A stretch of DNA of 64,000 bases from Bacteroidales bacterium (GTDB taxonomy: Bacteria; Bacteroidota; Bacteroidia; Bacteroidales; JAADGE01): positions 65,116 through 129,115 of the forward strand of contig JAKISF010000003.1 in the NCBI GenBank assembly GCA_021648725.1, in the 5' to 3' direction. Below the pieces are notes generated by a model, which saw only the letters and a program-made list of their open reading frames with translations, made no database searches and was not told the DNA's origin. A program made the translations under genes and the position numbers. Below are positions 1 through 64,000 of this stretch, in pieces. Positions within the stretch are counted from its first letter, which is position 1; every line of letters starts with the position of its first letter.

Positions 1-85
1 AAGAGTTATCTAAAGAAAACTTTGTTGTGAAGTTTTAAATATGTGCCCCAAATTACAAAAATTTGAAAAGCCTTAATTTTGTAGG

Positions 86-604
86 ATGCCCCCGAAATTC
101 AAAAACATATTAAGTAACAGTTTAAGAGTAACGATGGACATTGCTGCGGAAACCGTCGGAAAGAATCCTCAATATTTCAAGGAAATTTTAAATATAAGTT
201 TGAATGAAAAACCTCCGATTAATTGGCGAGCATCACGTGTTATTGCTTTATGTACGGATAAATATCCGGATTTATTTATTCCTTATGTAAATAAAATTGC
301 ACAACTTTTTCCAAGTTTTAAGAATGACGGCTTAAAAAGAAGTTATGCTTATGTTTTGTCAAAATATGTTAAATACTTTAATGAAGATAATCAGGCAGGC
401 TTAATAGAAATTTGTTTTAACTATATGCTTTCGGATGAGAAAGTTGCAGTAAAATATAACTGTATGAAATTATTATTTGAAATGACCGAGATTATACCGG
501 AATTAAAAGGAGAGCTGCAAGCAGCAATTGGTTTCAATATTTCGGAAGATATTTTTAGAATGACCGGAGAAATTAAGAAAATTTATAAGGCAATTGATGT
601 TTAA
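86..604 (+). CDS. hypothetical protein, predicted all-helical (HEAT/ARM-like)
   Basis: Intact 172-aa ORF with an ATG start and no signal peptide. No family motif was recognised. Confidence 0.4.
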   Translation: MPPKFKNILSNSLRVTMDIAAETVGKNPQYFKEILNISLNEKPPINWRASRVIALCTDKYPDLFIPYVNKIAQLFPSFKNDGLKRSYAYVLSKYVKYFNEDNQAGLIEICFNYMLSDEKVAVKYNCMKLLFEMTEIIPELKGELQAAIGFNISEDIFRMTGEIKKIYKAIDV

Positions 605-723
605 ATTTTAACAGTCTCCAAGGCAAATACAGCTGTTTTTTAAAGCAGCAACTCAATTGTTTTTTAATTTTTTGCAACTCTTTTTAATAAAATTGCGTTA
701 TTATTGTATATAATTTATTTGAT

Positions 724-2352
724 ATGCCAAAAAAGATTTTAAAAATAGCTTTTATTGCAATTTTCGTATTCCTTTCAGTAAAAAGTTTTTCGCAAATTGA
801 TCAAGAGCAAATTTATAAATTTAACCAAGTTATTGAAAATATAAATAATTTTTATGTTGACAGTATTGATGTTACGAAGTTGGTTAAAAGTGCTATAGTT
901 GCAACACTAAAAGAACTGGATCCGCATTCGGTTTATTTTGATAAAGAAGAACTTGAAGAATTAAACAGAGGACTTGTAGGAAGTTTTGTCGGTGTAGGAA
1001 TCACGTATGATATTATAAAAGATACTGTTCTTGTACTTTCTGTTACGCCTGACGGTCCTTCCGAAAAAGCCGGTTTACTTCCGGGCGACAGAATTATTAA
1101 GGTAGGGAAAGAGGAAATCGCAAACAACGAAATAGATGATAGCAAATTAAAAGATTTGTTGGCAGGAGAGGAAGGTACAAAAGTAACAGTTTTTGTAAAA
1201 AGAACAGGGCAAAGAAGATTGAAAGAAATTGAAATACAAAGAAACAAAATTCCTGTTAAAAGTATTGATGCTGCTTATAATATTAGTAATGAAATTACAT
1301 ATATTAAATTAAAGCGATTTTCTGCAACATCAGTTTCCGAGTTTAATGAAGTTACTGAAAAACTATTAATACCCGGTTCAAACAAAATAATTTTAGATTT
1401 AAGAAATAACTCCGGAGGATATTTATACGTTTCGGTTAAGTTATTAGAAAAATTTTTAAAAAAGAACTCCGTTGTTCTATACACAAAAGGGGAAAACAGT
1501 CCTGAAAAAGAATATAAAACACATTTAAACGGAAAGTTTAAGCATGCGAACCTCGTTGTTCTTATAAATGAATCATCAGCATCTGCCGCTGAAATTGTAA
1601 GCGGTGCAATACAAGATTGGGACAGGGGTGTTGTAGTAGGCAGAAGATCGTTCGGAAAAGGATTGGTTCAAAAACCTATTTATTTAGTTGACGGCTCAAT
1701 GATCAGGTTGACTATAGCAAAATATTTTACACCTTCCGGAAGAAATATTCAAAAACCTTATGATAAAGGTATAGAAAATTATAATCATGAAATTATTGAC
1801 CGTTTAGACAAAGGAGAGCTGATGAATAAAGACAGTGTAAAATACAAAAATTCATCTATATATCATACATTAAATAATAAAAGAATTATATACGGCGGCG
1901 GCGGAATTATGCCTGATATTTTTGTAGAACTGGATACTTCTGAATTTCCTCAGTTTTATAAAGAATTTATTAAATCCGGAAAAGTAAATGAATTTGTTCA
2001 TTTGTTTGTGGATAAAAATCGTAACTTTTTTAATAAAAGTTATTCGAAATTTAAAGATTTTAGTGCGAAGTATAATGTATATATGAAAAACATCGAAGAA
2101 TTAATAACATATTTATATGAAGGGGAAGAAGATAATGTATTAGATTATGTTGATGAAATATATACGAACGATTTGGCAATGACTCATATCAAGGCATTAA
2201 TAGCTTATGATTTATACGGAAGAAATGAATATTTTAAAATATATAACCAAAAAGATAAAATTGTATTAAAAGCTGTTGAAATCTTAAATGATGATAAAAA
2301 ATATTCTGAAATATTGAACAGTAATATAATCGGGGAATATGTTGAAAAATAA
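724..2352 (+). CDS. ctp: carboxy-terminal processing peptidase, S41 family, with PDZ domain
   Basis: Has an N-terminal signal peptide. The PDZ-like segment is GLLPGDRIIKVG. S41 motifs are LRNNSGGYL, NESSASAAEI and SFGKGLVQ. Confidence 0.9.
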   Translation: MPKKILKIAFIAIFVFLSVKSFSQIDQEQIYKFNQVIENINNFYVDSIDVTKLVKSAIVATLKELDPHSVYFDKEELEELNRGLVGSFVGVGITYDIIKDTVLVLSVTPDGPSEKAGLLPGDRIIKVGKEEIANNEIDDSKLKDLLAGEEGTKVTVFVKRTGQRRLKEIEIQRNKIPVKSIDAAYNISNEITYIKLKRFSATSVSEFNEVTEKLLIPGSNKIILDLRNNSGGYLYVSVKLLEKFLKKNSVVLYTKGENSPEKEYKTHLNGKFKHANLVVLINESSASAAEIVSGAIQDWDRGVVVGRRSFGKGLVQKPIYLVDGSMIRLTIAKYFTPSGRNIQKPYDKGIENYNHEIIDRLDKGELMNKDSVKYKNSSIYHTLNNKRIIYGGGGIMPDIFVELDTSEFPQFYKEFIKSGKVNEFVHLFVDKNRNFFNKSYSKFKDFSAKYNVYMKNIEELITYLYEGEEDNVLDYVDEIYTNDLAMTHIKALIAYDLYGRNEYFKIYNQKDKIVLKAVEILNDDKKYSEILNSNIIGEYVEK

Positions 2353-2361
2353 AAAATGTAT

Positions 2362-2724
2362 TTAAACCAACGGATAAAATGCATCTTCAATATGGTCGAT
2401 TTTAAATTTACCGTTTTCTTCAACTATTGAAATAATATCAAAACGAGCTTCAAAATCAATTTCAAATTTTTCAATATATTCATTTGCAGCTTTAATAATA
2501 AATTTTTGCTTCTTTTTAGTAACTGCTTGAAAAGGTTGCTCAAAGTATGTTCCGCTACGGCTTTTCACTTCAATAAAAATAATCTCGTTATTGTGTTCTG
2601 CAATAATATCAATCTCTAATTTGCCGAACCGCCAATTTCTTGCCTTTATCTTATAGCCTTTGTTTGCAAGAAAATCAACTGCTGCATCTTCGCCTTTATT
2701 CCCCAGTATGTTATGTTCTGCCAT
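2362..2724 (-). CDS. yraN: YraN-family (UPF0102) endonuclease-like protein
   Basis: 120 aa. Shows the typical UPF0102 pattern GEDAAVDFLANKGYKIKARNWR...GELDIIA...IIFIEVKSR. Confidence 0.8.
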   Translation of the reverse strand: MAEHNILGNKGEDAAVDFLANKGYKIKARNWRFGKLEIDIIAEHNNEIIFIEVKSRSGTYFEQPFQAVTKKKQKFIIKAANEYIEKFEIDFEARFDIISIVEENGKFKIDHIEDAFYPLV

Positions 2725-2741
2725 TTTAAAGCGAGTGGTTT

Positions 2742-3977
2742 TTATGTTTGTTTATCATAAGGTTGATTAGTCTTAGGATCTCTGCCGTGTAAACCTATTG
2801 TTGCCAATCCGCCCAAAGATGTTTCTTTATACAAACTCGGCAAATCGTGCCCTGTTTGTTCCATAACTTCAACAACGTTATCAAACGGAACGAGATGTCT
2901 TCCGTCGGAATGAATTGCATAAAGAGCTGAATCAAAAGCACGTTGAGCACCAAACGCATTCCTCTCAATACAAGGCACTTGCACCAACCCTGCAATAGGG
3001 TCGCAAGTTAATCCGAGATGGTGTTCTAAACCGGATGATGCCGCATATTCAATTTGGTAAGTTGTTCCGCCTAACAATTGAGCACAAGCACCGGCTGCCA
3101 TTGCACAAGCTGTTCCTACTTCTCCTTGGCAACCTACATCTGCACCCGAAACAGAAGCATTTTCTTTTATTAAATTTCCTATTAAGCCGGCAACTGCCAG
3201 TGCTTTTATTATTCTTGTTTCGGAAAAATTGTGTTTTTTATAAAACAAATACAAAACAGAAGGCAAAATTCCTGACGAACCGCATGTCGGTGCTGTTACG
3301 ACTTCTCCGCCTGCAGCATTTTCTTCCGAAACTGCCAGAGCGTATGCAAACAAAAAGGTATCATCTTCGGCAAACTTATTTTGCATTTTTGCTTTTACAT
3401 AATATGAGGGGGCTTTTCTGTGCAATTTTAAAACACCCGGCAAAGTTCCGTCTGCTTCCAAACCTCTTTTTATTGCAGATTTCATAGTTTTCCATACTTT
3501 TTTGAGATATTCCGTGAATTTATCTCCTTCAACTTTCATAACATATTCCCAAAGTGTTCCGCCTTCTGCTTCTAAATGTTTAATAATATCAGCCATTGTT
3601 GTATGCGGATAAATATTTTCTTCTGCCGCTTCGCTGCTTTTATCGGCAATTGCTCCTCCGCCGACACTGTACACTTCCCACACGTCTGTTTTTTTGCCGG
3701 ATTTATCATATGCCTCGAATATCATTCCGTTAGGATGAATCGGTAATTGTTCTTTAAATTTCCAAATAATCTCGGTCGGTTTCGATAATGTTTTTTCAAT
3801 AATATAGTCTGTCATGTGTCCTTTTCCTGTTAAAGCTAAACTCCCGTAAAGGAAAACTTTAAAAGAAGCGGCATCTTTATTTCTTTTTGCAAATATTTCA
3901 GCTGCCTTTTTCGGTCCCATTGTATGGCTGCTTGAAGGTCCGTTTCCGATATTATATAGTTTTTTTATTGATTCCAT
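2742..3977 (-). CDS. sdaA: L-serine ammonia-lyase (Fe-S dependent, single-chain form)
   Basis: N-terminus GNGPSSSHTMGP. Internal TAPTCGSSGILP and GAEVGCQGEVG-type motifs match the L-serine dehydratase alpha/beta fusion. Confidence 0.9.
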   Translation of the reverse strand: MESIKKLYNIGNGPSSSHTMGPKKAAEIFAKRNKDAASFKVFLYGSLALTGKGHMTDYIIEKTLSKPTEIIWKFKEQLPIHPNGMIFEAYDKSGKKTDVWEVYSVGGGAIADKSSEAAEENIYPHTTMADIIKHLEAEGGTLWEYVMKVEGDKFTEYLKKVWKTMKSAIKRGLEADGTLPGVLKLHRKAPSYYVKAKMQNKFAEDDTFLFAYALAVSEENAAGGEVVTAPTCGSSGILPSVLYLFYKKHNFSETRIIKALAVAGLIGNLIKENASVSGADVGCQGEVGTACAMAAGACAQLLGGTTYQIEYAASSGLEHHLGLTCDPIAGLVQVPCIERNAFGAQRAFDSALYAIHSDGRHLVPFDNVVEVMEQTGHDLPSLYKETSLGGLATIGLHGRDPKTNQPYDKQT

Positions 3978-4078
3978 TTTGATTATAAGTTTAAAGGTAA
4001 AAGTATAAAGTTTTTTAATATACTGAATAAATTAGGTCAGAAGTTTTCCGGTTAGTATTTTTATTTCAGTATTTTTTT

Positions 4079-4086
4079 TACCTTTG
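4079..4086 (+). promoter_or_regulatory. Bacteroidota -7 promoter box (TACCTTTG = TAnnTTTG)
   Basis: Exact match to the TAnnTTTG consensus, a few nt upstream of the first riboswitch nucleotides. Confidence 0.4.
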
Positions 4087-4091
4087 TCACA

Positions 4092-4176
4092 TTAATCAGG
4101 GGTGCCTTAAATTACAGGCTGAGATTAGACCCTTTGAACCTGACACGGATAATGCCGACGCAGGAAGATAGCCTAA
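4092..4176 (+). promoter_or_regulatory. TPP (THI-box) riboswitch aptamer
   Basis: Conserved THI-box blocks are read directly from the sequence: CAGGGGTGCC...GGCTGAGA...ACCCTTTGAACCTGA.ACGGATAATGCCG.CGCAGGAAG. Confidence 0.85.
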
Positions 4177-4194
4177 TCTGTTCAAATATTATTT

Positions 4195-4231
4195 CCCTGA
4201 TGTTTTAAATATTATTAATTTTTAAACATCA
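4195..4231 (+). promoter_or_regulatory. putative riboswitch expression platform (hairpin ending 5 nt before the start codon)
   Basis: TGATGTTT (4198-4205) pairs with AAACATCA (4224-4231). CCCTGAT (4195-4201) is complementary to ATCAGGG (4095-4101) at the 5' edge of the aptamer, so the two pairings are mutually exclusive. Confidence 0.45.
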
Positions 4232-4235
4232 AACA

Positions 4236-6599
4236 ATGAAGAAACTTAGTTTATTATTAATTATGTTGATTTTAGGTATGCAAATCTATGCTCAAAAAAT
4301 CAACGGAATAATTACAAATGAAACCGGAGAAAAGTTACCCGGTGTTACACTTAAATTAGAAGGAACATACTTAATTACAGTGTCTGATAAAGAGGGATAT
4401 TTTAGTTTTAATAATGTTTCAGCCGGAAATTATAAAATTGAAGCTTCTTATATCGGATATGAAACAGCAAAAAAAGAAGTATCCGTTTCCGGAAAAGATA
4501 TACAAGTTGATTTTATGTTAAAAGTTTCGGATATTATGGCTGATGAAGTTGTTATAACAGCCTTAAGGGCAGATTTGAAAACACCGATTGCCTTCACAAA
4601 TATTGAAAAAGAAGATATTGAAAAGAAAAATACCGGAAGGGATATTCCGTATTTGTTAGATATGACACCCTCTGTTGTCGTAACTTCAGATGCCGGAACC
4701 GGAATCGGTTATACATCAATGCGAATTCGAGGAACAGATATGACACGCATAAATGTTACTCTTGACGGAATTCCCTTGAATGATTCCGAATCGCATGGTG
4801 TTTGGTGGGTAAATATGCCCGATTTTGCATCTTCTGTTAATAATATTCAAATTCAAAGAGGTGCCGGAACTTCAACAAACGGAGCAGCAGCATTCGGCGC
4901 AAATATAAATTTTGTTACAAATAATTTGAATAAAGATGCTTATGCTGACGTAAATTGGACTTACGGCTCATTTAATACAAGAAAAGCAACTTACAAAGCA
5001 GGAACCGGTTTACTCGGGAATCATTTTACTTTTGATGCAAGGCTTTCAAAAATACATTCCGACGGATTTATCGACAGAGCAAAAAGTGATTTAGAATCTT
5101 ATTTTGTTTCAGGAGCGTATGTTGATAAAAAGAACTTATTGAAAATAAATGTTTTCAGAGGAACGGAAGAAACATATCAAGCTTGGTATGGTGTTCCGAA
5201 AGATTCTTTGGTGTCGGGAAGAACTTATAATCCGTATTCATACGAAAAGGAAGTTGATCACTATACTCAAAAACACTATCAAATGTTCTACACACATACT
5301 TTCAATAAAAATTTGAATTTAAATATTGCTTTACACCATACAAAAGGAGAAGGATATTATGAACAATTTAAAGATAAACAGAAATTTGAAAAATACGGAT
5401 TAGATGCTTTATTAATCGGAAATGATACAATTAATGAAACAAATTTAATTCGCAGAAAATGGTTAGATAATAATTTTACGGGAGGTATTTATTCAATAAA
5501 ATACACAAATCGAAATTTAAATATTGTTTTAGGCGGTTCTTTGAATAAATATGACGGAAATCATTTCGGAAGAATAATTTGGGCAGAATATTCAATTAAT
5601 ATGAATAAGGGATATGAATGGTACCGAAATATCGGAAGTAAAATTGACATGAATGAATATTTAAAAGTAAATTATTCAATATTTCCTGAACTGAATTTAT
5701 GGGCTGATTTTCAATTCAGAATTATTGATTATAAAATGGAAGGAATTCATGATGATTTGAGAAATATTACACAAGAGCATAAATACACTTTTTTTAATCC
5801 GAAAGCGGGAGTAAGTTTTGATATTTCGAATAATCAAATTTCATATTTTTCTTTTGCAGTTGCAAACAGAGAACCTTCAAGAACAAATTTCAGAGATGCT
5901 GCGGAAGATGAGATATTTGTTCCCGAAACATTATACGATTTTGAAGCCGGCTACAAACTTGCATTGAACAAACTTGCTTTAAACTTGAACTTGTATTATA
6001 TGGATTATAAAAACCAATTAATCTTAACCGGCGAAATTAATAATGTGGGAGCGTATATAATGAGTAATGTGTCGGATAGTTACAGGGCAGGAGCAGAACT
6101 GTCGGCAGGCATAAAATTAACCGAGTTTGCGGAATGGAAACTAAATGTAACTTACAGTAATAACAAAATCGAAAACCTTATTGTTTACATTGACAATTGG
6201 GATACTTGGGAACAAGAAACTGAAACTTATGAAAAAACAGATATTTCTTTTTCTCCCGATATAATTACCGGAAGTGAGTTGTCATTTGATTTGTTTAAAG
6301 GCTTTAACGCAAGTTTAATGTCAAAATTTGTAGGAAAACAATATATTGATAATACTTCAAACGAAGAACGTTCGCTGGATGCATATTTTGTCAATAATTT
6401 GAGATTAAGCCACACAATACAAACAAAGAAAGTTAAAGAAATCAATTTATTCTTGAATGTGAATAACCTTTTTAATGAAATATATGAAACAAATGCTTGG
6501 GTTTACAGATATAAAACCGGAGGAAATGAATATGTCTTTGACGGCTATTTTCCGCAAGCCGGAATAAATTTCTTAGCCGGAATAAATTTGAGATTTTAG
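4236..6599 (+). CDS. TonB-dependent outer-membrane receptor (TPP-riboswitch controlled; candidate thiamine uptake receptor)
   Basis: Has a signal peptide, a CarboxypepD_reg-like N-domain (GIITNETGEKLPGVTLKLEG) and a plug domain. The beta-barrel ends in the C-terminal ...GINLRF. Confidence 0.9.
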   Translation: MKKLSLLLIMLILGMQIYAQKINGIITNETGEKLPGVTLKLEGTYLITVSDKEGYFSFNNVSAGNYKIEASYIGYETAKKEVSVSGKDIQVDFMLKVSDIMADEVVITALRADLKTPIAFTNIEKEDIEKKNTGRDIPYLLDMTPSVVVTSDAGTGIGYTSMRIRGTDMTRINVTLDGIPLNDSESHGVWWVNMPDFASSVNNIQIQRGAGTSTNGAAAFGANINFVTNNLNKDAYADVNWTYGSFNTRKATYKAGTGLLGNHFTFDARLSKIHSDGFIDRAKSDLESYFVSGAYVDKKNLLKINVFRGTEETYQAWYGVPKDSLVSGRTYNPYSYEKEVDHYTQKHYQMFYTHTFNKNLNLNIALHHTKGEGYYEQFKDKQKFEKYGLDALLIGNDTINETNLIRRKWLDNNFTGGIYSIKYTNRNLNIVLGGSLNKYDGNHFGRIIWAEYSINMNKGYEWYRNIGSKIDMNEYLKVNYSIFPELNLWADFQFRIIDYKMEGIHDDLRNITQEHKYTFFNPKAGVSFDISNNQISYFSFAVANREPSRTNFRDAAEDEIFVPETLYDFEAGYKLALNKLALNLNLYYMDYKNQLILTGEINNVGAYIMSNVSDSYRAGAELSAGIKLTEFAEWKLNVTYSNNKIENLIVYIDNWDTWEQETETYEKTDISFSPDIITGSELSFDLFKGFNASLMSKFVGKQYIDNTSNEERSLDAYFVNNLRLSHTIQTKKVKEINLFLNVNNLFNEIYETNAWVYRYKTGGNEYVFDGYFPQAGINFLAGINLRF

Positions 6600-6701
6600 C
6601 AACAACTTAAATGTGGATTTTTTAAACCGTATTAAAAATTTAGAGAATATTTTTATTGATGAACTAAATCATTCAACATTTTCTCAATTGATTCTTTATA
6701 T

Positions 6702-7055
6702 TTACTTTTCGGGGAAAGAATATACAGTTGCATTTCCTTTTGATTTAATAATTATTTGACCCGATGTCATTATTCTGTTTTGAATATGCTCATTTTTTGC
6801 ATCAGATGCTTTGTTAATTATTTGAGCAAGGTTTTCAAAGTCAGTTTCAGATATATCCTTAACAACAACATCTCCCATATCATAATTACCGCTTGAGCTG
6901 AATTCTTTTTTTACCGGCAAAAACTCAATCTTATCTTTTTTGATTATATAAGAGTTTCCTGATCCGTCTGAGTACTTATAAGTCATGTTTTGTTGTGTAT
7001 TGCAGCCTGCCGACAGTAATGTTATGCATAATGCTGAAATTAATATCCTTTTCAT
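6702..7055 (-). CDS. small lipoprotein, unknown function
   Basis: Lipobox LLSAGC follows a signal peptide. 117 aa. Confidence 0.5.
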   Translation of the reverse strand: MKRILISALCITLLSAGCNTQQNMTYKYSDGSGNSYIIKKDKIEFLPVKKEFSSSGNYDMGDVVVKDISETDFENLAQIINKASDAKNEHIQNRIMTSGQIIIKSKGNATVYSFPEK

Positions 7056-7115
7056 GGTTTCCGAGTTTAAAATATACTAAACAAAACTAACTAAATATTA
7101 CGGGAATATCAATAT

Positions 7116-7826
7116 TTAATTAGTTTGTTTTTTCAAACCTGCAATTGCCAATATCAACCCCAAAGCAATTCCTAATAAAGCTGCAAACAGAACCTGAAAA
7201 TCCGGCGGAAGTAAAAATGTAACTGTATGCACGGGAATCCAAAAAAACGGGATTGTTTTTTTAAACACAAAATGCCATTGCACATCCCAATTAATACTTT
7301 TGAAAATTTCGGCAAATTTAATCCTTTTAACGAAACAACTTAATTTTCCGCCGTTGCTTATTATGTGAATATCAGTAACCTTATGAAAAGTCATCATAAC
7401 AGGTGCATAAATCAGGTTCATTGCAAAACTTACAGAAAATGCGACCAAAATTTTATATGCACTAAGTTTGCCTTTCAACAAATTCCCGGCATTTTCAATT
7501 CCGATATATTCTAAAAATACCGGAGTTCCCGAAGCAAAAATTACAAATGCAACTTTAATAGTAATACCCAGAAAACCCCAAACAACAGCACGCGGTAATA
7601 ATCCGAATCCTTTTCTGTTATAAACCCCTTCTTTTATTCGTAAACCTAATGCCTCCCCGAAAGTTGCCAAAATCGCAAATTTTATAAAAGCCGTTATTAA
7701 GCCGTGCTCCTTATTAAAATCGATATAAAAAGAATACACATTTTCAAACATAAAAAAAGGAGAAAGTAAGATTACTGCACCAAAGATAATATATATGTCT
7801 TGTCGTTTCATTTTGCAATTTTTCAC
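7116..7826 (-). CDS. multi-pass membrane protein, unknown function
   Basis: Several hydrophobic helices. No confident family assignment. Confidence 0.5.
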   Translation of the reverse strand: MKNCKMKRQDIYIIFGAVILLSPFFMFENVYSFYIDFNKEHGLITAFIKFAILATFGEALGLRIKEGVYNRKGFGLLPRAVVWGFLGITIKVAFVIFASGTPVFLEYIGIENAGNLLKGKLSAYKILVAFSVSFAMNLIYAPVMMTFHKVTDIHIISNGGKLSCFVKRIKFAEIFKSINWDVQWHFVFKKTIPFFWIPVHTVTFLLPPDFQVLFAALLGIALGLILAIAGLKKQTN

Positions 7827-8003
7827 AAAAGTATTAACCTAATTCGGATTTTATTCCTTTTATTCAACGAAATAATTTTTATTTTTATGCTAAAACTTAT
7901 ATATTAGATGTTTCGACCTTAATTATCGTTAAATTATTTATTGATTATATGATGTTAAAAGGGAAATAAGAAAAATACAATATATTCACAAAAAATAAAA
8001 ATA

Positions 8004-8624
8004 ATGAAAATAAAAATTATTTTACTGAGCCTGTTAGCGGTTTTTAGTGTAAGTTCAACGGCGTATGCAGATTCACCTCTTACATCTACACATTTTTCAA
8101 AAGCTTATGAGGATGAAGCAATTATTATAAAAGCCTCAAAAAGCAATGGAATTTTAACACCTGAGTTGATGAATTATTTAATTGATAAACAAAATCCTGT
8201 TGCCGTTAAAATGGCGGTTATTAACAAATTAAGTTGGGATATTAACGGAAAATCAAACACAGGTATTTTTATTGATTATTTAAAAAAGAAAAAACTGTAT
8301 AAAAATGAGGATAAGTTTATAAAAAAAGGAAAAGGAGATGTTTTGTTGTGTGTTGCTTATTTAAAGGTAATGGATAATTATAACGACATTGATGATGCTC
8401 TGAAATATGCAGAATATGCTCTGAAAAAGAACTCGAAAAGTTATACATATAATATAATAGCTGCATTAATTAAAGCACAAAAAGCATTTAACAGCGATTG
8501 GTGCAAAGTTTTTAAACTTACCGATAATGTGAGAAACAATAACAGCTTAAAAATTGACATGAAAGTTGAAGCAATAACAATAATTTTTGACTATATGGAT
8601 TTGTATGAAGCAGAGTGTAATTAG
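8004..8624 (+). CDS. secreted hypothetical protein
   Basis: Signal peptide MKIKIILLSLLAVFSVSSTAYA. No motif recognised. Confidence 0.5.
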   Translation: MKIKIILLSLLAVFSVSSTAYADSPLTSTHFSKAYEDEAIIIKASKSNGILTPELMNYLIDKQNPVAVKMAVINKLSWDINGKSNTGIFIDYLKKKKLYKNEDKFIKKGKGDVLLCVAYLKVMDNYNDIDDALKYAEYALKKNSKSYTYNIIAALIKAQKAFNSDWCKVFKLTDNVRNNNSLKIDMKVEAITIIFDYMDLYEAECN

Positions 8625-8697
8625 CACCGAATACGACAAAACAACAAATAAATTGATAAATAAATGCAAAAAAACCTTGATTATTAATAAATAGCAT

Positions 8698-8705
8698 TAG
8701 CTTTG
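8698..8705 (+). promoter_or_regulatory. -7 promoter box TAGCTTTG
   Basis: TAnnTTTG match about 30 nt upstream of the csp start codon. Confidence 0.45.
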
Positions 8706-8734
8706 TCGCATTATATAATTTTTAAAACACAATA

Positions 8735-8926
8735 ATGAATAAAGGAACAGTAAAATTTTTCAATGATACCAAAGGTTTTGGTTTCATAAAAGAAGACGAT
8801 TCAGACAAAGAATACTTTGTACATGTATCAGGTTTAATTGATGAAATTAACGAAGGTGATGCAGTAGAATATGAATTACAAGAAGGAAGAAAAGGATTAA
8901 ATGCCGTAAATGTTAAAATTATTTAA
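8735..8926 (+). CDS. cspA: cold-shock protein (CspA family)
   Basis: GTVKFFNDTKGFGFI (RNP1-like) and FVHVSG (RNP2-like). 63 aa. Confidence 0.95.
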   Translation: MNKGTVKFFNDTKGFGFIKEDDSDKEYFVHVSGLIDEINEGDAVEYELQEGRKGLNAVNVKII

Positions 8927-8950
8927 TATACGCATTCAATTATTTAAAAG

Positions 8951-8979
8951 AGCCTGTCGTTTTTCGGCAGGCTTTTTTT
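8951..8979 (+). terminator. rho-independent terminator
   Basis: Hairpin AGCCTGTCG/CGGCAGGCT followed by a run of seven T. Confidence 0.7.
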
Positions 8980-8981
8980 GT

Positions 8982-9698
8982 TTAAAAAATAAAGCCGATT
9001 CTGAATGTTGTTCTATTATTAAAATAATGACGTTCATAATCTGAGTTCCATCGATCACCTAATACATAATCATAGCTTTCATACGTTTGCTGATGTCTGT
9101 ATCCTATGCTGAATGTCATTGCAAATTCAGAAGTAAATCGTTTTTTTATTCCAATTCCGCTGCCGAACATAATTCCGCCTTTATATGTTGCAATATAGCT
9201 GCTGTTTTCTTCATCTCGAATAAGTTTAAAACCGTAACCGCCTCTGAAATATATAAAAGGTGTCGTATTTCTTTTAAAAATATCTGCTCTTAATTCTCCG
9301 GCAACAGGCAAAACAGGTATTTGAAAATATTCTATACCGCTTGTAATTCCTACATAATATTTTTCATTAAAATTATAAGTTCCCGTAATTAATAAACTGA
9401 TGCTCGCATCATAGCTTCCGCCGAAACCTGCAATTCCCGCATCCATAGTTAAATTGTACGGTATTGTTTTATATTTCTCGTTTTTAGTTGAATTAATACT
9501 TTCTATTTTTTGCTTTTCGAAAACTAAAATATTATTGCATTCTGTTTTAATTTTAACAATACTGTCAGGAATATTTTCAATAATTTTACCGTAAATAATA
9601 CTGCCGTTTTTTAGGTGTAATGAAGATTTATTTTGAGAAATAACAATATTAGTTAATGAAATAAAGAAGATTGTAAGAAATAATAAAGTCTTGTTCAT
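8982..9698 (-). CDS. outer-membrane beta-barrel protein, unknown function
   Basis: The start was trimmed to MNKTLLFLTIFFISLTNIVISQ (signal peptide). The sequence has alternating beta-strand character and ends in the C-terminal ...RIGFIF. Confidence 0.55.
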   Translation of the reverse strand: MNKTLLFLTIFFISLTNIVISQNKSSLHLKNGSIIYGKIIENIPDSIVKIKTECNNILVFEKQKIESINSTKNEKYKTIPYNLTMDAGIAGFGGSYDASISLLITGTYNFNEKYYVGITSGIEYFQIPVLPVAGELRADIFKRNTTPFIYFRGGYGFKLIRDEENSSYIATYKGGIMFGSGIGIKKRFTSEFAMTFSIGYRHQQTYESYDYVLGDRWNSDYERHYFNNRTTFRIGFIF

Positions 9699-9850
9699 TT
9701 GTTTTAATTTATTATCCGGTTTATAAAAGACTGTACGAACAGTAATGATAAAACGATGCAAGAAATATTTTTTTTCATTTTGCATCACATTGAAATAAAC
9801 TGTCGTATGGTTTGATAAAGGAAAATAAAATCAAACATAAATTAAAAATT

Positions 9851-11143
9851 ATGAACGCAAATAAAAAAACAATCAGTATTATATTCATGATGTTTCTTTT
9901 AACAGGAGGTTTCAGTTGTAAAGATAAAGTTTTAGAAACTCGTAAATTTACCGGAAATAAGCCTGTATATCTTTCTTATGAAGATATGCGAAACGGTGTT
10001 AAATTTTTGCCGGGAGAAGATTTAAAACAAACCGGCAAAATGTATTTCTACAACGACTATGTTTTTGTAAATGAATACCTTAAAGGAATTCACATTATAG
10101 ACAATTCAGATCCGAGTAATCCGCAAAACATTAAGTTTATTGAAATACCCGGTAATATTGATATGGTTATTAAAGATAATTTTCTTTATGTTGACAGTTA
10201 TGTTGATTTAGTTGTTTTAAATATTGCCGATATAAATAATATTGTTGAAATTAACCGCATTGAAGATGTATTTCCGTATCAAGTTCCCGAATATGATTAT
10301 ACATATCCGCTTGCAACTATAGACACAGAAGCCGGTGTTGTTGTAGGTTACACAATAGAAGAAATTGAAGAAACTTATGAAACAAACGGCGGAAATTGGA
10401 ACTTCAGGTTTTATAAATATGAAACACTGGATGTTCAAACTGCAAACAGTTCATCAAACTATTCAGGAGGAGGTCAAGGGATTGGAATTGCAGGCTCAAT
10501 GGCACGTTTCAGCATTTATGAAGATAATATGTATTTGCTTAACGAAACTATTTTAAATGTTTATGATATTTCAAATTTAAGAATGCCGACCTATGTTACC
10601 GAATTAAACACAACAACAATTGCCGAAACTTTATTTTTATACAACGGAAAGTTATTCATGGGAACACAAACCGGAATGCGAGTTTATGATTTAAGTAATC
10701 CTGATGCTCCTGTTTTTGTTTCTGAATTTTCACACATTCAATCTTGTGATCCTGTTGTAGTTGACAGCAACTATGCTTATGTAACACTTCGTTCCGGAAA
10801 TGCTTGCGGAAGTTTCACAAATCAATTGGATGTTGTAGATATTAGTGTAATAACTTCTCCCGAATTAGTTAAATCTTATGAACTGACAAATCCGCATGGG
10901 CTTGGTATTCAAAGTGATAAAACTTTATTTGTTTGCGACGGCGAAGCCGGATTAAAAGTTTACGATGCAAGCGACCCTTTAAGAATAGATGAGAATATCT
11001 TATTCCATTTTCCTGAAATGGATGCTTTTGATGTAATTCCTCTCGGAAATTTAATAATGATGATAAGTGAAGACGGTTTATATCAATATAATTTTGAAGG
11101 CGGTGTAATGACCCAATTAAGTTTTATACCTATCGGAGAATAA
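9851..11143 (+). CDS. LVIVD-repeat beta-propeller lipoprotein
   Basis: The start was trimmed to the ATG giving a signal peptide plus lipobox (GGFSC). Repeated motifs resemble LVIVD: LVVLNIADINN, LNVYDISNLRMP, MRVYDLSNPDAP, LDVVDISVITSP, LKVYDASDP. Confidence 0.55.
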   Translation: MNANKKTISIIFMMFLLTGGFSCKDKVLETRKFTGNKPVYLSYEDMRNGVKFLPGEDLKQTGKMYFYNDYVFVNEYLKGIHIIDNSDPSNPQNIKFIEIPGNIDMVIKDNFLYVDSYVDLVVLNIADINNIVEINRIEDVFPYQVPEYDYTYPLATIDTEAGVVVGYTIEEIEETYETNGGNWNFRFYKYETLDVQTANSSSNYSGGGQGIGIAGSMARFSIYEDNMYLLNETILNVYDISNLRMPTYVTELNTTTIAETLFLYNGKLFMGTQTGMRVYDLSNPDAPVFVSEFSHIQSCDPVVVDSNYAYVTLRSGNACGSFTNQLDVVDISVITSPELVKSYELTNPHGLGIQSDKTLFVCDGEAGLKVYDASDPLRIDENILFHFPEMDAFDVIPLGNLIMMISEDGLYQYNFEGGVMTQLSFIPIGE

Positions 11144-11170
11144 ACAATAATATTATGCTGAATAACATTA

Positions 11171-11197
11171 AAGGTTGCCGTCGGTAACCTTTTTTTG
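11171..11197 (+). terminator. rho-independent terminator
   Basis: Hairpin AAGGTTGCC...GGTAACCTT followed by TTTTTT. Confidence 0.55.
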
Positions 11198-11216
11198 CTT
11201 TTGCAATAGTTGTATT

Positions 11217-11915
11217 TTATACATCTGCAAAAGCAACCGCAAGAATACTTACAATTACATTTTTTGTTTTTAAAAGCTCATTTGCACATGCAACTAATGT
11301 TGAACCGGTGGTTATTACATCATCAACCAATAAAATATGTTTTTCTTGAATTAGCTCCGAATTTATTACTTTAAAAGCTGAATTTACATTTTTTCTTCGC
11401 TCCTCTATATTTTTCTTAGTTTGTGTTTGTGTATAAATATGTCTGACAAGAACATTGGTCAGACTCTCTTTTTCTAATATTTCGGAAAGCCCTTTGCAAA
11501 TCATTTCACTTTGGTTATATCCCCTTAATCTTTTTTTTGCAGGATGCAGAGGAACAGGAATAATGATGTCAATGTCTTCAAAAAGAGAGTTTTTAATTTC
11601 TCTGCCGGCCATTCTTCCCAACTCAACTCCTAATTCTTTTTGTTCGTTGTATTTTAATTTATGAATAAGAATTTGAAATTTGCTGCCTTTCTTGAAAAAA
11701 TAAAAAGCTGTTGAATATTTTATTTTTGTTATTCCGTAGAATAATCTGTTTAAAGGATTGTCTTCTTGTTGGTGGAAATTTGTTTTCGGAATTTCATACA
11801 AACAGTCTGTACAAAGGGTAGTTTCTCCTTTTATTAAATTTGTATTACATGCTTCACAATTTTTAGGGAAGAATAATCTGAAGAAATGTATGGTATATTC
11901 AAAAAATCGATTCAT
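11217..11915 (-). CDS. comF: ComF-family phosphoribosyltransferase-domain protein
   Basis: N-terminal Cys pairs (CEACN...CTDC) and the PRTase motif ILLVDDVITTGSTL. The start was trimmed to MNRFF so that it abuts the upstream gene. Confidence 0.8.
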   Translation of the reverse strand: MNRFFEYTIHFFRLFFPKNCEACNTNLIKGETTLCTDCLYEIPKTNFHQQEDNPLNRLFYGITKIKYSTAFYFFKKGSKFQILIHKLKYNEQKELGVELGRMAGREIKNSLFEDIDIIIPVPLHPAKKRLRGYNQSEMICKGLSEILEKESLTNVLVRHIYTQTQTKKNIEERRKNVNSAFKVINSELIQEKHILLVDDVITTGSTLVACANELLKTKNVIVSILAVAFADV

Positions 11916-11916
11916 G

Positions 11917-13410
11917 CTAAAGGTTAAAATCGGCAATTGCAGCCATTAATTTCTCCATCTTTTTTCGGGTATTAGTTGACGAGCCGTTATAATTATTTAT
12001 TAAAAGCGAAAAAGCAACTTCTCTGCCTGATTTTGTCGTTACATAACCCGCATATGCTCTTACATTTTTTATAGAACCGCTTTTAGCGTGCATATTATTT
12101 TCGGCACTTGTTCCTCTGCAAATTCTCCTGACAGTCCCGTCTTTTCCCACTACCGGAATTGAGTTATAAAAATTTTCCGCATATTTACTCTTTGTTTTCA
12201 TATACATTAACACGGCTGCCATTTGTTTTGCCGTTATTGTATTATATTTTGACAATCCGCTGCCGTCATAAATATTCATTCCTCCGGTATTAACACCCTT
12301 TTTTGCCCAAAATTTCTCGGTAAAACTCTTGTCAATTTTTTCAACATTAAAATTGCATGCTTTCAGTTGCGAATGTTTATACATATGTTCGGCAAATAAG
12401 TTAATACTTCGAAAATTTGTTTTTCCGATAATTTCAATAAGTTTGGGCGATTTTGTTATATATATCAAAGTGTGGTTTAAAGAATCATTTTTTGTAAGTT
12501 CGGGAGATTTTCGGAATGAAGTTGCAGTTCCCGAACTGACATTGTATATTTTTAATTTCTTTTTTAACTCAGTTGCTGTATAATATGCCGGGTCGGGTAT
12601 TGAGCCTTTTACTTTGTATTCTTTTCTGTTTAACGGTAATTCACCGGAAATATATCTTGAATAAGTATATGGTGCTCCGAAAATATAAGATCTGTCTGAG
12701 TAAACAGCATCTGACTTAACGTGGTTTTCAAAAGTCATCCCTTCAATTTTCGGTTCAATTTTAACTATTTCTGTTTTGCTGCCTACTACACTTCCCGTAT
12801 TAAAATAAAGTGTGTAAAAATTATCATAGACAGAAAGACCGCAAGCACCTGCACCGAAATAATTTCCTATATCTTCCCACGACCATGTCGGCGGAACAAT
12901 ATCATATCCGTAAATTCTTGCATCTGCAATAATATTACCGTTAATATATTTTATTCCTTTTTTTAAAGTTGCCTTTGTCCAATTGTCTAAAAAAGAATGT
13001 GTTGCAGTTGACACAAAGTATTTTGAACCTAAAGTAGGGTCTCCTCCTCCTCTTATAATAATATTTCCGTCTAAAATATTTGTGGTTAAATCTATCTTTC
13101 CTGTATATTCAACTCTTGTTTCAAATCTGTAACCGGGTCCGAATATTTCTAAAGCGGTTGCCGTAGTTATTAATTTTTGTGTTGATGCAGGAGTTAAAGC
13201 TAAATTTGAATTATGTGAAGCTAAAATTTCTCCTGTATTAATATCAATTGCAATAAAACCTATTCCGGCATTTTTTAAATCTTTGTCATATTTTAATATT
13301 CGCAATGCTGCATTTAATTCATGTTTTTGCTTGCTTAACTTTTGTGCATTTACCGAAACGACAAGTAAAAAAAACATAAATGACAGAAATATAAATCTGT
13401 TTATTTTCAT
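11917..13410 (-). CDS. dacB: D-alanyl-D-alanine carboxypeptidase/endopeptidase (PBP4, S13 family)
   Basis: Has a signal peptide, the SxxK motif PASTQKL and a KSG variant (HAKSGSI) of the KTG box. Confidence 0.85.
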   Translation of the reverse strand: MKINRFIFLSFMFFLLVVSVNAQKLSKQKHELNAALRILKYDKDLKNAGIGFIAIDINTGEILASHNSNLALTPASTQKLITTATALEIFGPGYRFETRVEYTGKIDLTTNILDGNIIIRGGGDPTLGSKYFVSTATHSFLDNWTKATLKKGIKYINGNIIADARIYGYDIVPPTWSWEDIGNYFGAGACGLSVYDNFYTLYFNTGSVVGSKTEIVKIEPKIEGMTFENHVKSDAVYSDRSYIFGAPYTYSRYISGELPLNRKEYKVKGSIPDPAYYTATELKKKLKIYNVSSGTATSFRKSPELTKNDSLNHTLIYITKSPKLIEIIGKTNFRSINLFAEHMYKHSQLKACNFNVEKIDKSFTEKFWAKKGVNTGGMNIYDGSGLSKYNTITAKQMAAVLMYMKTKSKYAENFYNSIPVVGKDGTVRRICRGTSAENNMHAKSGSIKNVRAYAGYVTTKSGREVAFSLLINNYNGSSTNTRKKMEKLMAAIADFNL

Positions 13411-13584
13411 ACTGTTTTATTGTGTTAATCAATTTGCAAAACCTCAAATATAAGAACTAATGATTATTTTGCAATACATAAAACTTCTTTTTATTTGAAG
13501 GGTATAATTACATAATATATTTTAAATTTTAAATTTTTTTTATTATATTTACAGCAATAAGTTAATCATTTAAAAAATATTATT

Positions 13585-14085
13585 ATGAAACAAACTATTT
13601 CTATTTTTTTAACAATTGTAATTTTTGCTTTCGTTTCTTGCGGCGATGGAAACAGTAAAAAAGCTAATTTATCCGAAAAAGGAGAACTCTTAACATCAGT
13701 AACCTGGAAGTACGACACAAATGCAAGCATTAAAGGTACAACTGACGATTTGAAAGATACAACCGGTATCACTGCTGATATTGAGTTGAAAGATGATGTT
13801 AAAGCAATCGGAGATTTCTTAACGGGAACATTAAGGTTCGGTGTTGATACAAATGACCCGTCTAAACTTTCTTATGAAAGAAAATACGGAAAAGGAATTT
13901 TTTCTATTTCAACTCTTGGTTGGTGGGAGTTTAATGAAGATGAAACATCTGTTATTATGAGAGAGTGGGATGATGTAAATAAAAAAGAATTACCTCCTGA
14001 AACAAAGCAAATTGTTAAACTTACAAAAGATCAACTGATACTTAAAGAAGAAAGTGGAGCAGAACATTTTTATATACCGCAATAA
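13585..14085 (+). CDS. lipoprotein, unknown function
   Basis: Signal peptide with lipobox FVSC. 166 aa. Confidence 0.5.
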   Translation: MKQTISIFLTIVIFAFVSCGDGNSKKANLSEKGELLTSVTWKYDTNASIKGTTDDLKDTTGITADIELKDDVKAIGDFLTGTLRFGVDTNDPSKLSYERKYGKGIFSISTLGWWEFNEDETSVIMREWDDVNKKELPPETKQIVKLTKDQLILKEESGAEHFYIPQ

Positions 14086-14224
14086 ACTTCTCCTCTATAC
14101 TATTTAAAGTGTTGATTTAATGGATATTTTGTCGAAGGACCGCAAATTCTTCCGGCAAAATATTCTATTTTTATGTAAGTTAATTGCTGCTTTTCAATAA
14201 AATACTAACCCAAAATACACAGGT

Positions 14225-15562
14225 ATGGGAATTTTTAATAAAATTTTTTCAGAGTCAGATTCTGACAAACACCCGGAGAACATACCGAATATTCAATTCG
14301 GAAGATATACCGACAGGCATAAAACACCTGAACAAATAAGTTCTTGGGATAAATCCATTGCACTTTATAAAGAAAAAAAATATTTAGACTCTTATTTTGA
14401 GTTTTTTAATTATCTGCGAGACCCAAAGGTTGATAATGTAAAAATAAGTAAAGAGACAGATAAGATTAAGTTTGAAATTATCCAAGGATCAAAAGTTGTA
14501 AAAGGCTATGCAAGTAATGCAGAAGTTACAGCAAATTCTGAAATTGCTTCTTTCAAAGAAAAACCTCATGTGGCAGTTATGCGAAAACTTCTCGGAGTAA
14601 ATTATGACTTGTTTTTCAGTAAATTTGCCATTAAAGATAATACATACGTTTTAAAGTTCTCAGCAAATGTTTTAGATGCACCAACGGAAGCACTTTATGC
14701 ATCATTAAAAGAAGTTGCAAATCAGGCAGATAAATATGATGATGTATTGACCGATGAATTTAGTTTTTTAAAAGAAGTAAATATTGATCATATTGAAGAA
14801 CTGCCCGAAAGTGAAAAAGAAGTAAAATATAATTATTTGATTACTTCCGTAAATGATACCATAAAAAGAACAGAAGAACTTACACAAAAAGATTTAGCAG
14901 GAGCAGGGTCATTTTTATTATTGCAGCTAACTTTTAAAATTTATTATTTACTTGCACCCGAAGGTGTGCTTTTAGATGATTTAAGATATATACAAGGTGT
15001 CTTTTTCAGACACGATAATTCAACAACAGCTGAAAAAAATCATCTGATGGTTGAAGAGTTCAAAAAGGTTATCACAAAACCAAAAGATAAGATTCTTAAA
15101 TCTTTATATAAAGCAAAAGCGACTTTTGCTGTTGTAAAACCCACAAATTATCAAACAGTTGCTGATTTTATTTTTGGAGAACTCAAAAAAATAGAATGGT
15201 ACAAAAACAACAACTATTTTGACGTTCAACAAGCAATTTGTGATTATATTGTAGCTTATGCTGAATTTTCCTACGGAATGGATGCTCCTGTATATGAACT
15301 ATTTGAAATATATTGGAAAGCAACAAATGATAAATATTATAAAAATTTAGGTTTTAATGTTGAATATTATAATTCCGAAACAAAAGAATTCAAACAATCA
15401 AAAATAGAAAATGACATTCTTAAAATAATATCAAATGCAAAACGTAAATATATTAATTTAGATTTTAAAACACACCTTTTAAAATTTACAAGTCTTCATG
15501 AATTTTCAACATCATTTTTAACCGAAATTGAAAAGTTGAATTTTAACATTAAGCAAGCATAA
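14225..15562 (+). CDS. hypothetical cytoplasmic protein with YbjN-like N-terminal region
   Basis: No signal peptide. Residues about 60-190 follow the pattern I associate with YbjN/T3SS-chaperone-like domains. The remainder is helical and unassigned. Confidence 0.5.
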   Translation: MGIFNKIFSESDSDKHPENIPNIQFGRYTDRHKTPEQISSWDKSIALYKEKKYLDSYFEFFNYLRDPKVDNVKISKETDKIKFEIIQGSKVVKGYASNAEVTANSEIASFKEKPHVAVMRKLLGVNYDLFFSKFAIKDNTYVLKFSANVLDAPTEALYASLKEVANQADKYDDVLTDEFSFLKEVNIDHIEELPESEKEVKYNYLITSVNDTIKRTEELTQKDLAGAGSFLLLQLTFKIYYLLAPEGVLLDDLRYIQGVFFRHDNSTTAEKNHLMVEEFKKVITKPKDKILKSLYKAKATFAVVKPTNYQTVADFIFGELKKIEWYKNNNYFDVQQAICDYIVAYAEFSYGMDAPVYELFEIYWKATNDKYYKNLGFNVEYYNSETKEFKQSKIENDILKIISNAKRKYINLDFKTHLLKFTSLHEFSTSFLTEIEKLNFNIKQA

Positions 15563-15586
15563 GCCTAAATACTTTAATATAAAAAA

Positions 15587-16675
15587 ATGGAAAATACAAT
15601 TGATATATACAAAAATGCCATTGTTCAAATAGCAACTCCTTGGGGAACAGGAACAGGCTTCTTTATTGACGAATATAACGTAATTGTAACAAACAGGCAT
15701 GTAATTCAAGGAACGATAGAGCCGGTAATTAACGGCAAGAAACTTAAAAAAACAATCTCAAAAGTTCTTTACACCGACGGTGTTTACGATTTAGCCTTTT
15801 TGGAAGTTCCCGAAGGCAAAGATTTCTCTCCTGTTCCTCTCGGCAATGCAAATGTATTACATGAAGGTCAACAAGTAATGGCTATCGGACATCCTTACGG
15901 ACTGAAATTTACTGCTACACAGGGCATTATCTCAAAATCAAAAAGGCTTTGGAACGGAACAGATTATATTCAAATTGATGCAGCAATTAATCCGGGAAAC
16001 AGCGGAGGACCTCTCATTAATGATAAAAATGAAATAATAGGTGTAAATACATTCATTGTTTCCGAAGGAAATAATTTGGGCTTTGCATTACCGGTTAATC
16101 TTCTTAAAGAATCTCTTGAAGACTTTAATTCTCTCGGAAAAAAAATATCAACAAGATGCACCGCATGTAAAAATGTTATTGCAAAAGATGATATTTATGA
16201 TCATTATTGCCCTAATTGCGGACAGAAAATAAACGAGTTTGAATTTGTTGACAAACCTTACATTCCGTCGAAAGCAGGAAAAGATATTGAAGAAATTATT
16301 TCATCTCTCGGATATGATATCAGACTTGCAAGAGCAGGGCAAAATTTTTGGAATATTGAAGAGGGAAGTGCAAGAATTAAAATATCTTACAACCCTCAAA
16401 GTCGTTATATTTTGGCTTGGGCTGAACTTTGCAGATTACCAAAAACAAATATTGCTCAAATGTATGAATTCATGCTGAGAGAGAATTACAATTTAGAAGG
16501 ACTGTCATTCAGTGTGATACAACAAGATATCATTTTAACTGCAATGCGAATTTATGATGCCGATTTAGTAATAGAATCAGAAAAGAAATTATTTGAAAAT
16601 TTATTTAAAAAAGCTGATGATTATGATAATGCTTTACTTAATTTAGGAGGTATTCCGTACTATGAAGAAGAGTAA
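15587..16675 (+). CDS. cytoplasmic trypsin-like serine protease (S1C-like) fused to a Zn-ribbon and a YbjN-like C-terminal domain
   Basis: Catalytic triad contexts are VVTNRHV (His), YDLAFLEV (Asp) and NPGNSGGPL (Ser). The zinc ribbon is CTACKN...CPNCG. No signal peptide. Confidence 0.75.
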   Translation: MENTIDIYKNAIVQIATPWGTGTGFFIDEYNVIVTNRHVIQGTIEPVINGKKLKKTISKVLYTDGVYDLAFLEVPEGKDFSPVPLGNANVLHEGQQVMAIGHPYGLKFTATQGIISKSKRLWNGTDYIQIDAAINPGNSGGPLINDKNEIIGVNTFIVSEGNNLGFALPVNLLKESLEDFNSLGKKISTRCTACKNVIAKDDIYDHYCPNCGQKINEFEFVDKPYIPSKAGKDIEEIISSLGYDIRLARAGQNFWNIEEGSARIKISYNPQSRYILAWAELCRLPKTNIAQMYEFMLRENYNLEGLSFSVIQQDIILTAMRIYDADLVIESEKKLFENLFKKADDYDNALLNLGGIPYYEEE

Positions 16676-16694
16676 TAAAAGTCAGAAATGAATC

Positions 16695-16745
16695 AAATTG
16701 ACCGGTTAATATAAAAATATATTTTCCGGTCAATTTCTTTTTATA
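16695..16745 (+). terminator. probable terminator (long-loop hairpin followed by a T-rich tail)
   Basis: AAATTGACCGG (16695-16705) pairs with CCGGTCAATTT (16726-16736) and is followed by CTTTTTAT. Confidence 0.5.
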
Positions 16746-16751
16746 CTTTTG
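16744..16751 (+). promoter_or_regulatory. -7 promoter box TACTTTTG
   Basis: TAnnTTTG match ending 5 nt before the tatD ATG, which implies a very short leader or a leaderless transcript. Confidence 0.4.
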
Positions 16752-16756
16752 CAATT

Positions 16757-17539
16757 ATGGTTTTAACGGATACACATACGCATCTTTTTGTTAAAGAGTT
16801 TGATAACGACAGAGATAAAGTTATTAAACAAGCAATTAATTCCGGAATCACGAAAATGATTTTGCCCGGAATTAACTCATCATATATTGAAATTCAAAAC
16901 CTGCTTGCAAAACAATATCCGAAAAATTGTTTCCCTGCAACAGGGCTACACCCTTCTGATGTTAAAGAAAACTATAAAGATGAAATTAGTGTAGTTGAAC
17001 AACAATTAAAAACAAAAAAATATATTGCAGTAGGTGAAATAGGGCTTGATTTATATTGGGACAAAACATTTCTAAATCAGCAACAAGATGCATTCAAACA
17101 ACAAATTATATTAGCAAAAGAACACAAATTGCCGATAATAATTCATGTCAGAGAAGCTTTTAATGAAGTTTTTAGAATTGTTGATAACCTGAACGACAAC
17201 GATTTAACCGGAGTTTTTCACAGCTTTACAGGAAACACGGAACAAGCAAAAAAAATACTTGCTTACGGAGGATTTAAAATAGGAATTAACGGAATCGTAA
17301 CTTTTAAAAACTCAGGATTAGACAAAGTTGTAGAAAATATTGATATAAAACATCTTGTACTTGAAACAGATTCGCCTTATTTATCACCAATTCCGAAAAG
17401 AGGAAAAAGAAATGAAAGTTCACACCTTATACATATCGCACAAAAAATTTCAGAAATTAAAAATATTCCGATAAATAAACTTGCAGAAATTACAACCGGA
17501 AATGCTGTTGAAGTTTTCGGAAACAGACTTTTATCTTAA
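16757..17539 (+). CDS. tatD: TatD-family metal-dependent hydrolase
   Basis: N-terminus LTDTHTHL. Also GEIGLD, IHVREA and ETDSPYL motifs. Confidence 0.9.
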   Translation: MVLTDTHTHLFVKEFDNDRDKVIKQAINSGITKMILPGINSSYIEIQNLLAKQYPKNCFPATGLHPSDVKENYKDEISVVEQQLKTKKYIAVGEIGLDLYWDKTFLNQQQDAFKQQIILAKEHKLPIIIHVREAFNEVFRIVDNLNDNDLTGVFHSFTGNTEQAKKILAYGGFKIGINGIVTFKNSGLDKVVENIDIKHLVLETDSPYLSPIPKRGKRNESSHLIHIAQKISEIKNIPINKLAEITTGNAVEVFGNRLLS

Positions 17540-17569
17540 CTTTACAAACAACTTATAAAACTTTAGCAA

Positions 17570-18604
17570 ATGCCGGAAAACAAAACTTCAGTTTTAATTA
17601 TTTACACCGGAGGAACAATAGGAATGATTACAAATCCTGAAACCGGCTCGTATAAACCGTTTGATTTTGATCATATTTCAAAACAAATTCCGGCATTAAA
17701 AAGTTTCGGCTACAATTTAGAAACAATTTCTTTTGAAAAACCGATTGACTCTGCTGATTTAAAACCTGATACTTGGGTAAAGCTTGCCGAAATACTCAGA
17801 AAAAATCATAATAATTTTGACGGATTTGTTATTCTTCACGGAACAGACACAATGGCATACACAGCATCAATGCTGAGCTTTATGCTTCAAGATTTTTTTA
17901 AACCGGTTATTCTTACAGGTTCACAACTTCCGGTTGATATGTTAAGAACAGACGGAAAAGAAAATTTAATAACAGCAATTGAAATTGCTGCAGCACAAAA
18001 AAACGGAAACGCAATAGTTCCCGAAGTTTGTATTTATTTCGACAATAAATTATTCAGAGGAAACAGGACTACAAAACAAAATGCCGAATATTTTGATGCT
18101 TTTGAATCTCCGAATTACCCTTATTTAGCCGAGGCAGGAATTAAAATAAATTATTTTACAAAAAACATTAAATATCCCGATTATAATAAAATCCCGACTG
18201 TTCACACAAAAATTGATACAAATATCGTTCTTTTAAAAATGTTTCCCGGTATTAGTGAAAATTTTGTAAAGTCTGTTTTTAATACCGAAAACTTAAAAGC
18301 AGTTATTTTAGAAACATTCGGCTCGGGAAATGCAATTATGGACAATTGGTTTATTAATATTTTAGAAAATGCAAATAATTCCGATATCGTAATTTTAAAT
18401 ATAACACAATGTTTGGGAGGAAAAGTTGTTCCGGGAAAATATGAAACAGGAAAAAAAATGATTGATGCCGGTGTAATAAGCGGTTATGATATAACAAGCG
18501 AAGCTGCAGTTACAAAGTTAATGTATTTGTTAGGGTTGAATTTGCCTGTAAACGAAATAAAATCATATCTGCAAAAATCAATAGCAGGAGAACTTACAAA
18601 ATAA
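17570..18604 (+). CDS. ansA: L-asparaginase, type I (cytoplasmic)
   Basis: Motifs IIYTGGTIGM and ILHGTDTMAYTAS. No signal peptide. Confidence 0.9.
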   Translation: MPENKTSVLIIYTGGTIGMITNPETGSYKPFDFDHISKQIPALKSFGYNLETISFEKPIDSADLKPDTWVKLAEILRKNHNNFDGFVILHGTDTMAYTASMLSFMLQDFFKPVILTGSQLPVDMLRTDGKENLITAIEIAAAQKNGNAIVPEVCIYFDNKLFRGNRTTKQNAEYFDAFESPNYPYLAEAGIKINYFTKNIKYPDYNKIPTVHTKIDTNIVLLKMFPGISENFVKSVFNTENLKAVILETFGSGNAIMDNWFINILENANNSDIVILNITQCLGGKVVPGKYETGKKMIDAGVISGYDITSEAAVTKLMYLLGLNLPVNEIKSYLQKSIAGELTK

Positions 18605-18763
18605 AATTATTGAACCTGCGTTATCAGAAGAACCGATATTAAAACTTCACAGAGAACTGTTAGGGCAAAAATGTATTTTATCAGATTATTTTTTCTGTAT
18701 TAAATTTTTTTGTTTATTTTCGGCACTTGAAAAGAAAACCGTTTCTCGGTATGTCTTTCTTTC

Positions 18764-18851
18764 GGAGAGGTGTCCGAGTGGCTTAAGGAGCACGCTTGGA
18801 AAGCGTGTGTGCATATTACGTGTACCGAGGGTTCGAATCCCTCTCTCTCCG
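18764..18851 (+). tRNA. tRNA-Ser (anticodon GGA)
   Basis: Hand-folded cloverleaf. The acceptor pairs GGAGAGG with TCTCTCC. The anticodon stem is CACGC/GCGTG with loop TTGGAAA. There is a long variable arm and a T-arm GAGGG-TTCGAAT-CCCTC. No CCA is encoded. Confidence 0.9.
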
Positions 18852-18902
18852 CTTAAATAACGGATATTAATTAATTATTAAATAAAAATAAATTTAAAAG
18901 AC

Positions 18903-19703
18903 ATGAAAAAATTATTTGCATTAGCAGCAATTTTGGGAATGTTTGTTTTTGGTGTAAACACGCAAGTTTTTGCACAAGGTGAAGATTCAACAAAAGTTGA
19001 AACAAATCTCACTACTCCGGGCGATGACATTCCGGATGATGTTACACAAGCAAACGAAGATGCAGAACAAGGACAATTACACAGAAAAATTAAAGAAAAA
19101 TTTATTGAAGGGGGCCCTTTCTTTATGAGTTTTGTATTATTGGCTTTGATTCTAGGTCTTGCTCTTTCTATCGAAAGAATTATATACCTTAATTTAGCCG
19201 ACGTTAATACAGAAAAATTGTTGCTCAATGTTGAAGAAGCATTGGAAACCGGAGGTGTTGAAGCTGCAAAAGAAGTTTGCAGAGACACAAGAGGACCGGT
19301 TGCAAGTATCTTCTATCAAGGCTTAAGCCGTGCAGACCAGGGTATTGATGTAGTTGAAAAATCAGTTATTTCATACGGTAGTGTGCAAATGGGATTGCTT
19401 GAAAGAGGATTAACTTGGATTTCATTGTTTATTTCTCTTGCTCCGATGTTAGGTTTCATGGGTACGGTTATAGGTATGATTTCTGCATTCGACAGTATTC
19501 AAGCAGCAGGTGACGTTAATGCCCAATTAGTTGCAGGAGGTATTAAAGTAGCCTTGATTACAACAGTTTCAGGTCTTATTGTTGCAATGATTCTTCAAAT
19601 TTTCTATAACTATATTGTTTCTAAAGTTGATGCAATTGTTAGTGAAATGGAAGATACATCAATTTCATTGATTGATATTTTGGTAAAATACCAAAATAAA
19701 TAA
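18903..19703 (+). CDS. exbB: MotA/TolQ/ExbB proton-channel family protein
   Basis: Has a signal peptide plus a periplasmic extension, then the ExbB core (LAPMLGFMGTVIGMI). Confidence 0.85.
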   Translation: MKKLFALAAILGMFVFGVNTQVFAQGEDSTKVETNLTTPGDDIPDDVTQANEDAEQGQLHRKIKEKFIEGGPFFMSFVLLALILGLALSIERIIYLNLADVNTEKLLLNVEEALETGGVEAAKEVCRDTRGPVASIFYQGLSRADQGIDVVEKSVISYGSVQMGLLERGLTWISLFISLAPMLGFMGTVIGMISAFDSIQAAGDVNAQLVAGGIKVALITTVSGLIVAMILQIFYNYIVSKVDAIVSEMEDTSISLIDILVKYQNK

Positions 19704-19733
19704 GAGTTTTTTTAAATTTTAAAATATAAAGCT

Positions 19734-20180
19734 ATGACAGATAATATAGCAAAAATAACAAAAATATTACTATGGGTATTAATTGCTCTGTCTGTTTTCT
19801 TTGCCATGATGTTATTTATTAACACCTCGGATGAAGATACAACTTGGGTAGCAAACTCACTGTCATTTACGGAAGTATTATTATACCTTACGGCAGGTGC
19901 AGCGGTTTTGTCTTCATTATATATTTTTACAATGAAATTAATTGCAAAACCTAAACGTGCTTTAATTTCCTTAATTCCGATAGTATTATTGCTGGTTATT
20001 TTTATTATTGCAAAATCGCAAGCAAGCGATGCGATATTAGATATGCCCACTTATGACGGAGATGCAAATGTACCGAGCCAATTAAAATGGTCAGGCACTG
20101 GATTAATAATGATGTATGTACTTTTAGGGCTTGCTTTTGTATCAATTATTTATGCGGAAGTATCCAGATTTTTCAAATAA
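19734..20180 (+). CDS. small membrane protein of the ExbB/ExbD cluster
   Basis: Four predicted TM helices. Located between exbB and exbD. Confidence 0.5.
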   Translation: MTDNIAKITKILLWVLIALSVFFAMMLFINTSDEDTTWVANSLSFTEVLLYLTAGAAVLSSLYIFTMKLIAKPKRALISLIPIVLLLVIFIIAKSQASDAILDMPTYDGDANVPSQLKWSGTGLIMMYVLLGLAFVSIIYAEVSRFFK

Positions 20181-20248
20181 AATAATAACAAGCATGCAGC
20201 ATATATAATTTGTTGCATGCTTATCTCGTTTATTAATAAACAAATATA

Positions 20249-20812
20249 ATGGCACGAAGACAATTATCCGAAATAAATGCAGGTTCAATGGCTGACATTG
20301 CCTTTCTGTTGCTCATTTTCTTTTTGGTAACAACCACTATGAGTACAAATACCGGTATGCAAAGAAAGTTACCTCCGATGGAAGATGTTGAAAATCCTCC
20401 GCCTGTTAAAGAAAGAAATGTAATGGTTGTATTGGTTAATCAATATAATGTAATTGCAATTAAAGGGCGACCGATTGCTTTAAGTCAAATTACGGAAAAA
20501 GCAAAAGAATTTTTCTCAGGGCAACGAAGAGATGATTTGCCTGAACTTAAAACAAAAAATATTCCTTTTTTCGGTGATTACCCTGTTTCAAAGGGTCTTG
20601 TTTCTCTTCAAACAGACAGAAACACAAGCTATGAGAAATACCTTCAAGTTCAGAATGAATTAGTTAGAGCAATAAATGAGTTAAGAGACGAAAAGTCTAT
20701 GGAAAAATTCGGAATGCACTTTGAAGATCTTGATGACGAAAAACAAGAAGCTGTCGGCAAGGCAATTCCGCTGGCAATTTCAGAAGCTGAACCGAGAAGA
20801 ATGACAAAATAA
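20249..20812 (+). CDS. exbD: ExbD/TolR biopolymer transport protein
   Basis: The N-terminus INAGSMADIAFLLLIFFLVTT is typical of ExbD. Confidence 0.8.
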   Translation: MARRQLSEINAGSMADIAFLLLIFFLVTTTMSTNTGMQRKLPPMEDVENPPPVKERNVMVVLVNQYNVIAIKGRPIALSQITEKAKEFFSGQRRDDLPELKTKNIPFFGDYPVSKGLVSLQTDRNTSYEKYLQVQNELVRAINELRDEKSMEKFGMHFEDLDDEKQEAVGKAIPLAISEAEPRRMTK

Positions 20813-20839
20813 TAATATTGAAATTATAATATCAGTATA

Positions 20840-21316
20840 ATGGCAAAATTTGCAAAAAAAGGAAATAAAGGAACACCGGCAATATCAACAGCATCGTTAC
20901 CCGATATTGTATTTATGTTGTTATTCTTTTTTATGACAGTAACAACAATGAAAGAAATTGATTTGAAAATAACAATTCAAAAACCGACTGCTACTGAAAT
21001 TAAAAAGTTAGAGAATAAAGCATTGGTTAAGTATATTAATATAGGTCCTCCGAAAGAACAATTTCAATCTAAATTCGGAAATGAAGCGATTATTCAATTA
21101 AATGATCAGTTTGCAAAAGTACGAGATATCGGACCGTGGGTAAATGCCGAAAGAGGAAAAATGGAAGCTTCCAATCGTTCTAAAATGACAACCGCATTAA
21201 AAGTTCATAAAGAAACTAAAATGGGAATTGTTACAGACGTAAAACAAGAACTCAGGAGAGCAAAAGCATTAAAAATAACTTATCTTGCAGATAAAACAAC
21301 AGAAAAATTAAGATAA
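20840..21316 (+). CDS. exbD: ExbD/TolR biopolymer transport protein (second copy)
   Basis: ExbD signature SLPDIVFMLLFFFMVT. Confidence 0.8.
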   Translation: MAKFAKKGNKGTPAISTASLPDIVFMLLFFFMTVTTMKEIDLKITIQKPTATEIKKLENKALVKYINIGPPKEQFQSKFGNEAIIQLNDQFAKVRDIGPWVNAERGKMEASNRSKMTTALKVHKETKMGIVTDVKQELRRAKALKITYLADKTTEKLR

Positions 21317-21345
21317 AAAAGAGCCTATTAAGGCTCTTTTTTTTA
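21315..21345 (+). terminator. rho-independent terminator
   Basis: AAAAAAGAGCCT-ATTA-AGGCTCTTTTTTTT. Confidence 0.7.
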
Positions 21346-21426
21346 TTAAGTAAGTTTAATATTAAGCTATTTATTTTCAGTTATAATAATTTTAGAAAAA
21401 AGTTAGCTTTATAAAGTAAAAAACTC

Positions 21427-21434
21427 TAAATTTG
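21427..21434 (+). promoter_or_regulatory. -7 promoter box TAAATTTG
   Basis: TAnnTTTG match 27 nt upstream of the Crp/Fnr-family gene. Confidence 0.45.
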
Positions 21435-21448
21435 TGTTGCAAAACACA
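21433..21448. promoter_or_regulatory. 16-bp perfect palindrome TGTGTT-GCAA-AACACA (candidate Crp/Fnr-type operator)
   Basis: The palindrome overlaps the last 2 nt of the -7 box and the expected transcription start. Confidence 0.4.
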
Positions 21449-21461
21449 TATATAAAAAATC

Positions 21462-22160
21462 ATGTTAAAAAACGTTGATTGCCAGAATTGTTCCAAAGAT
21501 AAAGATTCTATTTTCAATTTATTGAATAAAGAAGAGCGAGAATTGTTTGAAAAGCATAAACAATGTACCGGGTATAAAAAAGGAGAAATAATTTATAAAG
21601 AGGGAGATATGCCCGGAGGTTTAATTTGCCTGTGTGCCGGTAAAGTTAAAATTTTCAAAGAAGGTGTCGGAGGCAGAGACCAGATTATACGAATGGAAAG
21701 ACCTGTTCACTTTATAGGATTCAGAGCTCTTTTTGCCGGGCAACATTATATTGCGTCAGCTGTTGCTATTGAAGATTGCTCATTGTGTTATCTTGAAAAG
21801 TCAGTACTTGAAAAATTAATTAAATCAAACGGTAATTTTGCTCTGAAAATAATTAATATTTTAGCTACCGAACTCGGTTTTTCAAATGAAAGAACAGTTT
21901 CTTTAACCCAAAAACATATAAGAGGCAGATTGGCAGAATCATTACTGGTTATGATAAATACTTTTGATTTTGAAGAAGACGGCAAAACAATAAAAGTATA
22001 TCTTTCAAGAGAAGATTTAGCAAATTTATCGAATATGACAACATCAAACGCAATACGAACTTTATCAACCTTTGCATCTGAAGGCGTAATTTCGATTGAC
22101 GGAAGAAGAATATCAGTTGAAAAACTTGATGAATTAAAAAGAATAAGTAACTTAGGCTAA
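21462..22160 (+). CDS. Crp/Fnr-family transcriptional regulator
   Basis: Has a cNMP-binding-like barrel and a C-terminal HTH (REDLANLSNMTTSNAIRTLS). An N-terminal Cys pair (CQNC) is present. Confidence 0.85.
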   Translation: MLKNVDCQNCSKDKDSIFNLLNKEERELFEKHKQCTGYKKGEIIYKEGDMPGGLICLCAGKVKIFKEGVGGRDQIIRMERPVHFIGFRALFAGQHYIASAVAIEDCSLCYLEKSVLEKLIKSNGNFALKIINILATELGFSNERTVSLTQKHIRGRLAESLLVMINTFDFEEDGKTIKVYLSREDLANLSNMTTSNAIRTLSTFASEGVISIDGRRISVEKLDELKRISNLG

Positions 22161-22194
22161 TTTTAATATAATTAATAATTTTCTCACACCTTAT

Positions 22195-22224
22195 AAAACT
22201 CAGTTTAATAACTGAGTTTTTTTA
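22195..22224 (+). terminator. rho-independent terminator
   Basis: AAAACTCAGT-TTAATA-ACTGAGTTTTTTT. Confidence 0.65.
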
Positions 22225-22255
22225 TTAATTTTACGATTAACAGGTAATAATCTAA

Positions 22256-23854
22256 ATGTTCAACAAATTATACAGTTTATACAAAACACATTTTTATGTT
22301 TTCTATATTGCAACACTTGTTGTAATAGTTGCCGTAATGCCCCATTCGAGAGGGTTGTTAAGTTCTTCGCAAATAGGTTTGGCTGTATTATGGCTTTTAG
22401 AAGGTAATTTTAAACGTAAATTTGATAATTTAAAGGCTAATAAATCAATACTTATTTTCAGTTCAATATTTTTTATACATATAATCGGAATTATTTATTC
22501 CGAAAACATCGGCTATGCATTAAAAGATTTGAAGATTAAATTACCTCTGCTGCTTTTCCCTGTTGTAATAGGAACATCTGTAAAACTCGGATTTAAAGAA
22601 ATAAAATTAATTGTTACGGTTTTTACAATTTCGTTATTACTAAAAACGATGTACGGCTTAGCTGTTCTTGTCGGCATTACCGGAAAGGAAATAAGTGATG
22701 TTCAGGAAATTGCAGGTAAGTTTTCGCATATACGTTACGCATTATTGCTGAATATTGCTGTTTTTTCAAACTTTTACCTTTTCTTTTTTTCTCCCGAAGA
22801 TGAAAAGCTAAGAATAAAGGTTTTTCAAATTTCAAGCATTATATGGTTAAGTATTTTCTTGTTTATTTTGCATTCGGTAACAGGTTGGGTTATATTTTTT
22901 GTATTATTAATATTCACAAGTCTATTTATTGCATTTAATTCATCCGACAAAAAGTTGCAAATAATAAGTATTTTATCTGTTTTAATAATTGCGGGCGGCT
23001 CGTTTACATATTTAGCTTATTCTGCAATAAAATTCTATAAGTCTGACTTTGTTGAAGTTGGAAAAATTAAAAATTACACAAAAAGCGGAAATCCGTATGT
23101 AAATAATTTTAAAAGTAATGAGCGAGAAAACGGTCATTTTGTAAATCTTTATTTATGTGAGAAAGAAATAAAAGAGGAATGGAACAAAATAAGTGATTTT
23201 AAATATGACGGAAGAGATAAAAAAGACCAACCCATAAAATTTACGCTTATAAGATACCTGACATCTAAAAATTACAGAAAAGATAAAGAAGGAGTGCAAG
23301 AACTTACCGAGAAGGATATTGAAAATATTGAAACTGGAATTGCAAATTATATTTATGAAAGAAAATATGCTCTATATCCAAAAATATATGAGATTTTATG
23401 GCAAACTGAACAATATATGCATGGTGGAAGTCCTGAAAATCACTCTGTTACTCAAAGAATAGAGTTTATAAAAATCGGAAAAGAAATAATAAAGGGAAAT
23501 CTTTTTTTCGGAGTAGGAACAGGCGATGTAAAAGATGAGTTTTTGAAACAATATGAAAAATCAGCTTCACAATTATCTAAAAAAAACAGACTCAGGGCAC
23601 ACAATCAATACATTACGTTTTTTATTACCTTTGGAATTGTAGGTTTTATATGGATTATTTTTGCATATATATACGCACCGTTAAAAGAACGCAAATTTAA
23701 AGATTACCTTTTTCTTATCGTGTTTATTACCATGTCGCTTTCAATGTTAAATGAAGATACGCTTGAAACACAAATGGGAGCAACAATATTTGCTTTTTTC
23801 ATGTGCTTGTATTTGTTCAGCAATCCTTTGGAAATTTTAAGGGATTCAGATTAA
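22256..23854 (+). CDS. O-antigen ligase/polymerase-like (Wzy_C) membrane protein
   Basis: Many TM helices, a large loop, and the motif RAHNQYITFFITFGIVG. Confidence 0.7.
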   Translation: MFNKLYSLYKTHFYVFYIATLVVIVAVMPHSRGLLSSSQIGLAVLWLLEGNFKRKFDNLKANKSILIFSSIFFIHIIGIIYSENIGYALKDLKIKLPLLLFPVVIGTSVKLGFKEIKLIVTVFTISLLLKTMYGLAVLVGITGKEISDVQEIAGKFSHIRYALLLNIAVFSNFYLFFFSPEDEKLRIKVFQISSIIWLSIFLFILHSVTGWVIFFVLLIFTSLFIAFNSSDKKLQIISILSVLIIAGGSFTYLAYSAIKFYKSDFVEVGKIKNYTKSGNPYVNNFKSNERENGHFVNLYLCEKEIKEEWNKISDFKYDGRDKKDQPIKFTLIRYLTSKNYRKDKEGVQELTEKDIENIETGIANYIYERKYALYPKIYEILWQTEQYMHGGSPENHSVTQRIEFIKIGKEIIKGNLFFGVGTGDVKDEFLKQYEKSASQLSKKNRLRAHNQYITFFITFGIVGFIWIIFAYIYAPLKERKFKDYLFLIVFITMSLSMLNEDTLETQMGATIFAFFMCLYLFSNPLEILRDSD

Positions 23855-24612
23855 TCTTTTTCTTGTTTTTTTAGCTGAATTGCTTTTGAATATTTAAGAA
23901 AGGTTTCAAAAGAAATAATAACGGAAATTAAAAATGTTGTGTAACCTCCTAAAAATCCAAGTTTTAAAAAATAGTTTTTAAAGAACCTGAAAGTAGGGTT
24001 TACAATTGCTTTGAAAAGCAGATGTTTTTTATTTTTCTTTACTAATTGTTCTGCTCCTATGGTGCTGAATTTATTCACTTGTAATAAATGTTCTTCAATT
24101 GTATTAAAAGAATAATGCAACAAGTTTCCTTTCAAATGTTTTTTCTCGACACCTTCTTTCAAAATAACCGTATCATGAGGATTTATACCGCCCCAAGCAC
24201 CTTTTCTCTTATTCCACAATCTAATTTTCCTGTCAGGATACCAAGCACCGTGTTTTATTTCTTTTCCGCAATAAATATTTAATCTGTTAAAATAATATGC
24301 GTCATATTCAGGTTTTTCTTTTATTTTCTTAATTGAAGTGATTAATTTGGAAGATAAAATTTCATCAGCATCAAGCGAAAGTACAAAATCATTTTCGGCA
24401 AAAGTTATTGCTCTGTTTTTTTGTTCAATATGTCCGTCAAATTTATGTTTGAAAAATTTTACATTGTAAGATTTGCAAATATCTTCGGTTTTATCCGCAG
24501 AAAATGAATCTAAAACAATTATTTCATCTGCAACATCTTGCAATGACAGCAAACATCTTTCGATATTCTTTTCTTCATTAAAAGTTATTATAACAGCCGA
24601 TAATTTTATCAT
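23851..24612 (-). CDS. family 2 glycosyltransferase
   Basis: LSAVIITFNEEKNI and the acidic motif SLDADE. Confidence 0.85.
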   Translation of the reverse strand: MIKLSAVIITFNEEKNIERCLLSLQDVADEIIVLDSFSADKTEDICKSYNVKFFKHKFDGHIEQKNRAITFAENDFVLSLDADEILSSKLITSIKKIKEKPEYDAYYFNRLNIYCGKEIKHGAWYPDRKIRLWNKRKGAWGGINPHDTVILKEGVEKKHLKGNLLHYSFNTIEEHLLQVNKFSTIGAEQLVKKNKKHLLFKAIVNPTFRFFKNYFLKLGFLGGYTTFLISVIISFETFLKYSKAIQLKKQEKD

Positions 24613-24614
24613 TT

Positions 24615-25736
24615 TTAAATATTAATGTTTCCTGCCGGTTCGTATATCTTCCCGGGTAAACTTCTTACCGCTCCTTTAAATTCCATTTCTAAAAGTAAAG
24701 AAGAAACTTTGCTCATATTCATATTTAAAGTTTTGCAAATTTCGTCAATTACTATTTTTTTATGTTGAGATAAAACTTTAAAAAGTTCTTTTTCATCTTC
24801 CGAAAGTTCAATAAACAAACTTTTTTGATTGATTTTATTATTACTTTGCTCCCAATTTAAAATATATTCAATGTCGGCGGCAGTTTGCAACAAAAAGGCT
24901 TTATGAGTTTTAATTAACCAATTTGTGCCCTCTGAATACTTATCTTCGAGCCTGCCGGGAACGGCAAAAACTTCTCTGTTATATGAATTTGCAATATCAG
25001 CAGTAACTAAAGAACCTCCTTTTTTTGCAGATTCCACAACAACAGTTGCTTGTGATAAACCGGCAATTATTCGGTTTCTTCTTAAGAAATTTTGTCTTTC
25101 AAATTTTGAACCGCTTATAAACTCTGTTATTAATGCTCCTTTTTCTTTAATTTCTGTTGCTGTTTTTTTATGGTTAGCAGGATAAATTTTATCAAAACCG
25201 TGAGCAAAAACTGAAACAGTATCTAAACCGTATTTTAATGCTGCTTTATGAGCACATATATCAATTCCGTATGCTAATCCACTTATAATTATTGGATTAT
25301 GGCTTGTCTCCGATAAAGATTTAATTAAGTTCTCACAAATTTCTTTTCCTTGTATTGTTGCATCTCTTGTTCCTACAATGCTTATAATTTTTCTGTTATT
25401 AAAATCAATATTTCCTTTAACAAAAATCATCAAAGGAGCATCCGGACATTGCTTTAACAGAAACGGATAATCTTTATCTAAATAAAATACCGGCTTAATT
25501 TTATTCTTTTCAATAAATCTAATCTCTTTTTCAGCTTGTTTTAAAAAACTTTTCCCTTCAATAACTTTAGATGCCGTGAACGAACCGATGCCGGGAGCTT
25601 TCATTAATTGGCTTTTTGTTGCTTCAAAAACTTCTTTTACTCCACCGGTATATGAAATTACGCTTTTAGCTGTAACAGGTCCTAAGCCCGGAATTAAGCC
25701 GAGTGCAATTTTATATTTTAACAGTTCATTGTTCAT
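24615..25736 (-). CDS. dprA: DNA-processing protein DprA
   Basis: Rossmann-like core with IVGTRDAT, SGLAYGIDICAHKAAL and GGSLVTA motifs. Confidence 0.9.
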   Translation of the reverse strand: MNNELLKYKIALGLIPGLGPVTAKSVISYTGGVKEVFEATKSQLMKAPGIGSFTASKVIEGKSFLKQAEKEIRFIEKNKIKPVFYLDKDYPFLLKQCPDAPLMIFVKGNIDFNNRKIISIVGTRDATIQGKEICENLIKSLSETSHNPIIISGLAYGIDICAHKAALKYGLDTVSVFAHGFDKIYPANHKKTATEIKEKGALITEFISGSKFERQNFLRRNRIIAGLSQATVVVESAKKGGSLVTADIANSYNREVFAVPGRLEDKYSEGTNWLIKTHKAFLLQTAADIEYILNWEQSNNKINQKSLFIELSEDEKELFKVLSQHKKIVIDEICKTLNMNMSKVSSLLLEMEFKGAVRSLPGKIYEPAGNINI

Positions 25737-25753
25737 TAATTTTTCGCTGCAGG

Positions 25754-26005
25754 CTAAACAATAACTTTTTTAACCTCATAATTGTCAATAATAAATGCTG
25801 AAATTACGTTATTATCTTCTTTTACCGTTTTTATTATTTTTGAATTTCCGTCAAAGTTCAGCAAATTAATTGTTGCCTCATTTGTTTTTGCAGTTGCATT
25901 GGATTCGACACTAAACTTTTCTGCTGTTTCTTTTCCGAATTTTTCTTCAAGATATAATTGCCATTTTTTCTCGGCATACTTTAATTTAAATGTTAAGAGC
26001 TTCAT
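25754..26005 (-). CDS. small hypothetical protein
   Basis: 83-aa ORF tightly packed between dprA and the radical SAM gene. No motif recognised. Confidence 0.35.
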   Translation of the reverse strand: MKLLTFKLKYAEKKWQLYLEEKFGKETAEKFSVESNATAKTNEATINLLNFDGNSKIIKTVKEDNNVISAFIIDNYEVKKVIV

Positions 26006-26020
26006 ATGTATTATAATATT

Positions 26021-27121
26021 TTAGTTTTTAATGTATTCGTATGCTTGATTTCGGTATGCCGGTATAAACCCGGCTTCTGTTATGGCTTCCTGAATTTGTT
26101 TTGCGTTAAAACTGTGGTCGGCACCTGCAACCGAAACAACGTTTTCTTCTATCATAATAGATCCGAAATCGTTTGCTCCGGCGAGCAAAGTAAGTTGTCC
26201 TGTTGTTTTGCCTACAGTAAGCCACGATGCCTGCATATTTTTTATGTTGGGCATCATAATTCTTGCTAGGGCAAAAGTTCTGATATATTCATCGGCTGTA
26301 ACGGTATTTTCTATACCCGATTTTTTATTTAATTCCGTTCCTTCGTCTTGGAACGGCCAAGGTATAAAAGTTGTGAAACCTTCCGACTTATCAGGCTTTT
26401 CGGCTTGCACTTCTCTTAATTTAACAAAGTGTTCAATGCGTTCGCGATGTGTTTCTATGTGTCCGAACATCATTGTTGCCGAAGTTACTATATTGAGTTT
26501 ATGGGCTTCACGCATAACATCAAGCCATTGTTCTGCCGAACATTTTCCTCTCGAAACGGTTTTGCGAATTCTGTCAACGAGAATTTCGGCACCGGCACCG
26601 GGCAGACTGTCTAATCCTGCTTCTGTAAGTTGTATGAGAACATCTTTGTATGTTGTTTTTGAAATTCGTGCAATATGGTAAATTTCAGCAGGTCCCAAAG
26701 CATGAAGTTTTATGTCGGAGTGCATTTTTTTTATATCGGAAAAGAGTTTTTTATACCATTCCAAATCGAGTTTCGGGTGTAAACCACCTTGCATAAGCAG
26801 TTGATTTCCGCCGAGTTTTTTCAAAACTTTTATTTTTTCGTTGTATTCTTCGAGGGTGGTAATGTAAACATCAGATGCTCCGGGTTTTCTGTAAAAGTTA
26901 CAAAATTCGCATTGGGCTATGCAAACATTCGTAATGTTTACGTTTCTGTCGATAATCCAACCGACTTTATTTTCTTTTTCTTTAGGTTGATTTTGTTTTC
27001 TTATTTCATTTCCGATAAACATTAAATCGGAAGTAGGTGCATTTTCGTATAAAAATAATCCTTCTTCTGTTGTCAAAAATTCTTGATTTAATGCTTTTTT
27101 ATATAATGTATTTAAGTTCAT
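26021..27121 (-). CDS. radical SAM enzyme of the futalosine menaquinone pathway (MqnC/MqnE, CofH-like)
   Basis: The CxxxCxxC motif sits in NITNVCIAQCEFCNFY, and GGLHP is present. The size and layout fit MqnC/MqnE, but I cannot tell which from the sequence alone. Confidence 0.7.
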   Translation of the reverse strand: MNLNTLYKKALNQEFLTTEEGLFLYENAPTSDLMFIGNEIRKQNQPKEKENKVGWIIDRNVNITNVCIAQCEFCNFYRKPGASDVYITTLEEYNEKIKVLKKLGGNQLLMQGGLHPKLDLEWYKKLFSDIKKMHSDIKLHALGPAEIYHIARISKTTYKDVLIQLTEAGLDSLPGAGAEILVDRIRKTVSRGKCSAEQWLDVMREAHKLNIVTSATMMFGHIETHRERIEHFVKLREVQAEKPDKSEGFTTFIPWPFQDEGTELNKKSGIENTVTADEYIRTFALARIMMPNIKNMQASWLTVGKTTGQLTLLAGANDFGSIMIEENVVSVAGADHSFNAKQIQEAITEAGFIPAYRNQAYEYIKN

Positions 27122-27174
27122 TTTATTTTTTTGAGAGGGGCAAAGTTAATATTTGTATGAAAGAGGCAAACAAT

Positions 27175-28161
27175 TTATTTTCCCAAAGCATCTTCAATCA
27201 ACAAGGTCATAACTTCTTTAATTGTCATTCCGGCTTTTTGTATCATTTGCGGAACAAGACTTTCATCAGTCATTCCGGGAACTGTATTTGCTTCGAGAAA
27301 CCAAAATTCGTCATTTTTCAGGATAAAATCCATTCTTACAATTCCTTTGCAGTTAAGCAAATCGTATAATTCGGAGGTTATTTTTTGACATTTTTCCGTT
27401 AACTCCGGCGATATTCTTGCCGGAATTATTTCCTGCGAAAGACCTTCGTATTTTGCTTTATAATCAAAAAATTCGGCTTCGGGAACTATCTCAATCAAAG
27501 GCAGTTTGTATTCTTTTTCTTTTATTTTGAAAATGCCGCACTGTATTTCGTCGCCTTTAATAAATTCCTCTATTATAACTTCATCGCTTTCTTTAAAGGC
27601 ATTTTCAATTGCCTGTTGCAAGTCTTCTTTTTTCTTAACTTTTGTAATACCGTAGCTCGATCCTCCGGCATTGGGCTTTACAAAACAAGGCAAGCCGACT
27701 TGCGAAATTATTCCTTTACTGTTAAAGGTTTTATTTTTACGAATGAGAACCGACTTTGCAATGTTTACTATACCCGAATTTTCCAAAAAAGTATTGCAAT
27801 AATACTTGTTAAAAGTTAGTGAAGATGCCAAAACACCGCTCCCGGCATAAGGAATGTCGAGCATATCAAAATATGCTTGTAATAAACCGTCTTCGCCCGG
27901 TGTACCGTGAATGGCGGAAATAACGAGGTCAAATTTTTCTTTCTGTCCTTTGTCGGAAAATGAAAAATCATTTTTATGAATTATAAGTCCGCAATTAAGG
28001 TCATTTATTAAAGTCCATTCGCTGCCTTTTATTTGAACTGTGAAAACATTGTATTTTTCTTTATCAATTTCGTTTGCAACATTTTCTGCCGATTTTAAAG
28101 ATATAAAAAATTCGGAAGAATTTCCGCCCGCCAATACTGCTATATTTTTTTTGTTTGCCAT
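27175..28161 (-). CDS. ddl: D-alanine--D-alanine ligase
   Basis: N-terminus IAVLAGGNSSEFFISL, plus HGTPGEDG and an ATP-grasp C-terminus (LEANTVPGMT). Confidence 0.9.
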   Translation of the reverse strand: MANKKNIAVLAGGNSSEFFISLKSAENVANEIDKEKYNVFTVQIKGSEWTLINDLNCGLIIHKNDFSFSDKGQKEKFDLVISAIHGTPGEDGLLQAYFDMLDIPYAGSGVLASSLTFNKYYCNTFLENSGIVNIAKSVLIRKNKTFNSKGIISQVGLPCFVKPNAGGSSYGITKVKKKEDLQQAIENAFKESDEVIIEEFIKGDEIQCGIFKIKEKEYKLPLIEIVPEAEFFDYKAKYEGLSQEIIPARISPELTEKCQKITSELYDLLNCKGIVRMDFILKNDEFWFLEANTVPGMTDESLVPQMIQKAGMTIKEVMTLLIEDALGK

Positions 28162-28260
28162 TCAGTATTTTTTGCTTTTCTAATTTAAACGGTAAAAATA
28201 TTTATAATTTTTGAAACGGGGTGTATATTTTTAGTTGAAAGTTTTAAGTTTAAGGTTTCT

Positions 28261-28854
28261 TTATTTACAATAATTTATCAATATTTCATTTAAACTTCTT
28301 TTCGGAACATGATGAATGTTATTTTCATCTCGCCAATAGTCGTAATTTCCGTTTTTTGGCATTTTTTCAATAACAACAGTTTCTTTCGGGACACCGAGAG
28401 CCAAAACAAGCAGTATTTCAAGGTGTTCGGGAATGTTAAGTTTTGCTCTTAATTTTTGCCGTTGAATTGCTGCTATTGTGCAACCGCCGTATCCTTTTTC
28501 AGCGGCACCGAGAAGTATTGATTGAGCAACAAATCCGCTTGCAACATTATGGTAAGCGTTTTTTACTTTCGGAAGTATCGAGTTATCACCCAAAATTATA
28601 ACGTATGCCGAAGGTTCTTCGCCTTCTTCGGGTTTATTCCAACCGGCTAAAGCACCTGCCCAACTCAATGTCGGAAATATTTTATCGTTAACCTCATCTG
28701 TGTTTGAAATTATAAATTTCAACGACTGACGATTTCGGGGCGAAGGTGTCAGTCTTGCCAAATCAATCAATTCTTTCAGTTCGTTTTCAGAAATCTTTTT
28801 ATCTTGTTCAAAACGACGATAAGTTCTGTTTTGTTTTATTAAATCGTATAGCAT
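28261..28854 (-). CDS. nitroreductase-family protein
   Basis: RTYRRF...LTPSPRNRQ pattern. The start was trimmed to MLYDLIK so that it abuts the upstream stop codon. Confidence 0.8.
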   Translation of the reverse strand: MLYDLIKQNRTYRRFEQDKKISENELKELIDLARLTPSPRNRQSLKFIISNTDEVNDKIFPTLSWAGALAGWNKPEEGEEPSAYVIILGDNSILPKVKNAYHNVASGFVAQSILLGAAEKGYGGCTIAAIQRQKLRAKLNIPEHLEILLVLALGVPKETVVIEKMPKNGNYDYWRDENNIHHVPKRSLNEILINYCK

Positions 28855-28855
28855 T

Positions 28856-30172
28856 TTAAAAGGAATTAATAAAGTCAATTAATAATAATGTTAAGTCCTC
28901 AAATTCATTTAAAGGTAAATTTTCCGGATTATCATTTATGTTGTGATATTCTTTATATTCCCCTAAGGTATAAATAAAAAAAGATTTTACTCCGTTTGCG
29001 TAAAAGAAATAATGGTCGCTGTTTGCTGCTGCACCTCTTATTTTTACGGCAGGGAGGTAGTCGTTTTTATTATTTATTTCGGTTAGTTTGTCAAATTCTT
29101 TTTTAAAAACTGAACCGTTCACAACTTTGATACCTTTATCTCCGCTGCCGACCATATCAAGGTTTATCAAAAACTTAATTTTGTTTAAAGGAAACAAAGG
29201 ATTTTCTGTATAAAATTTTGAGCCTAGCAAACCAAGTTCTTCTCCGGCAAAAAACATAAAAACAATATTATATTTCGGTTTTTTTTGCTTTGAGAAATAT
29301 TTTGCAAGATTAAGCAACATTGCAATTCCGCTGCCGTTATCATTAGCTCCCGGGAAATATGTGTTATAACCCATGTGCCCTAAGTGGTCATAATGGGCAG
29401 ATAAAACAATGCTTGTATCTGTTTTGCCTTTTATATATCCTATTATATTTTGTGTTTCATAATTTTCAAGGAATCGACTTTCAATATCTAAGTTTGCTGA
29501 TTTTATATTTTTAAGCAGGGCATTTCTTTTAACTGTAATTAGAGCGAAGTTTTTTTGTTCTTGAGAAGGGACATAAGTAAGATTATTGTCTTCAATTTTT
29601 ATTACGGCTTTTGCTTTTAATATATTTTTTTGTGTTATTAAATCGTAAGCTTGTGAAAAGCTTTTTCTTTCAATGCCGGCAGTATCAATTATTATAACTT
29701 TCTCGGATAAATCTTTATAAATTAAATTTCTGAACTTTATACTGTCGTCAATTATTTTTTTGCCGATATATATTGCAGGAAATTTTCCTTTAACAGAACA
29801 TGATTTAGAAGAAATAATATAATCAACTCCCGGTATTAATTTTATATTGTTCAGTACAACTTTGTTATTTCCGTATAGGGTATTTGTGTTTAATGTAAAT
29901 TTTTGTAAATACGTTTTTGAAACGGGCTTTATATGTTTTTTTTTAAGTTCTTTTATAATATATGCCGAAGTTATTTTATCTCCTCCGAAGCCGTATCCTC
30001 TTCCGTGAAATTCCTCAGAGCAAACTTTATTCAAGACTTCTTCTGCATATTCTCTGTTTTGAGAAAATACTTGTTGAAAACTTGATAATAATAATATGTA
30101 AATAATAAAAAACGACTTCAAAATTTCTTTATTTTTGTCAAAGTTAAAAAAATATGATTTAAATCCACACAA
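28856..30172 (-). CDS. M28-family aminopeptidase
   Basis: SAHYDHLG, GANDNGSGIAMLL and FAGEELGLLGS motifs. The start is uncertain. The track uses a TTG at 30172, while an internal TTG at 30121 would give a cleaner signal peptide. Confidence 0.8.
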   Translation of the reverse strand: MCGFKSYFFNFDKNKEILKSFFIIYILLLSSFQQVFSQNREYAEEVLNKVCSEEFHGRGYGFGGDKITSAYIIKELKKKHIKPVSKTYLQKFTLNTNTLYGNNKVVLNNIKLIPGVDYIISSKSCSVKGKFPAIYIGKKIIDDSIKFRNLIYKDLSEKVIIIDTAGIERKSFSQAYDLITQKNILKAKAVIKIEDNNLTYVPSQEQKNFALITVKRNALLKNIKSANLDIESRFLENYETQNIIGYIKGKTDTSIVLSAHYDHLGHMGYNTYFPGANDNGSGIAMLLNLAKYFSKQKKPKYNIVFMFFAGEELGLLGSKFYTENPLFPLNKIKFLINLDMVGSGDKGIKVVNGSVFKKEFDKLTEINNKNDYLPAVKIRGAAANSDHYFFYANGVKSFFIYTLGEYKEYHNINDNPENLPLNEFEDLTLLLIDFINSF

Positions 30173-30259
30173 AGTTTTATATCATAGAGGTCGGGCTTTT
30201 AATAGAGTTACAAGATGTAATATTTTTTATTTCTTGTTAAAAAATTAAATCAATAAAAT

Positions 30260-30826
30260 ATGTTTTTAGAAGAAAAAGTAAGAACGGCAGGTTGGATTGA
30301 GGTTATAGCCGGCTCTATGTTCTCCGGTAAAACTGAAGAGTTAATTCGTAGGATGATTCGTGCTAAAATTGCACAGCAAAAAACTATGATTTTTAAGCCT
30401 AAAGTTGATACCCGATATTCTGAAAACAAGGTTGTATCTCATGATTCAAAGTCGATTGACTCTACACCTGTTGCAAAAGCTGAGGAAATTTTATATTTAG
30501 CCGAAAAGTATGAAGTTATAGGTATTGATGAAGTGCAATTTTTTAGTGATATTTTGGTGGAAGTTTGCAATAAGCTTGCAGACAAAGGAATAAGGGTTAT
30601 TGTTGCAGGCTTAGACATGGATTTTGCAGGTAAACCGTTTGGTCCTATTCCTAAATTGTTTGCTATTGCTGAGTATGTTACAAAAGTTCATGCAATTTGT
30701 ATGCATTGCGGGAATCTTGCTCATTATTCTCATCGGCTGTCGGATAGTGACAAACAGTTTTTGTTGGGCGAGAAAGATTTATACGAACCTCTTTGCAGGA
30801 AATGCTATAATCAGGTAAATTTATAA
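30260..30826 (+). CDS. tdk: thymidine kinase
   Basis: P-loop [20 protein letters not shown], and C-terminal Zn cysteines CMHCG...CRKC. Confidence 0.95.
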
Positions 30827-30875
30827 AAGCTTAGAAACATTATACCTTGTTCTTCTTATAGAAAAACGTAATATC

Positions 30876-31970
30876 TCATTTTTTTATTAATTCAATCTCA
30901 AATAGTTTCGGCCATTTTTTTCCGGTAACAAATATCCTGTCGGTTTTACTGTCGTATGCAATTCCGTTTAACACATCTGTTTTATTATTATAATCATTCA
31001 TAGGTAAAATTCCTGTCAAATCAATATATGCTGTAACTTTTCCGTTTGCGGGATTGATTTTTGCTATTTTTTCATATTGATAGATATTTGCATAAATAAA
31101 ACCGTTAATATATTCTAATTCATTTAGGTATTTAACCTGTCCTTTGTTATCGTATGCTTGAAGCCTGTCAATTTCAGAGTATGACTGTGTTTCAAGTACT
31201 GCAATATCTGCTGAGCCGTTAGTCATATATAGTTTCGAATTATCTGTGCATATTCCCCACCCTTCGCCAAAATATGAAAACTCATCCAATAATTTAAATG
31301 TTTCAAAATCATATACAAAGCCTCGTTCAGCTTCCCAACTTAATTGAATAATTTTATTGTCAAACAAAACAATACCTTCTCCAAAAATATCTTTAGGGAT
31401 TGTAAAACTATGGAGAACCTCTCCTGTTTCAAGTTTAACTTTTCTGATTGTTGATTCTCCTTTTAATCCGGTTGCTTCATACAGAAAACCGTCATAGAAG
31501 AAAAGACCTTGCGTATATGCATTAACATCATGTTTGTAAACATTCTTAATTTTATATGTATAGTTTTCCGGGGTTATATCTGATAACAAAACTATATTTT
31601 TTTGTTTTCTGAAACGCTTATTATTTTTGTTTAATTCAATCTCTATATTATTTTCTCCGACTTTATAACTTGCTGAATTCCATTCGTATTCATTGTTGCC
31701 GACATCCAGTTTTGCTGCTTCTTTTTTGTTAATATATAAAATTACTGTGTCGTTATCATCTATTTTGCTTCCTTTTATTGAGATATTAATTATGTCTCCG
31801 ATTGTGTTTTTTTTGTCGGTCTCAACATTAAGAATGAGCGGATTTTCAACTTTTTGAATATTACTATTGTCCTTAATATTATTGTTCTTCTTTTTATCTT
31901 CTGATTTGCATGAGGATAGGGTAATAATAGCTAAAATTGAAAAACTTAAAAATAATTTAAAATAATTCAT
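30876..31970 (-). CDS. glutaminyl-peptide cyclotransferase (beta-propeller type) with N-terminal Ig-like extension
   Basis: Has a lipoprotein signal peptide. The C-terminal about 240 aa match the bacterial/plant glutamine cyclotransferase pattern (YTQGLFFYDGFLYEATG...). Confidence 0.75.
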   Translation of the reverse strand: MNYFKLFLSFSILAIITLSSCKSEDKKKNNNIKDNSNIQKVENPLILNVETDKKNTIGDIINISIKGSKIDDNDTVILYINKKEAAKLDVGNNEYEWNSASYKVGENNIEIELNKNNKRFRKQKNIVLLSDITPENYTYKIKNVYKHDVNAYTQGLFFYDGFLYEATGLKGESTIRKVKLETGEVLHSFTIPKDIFGEGIVLFDNKIIQLSWEAERGFVYDFETFKLLDEFSYFGEGWGICTDNSKLYMTNGSADIAVLETQSYSEIDRLQAYDNKGQVKYLNELEYINGFIYANIYQYEKIAKINPANGKVTAYIDLTGILPMNDYNNKTDVLNGIAYDSKTDRIFVTGKKWPKLFEIELIKK

Positions 31971-31986
31971 CTTTTAAATTTAGTTG

Positions 31987-32472
31987 TTAGATAAGGTTTT
32001 TGGGAGATATGTATATTGTTAATTTGCAAGATTTGTCTTTTATATTTTGCCACTTGCCTTTATATTCTAGAATTGCAACATCAGCTGTTTTCATACTTAC
32101 AAATTTACCTGATAATATTTCTGTAATTGAAGACCATGTCGGATTATGCCCGAATATCATTATGCTTTTTTTTGATTCGTCAACGTCTTTAATTGCTTGT
32201 AATATTTCACTTGTATAACCGAAATAAAAACTTTCATTCCAAATTATATCTTTTTTATATCCTGAATTTTCAGCAACCGCTTCGGCAGTCATCTTTGCTC
32301 TTAATGCCGGAGATGAAATTATTAAATCGGGGGTTAGTCCCCTTTTTTTAATTTCTTTTCCTATTAAAGGAGCAGCAGACTTTCCTCTGTTATTTAACGG
32401 TCTGTCAAAATCTCTGACAGAGCCGTCTGACCAATCAGACTTTGCATGACGCATTATTAATAATTTTTTCAT
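31987..32472 (-). CDS. sixA: histidine phosphatase family protein (SixA-like)
   Basis: Catalytic motif LLIMRHAKS and a downstream FGHNP. Confidence 0.75.
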   Translation of the reverse strand: MKKLLIMRHAKSDWSDGSVRDFDRPLNNRGKSAAPLIGKEIKKRGLTPDLIISSPALRAKMTAEAVAENSGYKKDIIWNESFYFGYTSEILQAIKDVDESKKSIMIFGHNPTWSSITEILSGKFVSMKTADVAILEYKGKWQNIKDKSCKLTIYISPKNLI

Positions 32473-32530
32473 CTTCTATGATTATTAGTACAAAGCTAAA
32501 AAGTTTTTTATAATATTATACAGGAAGGTT

Positions 32531-32538
32531 TATATTTG
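32531..32538 (+). promoter_or_regulatory. -7 promoter box TATATTTG
   Basis: TAnnTTTG match 22 nt upstream of the transporter gene. Confidence 0.35.
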
Positions 32539-32560
32539 CAGGCTTTTTATAAATTTCAGA

Positions 32561-33460
32561 ATGCAAAACATACAAATAGATTGGTTTTTTTATACGATTA
32601 TATTCACGATTATATACGGCGGAGTTAACTTTATGTATAAAATTGCTGCCCATCACAACTGTTCAAGTCATAAGATTATAAAAATATCAGCTATTACAAT
32701 TTCAATACTTTCTTTAATAATCATAATTATAACAGCCAGTCCGTTTACTAATTTTAAAATGCTATTCTTTTTTGCTCTGATAAATTCATTCTTTTTCGGT
32801 ATGGGCAGTATTATCAAAATTCAATCACTAAAATATATTCCCACATCATTTGCTTTCCCCATTACAAAATTGAATGCGGTACTTCTTATTATTTATGCTT
32901 TAATTCTGTTTAATGACCGACCGACCGTACTTCAATGGGCCGGAATCGGAACTTCAATTTTTGTTCTGGCTTATATCAGTTTCAATATTAAAACTGAAAA
33001 TAAGAAAACTAAAATAAAAGACAAAAAACAACTGACAGGAATTTTATTTGCCTTGCTTGCAGCTTTTGCAACCTCAATTTCAATGCTTACAGGAAAATAT
33101 GCATCAACAGAGGTTTCTAAGATTAATTTTATATTTATTTCTTACACAATGGTTATTGTCTATACAGTCATCATTAATAAGTTTGTTATTAAAAAAGACC
33201 AAAAGAAAAAGAATTCCGGCTCAAAAAAAGTTATCTTGTTCGGAATTATTATCGGATTATTAAATTTTGCCGGATATTATTTAGTGTTAAGTGCTTTTGC
33301 AACAGGTCCTTTATCTTTAATTCAAGGCATTTCTTCAAACTCATTTATTATTCCGATTGTTCTGTCTGTCATATTCCTGAAAGAAAAATTTACATATAAA
33401 AATGCAATTGTCGTTGCTCTTTCAATCTTATCAATTATTCTGATAAAAATAGATTTTTAA
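32561..33460 (+). CDS. EamA/DMT-family transporter
   Basis: About ten TM helices in two similar halves. Confidence 0.7.
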   Translation: MQNIQIDWFFYTIIFTIIYGGVNFMYKIAAHHNCSSHKIIKISAITISILSLIIIIITASPFTNFKMLFFFALINSFFFGMGSIIKIQSLKYIPTSFAFPITKLNAVLLIIYALILFNDRPTVLQWAGIGTSIFVLAYISFNIKTENKKTKIKDKKQLTGILFALLAAFATSISMLTGKYASTEVSKINFIFISYTMVIVYTVIINKFVIKKDQKKKNSGSKKVILFGIIIGLLNFAGYYLVLSAFATGPLSLIQGISSNSFIIPIVLSVIFLKEKFTYKNAIVVALSILSIILIKIDF

Positions 33461-33541
33461 AATATTTCTTCTGTTTATCATTCATATCTCTGCAAAATAA
33501 TTAATTTTATATCCTTTTTTATTAAAAAAGAACTAATAATA

Positions 33542-34366
33542 ATGATTATTGAAATAGGTGATTGTATTTTTGAAGGTATATATTCTTCACATTCAATATT
33601 TAATAATATTACAAATTTTATTAATGATGAAAAGAATATTGTTTCCCTGGCAGATGATGAAAAATATTTAAGCCCGAATTCAATAATAATATCAGGAGGT
33701 TCGCATAAAAATGTAACTTCAATCATTATTAACAGTGAGGAAATAATCATTGATAAAAAAAGTTTTAATAAAAAGGAATTAAAAAAATACAATGCATCAA
33801 TTGATTTTAAGAACTCAGAATTTAAAAGTATTATTAAACGGGCTGAAATAATTATTAAAGAGAATATATCCGAATTCAACCCTTTAAGTTTGGCTTTCTT
33901 GATTGAGGAAAAACTTGAACAAAATTTTGAAACACGTTTTCAAAAAGCATTTGTAAAGCATATTAAATCAGCATGGAAAGAGATAGAAAAAGGTAAAATA
34001 ATCAGCGGAGTTAAAAAAGTAAAAGGTTCAGGAATGGGTTTAACCCCTTCCGGTGACGATTTTATTACAGGTATATTATATGCCGTTATTTTGATAGGAG
34101 AAAGTAAAAATATTGACACTTCAAAAATTAGAAAAATAATATATGAGGCAGCAAGAAGCAATAATGAAATTTCGAGAAATATGATTTACCATGCTTCAAT
34201 CGGAGCATATTTCAAACAGTTCAAAGATTTGCAAATTGCATTGATAAATAATGATAAAAATATTAAAGACTATTTAATAAACTTAATTGAAATAGGAGAA
34301 ACATCCGGTTCTGATATGTTAACCGGTTTTTTTCTCAGTTTAAAATATTTAAAAAATAAAATATGA
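33542..34366 (+). CDS. ylbF: DUF2877 protein (YlbF/AllH-like)
   Basis: GSGMGLTPSGDDFITG motif. Sits directly upstream of fdrA and overlaps it with ATGA. Confidence 0.6.
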   Translation: MIIEIGDCIFEGIYSSHSIFNNITNFINDEKNIVSLADDEKYLSPNSIIISGGSHKNVTSIIINSEEIIIDKKSFNKKELKKYNASIDFKNSEFKSIIKRAEIIIKENISEFNPLSLAFLIEEKLEQNFETRFQKAFVKHIKSAWKEIEKGKIISGVKKVKGSGMGLTPSGDDFITGILYAVILIGESKNIDTSKIRKIIYEAARSNNEISRNMIYHASIGAYFKQFKDLQIALINNDKNIKDYLINLIEIGETSGSDMLTGFFLSLKYLKNKI

Positions 34367-35907
34367 TAAAAGGAATAATAAAAAAAGGAGTATATTTTGA
34401 TTCCGTAACACTAATGATTGTTTCCAAAGACTTGAATAAAATTAAAGGAGTTTCTGACTCATCAGTTGTTATGGGAACAAACGAAAACAAGTCTATTCTT
34501 AAAATGGCTGATTTATACCTAAAGATATTTAATGATGCCGACGATACAGACATGTTAATTTCAATTGATGCTGATAATGATGAAGCATTTAACAATGCAA
34601 TTAAATTTATTGAAGATGAATTAAAAGCAATTAGAAATTCATCTGACGACACTTCTGATTTTGCACCGAAAAGTTTTGAGAGTGCCTTAAAATTAATGCC
34701 CGAAGCAAATCTTTCATTAATTTCGGTTGCAGGGAAATATGCTGTTGCAGAAGCAAATAAAGCATTAGGTGCAAACATTAACGTCATGCTTTTTTCAGAT
34801 AATATTTCGGTTGAAGATGAGCTGAAGATGAAGCAAAAAGCCGTTGAAAAAGGTTTACTGATGATGGGACCCGATTGCGGAACAGCCATAATTAACGGTA
34901 TTCCGTTGGCATTTGCAAATGTTTGCAACAAAGGTAACATCGGTATTGTTGCAGCATCAGGAACAGGTTTGCAGGAAGTCAGTTCAATCATTACAAATTT
35001 GGGCGGCGGAATTTCCCAAGCAATAGGAACAGGCGGCAGAGACGTGAAAAAAGAAATCGGCGGAATCATGTTTATCGAAGCTCTTAAAGCACTCGAAAAA
35101 GATGAACAAACAAAAGTAATTACATTAATTTCAAAACCCCCGCACCCGGAAGTTCTTGATAAAATTGCTTCTGAAATTAAACAATTAAAAAAGCCTGTTG
35201 TTGCAATATTTATCGGAGCAGATGTAAAAACAATTGCTGCATCCGGAGCAATTCCTGCCGTAAATCTTGAACAAGCTGCTGTTATTTCAGTTGCTATTTC
35301 CGAAAACAAAGATTACAAAGAAGCATTAAACAAGCTGAATGCACGACAAGAAAAAAATAAAACTCTCGCAAAAGAGCTTGCAAAAAACAATAGCGGCAAA
35401 TATATCAGAGGTTTGTACAGCGGCGGAACTTTATGCGATGAAGCACAACTTCTTTTAAAAGACACACTCGGTTTTACATACAGCAATACTCCGTTAAGCG
35501 CTGATTATCAACTTTCTGACATTTGGAAAAGCAAAGAACACACAATTATTGATTTAGGTGAAGATGAATTTACAGCCGGTCGTCCGCATCCGATGATTGA
35601 TTTTTCATTACGAAACAGAAGAGTTGTAGATGAAGCAGAAGATAAGGAAACCGCTGTATTATTATTAGATGTCGTTTTAGGTTACGGCTCAAATTTAAAT
35701 CCGGAAGCAGAACTGGCACCTGCATTTGAAAAAGCAAAAAAGACAAACCCGAATTTGACAATTATTTGTTCCGTTACAGGCACAGACGAGGATCCTCAAA
35801 ATAGAGCAAAAGTGAAACAAACTCTGGAAAATACAGGAGCAATTGTTATGAATACAAATGTAGAAGCTGTGGAACTTGCGGAAAGTATAGTATCACTGTT
35901 ACAATAA
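34363..35907 (+). CDS. fdrA: FdrA (AllF-like, succinyl-CoA-synthetase-alpha-like) protein
   Basis: Long colinear similarity to E. coli FdrA as I recall it: KKG.YFDSV.LM..S, ISVAG.YA..EA..AL, NVM.FSDN, GLL.MGPDCGT, GNIG...ASGTG.QE, SKPP, GRPHPMID. Confidence 0.9.
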   Translation: MIKGIIKKGVYFDSVTLMIVSKDLNKIKGVSDSSVVMGTNENKSILKMADLYLKIFNDADDTDMLISIDADNDEAFNNAIKFIEDELKAIRNSSDDTSDFAPKSFESALKLMPEANLSLISVAGKYAVAEANKALGANINVMLFSDNISVEDELKMKQKAVEKGLLMMGPDCGTAIINGIPLAFANVCNKGNIGIVAASGTGLQEVSSIITNLGGGISQAIGTGGRDVKKEIGGIMFIEALKALEKDEQTKVITLISKPPHPEVLDKIASEIKQLKKPVVAIFIGADVKTIAASGAIPAVNLEQAAVISVAISENKDYKEALNKLNARQEKNKTLAKELAKNNSGKYIRGLYSGGTLCDEAQLLLKDTLGFTYSNTPLSADYQLSDIWKSKEHTIIDLGEDEFTAGRPHPMIDFSLRNRRVVDEAEDKETAVLLLDVVLGYGSNLNPEAELAPAFEKAKKTNPNLTIICSVTGTDEDPQNRAKVKQTLENTGAIVMNTNVEAVELAESIVSLLQ

Positions 35908-35991
35908 ATTTAAACCACATAATACACAAAGATTTTTGAAAAGTAGCAACTATGTGAACTTTGTGGTAAATAAAATAAAAATAAAGGAAAA

Positions 35992-37395
35992 ATGGCAATA
36001 AACGATATATTTAATAAAGACCTGAAAGTTATAAACACAGGCATAGAAAGTTTTAAAGAAAACATTGAGCACGCAGGAGCGAAAGCTGTCCATGTGGATT
36101 GGAAACCGCCCGTTGATATTGACCCGAAAGTTTGGGAAACGATTAATGCAAAAGAAGGTATTATTAATGCAGCGAATGAAAAAGCATTAGAAATTATCCT
36201 TAACGGAAAACCGAATTTAATCGGTATGGATTTAGCAAAAAATGTAATTCCCGGTATGAAACCGAATTTAATTTTGCATTCAGGACCACCGATTAAATGG
36301 GAAAGAATGTGCGGACCCACAAGAGGTGCAATTATCGGAGCATTAATTTATGAAGGAATGGCAAAAACACCGGAAGAAGCTGAAAAATTGGCTGCTTCCG
36401 ATAAAATAGAATATGCTCCTTGTCATGAACATGATACCGTAGGACCGATGGCAGGAATTGTATCAGCATCAATGCCGGTTTTTATAATAAAAAATGAGGA
36501 ATACGGCAACCAAGCATATTGCACTCAAAATGAAGGACTCGGCAAGGTTTTGCGTTACGGAGCTTTCAGTAAAGAAGTTATCACACGCTTAAAATGGATG
36601 GATGATGTGATGTATCCGATTTTGAAAAAGGCAATTGAAAGCCTAAAAAAAATTGATTTAAAAAACATTATCGCACAAGCATTGCACATGGGCGACGAAG
36701 TTCATAACAGAAACAGAGCAGGAACTTCATTGTTTTACAGAACAATTGCTCCGGCAATTATTAAAACTTCCGATGATAAACAAAACATGGCAGATGTGCT
36801 TGATTTCATTAACGGAAATGACCATTTCTTTTTAAATTTATCAATGCCCGCAGCAAAAGCAACTTTGGATGCTGCAATGAATATCCCGAATAGTTCGGTT
36901 GTATTGGCTTTATCCAGAAACGGAACTGATTTTGGCATCAGACTTGCCGGAACAGGCGAAAAATGGTTCACCGGGAAAGCTCCTTTACCTGATGCATTAT
37001 TTTTCCCCGGATTTACAAAAGAAGATGCCAATCCGGATATCGGCGACAGTGCAATTACTGAAACCGTAGGTTTGGGAGGTTTTGCAATAGCTGCATCACC
37101 TGCAATTGTACAATTTGTAGGTGGCTCTGCACAAGATGCAGTAAATTACACACTTGCCATGTATGAAATTTCTGTCGGAGAAAATAACATCTATCAAATC
37201 CCATATTTAAATTTCAGAGGTACACCGACAGGTATTGATGTCAGAAAAGTTATATCAAAAAACCTAACACCATTTATTGATACCGGAGTTGCACACAAAG
37301 ACCCGGGAGTCGGACAAGTTGGAGCAGGTGTTTTATCTGCACCGATTGAACCATTTAAAAATGCGATTGTCGGTTTTGCAAATAAGTTAAAATAA
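35992..37395 (+). CDS. ylbE: DUF1116 protein (YlbE/AllG-like)
   Basis: The size and the position after fdrA are typical of YlbE. The call rests mainly on gene context and general resemblance. Confidence 0.7.
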   Translation: MAINDIFNKDLKVINTGIESFKENIEHAGAKAVHVDWKPPVDIDPKVWETINAKEGIINAANEKALEIILNGKPNLIGMDLAKNVIPGMKPNLILHSGPPIKWERMCGPTRGAIIGALIYEGMAKTPEEAEKLAASDKIEYAPCHEHDTVGPMAGIVSASMPVFIIKNEEYGNQAYCTQNEGLGKVLRYGAFSKEVITRLKWMDDVMYPILKKAIESLKKIDLKNIIAQALHMGDEVHNRNRAGTSLFYRTIAPAIIKTSDDKQNMADVLDFINGNDHFFLNLSMPAAKATLDAAMNIPNSSVVLALSRNGTDFGIRLAGTGEKWFTGKAPLPDALFFPGFTKEDANPDIGDSAITETVGLGGFAIAASPAIVQFVGGSAQDAVNYTLAMYEISVGENNIYQIPYLNFRGTPTGIDVRKVISKNLTPFIDTGVAHKDPGVGQVGAGVLSAPIEPFKNAIVGFANKLK

Positions 37396-37397
37396 AA

Positions 37398-38567
37398 ATG
37401 ACTCAACAAGCCAATAACATATTCCAAGAAAAGTTAGAATTTACATTTGACAACCAAGAGTTTGTTAAACTAATTTTAAGTAAAAAAAGGAATAAGAATT
37501 CTGATTTAAAGAAAGTCACAATTAAACTTTCTAAAATTAAAGAGGATTTAAAATTATCATTCAATTATACACATAACACAAATGATAAAACTAAAAACTT
37601 TGAGATTGAAGAAGGAATTTCAAAGATTCAAGAGTTATTAGATACCGAATTTTATAATGCCGATTTATTTACAACAAAAGAAACAATTCAACTATTTACT
37701 AACAAGAAAAACAATTCAAAAATAAAAACAACAGAACCTACTTTCACAACTATACCTAATTTGAGTCATGACAAAATAAAGAAAAAAAGAATTTTATTAG
37801 AAAACAATCTTTATTTACAAGAACTCGGCATTACAACAAAAAATTTCAAGATAAAAAAAGATATGCACGACAAATATCGTCAAATCAATAAATATCTTGA
37901 AATCATTGAAAGTTTGTTGGATTCATTAAAAGAAAAAAAAGAATTAAAAATTGTTGATATGGGTTCCGGTAAAGGATATTTAACCTTTGCATTATATGAT
38001 TTTTTAAAAAATAGTTTAAATTTACAACCCAAAATTTCAGGTGTAGAATTCAGGGAGGAATTAGTTAAGAAATCTAATCAGCTTGCAGATAAAGCAGGGT
38101 TTAAGAATCTGAATTTCAAACAGGGAACCATAAAACAAACCGAAATTGGTAAAATTGACATATTAATTGCACTTCACGCTTGCGATACTGCAACAGACGA
38201 AGCAATTTATAAAGGAATTAAGTCAAATGCAGATCTAATAATTGTTGCACCTTGTTGTCAAAAACAAATACGTAAACAATTTAATGTTCAGAATGAAATG
38301 GCATCAATCGTAAAACACGGAATTTTAAAAGAACAGCAAGCAGTTATTATTACGGATGGGTTAAGAGCATTGATATTAGAAGCATTCGGTTATAAAGCCA
38401 AAGTATTTGAATTTATCTCAACCGAACACACACCGAAAAACACAATGGTAGTCGGAACAAAACATAACAATAAAATACATAAAAACGAAATATTAGAAAA
38501 AATAAATGCAATAAAAGATCTTTTCGGGATTGAATATCATCATCTTGAAAAACTGTTAAAAATATGA
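37398..38567 (+). CDS. class I SAM-dependent methyltransferase with about 170-aa N-terminal extension
   Basis: SAM motif I is IVDMGSGKGYLT, and ALHACDTATD follows. The start lies 2 nt after the ylbE stop codon. Confidence 0.7.
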   Translation: MTQQANNIFQEKLEFTFDNQEFVKLILSKKRNKNSDLKKVTIKLSKIKEDLKLSFNYTHNTNDKTKNFEIEEGISKIQELLDTEFYNADLFTTKETIQLFTNKKNNSKIKTTEPTFTTIPNLSHDKIKKKRILLENNLYLQELGITTKNFKIKKDMHDKYRQINKYLEIIESLLDSLKEKKELKIVDMGSGKGYLTFALYDFLKNSLNLQPKISGVEFREELVKKSNQLADKAGFKNLNFKQGTIKQTEIGKIDILIALHACDTATDEAIYKGIKSNADLIIVAPCCQKQIRKQFNVQNEMASIVKHGILKEQQAVIITDGLRALILEAFGYKAKVFEFISTEHTPKNTMVVGTKHNNKIHKNEILEKINAIKDLFGIEYHHLEKLLKI

Positions 38568-38650
38568 CTTTTGAACATCCGCAGGATTTCAAAACGTCAA
38601 ATTCAAAAGCATTATAACAAAAAATATTATATAATTTTAAACAAAAGAAA

Positions 38651-39469
38651 ATGAAAGCAGAAGACGTATTAAAATTTATGAGTAGTGCAAAAATCTACGA
38701 TTTAACACAAAGATTAAGTATTCACACACCACCATGGCCAAGTTATATGCCCTTGCAATTGCAATATTTCAAAAGAATTGCCGGTGCTCACATGGGACAA
38801 GGTGCTAACGGTCAGATTATTAAATCAAGCAACCATGTCGGAACACATATCGACGGTGAAATTCACTTTTTTTCAAGCGGAAAAACTATCGGCGATACAC
38901 CTCTTGATTTCTTCATGGGACAAGCCGCTGTTGCGGACATTTCTGATTTAGTTTCAGATTTCAGCCTTTACACACCGGAAATGATTATGAGTAAAGTTGA
39001 AGTTAAAAAAGGAGATATTTTGATAATCAATACAGGCTACAACAGATTCGGGTGGGATCAACCTGAAAGCGATGAGCTTCGTTATTTTGTAAATCATCCC
39101 GGACCGTCACCCGAATTTCATAAATGGGCATTGGAAATGGAAATTAAATGGATTGGTGTTGATGCCGGAAGTGCAGATCATCCGATGAATACAATTATCA
39201 GAGATTGGCATCCGAAAGCATTCGAAAAAGCAGAAGCAAAACTAATAAAAGATTATGGTAAAACTTGGGACGAAATGTTCCCTCTTGATGAGTATTATCA
39301 AGTTATGCACTTAAATTTATTCCCGAAAGGTTTAATTCATGCAGAAAACCTCGGAGGAGAGATAAACAAAGTCAGTAATAAACGTGTTTGGATCGGTTTA
39401 TTCCCCTTAAAAGGAATTGAAATGGAATCCTCAATGTGCCGTGTTATTGCTATTGACGGAGACGAATAA
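38651..39469 (+). CDS. cyclase-family metal hydrolase (kynurenine formamidase-like fold)
   Basis: HxGTHxDxxxH motif present as NHVGTHIDGEIHF, plus a downstream GVDAGSADHP. Confidence 0.8.
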   Translation: MKAEDVLKFMSSAKIYDLTQRLSIHTPPWPSYMPLQLQYFKRIAGAHMGQGANGQIIKSSNHVGTHIDGEIHFFSSGKTIGDTPLDFFMGQAAVADISDLVSDFSLYTPEMIMSKVEVKKGDILIINTGYNRFGWDQPESDELRYFVNHPGPSPEFHKWALEMEIKWIGVDAGSADHPMNTIIRDWHPKAFEKAEAKLIKDYGKTWDEMFPLDEYYQVMHLNLFPKGLIHAENLGGEINKVSNKRVWIGLFPLKGIEMESSMCRVIAIDGDE

Positions 39470-39483
39470 AAAAGCAGGCAGTA

Positions 39484-39538
39484 GGCAGTCAACAGTTTTT
39501 CGTTTACAATAAATTAAACGAGAAACTGTTAAACTGCC
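39484..39538 (+). other. long imperfect hairpin (possible intra-cluster terminator or attenuator)
   Basis: GGCAGTCAACAGTTTTTCGTT pairs with AACGAGAAACTGTTAAACTGCC around an 11-nt loop. No T-tract follows. Confidence 0.45.
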
Positions 39539-39627
39539 GACTGTGGACTAAAAATTACAGAAACGGTATTGCAGAACAAAACACTTTACAAAATATTAAA
39601 TTAGGTCATCACATAACACTATCAATC

Positions 39628-40515
39628 ATGCCTATATCACACGAATTTGAATATTTTAAACCAAAAAACATAGAGGAGGCAGTTAAACTGTTAGGCAAAA
39701 ATCCTGAAAATACAAAAATAATAGCAGGAGGAACAGATTTAACGGTACATATTAAAGAAGATGTTATTGCACCGGATATTCTTATTGACATAAAGGCAAT
39801 TCCGGAATTTAAGGATATTTCTTTTAAAAATAATATTTTGTCGCTCGGAGCAAACGTAACTTTTTCTGAAATTGAAGAAAATGAACTTATAAAAAATAAT
39901 TTCAGAGTTCTTTGGGAAGCTGCATCAACAGTTGCATCAATCGGTGTTCGTAACAGAGCAACTTTGGCGGGAAACATTTGTTCGGCGGTTCCTTCTTTGG
40001 ATTCTGCACCGGCACTATTTCTTTATGATGCTGAAATATATGTTAAAAGTGCTGAAAATAAACGAATTATTCCAATTGAAGATTGGTTTACGGAACCTAA
40101 AAAACCTTCATTGAGAAATGATGAAATTCTTACAAAAATTGTTTTAAAATTTCCTGAAACGAAATCTGCAAGTTGCTATAAAAAACTTGGGAGATATAAA
40201 GGAGAAGATTTAGCACAAGTAGGCATGGGAGTTTTAGCATTAGAAAATAAGCAATACAAAATTGCCGTTTGTGCCGTAGGACCGGTTCCGAAAACAGCTA
40301 AAAAAACAGAAGCGTTTCTGAACGGAAAAGAATTAACAGAAGAAAATATCAAGCAAGCACAAGATATACTTACAACTGAAATTTCTCCGATAACAGATAT
40401 AAGAGCAACAAAAGAATACAGAACACATATTGCAAAAGTAATGTTAGAAAGAGGATTAAAAGAAAGTGTAGCTTTACTGGAAGGTCAAAAAGTTAAATCT
40501 GATCCGATACTGTAA
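39628..40515 (+). CDS. molybdo-hydroxylase FAD-binding (medium) subunit, CoxM/XdhB-like
   Basis: The N-terminus F.YFKPKNIEEAVKLL, IIAGGTDL and ATLAGNI motifs match the FAD_binding_5 family. Confidence 0.85.
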   Translation: MPISHEFEYFKPKNIEEAVKLLGKNPENTKIIAGGTDLTVHIKEDVIAPDILIDIKAIPEFKDISFKNNILSLGANVTFSEIEENELIKNNFRVLWEAASTVASIGVRNRATLAGNICSAVPSLDSAPALFLYDAEIYVKSAENKRIIPIEDWFTEPKKPSLRNDEILTKIVLKFPETKSASCYKKLGRYKGEDLAQVGMGVLALENKQYKIAVCAVGPVPKTAKKTEAFLNGKELTEENIKQAQDILTTEISPITDIRATKEYRTHIAKVMLERGLKESVALLEGQKVKSDPIL

Positions 40516-40610
40516 ACCTTGCAGGGTCGACAGACCTGCAAGCGTTTATTTAAAAAGAAATGTTTTAAACAATTTACGCTGTGAGGTTAAAAAAACACTC
40601 ACAGGAAACA
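40515..40610 (+). repeat. two-hairpin module A1-B1 (left copy)
   Basis: Hairpin A is CTTGCAGG/CCTGCAAG (40518-40541). Hairpin B is CTGTGAG/CTCACAG (40579-40604). The module repeats at 41286-41412. Confidence 0.8.
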
Positions 40611-40613
40611 AAA

Positions 40614-41285
40614 ATGGAAATTAAGCAACCTATTACATGCGGAAATTTTTTTCATATCTATAACAGAGGTATTAACAGTTGTGTTATATTTAAGAATAAA
40701 GAAGACTTTTATCATTTTTTAAAGTTATATAAGATTTACTTTGCTTCTGTTGCAGACACTTTTGCATGGTGTTTAATGTCAAATCATTTTCATTTACTTG
40801 TGAAAATAAAAGAATATAACGAGATAGCTTGTTTAAAACCCGAAAATAAAGATTTTAAAGGTTCCAGAAAATGGGAAGTGTTTTTTCCTGACGAAAGTTA
40901 TTCTGATAAAAAATTATTAAAATTAAAAAAACCTGTACCGGAAAAACAACTTTCACATTTATTTAATTCTTATGCAAAATGGTATAATAAAAAGTATAAT
41001 CGAACAGGTAAATTATTCGAGACACGTTTTGAAAGAATTTTAATAAATAATGAAAAATATTTAAAGGATTTGATTTTTTACATCCATAATAATCCTGTTC
41101 ATCATAATGTAGTAGGAAAAATTGATGAATACAAATGGACTTCTTATATGACAATTTTATCAGATAAAAGGACAAATTTAGAAAGAGAAACAGTAATAGA
41201 TTGGTTTGAAGATATTGATAATTTTAAATATTATCATAACAGAAATAGTGAATTAAATGAAATTGAAAATTTACTTTTAGAATAG
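40614..41285 (+). CDS. RAYT-like HUH/Y1 transposase (IS200-like fold, REP-associated tyrosine transposase family)
   Basis: FFHIYNRG N-terminus, HUH motif SNHFHLLV and catalytic Tyr context YIHNNPV. The start was trimmed from the track GTG (40581, inside hairpin B) to the ATG at 40614. Confidence 0.8.
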   Translation: MEIKQPITCGNFFHIYNRGINSCVIFKNKEDFYHFLKLYKIYFASVADTFAWCLMSNHFHLLVKIKEYNEIACLKPENKDFKGSRKWEVFFPDESYSDKKLLKLKKPVPEKQLSHLFNSYAKWYNKKYNRTGKLFETRFERILINNEKYLKDLIFYIHNNPVHHNVVGKIDEYKWTSYMTILSDKRTNLERETVIDWFEDIDNFKYYHNRNSELNEIENLLLE

Positions 41286-41412
41286 AACCTTGCAGCGTCG
41301 TTAGACCTGCAAGCGTTAGCGTTTGCAAATAATAAAAACAGTTTTTAATTTTCGCTATTATCAAAATAAAATATTTACGCTGTGAGGTTCAAAGAACACT
41401 CACAGGAAAACA
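41286..41412 (+). repeat. two-hairpin module A2-B2 (right copy)
   Basis: The hairpin A block at 41286-41317 matches the left copy at 29 of 32 positions. The hairpin B block at 41374-41410 is near-identical to the left copy. The A-B spacer is longer and unrelated. Confidence 0.8.
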
Positions 41413-41421
41413 TTACAAACA

Positions 41422-41877
41422 ATGAAAAAAATATCTATAAATTTAAACGGAGAGGTTCGTTATATTTATGTAGAGCCTAATGACGTTTTACTCGACGTTT
41501 TACGAGATAAATTGGGAATTAAAAGCCCGAAATCCGGCTGTGAAAGAGGAGATTGCGGAGCATGTGCTGTATTAATCGACGGCAAAAGCGTACGTTCTTG
41601 CCTGGTTCTTGCCATTGAAGTTGACGGACAAGAAATCACAACCATTGAAGGCTTATCAAAAAACGGGTTAACACCCTTGCAAGAATCATTTATAGAGCAT
41701 AATGCTTTTCAATGCGGCTTCTGTGCTCCCGGTGTAACAATTTCCGCAACCGAATTATTGAATAAAAATCCGCAACCGAACAGAGAAGAAATTCAAGAAG
41801 CCATAGCCGGAAACTTATGCAGATGTACCGGTTACGAATCAATTATTGAGGCAATTGAAAAAATTGCAAAAAAATAA
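41422..41877 (+). CDS. molybdo-hydroxylase [2Fe-2S] (small) subunit
   Basis: Both Fe-S cluster motifs are present: C.RGDCGAC...C and QCGFC.PG...C.C.GY. Confidence 0.9.
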   Translation: MKKISINLNGEVRYIYVEPNDVLLDVLRDKLGIKSPKSGCERGDCGACAVLIDGKSVRSCLVLAIEVDGQEITTIEGLSKNGLTPLQESFIEHNAFQCGFCAPGVTISATELLNKNPQPNREEIQEAIAGNLCRCTGYESIIEAIEKIAKK

Positions 41878-41882
41878 CAGCT

Positions 41883-44240
41883 ATGAAAGAATACAAATAC
41901 ATAGGAAAACCCGAAATCCGTATAGACGGAAAAGAAAAAGTATCAGGAGCAGCAATTTATACAGACGATATTAATTTCGGACCCGATTTATTATATGCCT
42001 TTATTGTTGAAAGCCCGTATGCTCATGCAATGATAAACAGCATTGATACTTCCGAAGCCGAAAAACATCCCGAAGTTTTAGCGGTTGTAACAGGTAAAGA
42101 TTTTCCGTATAAATTCGGTCTTTATATGCAGGACAGATTTATTTTTGCACAAGATCGTGTAAGATTTATAGGCGAGCAAGTTGCCGCCGTAGTTGCCAGA
42201 AACCCGAAAGCAGCAAAAAAAGCGGCAAAATTGGTAAAGGTTGATTATACAGAAATCCCCGCTGTAATAGATCAAATGGAAGCCATAAAAGAAGGCTCCG
42301 ATTTACTGCATGAAGACCTTGAAAATTACGACCATGTCCCTTGGTTTTTTCCGAAACCGAAAACAAATATTGCCCACTGGCGAAAAATTCGTAAAGGCGA
42401 AACACAAAAAGGTTTTGATGAAGCTGATTATATCTTGGAAGACACCTATGACGTTCCCCGATATGCACATTGTGCGATTGAATACCATGCTGCAACCGGT
42501 TTATATGACAAATCAGGACGGCTGACAATTTGGGCATCATCACAATCTCCTCATACTCAAAGGCATCTGTTTGCAGAAGCACTTAAGCCGCTTGGTTTTA
42601 CTCATAAAGATGTTCGCGTTATAGCTCCTCACGTGGGCGGTGGTTTCGGTTCAAAAGCCGGAGTAACAATGGAAATTCTTGCAGCAGCAATTGCAACAAA
42701 AGTACAAGGTCATCCTGTCAGAATTATGTGGTCACGAGAGCAAGAATTTTATAACACATACCAACGTCTCGGCGTAAAAACTTTCTTAAAAATAGGTGTT
42801 AAAAAGAACGGAAGAATAACAGCATTAGACCATAAAATTTATTGGGATGCAGGTGCTTATGTTGAATACGGAGCAAATGTCGTTAATGCCGTCGGTCTTT
42901 CGGCAATCGGACCTTACAATATTCAAAATGCTTCAATCGATTCTGTTTGCGTTTACACAAACCTGCCTCCGGGCGGTGCATACAGAGGTTTCGGTTATTC
43001 CGAATTTCTTTTCGGCTTGGAATCACACATGACAAGAATTGCCAAACATCTCGGGATTGATACGATTGAAATTCGCAGAGTAAACGCCATACGTGAAGGC
43101 GATAAAACCGCATACGGTGCAAACATGAACCCCAACGGTTTGTTAAAAGCCATTGATGCCGTTGAGAAAGAAATCGAATGGCATAAAGAATATAAATCAT
43201 CCGATCCGAATAAAGTTATCGGTAAAGGTTTTTCTCTGTTGTGGAAAGCTCCGGCAATGCCGCCTAATGCATCATCATCTTGCTTTTTGAAGTTTAACGA
43301 AGATGCAAGTATAAACCTTCTCGTTTCCGGAATGGATATAGGCCAAGGTTATTTAACCGTTATGGCACAAATTGCCGCTGAAGTTCTCGGAGTTCCGCCT
43401 TCAAAAATCAGAACTGAAAACCCTGATACAGACCGTAATCCGTATGAATGGCAAACAGTGGCTTCTCACATTACTTGGGGAAGCGGAAATGCAGTAAAAA
43501 AAGCGGCCTTAAACGCTCGCGAACAAATTTTTGATTTGGTTGTCAGAACAAAACATCTGCCCAAAGATTCTCTTTATCTTGAAGATGAAAAAGTTAAGTG
43601 TACACAAAACCCTAACTTTGAACTTCCGTTAAGAGAATTTGTTATTGCCGGTATTCAAATGAGCGACGGAACTTTTAAAGGCGGGCCTATTCTCGGAAAA
43701 GGAACTTTCTTACCGGAATTTTCCACCGCAAAATCTAATCCCGAAACCGGACAAGGCGGACATCCTAATGTGCACTACACAACCGGTGCAGCGGCAATGC
43801 TCCTTGAAATTGATAAGCAAACCGGCAAAATGAAAGTATTAAAAGCCGTTGAGGCAATTGATGCAGGAAAAGCATTAAACCCTGACTTGGTTAAAGGACA
43901 AATTATAGGCGGGCTTGTACAGGGCTTAGCAACAGTACTTTATGAGGACATGAGGTATGGTGATAAAGGAAAATTGTTAAATCCTAATTTTACCGATTAC
44001 AAAATTCCGACGGCAAAAGATATTCCCGAAAAAATAGTTCCTATAATAATTGAAGTTCCGCAACCCGACGGGCCTTTCGGAGCAAGAGGTGTGGGCGAAC
44101 ACACCATGCTTCCGGCAGCACCTATGGTTGCAAATGCTGTTGCAGATGCACTGGACGTCAGAATAAAATCAATGCCGGTTACGGCGGAGAAAATTGTTTT
44201 GGCTTATTTGGAGAAGAAAAATAACAGAATGTTGAAATAG
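41883..44240 (+). CDS. molybdo-hydroxylase molybdopterin-binding (large) subunit, xanthine dehydrogenase/aldehyde oxidase family
   Basis: 785 aa. GGGFGSK is present. The C-terminal GARGVGEH retains the catalytic Glu. No CODH-type active-site loop was seen. Confidence 0.9.
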   Translation: MKEYKYIGKPEIRIDGKEKVSGAAIYTDDINFGPDLLYAFIVESPYAHAMINSIDTSEAEKHPEVLAVVTGKDFPYKFGLYMQDRFIFAQDRVRFIGEQVAAVVARNPKAAKKAAKLVKVDYTEIPAVIDQMEAIKEGSDLLHEDLENYDHVPWFFPKPKTNIAHWRKIRKGETQKGFDEADYILEDTYDVPRYAHCAIEYHAATGLYDKSGRLTIWASSQSPHTQRHLFAEALKPLGFTHKDVRVIAPHVGGGFGSKAGVTMEILAAAIATKVQGHPVRIMWSREQEFYNTYQRLGVKTFLKIGVKKNGRITALDHKIYWDAGAYVEYGANVVNAVGLSAIGPYNIQNASIDSVCVYTNLPPGGAYRGFGYSEFLFGLESHMTRIAKHLGIDTIEIRRVNAIREGDKTAYGANMNPNGLLKAIDAVEKEIEWHKEYKSSDPNKVIGKGFSLLWKAPAMPPNASSSCFLKFNEDASINLLVSGMDIGQGYLTVMAQIAAEVLGVPPSKIRTENPDTDRNPYEWQTVASHITWGSGNAVKKAALNAREQIFDLVVRTKHLPKDSLYLEDEKVKCTQNPNFELPLREFVIAGIQMSDGTFKGGPILGKGTFLPEFSTAKSNPETGQGGHPNVHYTTGAAAMLLEIDKQTGKMKVLKAVEAIDAGKALNPDLVKGQIIGGLVQGLATVLYEDMRYGDKGKLLNPNFTDYKIPTAKDIPEKIVPIIIEVPQPDGPFGARGVGEHTMLPAAPMVANAVADALDVRIKSMPVTAEKIVLAYLEKKNNRMLK

Positions 44241-44535
44241 ATGAAAACAACAAACCCAACCAAAGAACAAATTCAAAGCACTAAAAACCGGAGAACATGA
44301 CAAAAAAATATCTGAATTCTCTTGGAAATACCACGAAAAAGAAACCCTGTTACATAATTGAAAGAGAAGCAAAAGTCACAACAAAAAACGGATAAAAAAT
44401 TACATTTTCAAAAGGCAGTTAGGTTGAATTTTAAAAAGAGTTAAAATGTATTTGTAAAATTACAAAAGATATTAAAAAAAAATGCTCGGATAAGAACTTT
44501 TTGCATGAAATCTAAAACTCTCATATCCACACTTT

Positions 44536-44779
44536 TAATTAGGGCTTGCTGAAAAGTTCACAGGCACATTAGATTTCAAGTTTCTCGTTTGAAGTCGTAT
44601 ATAAATACTGCGAAATAAGAGAAATTTGAAAGATAGTGTGCCTGTGGGCAGCTAAAATATTTTACACAAGTGCAGGGAAATAGGGTGAAATGAATAAAGA
44701 CCTTGCACTTGTATATGTAAATAATCTTATAAATGACTGAAAAATAAATATATTAGCGTTTTTCAGCAAGCCCTAATTA
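44536..44779. repeat. 244-bp structured element with 20-bp perfect terminal inverted repeats (MITE-like, or a structured RNA gene)
   Basis: TAATTAGGGCTTGCTGAAAA (44536-44555) is the reverse complement of 44760-44779. Nested inverted repeats are CACAGGCACA/TGTGCCTGTG and ACAAGTGCAGG/CCTTGCACTTGT. Confidence 0.75.
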
Positions 44780-44790
44780 TTGCAATATTT

Positions 44791-45405
44791 TTGCTGAGTT
44801 TTAATTTAAGAACAAACGGTGACTGGAAACTTGTAAAAAATAAAGACGGAATAAAAGCATATACAAGAAAAGTTGAAAATTCCGATATAAAACAAGTAAA
44901 AGTAACAGCAAATGTTAAAAGCAATTTAACGGCATTAGTTGCAATTGTCAGAGACGTAAGTTCTCATACAAGATGGATATATAGATGTGAAACAGCAATA
45001 AATTTAAAGACGGTCAGCGAAACAGAACACTATTATTACAACGAATCAGAAGCATCTTGGTCTGTAAGTAATCGAGATATTATAACACATGCTGTTATTA
45101 GGCAAGATGCAAAAACGAAAATTGTTACTATTAGTTCAACAGGTATGCCGAATTTTATCAGAAATATTGACGGAATTGTTCGAATACAAAAACTAAATGC
45201 CCAATGGAAATTTACTCCGGAACCAAACGGGACTGTTGATATTGCATTTACACTTCTTATTGACCTCGGAGGAGACCTGCCTGCATGGATTGTTAATATG
45301 GCAATTGCCGGCGGACCTTTTGAAACCGTAAGAAATATGAAAACTGAAGTTCAAAAAGCAAAGTACCAAAATACAAAGTATGGTTTTATAAAAGAATTGA
45401 ATTAG
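44791..45405 (+). CDS. START/SRPBCC-domain lipid-binding protein (start codon uncertain)
   Basis: The DWKLVKNKDGIKAYTRK... pattern is typical of bacterial START domains. Only a TTG start is available, and the frame stays open upstream into the repeat element without any ATG. Confidence 0.55.
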   Translation: MLSFNLRTNGDWKLVKNKDGIKAYTRKVENSDIKQVKVTANVKSNLTALVAIVRDVSSHTRWIYRCETAINLKTVSETEHYYYNESEASWSVSNRDIITHAVIRQDAKTKIVTISSTGMPNFIRNIDGIVRIQKLNAQWKFTPEPNGTVDIAFTLLIDLGGDLPAWIVNMAIAGGPFETVRNMKTEVQKAKYQNTKYGFIKELN

Positions 45406-45517
45406 TGTCCGGTAAAAAATAACTTTTATTTGAATTACTCTAAAACATAACCAAATATAATTAACCTTACCCGAAAATATTTACAAGAAATTTTAAATAC
45501 AATAAGTGAATTATTAT

Positions 45518-45525
45518 TAAATTTG
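45518..45525 (+). promoter_or_regulatory. -7 promoter box TAAATTTG
   Basis: The TAnnTTTG match overlaps the track TTG start, so the gene start was moved to the ATG at 45550. Confidence 0.4.
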
Positions 45526-45549
45526 TACAAATTCAAAAAATTTACACTT

Positions 45550-46347
45550 ATGAAATTTCTAAAAAGTATGCTATTGATTTTTAATTTAAAATCAATTATT
45601 GTGATTACTTTGGCTATGGCCTCAACCTATGCCTGTATATATTTCGATTACAAAGCAAATTTCCCGTTAACATTAGTCGGAATTGCTGTTGTATTTCCGA
45701 TTGTATTTTCGATTAGCGGAGCCTATAAACGAAGAGAAGATGCGTTGAGACTATACGGAACAATTAAAGCTCACGGAAGGGCACTATATTATGCTTCAAG
45801 AGATTGGGTGCCGGATGAAGATGACAAATATCAAGAGAAATTAAAAGGCTTATTAAGTGAATTTCTAAAAGGTTTAAGAGATTACTTTCAGGCAGATAAT
45901 GAAGCAGAGAGGGATGAAAAAGAAAAAAATATTTATAAAGTGTTCACAAAGCTTTCCTTATTTATAAAGCAATATAGAGACAGAGGACTGGCAAGCGGCG
46001 AAGTTTCCAGATCAAACCAGTTCCTCAGTAAAATAATTGATGCATTTGAGAGCATCAAACATATTTATCAATACAGAACCCCGATTACTTTAAGATCTTA
46101 CAGTAAAATATTTGTAGTATTAGTGCCGATTGTGTACGGCCCTTATTTTGCTCATATCAGTAAAGACATTACAATGTGGCTGGCTATGATAATGCCTATT
46201 TTATTCAGCATTGTTTTAGTAAGTTTAGACAATATTCAAGACCACCTTGAAAATCCTTTTGATCAAGTCGGTGAAGATGATGTGAAAATCAATGCAGAGA
46301 AATTTGTAGAGAATCTTGAATATTATAAAGATTTACCGGTTGTTTAA
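45550..46347 (+). CDS. bestrophin/UPF0187 (YneE)-like membrane protein
   Basis: Has TM helices near both ends and a C-terminal LENPFDQVGEDDV motif resembling the bestrophin-family E.PFG..NDL signature. Confidence 0.5.
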   Translation: MKFLKSMLLIFNLKSIIVITLAMASTYACIYFDYKANFPLTLVGIAVVFPIVFSISGAYKRREDALRLYGTIKAHGRALYYASRDWVPDEDDKYQEKLKGLLSEFLKGLRDYFQADNEAERDEKEKNIYKVFTKLSLFIKQYRDRGLASGEVSRSNQFLSKIIDAFESIKHIYQYRTPITLRSYSKIFVVLVPIVYGPYFAHISKDITMWLAMIMPILFSIVLVSLDNIQDHLENPFDQVGEDDVKINAEKFVENLEYYKDLPVV

Positions 46348-46543
46348 TTCGAATTACCCAATTAAAAATTCCGGTTCCGACAGTTTAATTTTTAGTTTGC
46401 TTATTATTTTTTTCAGGGAAGGAAACAGAAACTGTATTAGTCTGACATCAATTTCACAACAAATCAACAGTATAGAAACTTTTGCAACATTAACAAAAGG
46501 TTGTAATATCAAATGATTAAGATTGGTCATTACCTAATAATGA

Positions 46544-46682
46544 AGATGTGCCTGTGGGCAGCTAAGGCATTTTACACAAGTGCAAAGGGTTAAGTGAATT
46601 AAAAACCTTGCACTTATATATGCAAAAGGTCTTGTAAGTAACCGAAACATAAATGTATTAGTGTTTTTCAGCAAGCCCTAAG
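46544..46682. repeat. 5'-truncated second copy of the 44536-44779 element
   Basis: Shares GTGCCTGTGGGCAGCTAA, ATTTTACACAAGTGCA, CCTTGCACTT and TTTTTCAGCAAGCCCTAA blocks in the same order and orientation. The left arm is absent. Confidence 0.75.
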
Positions 46683-46703
46683 ATATTACATACTATTTTC
46701 TTC

Positions 46704-46711
46704 TATTTTTG
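46704..46711 (+). promoter_or_regulatory. -7 promoter box TATTTTTG
   Basis: TAnnTTTG match 22 nt upstream of the thioesterase gene. Confidence 0.4.
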
Positions 46712-46733
46712 TCAAAATATTTAAATAAAAGAT

Positions 46734-47162
46734 ATGAACCAAACAGTAGAATATTTTAGAAACCAAATAGGAAAAGTTATTGAACACACACCATCAGCAG
46801 TCGGTATGTGGTTAAAGCCTGTATTAAGAGAAGTTCGTGAAGGCAGCCTTACAGCTGAAATAGTTGTGAGAGAGGAAATGACAAATCCTATGAAGATGTT
46901 GCACGGCGGAATTATTGCATTAATTTCAGATGAAACAATCGGTGCTGCTATTGCAACATTAGAGTTGTCTGATTTCTTTCCGAGTGTAAATTTACATACT
47001 GATTTTCTTTACGGTGCAAAATTAGGCGAAACAATTACGGCAAAAGCTGAGATTATAAGAAGAGGAAAAAATATTATAAACACAGAGTGCCGTATATATA
47101 ATTCAGATAATAAACTGATTGCAAAATCAACTTCAAACAGTATTAAATCTAACGGAAAATAA
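46734..47162 (+). CDS. PaaI-family hotdog-fold thioesterase
   Basis: LHGGIIALISDETIGAA motif. 142 aa. Confidence 0.8.
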   Translation: MNQTVEYFRNQIGKVIEHTPSAVGMWLKPVLREVREGSLTAEIVVREEMTNPMKMLHGGIIALISDETIGAAIATLELSDFFPSVNLHTDFLYGAKLGETITAKAEIIRRGKNIINTECRIYNSDNKLIAKSTSNSIKSNGK

Positions 47163-47381
47163 TGAATAATTGCAATTATAAATATAAAAACAAACCGGGT
47201 AATGTTCGTTACCCCTGAATCTTTTTGTAGTATTCTTTAGATGCTAAGCAACTGTATCAAATATTATATATTTAGTTAGTTTGAACATTTTGCTCATATT
47301 CGGTAGTTGCTAAACACCTCAATAATCATTATTCAATAACTTGCACTGAGCTAAGTTGAAGTGCCTCTAAACAAACAAAAA

Positions 47382-48905
47382 ATGTCGTATATCATAACAG
47401 GAGCAAATTTAACCATAGAAGATGTTGTAAATGTTGCTCGAAATAATCAAAAAGTGGAATTACATCCGGATGCTTTGGAACGAATAAAAGTTTGCAGAGC
47501 AATGATTGAAAAAAAGATTGAAGCCGGCGAAATCATGTACGGTGTAAATACCGGAATAGGCGAATTTTCAGAAACTATTCTCAACGATGAACAGGTAAAA
47601 GAGTTTCAAAAGTATTTAATTTATAATCATGCAGCGGGTATCGGTGACCCTATGCCTATAGAGTATGTAAGAGGTGCAATGCTGGGAAGAATAAATGTTC
47701 ATGCACACGGTAATTCAGGTATTCGCCCTGAAATAACTCAAACTTTGGTAGAATTATTGAATAAAGGTGTAACTCCTTATGTTTGTCAAAAAGGTTCAGT
47801 TGGTGCATCGGGTGATTTGGCTCCGATGTCGCAAATTGCTTTATTGATGTTGGGCGAAGGAGAAGCTTATTATAAAGGTGAGTTAATGTCCGGAAAAGAA
47901 GCAATGGATAAAGCAGGAATACCTGTTCCGGGACTAAAAGCCAGAGACGGACTGGGAACAATTAACGGTTCAAATGTTTTAACCGCCATGAGTGCAATCT
48001 TTTTATATGATGCAAATAACTGGTTAAAACAAGCCGAAATTGCAGCAGCTATGTCGTTGGAAGCTCTTAAAGCAAATATGAAACCTTATACATCCAGGTT
48101 ACATGAAGTGAGAGGTTTTAAAGGTGCCGTAAGAAGTGCAAAAGCAATTAAAAAGTTAGTTGCAGAAGGTGACTTAGTTTTGGAAAAAGTAGCCCATAAA
48201 GTGCAAGATGCATATTCCATGCGTTCAACTCCGCAGGTTATCGGTGCAGCACACGATGCTATGGCTTATGCACGTTCACAAGTTGAAATTGAATTAAACG
48301 GAGTAGGAGATAACCCGATTTTCTTTCCGGAAGAAGATTTACAAATATCGGGTGCAAATTTCCAAGGTACGCCGGTTTCTGTTCCTATGGATATGGCAGG
48401 CATGTGTATTACAATGATTTCTGTTTTATCTGAAAGACGTATGAATCGATTAAATAATCCTGCTTTAAGTGTTGGCTTACCACCGTTTTTAACAAAAGGT
48501 GCAGGTATGTTCTCCGGTTTAATGCTGAGCCAATATACAGCAGATATGCAAATTACGGAGCAAAGAATTTTATCTGCTCCGGCAAGTATCCTTTCGATTC
48601 CGGCAGCCGCCGACCAAGAAGATTTTGTATCTATGGGAATGAATACAGCAATTAAAAATTTCCAAATATTGGATAATGCTTACGGTATTCTCGGAATTGA
48701 ATTTATGGCAGCAGCACAGGCTCTTGATTTCAGAGAATATAAATTCGGCAGAGGAGTTGCAAAAGCTAAGGAGGTTATTCGAAGATATGTTGAGTTTTTA
48801 GATATTGACAGACCTTTATATAAAGATCATACAAATATGAAAGAACTTGTAAAATCTTGTGAGATTTTGGAAGAAGTTGAAAAAGAAATCGGTTCTTTGG
48901 AATAA
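47382..48905 (+). CDS. hutH: MIO-dependent ammonia-lyase, histidine ammonia-lyase-like
   Basis: The MIO-forming triad sits in GSVGASGDLAPMS. YGVNTGIG is present. The selectivity position reads NH in LIYNHAAG. The start was trimmed from the track GTG (47361) to the ATG giving MSYIITG. Confidence 0.8.
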   Translation: MSYIITGANLTIEDVVNVARNNQKVELHPDALERIKVCRAMIEKKIEAGEIMYGVNTGIGEFSETILNDEQVKEFQKYLIYNHAAGIGDPMPIEYVRGAMLGRINVHAHGNSGIRPEITQTLVELLNKGVTPYVCQKGSVGASGDLAPMSQIALLMLGEGEAYYKGELMSGKEAMDKAGIPVPGLKARDGLGTINGSNVLTAMSAIFLYDANNWLKQAEIAAAMSLEALKANMKPYTSRLHEVRGFKGAVRSAKAIKKLVAEGDLVLEKVAHKVQDAYSMRSTPQVIGAAHDAMAYARSQVEIELNGVGDNPIFFPEEDLQISGANFQGTPVSVPMDMAGMCITMISVLSERRMNRLNNPALSVGLPPFLTKGAGMFSGLMLSQYTADMQITEQRILSAPASILSIPAAADQEDFVSMGMNTAIKNFQILDNAYGILGIEFMAAAQALDFREYKFGRGVAKAKEVIRRYVEFLDIDRPLYKDHTNMKELVKSCEILEEVEKEIGSLE

Positions 48906-48915
48906 AGCAATAAAC

Positions 48916-48948
48916 AACTGTGCTGTATTTCTTCAATATGGCACAGTT
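48916..48948. terminator. hairpin between convergent genes
   Basis: AACTGTGC pairs with GCACAGTT around a 17-nt loop. Confidence 0.4.
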
Positions 48949-49022
48949 GGGGAGTTGTTTCTTAATTTTGCTATAATCTATTCTTGAATATTGGTTCTTT
49001 AATGTTCAAATTGAGACAACTC

Positions 49023-50024
49023 TTACAAAGACACCTTTTTCTCTTTATTAACAATGGGCAATAAAATAATAGAAGCAACACCTACAATTATCATCATAAT
49101 TGTCATTGAGCCGTGAGTTGCAAGTGCAAAAACATATCCGTCTGATTTGCTGACACCAAAAACAAAAAGTGTTTCTATTACTGCAATATGCCAGGAACCT
49201 ATTCCTCCGGGTGACGGAAAAACCATCCCGAAAGCAGACATTACAAATACAGTTAAACCTGCCGTTACAGTTAAATTTTCAGTAAAATCAAAACTCCAAA
49301 AAATAATGTAAATCATTAAAAAATACATTCCCCAAATAAAAACAGAATGAAATATAAATTCAAACTTTCTTTCCATTTTTAATATTGTTTTAATGCCTTC
49401 GGCAAATTGAGAAAAGATGTGTCTTATTTTTTTATATATTTTTAATTTTTTAATTTTTGTTCGATAAACAAACAACAAAACAAAAATTAAAATAAAAAAG
49501 CCTGCAAAAATCACTAAAAAAGGAACGGATGATAATATTCCTTCAATTTTAGATTCGAATTCTGAGTTGCTGAATAAATTAATAATTACTTTCATTTGAG
49601 ACAAAAGAACAATTGCCAACAAAATAAATAACATAATAAAATCAATAACCCTTTCAATAAAAACAGTTCCGAGTAATTTTGTAAAAGGTATTTTTTCTGT
49701 TTTGCTCATTACACCGCATCTTACAACTTCTCCGGAGCGAGGAATTGCCATATTTGATAAATACATTATCATTACAGAAAAAAATGAGTTTATTGTTCTC
49801 GGTTTAAATCCCAGCGGTTTAATTAAAATATTCCAGCGTATTGCTCGGCTTAAATGACTTAAAAGACCTAAAATTAACGATATAACAATCCAAGTATAGT
49901 CGGCTTTTAATAAAGCTATTTTTGTTTTTTCCCAATCTTGGTCTTTTGACACCCATATAAAAATACCGATGCCTACCGAAAAGAAAATAATTATTTTAAG
50001 TATATTTTTGAGTTTCTTATTCAT
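49023..50024 (-). CDS. UPF0104/flippase-like (lysylphosphatidylglycerol-synthase TM-region-like) membrane protein
   Basis: Eight or more TM helices and the SRAIRWNIL motif. Confidence 0.6.
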   Translation of the reverse strand: MNKKLKNILKIIIFFSVGIGIFIWVSKDQDWEKTKIALLKADYTWIVISLILGLLSHLSRAIRWNILIKPLGFKPRTINSFFSVMIMYLSNMAIPRSGEVVRCGVMSKTEKIPFTKLLGTVFIERVIDFIMLFILLAIVLLSQMKVIINLFSNSEFESKIEGILSSVPFLVIFAGFFILIFVLLFVYRTKIKKLKIYKKIRHIFSQFAEGIKTILKMERKFEFIFHSVFIWGMYFLMIYIIFWSFDFTENLTVTAGLTVFVMSAFGMVFPSPGGIGSWHIAVIETLFVFGVSKSDGYVFALATHGSMTIMMIIVGVASIILLPIVNKEKKVSL

Positions 50025-50104
50025 ATCAATTTGAAACTACAAAAATATTTTTTTATTACTTAAGAAAGAATTTAGGTGTAGTTTTTTTTAATATTGAAGA
50101 CATT

Positions 50105-50827
50105 TTAAAGTAATTCGGGGTCATACTTAAGTGTTTTCATAACCATGTCTTTATATGTTCTTCCTATGGGAAGTTCGGTATTATTAATATTTATAATTCG
50201 AGAATTGAATGACTTAACTTTAGCAACAGAAACCACGAATGACTTATGAATTCGAATAAATTCATGGTCTTTGAGTTTTTCTTCAATTTTACTTATGGGA
50301 AGTTTTGTCATTACTGACTTTTCAAGTGTGTGAACTTTGATATACTCCCTAAAACTTTCGAGATACAAAATTTCATCTAAAAATATTTTATGTATTGTTT
50401 TGTCTTCATTAAAATATACAAACTGTTTTCCCGTTTTACCGCCTTCATCAAATATCTGTATTTCTAATCCTTTTTGCTGTTTGTAATATTTATTAATTGC
50501 TTTGTAAAACCGGTCGAAAGAAACGGGTTTCAAAAGATAATCAACAATATCATATTCATATCCTTTTAAGGCATAATCACGATATGCGGTAATAATAATA
50601 ACTTTCGGTTGTTGCTTTAAAGATTTAAGGAAATCGAAGCCTGATACTTTCGGCATTTCAATATCCAAAAAAATCAAATCAACATTTTTTTCGCGAAGTA
50701 TTTTATCTGTTTCGATAGCATTACTGCATTCTGCAACAATTTCAATATCTTTAAAACTTTGCAGATGGTTTTTTATTACTTTTATTGCTAACGGTTCATC
50801 ATCTACTATTATACACTTTGTTTTCAT
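50105..50827 (-). CDS. LytTR-family response regulator
   Basis: Receiver domain (IIVDDEPLA, DLIFLDIEMP) plus a LytTR DNA-binding C-terminus. The start was trimmed to MKTKCII. No kinase gene is adjacent. Confidence 0.85.
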   Translation of the reverse strand: MKTKCIIVDDEPLAIKVIKNHLQSFKDIEIVAECSNAIETDKILREKNVDLIFLDIEMPKVSGFDFLKSLKQQPKVIIITAYRDYALKGYEYDIVDYLLKPVSFDRFYKAINKYYKQQKGLEIQIFDEGGKTGKQFVYFNEDKTIHKIFLDEILYLESFREYIKVHTLEKSVMTKLPISKIEEKLKDHEFIRIHKSFVVSVAKVKSFNSRIININNTELPIGRTYKDMVMKTLKYDPELL

Positions 50828-50961
50828 TATTAATCTTTTTTCAAAGTTAATGAAATTTAAATTAATATTGAAAAAAAATGACAATTAGTTGAACAGACCT
50901 AACGCTCTGTTTAACATCACGTTCAAGTTATTCGTAGAATTATGAGATTATTGCCTAATTT

Positions 50962-52803
50962 TTATTCAACAGTTACTGATTTAGCCAAATTTCTGGGTTG
51001 GTCAACATTGCAACCTCTCATTACCGCAATATGATAAGACAAAAGTTGTAAAGGGACAACAGTAAGCAAGGCAGAAATTGCTTCGTGAGATTTAGGAACT
51101 TCAATAACATGGTCTGCCATACCTCTTATAACTTTATCCCCTTCTGTTACAACGGCAATTACTTTTCCGTTTCGAGCTTTCACTTCTTGAATATTACTTA
51201 CAATTTTATCATAAGAATTATCTTGGGTTGCAATTACAACAACCGGCATATTTTCATCTATTAAAGCAATTGGTCCGTGTTTCATTTCCGCAGCAGGATA
51301 GCCTTCGGCATGAATGTAAGAAATTTCTTTAAGTTTTAAAGCTCCTTCAAGTGCAACAGGAAATAAGAAACCTCTTCCCAAGTATAAAAAGTTGCTTGCA
51401 TCTTTATATAATTCTGCAATTTCTTTAATTAACTTATCCGATTTTAAGATTTCCTCAACTTTACCGGGAACATCTGTAAGCTCTTTTATCAGCTCTAAAT
51501 TTTCTGTTTCGGAAAGACTGTTGTTTGCTTTCCCCAAAATCATAGCCATCATTGTAAGAACAGTTACTTGTGCAGTAAATGCTTTTGTAGAAGCAACTCC
51601 TATTTCCGGTCCGGCATGAGTATATACTCCTGCATGAGTTTCTCTCGGAATACTGGAACCAACCACATTACATATACCCAATACAGTTGCTCCTGCTTCT
51701 TTTGCAATATTTATTGCAGCTAATGTGTCAGCAGTTTCTCCGCTCTGACTTATTGCAATAACAACATCCTCTTCAAAAATTATCGGTTTTCTGTATCTGA
51801 ACTCTGAACCGTATTCAACTTCAACAGGTATTCTTGCAAAGGTTTCAAACAAATATTCAGCAACTAATCCTGCGTGCCATGAAGTTCCGCAAGCAATAAT
51901 AATTATTCTTTTTGCTTTTTCAAGCTTCGGCATAACTTCGTGCAACCCTCCCAGCCTTATTTCTGAGAAATCTGCTGCTACGCGTCCTCTGAATGTATCA
52001 AGAATAGATTTCGGTTGTTCAAATATTTCTTTAAGCATAAAATGCTCATATCCGTTTTTTTCAATTGAACCTATATCCATTGTTAATTTTTGAATTAAGG
52101 GTTCAAGCTTATCATTATCAATAGTTTTTAGAGTCAGTTCATTTTTTTTAATTACAGCAACATTATCATTGTTTAAATAAATAACGCTGTCTGTATATTC
52201 AATAATAGGTGTTGCATCTGATGCAATAAAATATTCACCGTCTCCTATTCCTATAACCAAAGGGCTGCCCTTTCTGGCTGCAATTAGTTTATCCGGTTCA
52301 TCTTTTGCAATAATTACAATGCCGTATGCTCCTATAACTTTTGATAGGGCAAGTCTTACGGCTTGTTCGGCATCAATACTTCCTTTTGCTTTTATATATA
52401 TATATTCTATTAGGTTTGCTAAAACTTCTGTATCTGTCTTGCTGACAAAGCTGTAACCCCTGTCTTCAAGTCTTCTTTTTATCCGAGAATAATTTTCAAT
52501 AATTCCGTTATGAATAACTGTAAATTTTCCGTTTTGAGAAGTATGCGGATGTGCATTCGCATCATTAGGTTCACCGTGGGTTGCCCAGCGAGTATGCCCT
52601 ATACCTATTGTTCCTGTTGCATCATTGTCTTGAACCATATCAACAAGATCCTGAACTTTACCTTTTTTCTTATAAATCTTTGTAGAACTCCCGACAATTG
52701 CAACTCCTGCAGAATCGTAACCTCTGTATTCTAATCTTTTTAAACCGTTAATTAATATTGGGTAAGCATCTCTATCTCCGATATAACCGACAATTCCGCA
52801 CAT
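50962..52803 (-). CDS. glmS: glutamine--fructose-6-phosphate aminotransferase
   Basis: The N-terminal MCGIVGYIG carries the Cys nucleophile. Two SIS domains follow, and the C-terminus is ...AKSVTVE. Confidence 0.95.
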   Translation of the reverse strand: MCGIVGYIGDRDAYPILINGLKRLEYRGYDSAGVAIVGSSTKIYKKKGKVQDLVDMVQDNDATGTIGIGHTRWATHGEPNDANAHPHTSQNGKFTVIHNGIIENYSRIKRRLEDRGYSFVSKTDTEVLANLIEYIYIKAKGSIDAEQAVRLALSKVIGAYGIVIIAKDEPDKLIAARKGSPLVIGIGDGEYFIASDATPIIEYTDSVIYLNNDNVAVIKKNELTLKTIDNDKLEPLIQKLTMDIGSIEKNGYEHFMLKEIFEQPKSILDTFRGRVAADFSEIRLGGLHEVMPKLEKAKRIIIIACGTSWHAGLVAEYLFETFARIPVEVEYGSEFRYRKPIIFEEDVVIAISQSGETADTLAAINIAKEAGATVLGICNVVGSSIPRETHAGVYTHAGPEIGVASTKAFTAQVTVLTMMAMILGKANNSLSETENLELIKELTDVPGKVEEILKSDKLIKEIAELYKDASNFLYLGRGFLFPVALEGALKLKEISYIHAEGYPAAEMKHGPIALIDENMPVVVIATQDNSYDKIVSNIQEVKARNGKVIAVVTEGDKVIRGMADHVIEVPKSHEAISALLTVVPLQLLSYHIAVMRGCNVDQPRNLAKSVTVE

Positions 52804-52832
52804 AGTTTTTAGTTAAATTAATAAAGAGATTT

Positions 52833-54092
52833 TTAAAGTTTGGAAAAAGTAATGTATAGTTTCATCCTGTCTGAATGATTTCCGGTTGTTATAACAGAAC
52901 GTTCAAAGTTAGAACTTCCGGAGTAGGCAAAAAGTAATAATCCGTTGTTTTCAATTTTCCCGTCTAATATATCTCTAATATATCCTCCTATTTCAAAACT
53001 GTAAGAGTTTTCATTTACAGCTACACCTATATACCCACCGGTTGCAGATGTATATTCCGGCAATAAATAATATTCATTCTCAGGATCGTATCCCGCCAAC
53101 ATCATATCTTTTATTACAGGATAATCCGGCTCGCTTGTTAATGAAGAAGGTGCGGTATTAATTACAAGTTGTGCTCGGTAAATTGCTATATCTCCTAATT
53201 CATTCAATTGTTCAATAAAGGGAAATATAATCTTTGTTCTTAAACCGCCCATTGCTTGAACATAGGCAACAGAATCTTGCAAAGAAGTTTCATCTCCTAT
53301 TTGACTATAAAAACTTGTAGTGCTATAATCATGCTCAAACATATTAAATCTTACATTTGAACTTAAATCAGCAGAAACAATAAATGTGTCTTTTACTGCC
53401 CCAAGGCTTGAATAAACAGTTATAACAGACTCTTCCCTTAAATCAATTTTTAAAATTGTTCCGTCATTATCCTGAATTTCAGAAGTAACATATATTCCTT
53501 TTAAAAAACTCTTAAAATCATCATTTGTAGAAATATCGTCAGGCACAGATTGAAACTCATCAGCAAAAGCTTGGGTTAATTCAATATCAATTGTACGATT
53601 TATTGTGTCAAGGTTTACAGCTTTTTGTCCTATTATTGTTCCGTCTAAGAAATCAACAGGGTCATAATCAGCAAAGTATGTTGAATCTTCATAAATAATA
53701 ACCGGTATTCTGTACAATTTAATATTATGTACTCCGGAAATGTTTCCGTAATAAGGTGTAACGGTATCTAATGTTAATGTCAAAACAACTTTATCTATTG
53801 AATAACTTGAAGTGTACTTCGGGTCATCAACCAATCCGTATTGACAAACAAAGCCGGCTTTAGTATAACCGAAAACAGGATCTATATACTCCCCGAAAAG
53901 AAGTTTGCCAACATTATTTGTTGACATTGAATCCATTAAGAGAGTATATACTTCTATTGAAGTAGTATCAATAATATTTATATCAAGAATGTCATCTTCG
54001 GGTAAAACATCAATCCCGATATCTGTTTTTGTTTCACATGATGTAACAGACAAAAAAATTCCTGCTACAATAAAATATATGATTTTTTTCAT
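52833..54092 (-). CDS. DUF4270-like lipoprotein
   Basis: Has a lipobox (SVTSC). Its position between glmS and the short glycogen-synthase-like gene is typical of Bacteroidota. Confidence 0.5.
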   Translation of the reverse strand: MKKIIYFIVAGIFLSVTSCETKTDIGIDVLPEDDILDINIIDTTSIEVYTLLMDSMSTNNVGKLLFGEYIDPVFGYTKAGFVCQYGLVDDPKYTSSYSIDKVVLTLTLDTVTPYYGNISGVHNIKLYRIPVIIYEDSTYFADYDPVDFLDGTIIGQKAVNLDTINRTIDIELTQAFADEFQSVPDDISTNDDFKSFLKGIYVTSEIQDNDGTILKIDLREESVITVYSSLGAVKDTFIVSADLSSNVRFNMFEHDYSTTSFYSQIGDETSLQDSVAYVQAMGGLRTKIIFPFIEQLNELGDIAIYRAQLVINTAPSSLTSEPDYPVIKDMMLAGYDPENEYYLLPEYTSATGGYIGVAVNENSYSFEIGGYIRDILDGKIENNGLLLFAYSGSSNFERSVITTGNHSDRMKLYITFSKL

Positions 54093-54172
54093 TATTTGCT
54101 TTTAAAAGATATTGTGTATTTCAAACGAATATTAAACGTAAAAATAATTTATCCGGTATGTATAGAAAAGAT

Positions 54173-54979
54173 TTAACTTAATATGGAGTTATAAAAATCA
54201 TTATAAGCATTCAAGTATTCATCTTTGTTGTGGTAATTTAAGAAATCTTTCTTTGAAGATTTAACATATTTTGATAAATTACCGTCAATCTCTTCGTTTC
54301 CTTGAATAACAGCATCTGAATAATCTATTGCCATTTTTTGAAGATTTAAATAATTTGCCGGTGATAACTTTTTAATATCAGATTGTTTAATACCGTCATA
54401 CTCTAATTTCTTTTTAACAGAACTGCTGAGGGTACCTTCAAATGCATCATTATAAATTGAATAAATTACTTTTGAGTTTTCAAAAAGAGGATCGTCTTTA
54501 TATGATTTCTTTATGAATAAGGGTACAAGTGCCGACATCCATCCGTGACAATGAATAATATCGGGAGTCCATCTTAACTTTTTAATAATCTCAATCGCAC
54601 CTCTTCCGAAAAAAATCATTCGTTCATCATTATCCTCAAACAACTTTCCTTCATCATCCGTAAGAATTGCCTTTCTTTTGAAAAACTCTTCATTGTCAAT
54701 AAAATAAACTTGCATCCTTGCTTGTTGAATCGAAGTTACTTTGATTATTAAAAAATGATCTGTATCATCAATTATTACATTCATTCCTGATAACCGGATA
54801 ACTTCGTGCAACTGGTTTCTTCTTTCGTTAATTGTTCCGAAACGAGGCATAAATACTCTTACTTCCTTTCCTTTTTCTTGAATTCCTTGTGGCAAATATC
54901 TGCTGATATATGACATTTCTGTCTCGGGTAAGAAAGGCATTATCTCCTGAGAAATATATAGAATTTTTTTATTTTCCAT
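54173..54979 (-). CDS. short glycogen/starch-synthase-like protein (Glyco_transf_5 N-domain only)
   Basis: KILYISQEIMPF...VRVFMPRFG matches a GlgA N-terminus. The start was trimmed to MENKKIL. Confidence 0.7.
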   Translation of the reverse strand: MENKKILYISQEIMPFLPETEMSYISRYLPQGIQEKGKEVRVFMPRFGTINERRNQLHEVIRLSGMNVIIDDTDHFLIIKVTSIQQARMQVYFIDNEEFFKRKAILTDDEGKLFEDNDERMIFFGRGAIEIIKKLRWTPDIIHCHGWMSALVPLFIKKSYKDDPLFENSKVIYSIYNDAFEGTLSSSVKKKLEYDGIKQSDIKKLSPANYLNLQKMAIDYSDAVIQGNEEIDGNLSKYVKSSKKDFLNYHNKDEYLNAYNDFYNSILS

Positions 54980-55117
54980 AAAAAAACAACACTTGGGGTT
55001 TGTATAATTCTGCAAATATACAATAATTCCTGTTTTTTATCAATACTAATTATAAAAACCTATTTTTTTTCTTATTATTGCAAAATACAATAAGTATCAA
55101 ACAAATAGATAATTCTT

Positions 55118-55960
55118 ATGTTCAAAGCAAGAACTGTAAAGGAGTTAAACAAAGTACTCAAAGAACTGAAAAGCAATGAAAAACAAATCGGTTTTGTTCC
55201 TACAATGGGTGCATTACACCACGGACATCTTTCTCTTATAAAATGTTCAAAAGAAAATAATGATATTACAATAGCCAGCATATTTGTTAATCCGACTCAG
55301 TTTAACAATAAAAATGATTTAAAAAAATATCCGAGAGAGGAGCAACAAGACATTATAAAATTAGAACAAGCGGGATGCGATATTGTTTTTATTCCTTCGA
55401 CAGAAGAAATGTATCCCGGTAAAAAAGAAAAAAAATATGACTTTAACGGCTTAGATAAGGTTATGGAAGGAAAATACAGAGAAGGACATTTTAACGGTGT
55501 AGCGCAAATTGTTTCTAAACTTTTTAAAATTGTTAAACCTGACAATTCATATTTCGGACAAAAAGATTTCCAACAAGTTGCAATAATAAACTATTTAAAC
55601 GAAAATTATTTGCAACATTTAAATATCAATGTAATATCTTGCAATATTATAAGGGAAGAAGACGGTTTAGCCATGAGCTCCAGAAACAAACTTTTAAGTC
55701 CTGACCACAGAAATGCAGCACCTCTAATCCAAAATGTTCTGTTAAAGTATAAAAAGCAACATCAAAAACACTCAGTAAGTGAATTAGTGAGGCTTATTGA
55801 GGAGGAGATAAACAGCAACACCCTTTTAAAAGTTGAATATATTGATATTGTTGATAATAAAACATTGAAAACTGTAAATAAAATTAAAGAAGGCGAAACA
55901 ACAGCGTGCATTGCAGTATTTGCAGGAGAAGTTCGTTTAATTGACAATATATCTTTTTGA
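55118..55960 (+). CDS. panC: pantoate--beta-alanine ligase
   Basis: Motifs VPTMGALHHGHLSL and FGQKDFQQ. Confidence 0.95.
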   Translation: MFKARTVKELNKVLKELKSNEKQIGFVPTMGALHHGHLSLIKCSKENNDITIASIFVNPTQFNNKNDLKKYPREEQQDIIKLEQAGCDIVFIPSTEEMYPGKKEKKYDFNGLDKVMEGKYREGHFNGVAQIVSKLFKIVKPDNSYFGQKDFQQVAIINYLNENYLQHLNINVISCNIIREEDGLAMSSRNKLLSPDHRNAAPLIQNVLLKYKKQHQKHSVSELVRLIEEEINSNTLLKVEYIDIVDNKTLKTVNKIKEGETTACIAVFAGEVRLIDNISF

Positions 55961-55975
55961 TACACAAATATTATT

Positions 55976-57211
55976 ATGAGAAATAAATTAAAAATAATAA
56001 ACGACCCCGTTTACGGCTTTATCAATATTCCGTCTGAATTAATTTTTGACATTATCCAACATCCTTATTTCCAAAGATTAAAGAGGCTTAAACAGTTGGG
56101 TTTATCATATTATGTTTATCCCGGGGCAACCCACACCAGATTTGAACATGTATTAGGGGTTATGCACCTAATAAGCATTGCATTAAGAGAACTTGAAAAA
56201 AAAGGACAAAATATTTCGGAAGAAGAAAAAGAAGCTGTTCTTATTGCAGGGTTGATGCACGATATCGGTCACGGCCCTTTTTCTCATACACTTGAAGGCT
56301 CTTTTATTAAAGGAGTAAACCACGAAAAGTTAACTCTCCTTTTTATGGAAGAAATAAACAAGCAACTAAAAAATAAATTATCTCTCGGTATAAAAGTATT
56401 TAAGAATGAATATAAAAAGAAATTTCTTCACAGTTTAATAGCAAGCCAGCTTGACATGGACAGATTAGACTATTTAAAAAGAGACAGTTTTTATTCCGGA
56501 GTTACAGAAGGTGTAATAGGTTCTGACAGAATTATTAAAATGTTAAAAGTGGTTAATGATGAACTTGCTGTTGAAGAAAAAGGAATATATTCGGTTGAGC
56601 AATTTATTGTTGCTCGAAGAATAATGTACTGGCAAGTGTATCTTCATAAAACAGTAATTGCTGCGGAAGAAATGCTGAAAAGAGCAATAATAAAAGCAAA
56701 GCAAGAATATTATAAAAAAGGAGTATTTACTACACCTGCTTTAGAGTACTTTTTCAAAACAGACTTTTCAAACATAAATAATGATTCGGGTAAAATGTCC
56801 GCAACTCTAAATAATTTTGCTATGCTTGACGATTCAGACATAATTGTTTCTTTAAAAGGATGGATAAATCATACGGATACAACATTGTCAATATTGAGCA
56901 AAGGAGTTATAAACAGAGATTTGTTCGAAATTGAAATCAGTTATAAAAAATTCGGTTCTGATAAAATTAAACGAATAAAAGAAAAAATTAAGTCAAAATA
57001 CAATGTAAAAGATGAAGATACAGATTTCTTAGTATTCACAGACATTATAAAAAACAAAGCATACAGCACTGAAAATGATGTACAAATTAACATCTTATTA
57101 AATTCAGGGGAAATTTCGGATATTGCAAAAGCCTCTGACCTGTCAAATATAAATGCCTTATCAAAAACTGTTGAAAAATATTACTTGTGTTATCCGAAAG
57201 ATTTAATCTGA
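55976..57211 (+). CDS. HD-domain phosphohydrolase (dGTPase/SAMHD1-like)
   Basis: Motifs HTRFEHVLGV, LMHDIGHGPFSH and DMDRLDYLKRD. Confidence 0.8.
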   Translation: MRNKLKIINDPVYGFINIPSELIFDIIQHPYFQRLKRLKQLGLSYYVYPGATHTRFEHVLGVMHLISIALRELEKKGQNISEEEKEAVLIAGLMHDIGHGPFSHTLEGSFIKGVNHEKLTLLFMEEINKQLKNKLSLGIKVFKNEYKKKFLHSLIASQLDMDRLDYLKRDSFYSGVTEGVIGSDRIIKMLKVVNDELAVEEKGIYSVEQFIVARRIMYWQVYLHKTVIAAEEMLKRAIIKAKQEYYKKGVFTTPALEYFFKTDFSNINNDSGKMSATLNNFAMLDDSDIIVSLKGWINHTDTTLSILSKGVINRDLFEIEISYKKFGSDKIKRIKEKIKSKYNVKDEDTDFLVFTDIIKNKAYSTENDVQINILLNSGEISDIAKASDLSNINALSKTVEKYYLCYPKDLI

Positions 57212-57269
57212 GAATTTCAATATGTTATCAAAAAAAGAAGGTAAAATCTTAAAATTTGTTAAAAAATAT

Positions 57270-57277
57270 TAAATTTG
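57270..57277 (+). promoter_or_regulatory. -7 promoter box TAAATTTG
   Basis: TAnnTTTG match 13 nt upstream of lpxD. Confidence 0.4.
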
Positions 57278-57290
57278 TAAAAAAATAGAA

Positions 57291-58313
57291 ATGGAGTTTT
57301 CAGCTGAACAAATAGCCAATTTATTAAAAGGCAAGGTTGTAGGACAACCCGGCATTAAAGTAAACAACATTTCAAAAATTGAAGAAGGAAAAAAAGGATC
57401 TCTGGCATTTTTAGCAAATCCAAAATACACACCTTATATTTATACAACAAAAGCATCAATTGTACTTGTAAATAAAGATTTTAATCCTGAAAAAGAAGTT
57501 AAAACAACAATGATATTCGTAGATAACGCCTATGAAGCATTTGCTTCATTATTAGAAGTTTATCAAAATTACAAAACCAATAAGTCCGGAATTTCGAAAA
57601 GTGCTGAAATCGAAAAAAGTGCTGAAATCGGCAAAGATGTCTATTTAGGAGCAAACATTTACATAGGCAAAAATTCAATTATCGGCAATAACACAAAAAT
57701 TTATCCCAATTCTTATATAGGAGATAATGTTATCATAGGAAGCAATACTATAATCTTTGCAGGAACAAATATATATTCCGAAAGCGTAATAGGAAACAAT
57801 TGTACATTTCATTCAGGTACAGTTATCGGTAGTGACGGTTTCGGGTTTGCCCCTCAAACAGAAACAGAATTTAAAAAAGTTCCTCAAATAGGGAATGTTA
57901 TTATTGAAGATAATGTTGAGATAGGTGCAAATACTACCATAGACAGAGCTACAATCGGATCTACAATAATAAGAAAAGGAGTGAAGCTGGATAATTTAGT
58001 TCAAATTGCTCACAATGTAGAAATCGGGAAAAACACAGTAATCGCCTCACAAACAGGAGTTTCGGGATCAACGAAAATCGGAAAAAATTGCATGATCGGC
58101 GGACAAGTCGGATTTGCCGGACACTTGGTTATAGGAAATAATGTTAAAATAGGAGCTCAATCCGGTGTTCACAAAAACATTAAAGACGGAGCAATTATGC
58201 AGGGAACACCTGTTTTAGCTTACAGAAACTGGTACAAAGCAGCAGCAATCATAAAACAATTACCCGAATTAAAACAGCAAGTAGATAAAAACACCAAAAA
58301 TTTGAATAAGTAA
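57291..58313 (+). CDS. lpxD: UDP-3-O-acylglucosamine N-acyltransferase
   Basis: Has the N-terminal LpxD domain (LAFLANPKY), a left-handed beta-helix of hexapeptide repeats, and GFAGH. Confidence 0.9.
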
Positions 58314-58323
58314 GAAGAAGAAA

Positions 58324-59718
58324 ATGTCAGAAAAACAAAGAACTATAATAAGAGAAATCAGCTTAAAAGGTACCGGACTACATACCGGAAAAGATGTTAC
58401 TATTACATTTAAACCTGCTCCCGAAAACACGGGATATATTTTCAGAAGAGTAGATTTAGAAAATAAGCCCGAAATTAAAGCTTTGGTTGATTATGTTGTT
58501 GAAACTTCAAGAAGTACGGTATTACAATATAACGGTGCTTCGGTTGCAACCGTTGAACATGTGCTGTCTGCCGTTTACGGAATAGGAATTGATAATATTT
58601 TTATTGAAATTGACGGTCCCGAGATGCCTATTCTTGACGGAAGCTCAATTATGTATGTAAATGTTTTAAAGGAAGTTGGTTTAAAAGAGCAAAATGCCGA
58701 ACGAAAATACTTTGAACTTGACGAATCTATTTCATTAATTGATGAAGTAAAAGACAGCAAAATTCATGCTTATCCTGCCGAAGAATTGAGCCTTAATGTT
58801 ATGATTGACTATAACTCTACAGTGCTCGGCAACCAATATGCTTGCTTAAGTTCTTTATCTGATTATAAAACTGAAATAGCACCTTGTAAAACTTTTGTTT
58901 TTTTAAAAGAACTTGAAATATTATTAAAAAATAATCAAATAAAAGGCGGTGATTTAACAAATGCATTAGTAATTGTAGATAAAGAATTTACACAAAAAGA
59001 ATTTGACAGAATTGCTGATTTATTTCACAAAGACCATCAGGTTTATAACGGACGAGGGGTTTTAAATGAAAAAGATATGGTTTTTTCTAATGATCCCGCA
59101 CGTCATAAACTTTTAGATTTATTAGGCGATATGGCTCTTGCCGGAATGCCGATAAAAGGAAAAATAATTGCCTCAAAACCCGGACATTTTTCAAACATTC
59201 AATTTGTAAAAAAGATAAGAGAGCAAATTAAAAAAAATCAAAAAAAGAATAAAATTCCGAAATATAATCCTGACAATAAACCTGTTTATGACATTAATGG
59301 AATTAAAAATATTCTGCCGCACAGACCTCCGTTTTTATTAGTCGATAAAATAATTGAACTGACAGGAGATTATATTGTAGGTGTTAAGAATGTTACAATG
59401 AACGAACCTTTTTTCTCAGGTCATTTTCCCGACGAACCTGTAATGCCGGGCGTTTTAATTGTAGAAGCAATGGCACAAACAGGAGGAATATTAGTTTTAA
59501 ACTCAGTAGATGACCCTGAAAACTATTTAACATATTTCATGAAAATTGACAAGGTTAGGTTTAAAAAGAAAGTTGTTCCCGGAGATACCCTAATTTTTAA
59601 ATTAGAACTGATTTCCCCGATGCGACGAGGAATTGCAAATATGAAAGCTCAAGCGTTTGTAGGAGAAAATTTAGTAACCGAAGGAGAATTAATGGCACAA
59701 ATAGTAAAAACTAAATAA
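58324..59718 (+). CDS. lpxC-fabZ: bifunctional UDP-3-O-acyl-GlcNAc deacetylase / 3-hydroxyacyl-ACP dehydratase
   Basis: The LpxC part has GTGLHTG and VEHVLSA. The FabZ part has LPHRPPFLLVDKI and FFSGHFP..PVMPGVL. Confidence 0.9.
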   Translation: MSEKQRTIIREISLKGTGLHTGKDVTITFKPAPENTGYIFRRVDLENKPEIKALVDYVVETSRSTVLQYNGASVATVEHVLSAVYGIGIDNIFIEIDGPEMPILDGSSIMYVNVLKEVGLKEQNAERKYFELDESISLIDEVKDSKIHAYPAEELSLNVMIDYNSTVLGNQYACLSSLSDYKTEIAPCKTFVFLKELEILLKNNQIKGGDLTNALVIVDKEFTQKEFDRIADLFHKDHQVYNGRGVLNEKDMVFSNDPARHKLLDLLGDMALAGMPIKGKIIASKPGHFSNIQFVKKIREQIKKNQKKNKIPKYNPDNKPVYDINGIKNILPHRPPFLLVDKIIELTGDYIVGVKNVTMNEPFFSGHFPDEPVMPGVLIVEAMAQTGGILVLNSVDDPENYLTYFMKIDKVRFKKKVVPGDTLIFKLELISPMRRGIANMKAQAFVGENLVTEGELMAQIVKTK

Positions 59719-59756
59719 AAAATAAATCATATACTTGCGAAATTAAAAAAAAACAA

Positions 59757-60533
59757 ATGATAAGTCCTTTAGCAAATATTCATCCGAATGCAAAAATTGC
59801 AGAAAGTACAAACATTGAAGCTTTTGTTACAATAAAAGAAGATGTTGTAATAGGAGAAAGGACTCATATTCAGGCAAATGCCGTTATTATGGACGGTGCA
59901 CGAATAGGTAGTGATGTAGTAATTTTCCCCGGTGCCGTTATTTCGGCAATACCGCAAGATTTAAAGTATGCAGGCGAAAAAACATTAGTTGAAATAGGTA
60001 ACGGAACGATTATAAGAGAATTTGTAACCGTAAATAAAGGAACTGCTGCAAAAATGAAAACCGTTATCGGTCAAAAATGCTTAATAATGGCATATTCTCA
60101 TGTTGCACATGATTGTGTTTTAGGAGATAATATAATTTTGGCAAATGGTGTTCAATTAGCCGGAGAAGTTGAAGTTGATGATTTTGCAATTCTCGGAGGA
60201 GGAACATTAGTACATCAATTTACCAGAATAGGAGAACACGTTATGACCCAAGGCGGATTATTATTAGGTAAAGATATTCCGCCTTATGTTAAAGCAGCAC
60301 GAGAACCTGCGTCATTTGCCGGCTTAAATTCTATCGGTTTGAGAAGACGAGGATTCTCAGGCGAGGTAATCAACTCAATTCAAGACATATACAGAATTAT
60401 ATTCAACAGCGGTCTTAACTATAAAGATGCTATTAAAAAGCTTGAAACAGATATTAAAGATTCAGAAGAAAAAACTTTGATATTAGGCTTTATAAAAAAA
60501 TCTAAGCGAGGTTTAATTACGGGATACTCCTAA
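59757..60533 (+). CDS. lpxA: acyl-ACP--UDP-GlcNAc O-acyltransferase
   Basis: Hexapeptide-repeat beta-helix followed by a helical C-domain. Located after lpxC-fabZ. Confidence 0.9.
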   Translation: MISPLANIHPNAKIAESTNIEAFVTIKEDVVIGERTHIQANAVIMDGARIGSDVVIFPGAVISAIPQDLKYAGEKTLVEIGNGTIIREFVTVNKGTAAKMKTVIGQKCLIMAYSHVAHDCVLGDNIILANGVQLAGEVEVDDFAILGGGTLVHQFTRIGEHVMTQGGLLLGKDIPPYVKAAREPASFAGLNSIGLRRRGFSGEVINSIQDIYRIIFNSGLNYKDAIKKLETDIKDSEEKTLILGFIKKSKRGLITGYS

Positions 60534-60545
60534 GAACCTATTATT

Positions 60546-60580
60546 ATATTTATAAAAAAAGGCAACTTTTCGTTGCCTTT
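60546..60580. repeat. 35-bp target-site duplication, left copy (contains a terminator hairpin)
   Basis: ATATTTATAAAAAAAGGCAACTTTTCGTTGCCTTT is identical to 62475-62509. Confidence 0.85.
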
Positions 60581-62474
60581 CCTGACTTCGCACACTAAGC
60601 ACCACGTAAAAAACATAAACACCTGACAATTAGCCGATTATATTTTTTATTTTAACTTATCGGGGTGTAGTGCCTAATTTTATTTATATTTGGTGGTTTG
60701 AAAATAATGATTATCTTTGCAACATGTTTGTAAGAAGAAAAACAAGTAAAAATTCGCCTAAAATTGCGATTCAATTAGTTGAAAATATAAGGGACGGCAA
60801 AAAGGTTAAACAGAAGATTATCAGGCATTTCGGCACTGCATTGGACGAGCGGGAGGCAAAAATATTAACGCAGCTTGCACTCGTTTATAAAGACAGGCTG
60901 CAATCGCAATCATCTCAGATACAGTTGTTTGAGAAAAGCATTTTTGATACGATAGAAAAAATAGTTGAGAGTTCTCAAGCAAAACAGCCCGAAAGATTGG
61001 ATGTTAATTTACGAAATATTGTAGAAGAAAAAAGAATAACAACCGGAATTCATCAAGTATTTGGGAAAATATTTGATAATGTCGGGTTTATGGAAGTACT
61101 GAAAACGCCTTCAAATAAAAAATCATCCGTTCGTTTATTGAAAAATATTGTCATAGGACGCATTGCAGAACCGGCAAGCAAACGCTCAACAGCAAGATTA
61201 TTATCAGAAGAATATGGAGTAAAAACACAGCTCACTTCTATTTACAGAATGATGGATTTTATTGATGATAAGGCAATTGAAAAGATTCAGCACAAAACAT
61301 ATTCTTACACAAAACAATTAAAAGGCGAAGAGTTAGATGTTGTTTTTTATGATTGCACCGGTCTTTATTTTGAAAGTTTTCAGCAAGACGGACTGATGCA
61401 AAATGGTTACAGCAAAGACGGCAAATTTAATCAAGCACAAATTATTCTTTCAATTTTGGTAACAAAACAAGGCTTACCGGTCGGTTATCAGGTGTATTCG
61501 GGCAATACCTTTGAGGGCAACACATTGGAAGATGCCGTTAATTTGATAAAAGAAAAGTATAAAATAAATGAAGTCATATTTGTTGCAGATTCGGGTCTTA
61601 TCAGTCATAAAAACATTCAAGAGCTTCATACTAATGATGTTTCGTTTATTATGGGTGCAAGGATAAAAAACCAAAACAGAAAAATTACAACACAAATTCT
61701 TGATAAATCAGATTATAAATTAATAAATAATAAGCAACATGAAACAGGACTTAAATTTAAGCAAATATCAATAAATGAGAATTTTACGATGACAGTAACA
61801 TACAGTCCGAAACGTGCCGAAAAAGATAAATATGACAGGGAGGCAGCTATTGAAAAATTAAAACAGAAATTAAAAAAATCAAAAAATCCCAAGGGTTTAC
61901 TGAGTAATTTTGGATATAAAAAATTTCTGAAAGTAGAAGGTAATGCCAATTTAGAAATAGATGAGCAGAAATTGGAAGATGCCCAAAAATGGGACGGACT
62001 GAAAGGTATTGTAAGCAATACTAAAAATTTAAGTCCTTTGCAACAAATCACGCATTATGCGGGACTTTGGCAAGTCGAAGAAACATTTAGAATAAGCAAA
62101 CATGATGTAAAAATGCGTCCTATTTATCATTGGACAGACAAGCGAATAAAGGCACATATTGCCATTTGTTTTATGGCTTTATCTTGCATGCGATTTGCTG
62201 AGTATGAGGTTGCTGCAAGATATAAGAAAATTAGTCCGTCAGAAATAAGAAGACAACTTAAACAGGTTCAAACATCAATATTAAAAGACAAATCAACTAA
62301 CAAATTATATGCCCTGCCTTCAAAAATTCAGGAAGATGCTTACAAAATTTTACGGCTTTATGACATAAAACACATCACAACACCCTACGAAATAATATAG
62401 CAAATGTAGTGCCTAATAAAAATGGTACTGCTATGAGAACCAGCGGTTTGGTTTAAAAAATGTGCGAAGTCAGG
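60581..62474 (+). mobile_element. IS1634-like (IS4-superfamily) insertion sequence, 1894 bp
   Basis: 14-bp perfect terminal inverted repeats: CCTGACTTCGCACA (60581-60594) and TGTGCGAAGTCAGG (62461-62474). Contains a single DDE transposase ORF and is flanked by a 35-bp direct repeat. Confidence 0.85.
60724..62400 (+). CDS. IS1634-family DDE transposase
   Basis: The N-terminus MFVRRKTSKNSPKIAIQLVEN...IIRHFGTA is typical of IS1634-family transposases. The start was trimmed from the track GTG (60670). Confidence 0.8.
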   Translation: MFVRRKTSKNSPKIAIQLVENIRDGKKVKQKIIRHFGTALDEREAKILTQLALVYKDRLQSQSSQIQLFEKSIFDTIEKIVESSQAKQPERLDVNLRNIVEEKRITTGIHQVFGKIFDNVGFMEVLKTPSNKKSSVRLLKNIVIGRIAEPASKRSTARLLSEEYGVKTQLTSIYRMMDFIDDKAIEKIQHKTYSYTKQLKGEELDVVFYDCTGLYFESFQQDGLMQNGYSKDGKFNQAQIILSILVTKQGLPVGYQVYSGNTFEGNTLEDAVNLIKEKYKINEVIFVADSGLISHKNIQELHTNDVSFIMGARIKNQNRKITTQILDKSDYKLINNKQHETGLKFKQISINENFTMTVTYSPKRAEKDKYDREAAIEKLKQKLKKSKNPKGLLSNFGYKKFLKVEGNANLEIDEQKLEDAQKWDGLKGIVSNTKNLSPLQQITHYAGLWQVEETFRISKHDVKMRPIYHWTDKRIKAHIAICFMALSCMRFAEYEVAARYKKISPSEIRRQLKQVQTSILKDKSTNKLYALPSKIQEDAYKILRLYDIKHITTPYEII

Positions 62475-62509
62475 ATATTTATAAAAAAAGGCAACTTTTC
62501 GTTGCCTTT
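62475..62509. repeat. 35-bp target-site duplication, right copy (terminator hairpin with intact T-tract)
   Basis: Identical to 60546-60580. Here the GGCAAC/GTTGCC hairpin is followed by a run of nine T. Confidence 0.85.
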
Positions 62510-62511
62510 TT

Positions 62512-63168
62512 TTATAAACTCATTTCCGGAATATCACCTTCAACTATTAACCTGCCTTCTGTTGCATTCTTAATATCTTCAACACTTACGCCGGGAGCTC
62601 TTTCTAACAATTTAAATCCGCCGCCGACAACAACCTCAAGCAAAGCTAAATCCGTTACAATTTTTTTAACACAAGAAACTCCTGTTAAAGGCAATGTACA
62701 GGCTTTTTTCAACTTTGAATTTCCGTTTCTGTCAGTATGTGTGGTTGCAACAATAATATTTTTTGCCGAAGCAACTAAATCCATTGCCCCTCCCATTCCT
62801 TTTACTAATTTTCCGGGTATTTTCCAGCTTGCAATATCTCCGGTTTCAGATACTTCAAAGGCTCCTAAAACAGTTAAATCTATGTGTCCGCCTCTTATCA
62901 TTGCAAAACTTGTTGCTGAATCAAAAAATGAAGAACCTTGCATTGCGGTTACAGTTTGTTTTCCGGCATTTATTAAATCAGCATCTGCTTTTCCTTTTTC
63001 AGGAAAAGCACCGATACCCAACAAACCGTTTTCCGATTGCAAAATCACGTCAATTCCTTGCGGAATATAATTTGCAACCAATGTCGGAATTCCTATTCCG
63101 AGGTTTACATAATAACCGTCTTTTAATTCTTGTGCTATTCGTTTTGCTATTCCGTTTTTATCTAATGC
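62512..63168 (-). CDS. scoB: 3-oxoacid/acetate CoA-transferase subunit B
   Basis: The catalytic motif is SENG (LQSENGLLG). The start was trimmed to MALDKNGIAKRIA to remove the overlap with subunit A. Confidence 0.85.
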   Translation of the reverse strand, partial: ALDKNGIAKRIAQELKDGYYVNLGIGIPTLVANYIPQGIDVILQSENGLLGIGAFPEKGKADADLINAGKQTVTAMQGSSFFDSATSFAMIRGGHIDLTVLGAFEVSETGDIASWKIPGKLVKGMGGAMDLVASAKNIIVATTHTDRNGNSKLKKACTLPLTGVSCVKKIVTDLALLEVVVGGGFKLLERAPGVSVEDIKNATEGRLIVEGDIPEMSL

Positions 63169-63178
63169 CATAATATTT

Positions 63179-63880
63179 TTATAAAGTTGTTTCAAATTCA
63201 ATTCGTTTTTCATAATCTGTCCCTTGAAAAATTCTTTGAACGAAAATTCCGGATGTATGTATTTCATTCGGATTTAACTCGCCGACAGGAACTAATTCTT
63301 CAACTTCGGCAATTGTAATCCTTCCTGCGGTTGCCATCATATTATTAAAATTATTTGCTGTGTTATTATAAATCAGATTTCCGGCAGAATCACCGTATTT
63401 TGCTTTTACTATTGCAAAATCAGCAGTCAATCCGAACTCTAATAAATGCATTTTCCCGTTAAATTCTCGAACTTCCTTTCCTTCGGCTACTTCAGTTCCG
63501 TAACCTGCCGGAACATAAAATGCAGGGATACCGGCACCCCCTGCTCTTATTCTTTCAGCTAAAGTTCCTTGCGGAACAAGGTCAACTTCCAGTTCTCCGC
63601 TTAAAAATTGCCTCTCAAATTCTTTATTCTCTCCCACATAAGATGCAATCATTTTTTTCAACTGTTTATCTCTTAACAAAACACCTAAACCGAAATCATC
63701 CACGCCTGCATTATTAGAAATACACGTCAGATTTTTTATCTTAACTCGTGCAAGTTCTTTTAAAACATTTTCAGGTATTCCGCAAAGACCAAATCCTCCG
63801 AGCATTATTGTCATACCGTTTTTTATTCCGGTTATTGCTTCTTCTGCATTTTTTACAACTTTATTCATTTTTTTATACAT
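63179..63880 (-). CDS. scoA: 3-oxoacid/acetate CoA-transferase subunit A
   Basis: Motifs [10 protein letters not shown] and [21 protein letters not shown]. Confidence 0.85.
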
Positions 63881-64000
63881 TAAAAAGTTTCTGAATCATT
63901 ATGTCCTTCAAAAAAAGCATTTTCGCCTTCCCTTTCTTGCATATATTCTCCGCAATCAAGAATAACACCGTCATATAACGCAGGTTCTTTAAAAGGTTCT
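63880..64000 (-). CDS. 3' end of an unidentified gene (truncated by the window edge)
   Basis: The reverse strand reads ...[38 protein letters not shown]-stop. Its TAA overlaps the scoA ATG by 1 nt (TAATG). The product was not recognised. Confidence 0.4.

Follow-up and report, generated by a model that had tools for sequence, protein, structure and literature searches.

A widespread operon joining an AllFGH-like trio to a cyclase-family hydrolase and a molybdenum hydroxylase: a candidate module for breakdown of a small oxo-N-heterocycle, possibly a pyrimidine

When a 64,000-nucleotide stretch of a Bacteroidales genome (hereafter the window) was analysed, the gene cluster at 33542-44240 was found to be one copy of a widespread, uncharacterised operon. 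The operon core probably constitutes a catabolic module for a small oxo-N-heterocycle, in which hydroxylation would be followed by hydrolytic ring opening and phosphorolytic release of carbamoyl phosphate. Judging from the protein families and the genes linked to them, there is about an even chance that the substrate is uracil and/or thymine, degraded via barbiturate.

Gene order and protein families of the cluster

The cluster consists of eight co-oriented genes on the + strand, with a RAYT-like gene between those for the FAD and 2Fe-2S subunits. This ORF layout agrees with the earlier note, which had described eight metabolic genes interrupted only by the RAYT gene, and all sequence details of that note were right on re-check. 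The profile searches that it had suggested called AllH, FdrA, AllG, Methyltransf_32, Cyclase and hydroxylase domains. All seven core genes (AllH, FdrA, AllG, the cyclase-family hydrolase and the FAD, 2Fe-2S and Mo subunits) are intact.

The AllH-like subunit (DUF2877; 33542-34366, 274 aa; PF11392, 84 bits) is 22% identical to E. coli YlbF, and its orthologues hold the same position in related loci. Its gene overlaps by ATGA (34363-34366) with that of the FdrA/AllF-like subunit (34363-35907, 514 aa; NF004760, 541 bits versus a cut-off of 433), which is 42% identical to E. coli FdrA and carries CoA-binding and CoA-ligase domains (CoA_binding and Ligase_CoA). The AllG-like subunit follows (DUF1116; 35992-37395, 467 aa; PF06545, 332 bits; 43% identity to E. 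coli YlbE); the ~57 N-terminal residues are the counterpart of the C-terminal tail of E. coli FdrA. Each of the three subunits passes the cut-off of its family, and the three genes are immediate neighbours, two of them overlapping.

In E. coli, AllFGH is an oxalurate phosphorylase/oxamate carbamoyltransferase that catalyses oxalurate + Pi <-> carbamoyl phosphate + oxamate (Kim & Kim 2024, PMC11326118). The window trio belongs to the same three protein families, and the chemistry proposed for it is alike: phosphate would split an N-acylurea to give carbamoyl phosphate, which carbamate kinase (AllK in E. coli) would then use. However, the order is H-F-G here and F-G-H-K in E. coli, the domain border of FdrA and AllG differs by ~45-57 residues, and the predicted substrate would be longer by one carbon. 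Furthermore, allK is operon-linked and the E. coli genes adjoin allantoin genes (allECD), whereas the window trio joins a cyclase-family hydrolase and a Mo hydroxylase, and carbamate kinase is unlinked.

The cyclase-family metal-dependent hydrolase (38651-39469, 272 aa; PF04199, 108 bits) has an intact metal site, HVGTHIDGEIH, fitting HxGTHxDxxxH. Its gene directly follows AllG in most related loci, with 66-75% identity within the close clade. The protein scores 49 bits against a cut-off of 223 for the arylformamidase equivalog TIGR03035 and gives weak matches (24-45 bits) to solved kynurenine formamidase and isatin hydrolase. With KynB and isatin hydrolase it shares the PF04199 family and the His/Asp metal motif, although it exceeds KynB in length by ~60 residues. 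As isatin hydrolase shows, a member of the family can hydrolyse a cyclic amide, and we propose the window protein as a candidate ring-opening amidohydrolase. The barbiturase family PF09663 had no match in this genome, nor in the control genomes, which makes that search uninformative.

The molybdenum hydroxylase is encoded by three genes: the FAD-binding medium subunit (39628-40515, 295 aa; FAD_binding_5 and CO_deh_flav_C, PF00941 and PF03450), the 2Fe-2S small subunit (41422-41877, 151 aa; Fer2 and Fer2_2, PF00111 and PF01799), whose eight Cys suffice for two clusters, and the molybdopterin-binding large subunit (41883-44240, 785 aa; Ald_Xan_dh_C, MoCoBD_1 and MoCoBD_2, PF01315, PF02738 and PF20256). 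This build, with FAD, two [2Fe-2S] clusters, Moco and the catalytic Glu, places the enzyme in the xanthine dehydrogenase family together with HcrABC (1rm6), E. coli XdhABC and quinoline 2-oxidoreductase. As the earlier note had stated, the catalytic Glu is kept (GARGVGEH); all 29 cluster-linked orthologues have both this residue and the Arg of YRGFG, which is also common to the family, and the closest orthologue is from Cloacimonadota (75% identity). The large subunit nevertheless falls below the cut-off of every NCBIfam equivalog. Against HcrABC the scores are 519 versus 995 for HcrA and 119 versus 405 for the beta subunit; against XdhABC/PucCDE they are 498 versus 780 (XdhA), 216 versus 310 (XdhB) and 182 versus 217 (XdhC). 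The best solved relative of the large subunit is 4-hydroxybenzoyl-CoA reductase alpha (335 bits). That enzyme is defined by a Cys-rich [4Fe-4S] insertion in its FAD subunit; the window FAD subunit, with just three scattered Cys in 295 aa, does not have this extra Fe-S insertion. The large subunit has an Ala at the position that would correspond to the substrate-binding Glu802 of bovine xanthine dehydrogenase (GGGFGGKE motif). We propose the enzyme as a candidate heterocycle (uracil/thymine) hydroxylase.

Conservation of the operon and local insertions

FdrA homologues were collected at 80 loci in one-per-species genomes. The trio and the cyclase are linked with hydroxylase subunits at ~33 of these loci, and at ~19 the genes FdrA-AllG-cyclase-FAD-FeS-Mo occur in the order of the window. 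The linked module spans more than 10 phyla, among them Ignavibacteria, Verrucomicrobiota, Elusimicrobia, Cloacimonadota, Bacillota, Chloroflexota, Spirochaetota, Thermotogota and Hadesarchaea. Within the host phylum, FdrA was found in 3 of 401 genomes, and two phylum-mates keep the window's gene order. A tree of the 80 best FdrA relatives of the window sequence (E. coli FdrA as outgroup and sole enterobacterial-type sequence) places the window in a 26-row clade (SH-aLRT 98), nearly all rows of which are cyclase/Mo-hydroxylase-linked, apart from both the carbamate-kinase/isochorismatase-linked clade and E. coli. The linkage of the two halves of the cluster elsewhere, on which the earlier note had staked its reading, is thus observed. 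A chance adjacency of two functionally unrelated operons, as the RAYT insertion and long spacers that visually split the cluster might suggest, is hardly credible: identical genes in identical order recur across many phyla, and both the locus survey and the FdrA tree contradict it. We found no described pathway that matches the gene set, as had been noted before, and no publication that describes this operon.

PucR-type regulators, which owe their name to purine catabolism, stand beside 12 of the related loci. A thiolase-like/DUF35/GNAT-like trio replaces an amidase and a CoA-transferase at many loci; it is wholly absent from this genome. Carbamate kinase is linked at four cyclase loci and a carboxyltransferase (PF01039) occurs at three. 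In the window, an EamA/DMT-family transporter gene (32561-33460, + strand; Pfam EamA) lies 82 nt 5' of AllH and may be co-transcribed with it; it has no match across the 80 related loci and lies outside the conserved module.

The methyltransferase gene (37398-38567, 389 aa), encoding a class I SAM-dependent enzyme of the Methyltransf_32 family (PF13679, 145 bits), had been counted as a translationally coupled member of the pathway. Its ATG at 37398 does lie 2 nt after the AllG stop (TAA, 37393-37395), and the gene is intact, co-oriented and probably co-transcribed, as one would expect of a working part of a lineage-specific variant that methylates intermediates or handles methylated heterocycles. 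We consider such a role improbable. None of the 80 related loci has a match, homologues (45-50% identity) in 14 genomes of the host's class, none of them with FdrA, are solitary genes that share no synteny, and a RAYT element and a long hairpin fill two other spacers of the operon, so that spacer insertion is a local pattern. On this distribution the methyltransferase is best read as a lineage-specific passenger in the AllG-cyclase spacer, outside the pathway.

The long hairpin (39478-39544, + strand; RNA fold -37.5 kcal/mol, z -5.7, 0 of 200 shuffles as stable) lies in the cyclase-FAD spacer, which at 158 nt is unusually long; related loci have only tens of nt, as measured from cyclase ORF ends and the starts of the cyclase and FAD-subunit matches. 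The RAYT-like (REP-associated tyrosine transposase) gene (40614-41285, + strand) scores 45.8 bits for NF047646, below the cut-off of 80, and has no Pfam match; HUH-type NHFHLL and YIHNNP motifs are recognisable in its DNA sequence. It is flanked by a direct repeat of a two-hairpin REP-like block on the + strand, the left copy at 40516-40608 (hairpin A 40516-40546, B 40573-40608; DNA fold z -5.8) and the right copy, identified by alignment to the left, at 41286-41409 (A' 41286-41317, B' 41374-41409). In the 3.24-Mb genome, the hairpin patterns A and B are confined to these two sites, and a RAYT gene is absent from the FAD/2Fe-2S junction in all related loci. All these insertions, namely the methyltransferase, the RAYT gene together with its flanking hairpins, and the long hairpin, are local and lie between genes; that of RAYT could have a polar effect on the genes for the FeS and Mo subunits.

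A proposed pyrimidine route and its rivals

Further candidate genes lie elsewhere in the genome, where the putative pathway is spread over three loci. A second operon on the same contig, ~76 kb upstream, encodes a CoA-transferase, an amidase and a UraA/RutG-type permease, with 45-62% identity to core-linked counterparts in other phyla. The host permease (contig C25:21638-22897) matches UraA with 256 bits, RutG with 238 and UacT with 114. Likewise, nine of the 12 NCS2 permeases at related loci have a UraA/RutG bit score about twice that of XanP, XanQ or UacT, and all nine are at loci with both cyclase and xanthine dehydrogenase-type genes. Malonamidase E2 is the best solved relative of the cluster-linked amidase (192 bits) and of the host orthologue (176); the next matches reach 156 and 148. 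Of 401 genomes of the phylum, this one alone yielded the amidase. The CoA-transferase is nearest to the dicarboxylate enzymes YfdE, Frc and SUGCT, with YfdE as single best match. Pyrimidine-type uptake and enzymes suited to malonamate and malonate are thus associated with the core. Because of these linked permeases and amidases, we favour a pyrimidine over a purine or allantoin substrate.

A genome search for carbamate kinase and xdhC had been suggested earlier. Every AA_kinase match sits on a contig other than that of the window, in line with the reported absence of the kinase there, yet a true carbamate kinase is present as an orphan gene on contig C45, and its absence therefore does not distinguish the module. 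Carbamate kinase occurs in three of three FdrA-positive genomes versus 64 of 401 phylum genomes overall, which is weak evidence because the kinase is lineage-typical in at least one FdrA-positive family. XdhC and MoaC are also present, and no allantoinase or ureidoglycolate enzyme is among the 26 annotated genes at 28.8-50 kb. The sequence of ring hydroxylation, ring opening and carbamoyl transfer put forward in the earlier note remains plausible from the gene set. Its 'anaerobic' part is not required, as the host encodes a haem-copper oxidase.

In the route that we propose, a UraA/RutG-type permease would import the base, and the Mo hydroxylase would act on C6 with oxygen from water to give barbiturate or 5-methylbarbiturate. 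The cyclase-family metallo-hydrolase would open the ring to ureidomalonate, an N-acylurea with one CH2 more than oxalurate. AllH-FdrA-AllG and phosphate would then cleave ureidomalonate to carbamoyl phosphate and malonamate, a step modelled on the conversion of oxalurate into carbamoyl phosphate and oxamate in E. coli. The carbamate kinase on C45 would turn carbamoyl phosphate into ATP, NH3 and CO2, while malonamate would pass to malonate and malonyl-CoA by means of two second-operon enzymes, the malonamidase-like amidase and the family III CoA-transferase. All these chemical steps are inferred.

The classical oxidative pyrimidine pathway proceeds through uracil/thymine dehydrogenase (EC 1.17.99.4), barbiturase (EC 3.5.2.1) and ureidomalonase. 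Its enzymes are listed in Extended Data Fig. 1 of a preprint (bioRxiv 10.1101/2025.05.19.654654). The proposed route would share the intermediates uracil, barbiturate and ureidomalonate, and its first step could plausibly be catalysed by a molybdo-flavoprotein. In contrast, the ring opener of the known pathway is an AtzD/TrzD-family barbiturase, where we propose a cyclase-family enzyme, and the ureido group is hydrolysed to urea, where we propose phosphorolysis with energy conservation. Tentatively, and at slightly less than even confidence, we suggest an undescribed energy-conserving oxidative pyrimidine route, with the Mo enzyme as uracil/thymine dehydrogenase, the cyclase as a non-homologous barbiturase, AllHFG as ureidomalonate phosphorylase and ATP gained through carbamate kinase. 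In the present host, one of the Bacteroidota and equipped with an oxidase, the route would operate as a dispersed regulon.

Several observations count against the pyrimidine route. The thiolase-like/DUF35/GNAT-like trio of many loci has no clear role in it, the genes are dispersed over three loci here, and the RAYT gene may be polar on the FeS and Mo genes. YfdE, moreover, uses oxalate and would equally suit a route in which the same architecture converts another cyclic ureide (parabanate- or hydantoin-type, or purine-derived) to oxalurate, AllHFG is a true oxamate carbamoyltransferase, and oxamate is processed via oxalate to oxalyl-CoA. Formyl-CoA:oxalate transferases are the next solved matches of the linked CoA-transferase after YfdE, the trio scores above the cut-offs of the AllF, AllG and AllH families, and the PucR-family regulators at 12 loci point the same way. 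Nevertheless, we regard oxalurate as unlikely, since the permeases are of the UraA/RutG and not of the xanthine or urate type, the amidase is closest to malonamidase E2, no ThDP-dependent oxalyl-CoA decarboxylase-like family is among the recurrent neighbour families, allantoin genes were not found nearby, the window's FdrA clade lies apart from E. coli in the tree of its 80 best relatives, and the gene order differs from that of E. coli.

The nearest solved relative of the large subunit acts on an aryl-CoA, which also speaks against a pyrimidine and raises the alternative of a CoA-thioester pathway for aryl- or heteroaryl-carboxylates. Here FdrA/AllG/AllH would serve as an acyl-CoA synthetase resembling succinyl-CoA synthetase, the Mo enzyme would hydroxylate an acyl-CoA, as furoyl-CoA dehydrogenase does, or resemble 4-hydroxybenzoyl-CoA reductase, the cyclase would open the ring and thiolase/DUF35 would cleave the chain. 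The alpha subunit of that reductase is the top relative in both NCBIfam (519 bits) and PDB (335 bits), FdrA has CoA-binding and CoA-ligase domains, and many loci carry thiolase-like/DUF35 or CoA-transferase genes. However, the HcrA score is about half of the cut-off, the FAD subunit is without the Cys-rich insertion, the sole characterised FdrA/AllG/AllH enzyme is a carbamoyltransferase and not a CoA ligase, and the thiolase/DUF35 trio is missing from this genome. The uracil-type permeases, the malonamidase-like amidase and the carbamate kinases at four cyclase loci suit a ureide better, and we judge the CoA-thioester pathway improbable.

Significance of the proposed pyrimidine route

For annotation, genes of this operon that are labelled 'oxamate carbamoyltransferase' or 'xanthine dehydrogenase' probably carry the wrong substrate in their names, and the methyltransferase should be kept out of the pathway. 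If the pyrimidine assignment is true, it would supply genes for the oxidative pyrimidine pathway, which has long been known and to whose first enzyme, uracil/thymine dehydrogenase, no sequence has so far been assigned to our knowledge. For the AllFGH transcarbamylases, a family discovered recently, it would mean a second substrate, and the operon, which is widespread and belongs mostly to uncultured anaerobes, would be given a function in pyrimidine fermentation or nitrogen scavenging with a substrate-level gain of ATP.

Gene content and insertions of the cluster

The cluster at 33542-44240 on the + strand consists of eight co-oriented metabolic genes and one inserted gene. Pfam and NCBIfam searches bore out all family assignments of the earlier note: AllH/DUF2877 (33542-34366), FdrA (34363-35907; NF004760, 541 bits against a cut-off of 433), AllG/DUF1116 (35992-37395), a Methyltransf_32 methyltransferase (37398-38567), a cyclase-family protein (38651-39469) and the FAD (39628-40515), 2Fe-2S (41422-41877) and molybdopterin (41883-44240) subunits of an XDH-family enzyme. 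The inserted RAYT-like gene, on the same strand (40614-41285), was matched weakly, at 45.8 bits where the cut-off is 80, and had no Pfam match. The ATGA overlap of the first two genes, the 2-nt gap between AllG and the methyltransferase, and the motifs HxGTHxDxxxH in the cyclase and GARGVGEH in the large subunit were all found as claimed. The seven core genes, that is all except the methyltransferase and the RAYT-like gene, have the lengths of their orthologues. An exact-sequence look-up of the FdrA protein returned no record. Terminator-like sites within the cluster were weak and lay inside coding sequence, and a scan for sigma-70 promoters gave 53 sites where chance predicts 54, and was thus uninformative on transcription units.

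The methyltransferase, which had been counted as part of the pathway, had no match in the best 80 of at least 600 related loci. Homologues were detected in 27 of 401 genomes of the host's phylum; 14 close ones, with 39-50% identity over most of their length (most 43-50%), belong to FdrA-less genomes of the host's own class, and no neighbours shared with the window were found around the homologues. A PDB search gave only a 24-bit PCMT match, and the Atlas only generic Methyltransf_32 clusters. The protein is a member of this large uncharacterised family, its gene occupies exactly the AllG-cyclase spacer, and it is not part of the module.

The RAYT-like gene fills the 906-nt gap between the FAD and 2Fe-2S genes and is flanked on either side by a directly repeated block of two hairpins (40516-40608 and 41286-41409). 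Within the 3.24-Mb assembly these hairpins occur at the two sites only, unlike in a typical multi-copy REP/RAYT system, and the sole other RAYT-like gene of the genome, on another contig (C32), is 26% identical. The 158-nt cyclase-FAD gap holds a third, near-perfect hairpin of 67 nt (39478-39544; -37.5 kcal/mol, z -5.7) that is not followed by a T-tract; it may be what is left of a MITE, or else serve in RNA stability or regulation. With the methyltransferase, the RAYT-like element and this long hairpin, each of three operon spacers thus carries one insertion.

The first ~57 residues of AllG (35992-36165) align with residues 509-539 at the C-terminal end of E. coli FdrA, so the FdrA/AllG boundary has moved between lineages. 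At a related locus, L049, one ORF of 1038 aa spans the FdrA-AllG region; Pfam recognised only the AllG domain (residues 699-912), and tblastn coordinates suggest that its N-terminus is FdrA-like. Outside the cluster, the upstream EamA transporter gene is not conserved in related loci. Three kb downstream lies a gene for an aromatic amino acid (histidine-type) ammonia-lyase (47361-48905), preceded by START-domain, bestrophin-like and 4HBT thioesterase genes, and none of these four is conserved with the module.

Linkage of the two halves across genomes

Few genomes of the host's phylum have FdrA (3 of the 401 in the sample). The two other carriers belong to other classes and have AllH-FdrA-AllG-cyclase-FAD-FeS-Mo in an order identical to that of the window; in both, the core is preceded by genes for a protein of 248-298 aa, a thiolase-like and a DUF35 OB-fold protein. 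The three FdrA proteins were aligned, and a pattern scan of one-genome-per-species contigs with this alignment gave at least 600 matching stretches. Of these, the best 80 loci were taken further and compared with the window's proteins by tblastn. The order FdrA, AllG, cyclase, FAD, FeS, Mo was found in 19 of these 80; several further loci end at contig ends, and in about ten the hydroxylase genes lie upstream instead. A stricter count, for which crude ORF calls were grouped into neighbour families by blast, gave all six genes in 18 of the 80 and strict co-linearity in 12. The earlier note had considered that the two halves might never be linked elsewhere. They are linked in many loci, and the hosts of the linked loci among these best 80 of at least 600 span more than 10 phyla. 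The cluster is therefore a genuine conserved module.

A tree of FdrA was built by an IQ-TREE quick search with SH-aLRT supports only. The window fell within a clade of 26 rows with a support of 98, in which nearly all members with enough flanking DNA are cyclase/XDH-linked. A second cyclase-linked clade (23 rows) is mainly from Bacillota and Spirochaetota and includes one Thermotogaceae locus. In a clade made up of Proteobacteria, Nitrospira and one Anaerolinea MAG, the linked genes are instead those for carbamate kinase and isochorismatase-type hydrolases. This separate clade, with loci from Anaerolinea (L030), Alphaproteobacteria (L052), Burkholderiales (L057) and Nitrospira (L081), is also linked to a GntR regulator and a ~525-aa protein without a Pfam family, and agrees with the allFGHK clusters that nitrifiers have in association with biuret/triuret (PMC12625717).

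The nearest FdrA relative (58%) is from a Draconibacterium orientale MAG, where pyruvate phosphate dikinase takes the place of AllG, so that this locus (L010) is no help for gene context. Six loci (L013, L064, L065, L074, L078 and L088) have a double cyclase-family gene, tandem or fused (ORFs of ~573 aa), where others have a single one; they come from Chloroflexota, Spirochaetota and a Myxococcales MAG.

Remaining pathway genes in the host genome

Several further genes recur beside FdrA in the best 80 of the at least 600 loci: NCS2 permeases (12 loci), PucR regulators (12), amidase-signature amidases (11), family III CoA-transferases (10) and carbamate kinase (14, of which 4 also have the cyclase). 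Maturation genes (XdhC, MobA-like, YqeC), a nitrilase-type hydrolase and, in 3 loci, a carboxyltransferase were also recurrent. None of these extra neighbours lies within the window. When the whole assembly was searched by tblastn, a second operon was found on the same contig, outside the window and ~76 kb upstream of the core (C25:17864-22897; L109 7865-12898). It encodes, in this order, a family III CoA-transferase, a PGA_cap/CapA-like protein, a malonamidase-like amidase, a UraA/RutG-like NCS2 permease and a 154-aa ORF without a Pfam family; none of the related loci has a counterpart of the PGA_cap gene. The CoA-transferase, amidase and permease are 45-62% identical to core-attached copies in Cloacimonadota, Spirochaetota and Bacillota, and the window's large subunit is closest to Cloacimonadota versions (72-75%). 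Among the 401 genomes of the phylum, the amidase was found in the host alone.

Carbamate kinase and xdhC, proposed earlier as genes to be sought elsewhere in the genome, are both present. The carbamate kinase is bona fide (367 bits against a cut-off of 358) and is encoded by a solitary gene on another contig (C45:10683-11642; L111 5684-6643), with the genes for a rhomboid protease and for an MFS transporter on its two sides. Further neighbours are holA and dnaK, and neither arginine deiminase nor ornithine carbamoyltransferase is encoded beside it. Carbamate kinase occurs in 64 of the 401 genomes, including all three FdrA carriers, and only three of the genomes sampled from the host's own class have it. 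As kin are not independent, this co-occurrence is suggestive only. MoaC and a haem-copper oxidase are also encoded. Neither SelD nor YqeC was found above cut-off in the host genome, which makes a selenium-dependent enzyme unlikely there. The barbiturase family had no match in the host genome, an uninformative result given that it had none in the control genomes either.

Substrate and proposed route

The permeases point to a pyrimidine. The permease beside the large subunit in Anaerocolumna aminovalerica has 38% identity to E. coli uraA (E 6e-57), and its uraA and rutG matches are far better than those to xanP or uacT. UraA/RutG was the clear best match for 9 of the 12 NCS2 permeases in the best 80 of at least 600 loci, all 9 in cyclase+XDH loci, and likewise for that of the host's second operon. 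Malonamidase E2 is the nearest solved relative of both a cluster-linked amidase and that of the host, and the CoA-transferase is nearest to YfdE, formyl-CoA transferases and SUGCT, which all act on small dicarboxylates. In E. coli, AllFGH converts oxalurate and phosphate to carbamoyl phosphate and oxamate (PMC11326118). We infer a route in which hydroxylation of uracil at C6 would yield barbiturate, hydrolytic opening would give ureidomalonate, equivalent to oxalurate plus one CH2, and phosphorolysis would release malonamate and carbamoyl phosphate, from which carbamate kinase could make ATP.

It is possible that the substrate yields oxalurate instead, as YfdE is the best match of the CoA-transferase and PucR regulators occur in related loci. 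The permease type and the malonamidase E2-like amidase argue against this, as does the lack of a conserved oxalyl-CoA decarboxylase-like neighbour in the best 80 of at least 600 loci. For an aryl-CoA route speak the thiolase/DUF35 genes of related loci and the likeness of the large subunit to HcrA. The catalytic Glu and the YRGFG Arg of this subunit are both conserved in 29 of 29 orthologues, and it falls below every equivalog cut-off; its best solved relative is 4-hydroxybenzoyl-CoA reductase, though a distant one (335 bits), and the Cys-rich insertion of that enzyme is missing from the window's FAD subunit. The trio of thiolase-like, DUF35 and 248-aa genes is missing from the host genome, and the aryl-CoA route fits poorly with the other evidence. 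The cyclase protein bears only remote resemblance to kynurenine formamidase and isatin hydrolase.

Of the cyclase loci within the best 80 out of at least 600, 9 have the thiolase trio and 10 the CoA-transferase/amidase pair. No locus has both, and the two may represent alternative downstream branches. The 248-aa protein (L008:15055-15801, at a related locus) is encoded by the first gene of a ten-gene version and has orthologues in 17 loci and no Pfam family; by ESM-Atlas language-model features alone it looks like a GNAT-like acetyltransferase. Malonyl-CoA decarboxylases use a GNAT fold, which offers a lead to the thiolase/DUF35 branch.

No description of the operon was found in a literature search; the published allFGH contexts found were only E. 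coli allantoin catabolism (PMC11326118) and the biuret/triuret clusters of nitrifiers (PMC12625717). Among known kinds, the operon is best classed nearest to an oxidative pyrimidine pathway and AllFGH-type phosphorolysis. The proposed route through ureidomalonate and malonamate would explain the malonamidase-like amidase, the dicarboxylate CoA-transferase and the occasional carboxyltransferase.

Follow-up and report, generated by a model that had tools for sequence, protein, structure and literature searches.

Correia elements of Neisseria and ERIC sequences of enterobacteria (tabulated in PMC3184786) are MITEs that, once transcribed along with adjacent genes, function as RNA hairpins. Both are small IS-like repeats with inverted termini, both are found in intergenic transcripts, and in both importance is attributed to the folded RNA. 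The MaeMITEa-h families of Microcystis (PMC2779907) and Nezha, a MITE of Anabaena and Nostoc (reviewed in PMC3184786), are short and non-coding, carry the terminal repeats of resident ISs between flanking direct repeats and have stable predicted folds; Nezha is linked to ISNpu3. ISMae6 is a published 1686-bp IS5-family element of Microcystis aeruginosa (PMC2779907). ISMae6 and its relatives, which PGAP labels ‘IS5-like element ISMae6 / ISAcma17 / ISLca3 family’, have the termini TTAGGG(C/T)TTGCTGAA(A/T)A and TAA-TTA flanks.

The window analysed here, a stretch of 64,000 nt from a Bacteroidales MAG, contains a 244-bp element with termini and flanks like those of the ISMae6 family (Table 1). In common with ISMae6 it has a subterminal TGCA..TGCA palindrome that starts at nt 70 counted from the transposase-proximal end [partner arm 32 nt further in]. 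Unlike ISMae6, which comes from a cyanobacterium, measures about 1.69 kb and carries a transposase gene, the element has no transposase gene and possesses an extra long palindrome, hairpin 1. The MaeMITEs and Nezha resemble it in the properties listed above, Nezha by description and not by sequence. Microcystis units with the family termini (L006 and L103) are 198-218 bp long, close to the 219 bp of MaeMITEa (PMC2779907), a likeness by length alone. Cyanobacterial members of the terminus family have internal tandem heptamer repeats where Bacteroidota members have hairpin 1. Correia and ERIC are unrelated to the element in sequence; the shared theme is the strand-specific pairing of hairpin 1 together with the co-orientation of a neighbouring gene, which by analogy would point to a role as RNA.

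We conclude, with a probability of about 0.9, that the 244-bp element is a MITE, a non-autonomous derivative of a widespread ISMae6-like IS of the IS5 family. It is ordinary mobile DNA, neither a new RNA nor a gene cassette. The unit is non-coding, with no internal ORF of 60 aa or more, and lies well within the size of a MITE (under about 600 bp); it has terminal inverted repeats, its termini match those of an IS, a target-site duplication flanks it and copies occur at unrelated loci. The initial annotation had listed a MITE-like non-autonomous element among its candidates, and this one is borne out by the IS5-family termini, the duplicated flanks, the presence of other copies at unrelated loci, and the reconstruction of an intact gene from the filled site. 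Its remark that no transposase accompanies the copies also holds: no IS5-type transposase is encoded in the 64,000-nt window. As neither the element nor the rest of the window encodes one, the element is an IS derivative and not an autonomous member of the IS5 family.

Table 1. Features of the 244-bp element, its truncated relative and the interrupted gene (positions in the window).
Feature	Position	Strand	Description
START-domain gene, 5' fragment	44505..44541	+	ATG 44505 and first 12 signal-peptide codons (MKSKTLISTLLI), cut by the insertion
START-domain gene, 3' part	44780..45405	+	Deposited 204-aa product from TTG 44791; Pfam START 1.6e-13
Left flanking repeat TAATTA	44536..44541	.	Fits TA-N-TTA, N = A; left target copy
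Left terminal inverted repeat core GGGCTTGCTGAAAA	44542..44555	+	IRR-type end, transposase-start-distal in parent IS
Hairpin 1, long imperfect palindrome	44556..44651	+	Specific to Bacteroidota MITE lineages; absent from parent IS
Hairpin 2, ACAAGTGCAGG ... CCTTGCACTTGT	44666..44712	.	Inherited from parent IS
Right terminal inverted repeat core, TTTTCAGCAAGCCC on + strand	44760..44773	-	IRL-type end, transposase-start-proximal in parent IS
Right flanking repeat TAATTA	44774..44779	.	Second copy of duplicated target
Second copy, truncated and diverged	46544..46681	+	Right arm of hairpin 1, hairpin 2 (46576-46617), IRL-type terminus (46665-46678), TAA

The perfect 20-nt terminal inverted repeat described at the outset (44536-44555, the reverse complement of 44760-44779) is confirmed. 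It contains the conserved end of a very large IS family, the 17-mer TTAGGGCTTGCTGAAAA, which on the left (44539-44555) consists of the terminal core and the TTA that precedes it. The 17-mer occurs three times in the window, against 0.45 expected by chance (up to 3 mismatches). It matches the terminus of a full-length IS (locus L079) at 17/17 nt and that of ISMae6 at 15-16/17 nt; in the L079 IS the transposase gene has its stop codon about 19 nt inward of the IRR-type end. Both flanks of the element are TAATTA. Among the matches listed, TA-N-TTA stands on both sides, N is identical in 30 of the 36 complete units (14.1 expected) and the whole flanking 6-mer is the same on both sides in 25 of them. 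Duplication of 2, 4 or 6 bp gives the same empty site, and the duplicated target is given here as TAATTA without an exact length.

At least 120 loci carry the exact 17-mer terminus; a few of the listed matches fall inside long ORFs, where they may be due to chance. Because the family was gathered with the exact 17-mer, ascertainment accounts in part for how well the terminus and the left TTA are conserved. Full-length units are 1.66-1.73 kb long, have inverted termini and encode a protein of 491 aa that reaches 438.7 bits with NCBIfam transpos_IS5_1 (cut-off 275; L079 transposase) and also matches Pfam DDE_Tnp_1_2 and DUF772; among the matches listed, a transposase gene lies beside the terminus at 13 loci. 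In an annotated ISMae6 copy of 1688 bp (L125:470-2157) the termini differ at 1-2 positions, the flanks are TAA-TTA, and the hairpin-2 box stands at nt 70, followed by its partner 32 nt further on. Of the 36 complete units, again among the matches listed, about 30 are 175-350 bp long and have the same termini (Cyanobacteria and Bacteroidota). Relatives of about 270 bp occur in the cultured strains Indibacter alkaliphilus LW1 and Cecembia lonarensis LW9 and in Algoriphagus. Public data yielded only four copies of the exact sub-family of the window element. One is L102:4832-5079, which is 90.8% identical and lies in an unrelated context; L121:1520-1848, likewise in an unrelated context, was the sole addition from a metagenome scan with a sub-family-specific pattern. 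Literature searches with the terminus sequence matched unrelated primers only.

On this reading the element is a non-coding deletion derivative of an ISMae6-like IS5-family member that has kept both terminal inverted repeats recognised by the IS5-type DDE transposase. Hairpin 2, the subterminal palindrome adjoining the transposase-proximal end of the parent IS, has been retained as well, and hairpin 1, a lineage-specific long palindrome, has been gained in addition. A transposase acting in trans would move the element, with insertion at TA-N-TTA sites that would then be duplicated on either side. A large protein search with the transposase was saturated by close relatives, mostly unnamed or cyanobacterial. 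The Bacteroidota loci retrieved contained no ISMae6-like transposase (tblastn with the L079 transposase; ORF inspection inward of solo termini), and since the window has none either, the trans-acting partner in the Bacteroidota lineage is an assumption.

The filled site was compared with an empty site reconstructed by in-silico excision, and with uninterrupted homologues. At the level of sequence, this comparison shows the intact copy to be inserted at codon 12/13 of a gene for a START-domain lipid-binding protein. Read without excision, the frame from ATG 44505 reaches a stop inside the element after 15 codons. Removal of 44542-44779 (the element and one TAATTA) joins this frame to the ORF that starts at 44791 and yields a 220-aa ORF. 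The restored N-terminus, MKSKTLISTLLIIAIFLLSF, is colinear without gaps with 15 homologues [for example P0026, MKSKTLISVFLIFAIFQLSF], and the N-terminal region of the restored gene is gap-free at the DNA level too. P0001 is 100% identical to the called 204-aa product; most homologues have about 219 aa. The deposited START protein is thus the tail of a split gene whose true product has 220 aa and a signal peptide. As the insertion cuts the remainder off from the start codon and from most of the signal peptide, the gene is either inactivated or gives a product without signal peptide. The initial annotation had placed each copy 15-55 nt upstream of a + strand gene and had the two copies flank exactly two genes. 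The next called ORFs begin after gaps of 11 and 51 nt, and as the true start codon lies upstream of the element, the full copy sits inside the first of these genes and does not bracket it.

A partial second copy had also been reported, reproducing the right-hand part in the same orientation 1.9 kb downstream (46544-46682), and it was found again. A repeat comparison aligns it with the full copy at 84% identity over 82 nt and at 92% over 38 nt, and a profile search places it at 46539-46682. It has lost the left terminus and the left arm and loop of hairpin 1, and is immobile as it stands. Its identity is 84.6% to the full copy and 86.8% to L102. Given this divergence, with the truncated copy closer to L102, which lies in another genome, the pair does not represent a recent duplication; the second copy, in the spacer between the bestrophin-like and thioesterase genes, is an older, independent insertion that has lost its left half.

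Alternatively, START and the bestrophin-like gene could have arrived together as a cassette, the two copies being scars of recombination or the ends of a composite transposon. Two ORFs do lie between two copies that point the same way, the outer termini (left of copy 1, right of copy 2) make up an inverted pair at a distance of 2143 bp, and the gene order around START differs from that of relatives. However, copy 1 has codons 1-12 of START on its left and the rest of the gene on its right. Taking out this copy by itself makes the gene whole again, which marks copy 1 as a simple insertion into a START gene at its native locus. TAAGAT, the sequence to the right of copy 2, is not a repeat of the left flank of copy 1, and the divergence of the copies, with the truncated one closer to L102, also speaks against a composite transposon. 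START identity among the relatives compared is no more than 64-79%, and at that distance differences in gene order are expected anyway. In these relatives the genes after START are of the 3beta-HSD and steroid-dehydrogenase types, not bestrophin-like; START and bestrophin are not a conserved pair and hence do not form a two-gene cassette. The proposal of scars delimiting such a cassette, made in the initial annotation, is highly improbable on these grounds. Even less weight, next to none, is given to a REP/BIME-type repeat moved by the RAYT-like tyrosine transposase whose gene lies 3.3 kb upstream (40581-41285). REP/BIME repeats are short tagged palindromes that also occur in the flanks of a RAYT gene, and they lack both long terminal repeats and target duplications. 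The RAYT-like gene (NCBIfam REP_Tyr_transpos 5.5e-12, below the family cut-off) is flanked by palindromic repeats of its own, and the element is rich in hairpins. However, the RAYT-flanking hairpins, CTTGCAGG-N9-CCTGCAAG and CTGTGAGG...CTCACAG, share no repeat family with the element in a whole-window repeat search, the element's long (20-nt) terminal inverted repeats and flanking duplications are typical of DDE transposition, and its ends belong to the IS5 family.

A structured ncRNA or cis-regulatory leader family, another candidate of the initial annotation, is very unlikely as the identity of the element; on that view it would control the downstream genes, the inverted termini serving as a closing stem. 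The folds are indeed very stable, the stems show compensatory changes, the G·U-type pairs of hairpin 1 are strand-specific and the element is co-oriented with neighbouring genes. Against this, the supposed closing stem is the terminal repeat of ISs that encode a transposase, target duplications flank the element, copies adjoin unrelated genes and the full copy lies in a coding sequence, not in a leader. A signal scan of the element found promoter-like and terminator-like signals at no more than chance level. No Rfam family matches the element at gathering or relaxed thresholds: at gathering score the whole window contains only a TPP riboswitch and a tRNA, and a relaxed search on the element region gives as its best matches microRNA models that fall far short of their thresholds. 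The IS link, the target duplications and the Rfam result lead us to reject a 6S-like or other ncRNA. Effects at the RNA level may occur only as a secondary property of what is a mobile element.

The nested inverted repeats noticed at first are the arms of hairpin 1 (44559-44586 and 44619-44646; 28 nt, 86% complementary), and the second stem, in which ACAAGTGCAGG (44666-44676) pairs with CCTTGCACTTGT (44701-44712), likewise holds as hairpin 2. The hairpin-2 palindrome, TGCAAG...CTTGCA, is present in the parent IS from about 68-70 nt inside the transposase-proximal end; its box and geometry are common to the full-length IS copies L079 and L087 and to ISMae6, and a box with an exact inverted partner occurs at 11 termini against 0.06 in shuffles. 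On the + strand the whole unit folds at -101 kcal/mol (z = -12.9), on the - strand at -86 kcal/mol; for hairpin 1 by itself the values are -48.6 kcal/mol (z = -11.1) and -31.7 kcal/mol, respectively.

Hairpin 1 is held by compensatory changes across seven copies. In these seven sequences, several of them closely related and the same from which the structure was derived, 93.4% of cells are paired and 19 pairs have both sides changed; none of 500 shuffles reaches the observed values, and slid controls give 32-43%. The pairing is strand-specific, with 32 G·U-type cells against one A·C cell, and the 5'-side neighbour gene is co-oriented with the element in 7/7 independent copies. The earlier impression that stems are conserved over loops is therefore correct, the compensatory changes running across lineages, although this is a property of the MITE family and not of the locus. 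The selection on structure that had been deduced from it gains some support from the compensatory changes, the strand-specific G·U-type pairs and the uniform orientation. We infer with moderate confidence that a strand-specific constraint acts on hairpin 1 as a nucleic acid in single-stranded form. This would most simply be RNA, with the element transcribed from the neighbouring gene as Correia or ERIC elements are. More tentatively, hairpin 1 could serve as a functional module that is strand-specific: in host transcripts as an RNA hairpin, such as a 3'-end stabiliser or a terminator, or else as a single-stranded-DNA structure linked to the direction of replication. If so, selection would explain the upkeep of compensatory and G·U-type pairing on one strand, the uniform orientation with the 5' gene, and the persistence of the element where the autonomous partner was not found. 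The strand-specific upkeep of hairpin 1 would make the element a modest test case for MITEs kept for RNA structure in bacteria.

The IS/MITE family with the 17-nt terminus breaks many metagenome assemblies of Cyanobacteria and Bacteroidota at contig ends. Its members can be spotted by a simple signature made up of this terminus, flanks of the form TA-N-TTA and the nt-70 hairpin.

The 244-bp element at 44536-44779, in a Bacteroidales genome, is a MITE that belongs to the ISMae6-like IS5 lineage; its full copy splits a START-domain gene, and only a remnant is left of the second copy. The initial annotation had described terminal repeats that are perfect reverse complements, nested inverted repeats, a second hairpin and a second copy, in the same orientation, of the right-hand 140 nt; all of these are present, the inner repeat measuring 28 nt. 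Three occurrences of the terminus were counted in the window, where 0.45 would be expected from chance matching. The unit folds with -101 kcal/mol (+ strand) and -86 kcal/mol (- strand), z being about -12.9 for each against shuffled sequence. A known structured RNA family, which the annotation had wanted checked, is not what Rfam returns, the element having no match at either the gathering or the relaxed threshold. At the gathering threshold, Rfam detects nothing in the window beyond a TPP riboswitch (69.8 bits) and one tRNA whose variable arm is long.

Features of the window, with coordinates
Feature	Coordinates	Sequence or basis
Terminal repeats, full copy	44536-44555 / 44760-44779	
Inner repeat of hairpin 1	44559-44586 / 44619-44646	
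Hairpin 2, full copy	44666-44712	
Partial copy	~46544-46682	
RAYT-like gene (+)	40581-41285	
RAYT-flanking repeat pair 1	40515-40546 / 41286-41317	CTTGCAGG..CCTGCAAG
RAYT-flanking repeat pair 2	40566-40608 / 41367-41409	CTGTGAGG..CTCACAG
Perfect 35-nt direct repeat	60546-60580 and 62475-62509	ATATTTATAAAAAAAGGCAACTTTTCGTTGCCTTT
TPP riboswitch / long-variable-arm tRNA	4088-4183 and 18764-18851	Rfam, gathering threshold

A scan for the exact 17-mer TTAGGGCTTGCTGAAAA of the terminus in one genome per species gave at least 120 loci, those listed belonging chiefly to Cyanobacteria and Bacteroidota but also to Nitrospirota, Ignavibacteria and other groups. Many of the listed loci are no more than ~100 nt away from a contig end, the usual position of a repeat at which assemblies break. 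When loci are oriented by the 17-mer, the outer flank nearly always ends in TA-N and the inner side continues with AAGT or similar. Five fetched loci contain units of 1.66-1.73 kb between inverted termini. One of them, L079, has a unit whose 491-aa product reaches 438.7 bits against NCBIfam transpos_IS5_1 (cut-off 275) and also matches Pfam DDE_Tnp_1_2 and DUF772; a transposase gene of this type lies directly inside the terminus at 13 loci. The nearest annotated plasmid relatives are labelled 'IS5-like element ISAcma17 family' and 'ISMae6 family', and the ISMae6 copy in locus L125 measures 1688 bp and has TTAGGGTTTGCTGAA(T/A)A as its termini. ISMae6 is an IS5-family element of 1686 bp with 8 copies in M. 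aeruginosa NIES-843, a genome that holds hundreds of MITEs as well (PMC2779907). Neither the window nor any fetched Bacteroidota locus yielded an ISMae6-like transposase, and the large transposase protein search (at least 7995 clusters with E ≤ 1e-40) was filled by close, mostly cyanobacterial relatives. Mobilisation of the element in trans in the Bacteroidales lineage, and its copy number in the source genome, are what we infer. A Cronbergia locus fetched for the 17-mer begins with a CRISPR-like array (L116:1-300, repeat ATTGCAATTTCATTAACTCCCTATTAGGGATTGAAAC).

Complete units in the fetched loci number 36, ~30 of them 175-350 bp long. Their literal flank pattern is TA-N-TTA [GGGCTTGC...GCAAGCCC] TA-N-TTA; the two sides agree in N in 30 units (14.1 expected by chance) and in the entire 6-mer in 25. 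Two units have longer duplicated strings, read by eye: TAAATTA (L071) and TAGACTTA (L115). The near-invariant TA and TTA could be part of a preferred target or of the repeat tips, and several duplication lengths fit, since cuts duplicating 2, 4 or 6 bp all predict one empty site. The full copy in the window has TAATTA on both sides, as does ISMae6. The earlier proposal of a MITE-like non-autonomous element is thus borne out by IS5-family termini, by these flanks and by MITE-sized relatives. A sub-family copy in a Bacteroidetes MAG (L102:4832-5079), 90.8% identical over its full length, sits between unrelated genes and has a decayed left terminus; a fourth copy, from a metagenome (L121:1520-1848), has additional sequence in the loop of hairpin 1. 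The partial copy in the window shares 84.6% identity with the full copy and 86.8% with the L102 copy; the pair in the window therefore goes back to separate insertions that have since diverged, and no recent duplication produced it.

In a Prolixibacteraceae MAG (L101:~100-2480), terminus-like sequences at ~312, 981, 1674 and 2365 nt from one 17-mer recur with a period of ~690 bp, which suggests an array of related units. At L121:176-1537 an IS110-family element (ORF 484-1479; Pfam DEDD_Tnp_IS110 and Transposase_20) lies within the MITE terminal repeat, inserted at GGGCTTG(C)^CTGAAAA. A MITE of another type, in a different genome (L041:~150-200), has this foreign end, identical over at least 50 nt, joined to it at the corresponding position. 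The 5' non-coding region of the IS110-family element carries TTAAGGGCTTGCTAG (L121:336-350), which is almost identical to the element's target and may be an IS110 bridge-RNA target loop, for which such a sequence would be expected.

An ATG at 44505, upstream of the element, opens MKSKTLISTLLI in a frame that enters the element and stops after 15 codons. In-silico removal of 44542-44779 (the element and one TAATTA) gives a 220-aa ORF in frame with the called START ORF. Frame agreement by itself has a one-in-three chance, and the reconstruction was therefore tested against homologues. The START relatives (n = 36) are mostly ~219 aa long and many span the entire reconstructed protein; the sole 204-aa entry is the window's own deposited product (P0001, Bacteroidales MAG). 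The reconstructed N-terminus aligns without gaps to 15 homologues, e.g. P0026, MKSKTLISVFLIFAIFQLSF, and the excised DNA to three uninterrupted genes, which places the element within the START gene at codon 12/13 of the signal peptide. The intact remainder of the ORF suggests a fairly recent insertion. Readings of the two copies as a composite transposon or as recombination scars delimiting a two-gene cassette, the latter put forward in the initial annotation, fail because START is continuous across the full copy; the bestrophin-like neighbour is, moreover, absent from all three relatives' loci (L122, L123, L124). At L122:1490-2817, two START-domain genes of 219 aa each stand in tandem, and one of them is the closest uninterrupted homologue (P0002, 79% identity). 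In L123 and L124 a Methyltransf_32 gene comes before the intact START gene, and 3beta-HSD-type and steroid-dehydrogenase-type genes come after it.

The two hairpins differ in origin. In the full copy the transposase-proximal (IRL-type) end lies on the right. A palindrome, GTGCAAGGG...CCCTTGCAC, begins ~70 nt inside this end of the L079 IS, upstream of the transposase start, and the same box is found in L041 and in ISMae6 (start at nt 70, partner 32 nt later). Box and exact inverted partner occur in 11 fetched termini (shuffles average 0.06), from full-length IS copies and MITEs and with both phyla represented; for nine, the box begins at nt 68-70 and the partner follows 32 nt deeper. Hairpin 2 was thus inherited from the parent IS, and may be a cis site for transposition or transposase expression. 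At the other (IRR-type) terminus of the L079 IS the transposase stop codon is ~19 nt from the end, leaving no room for hairpin 1, which is therefore not IS-derived. The ~270-bp Bacteroidota MITEs (Algoriphagus, Indibacter, Cecembia and a Cytophagales MAG) share the whole architecture of the window element, whereas cyanobacterial MITEs of this terminus family have tandem heptamers just inside the IRR-type end, at the position of hairpin 1. The heptamers (GGAGACA, GGGAACA, GGCAACA, GGAGTCA) fall within the first ~80 nt inside the terminus in L003, L012, L018, L057, L089, L096 and other cyanobacterial loci.

What merits follow-up is that hairpin 1 is kept, and oriented, in a strand-specific manner. 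In the consensus structure of a seven-copy alignment, a small sample of partly related sequences, 93.4% of cells are paired and 19 of 39 pairs are changed on both sides; none of 500 shuffles attains these values and slid controls are 32-43% paired. When the pairs are held constant, G·U-type cells in hairpin 1 number 32 (16 distinct states) and A·C cells one; for its contiguous outer stem, where columns cannot be selected, the counts are 21 and 0. Folding energies of hairpin 1 in the window are -48.6 kcal/mol (+ strand) and -31.7 kcal/mol (- strand), an asymmetry that hairpin 2 of the window lacks. All seven copies with a close 5' neighbouring gene point in the same direction as that gene, L121 being left out of the count because what adjoins it is an IS that has inserted within the element. 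These observations, on few and partly related copies, point to constraint on a single-stranded form of hairpin 1, for which RNA is the simplest reading. A DNA-level explanation of the strand bias is also compatible, because transcription and replication directions correlate in bacteria. No promoter-like or terminator-like signals above chance were found in the element.

Elsewhere in the window, a RAYT-like gene (NCBIfam REP_Tyr_transpos 5.5e-12, below the family cut-off; Pfam Y1_Tnp weakly) separates the FAD-binding subunit gene from the 2Fe-2S subunit gene in a xanthine-dehydrogenase-type operon. It is flanked by two direct-repeat pairs (40515-41409 in all), each repeat itself a hairpin, and pair 2 duplicates sequence just upstream of the next start codon. 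The two occurrences of the 35-nt repeat, 1.9 kb apart, include a small GC hairpin with T-rich flanks and are terminator-like in appearance.
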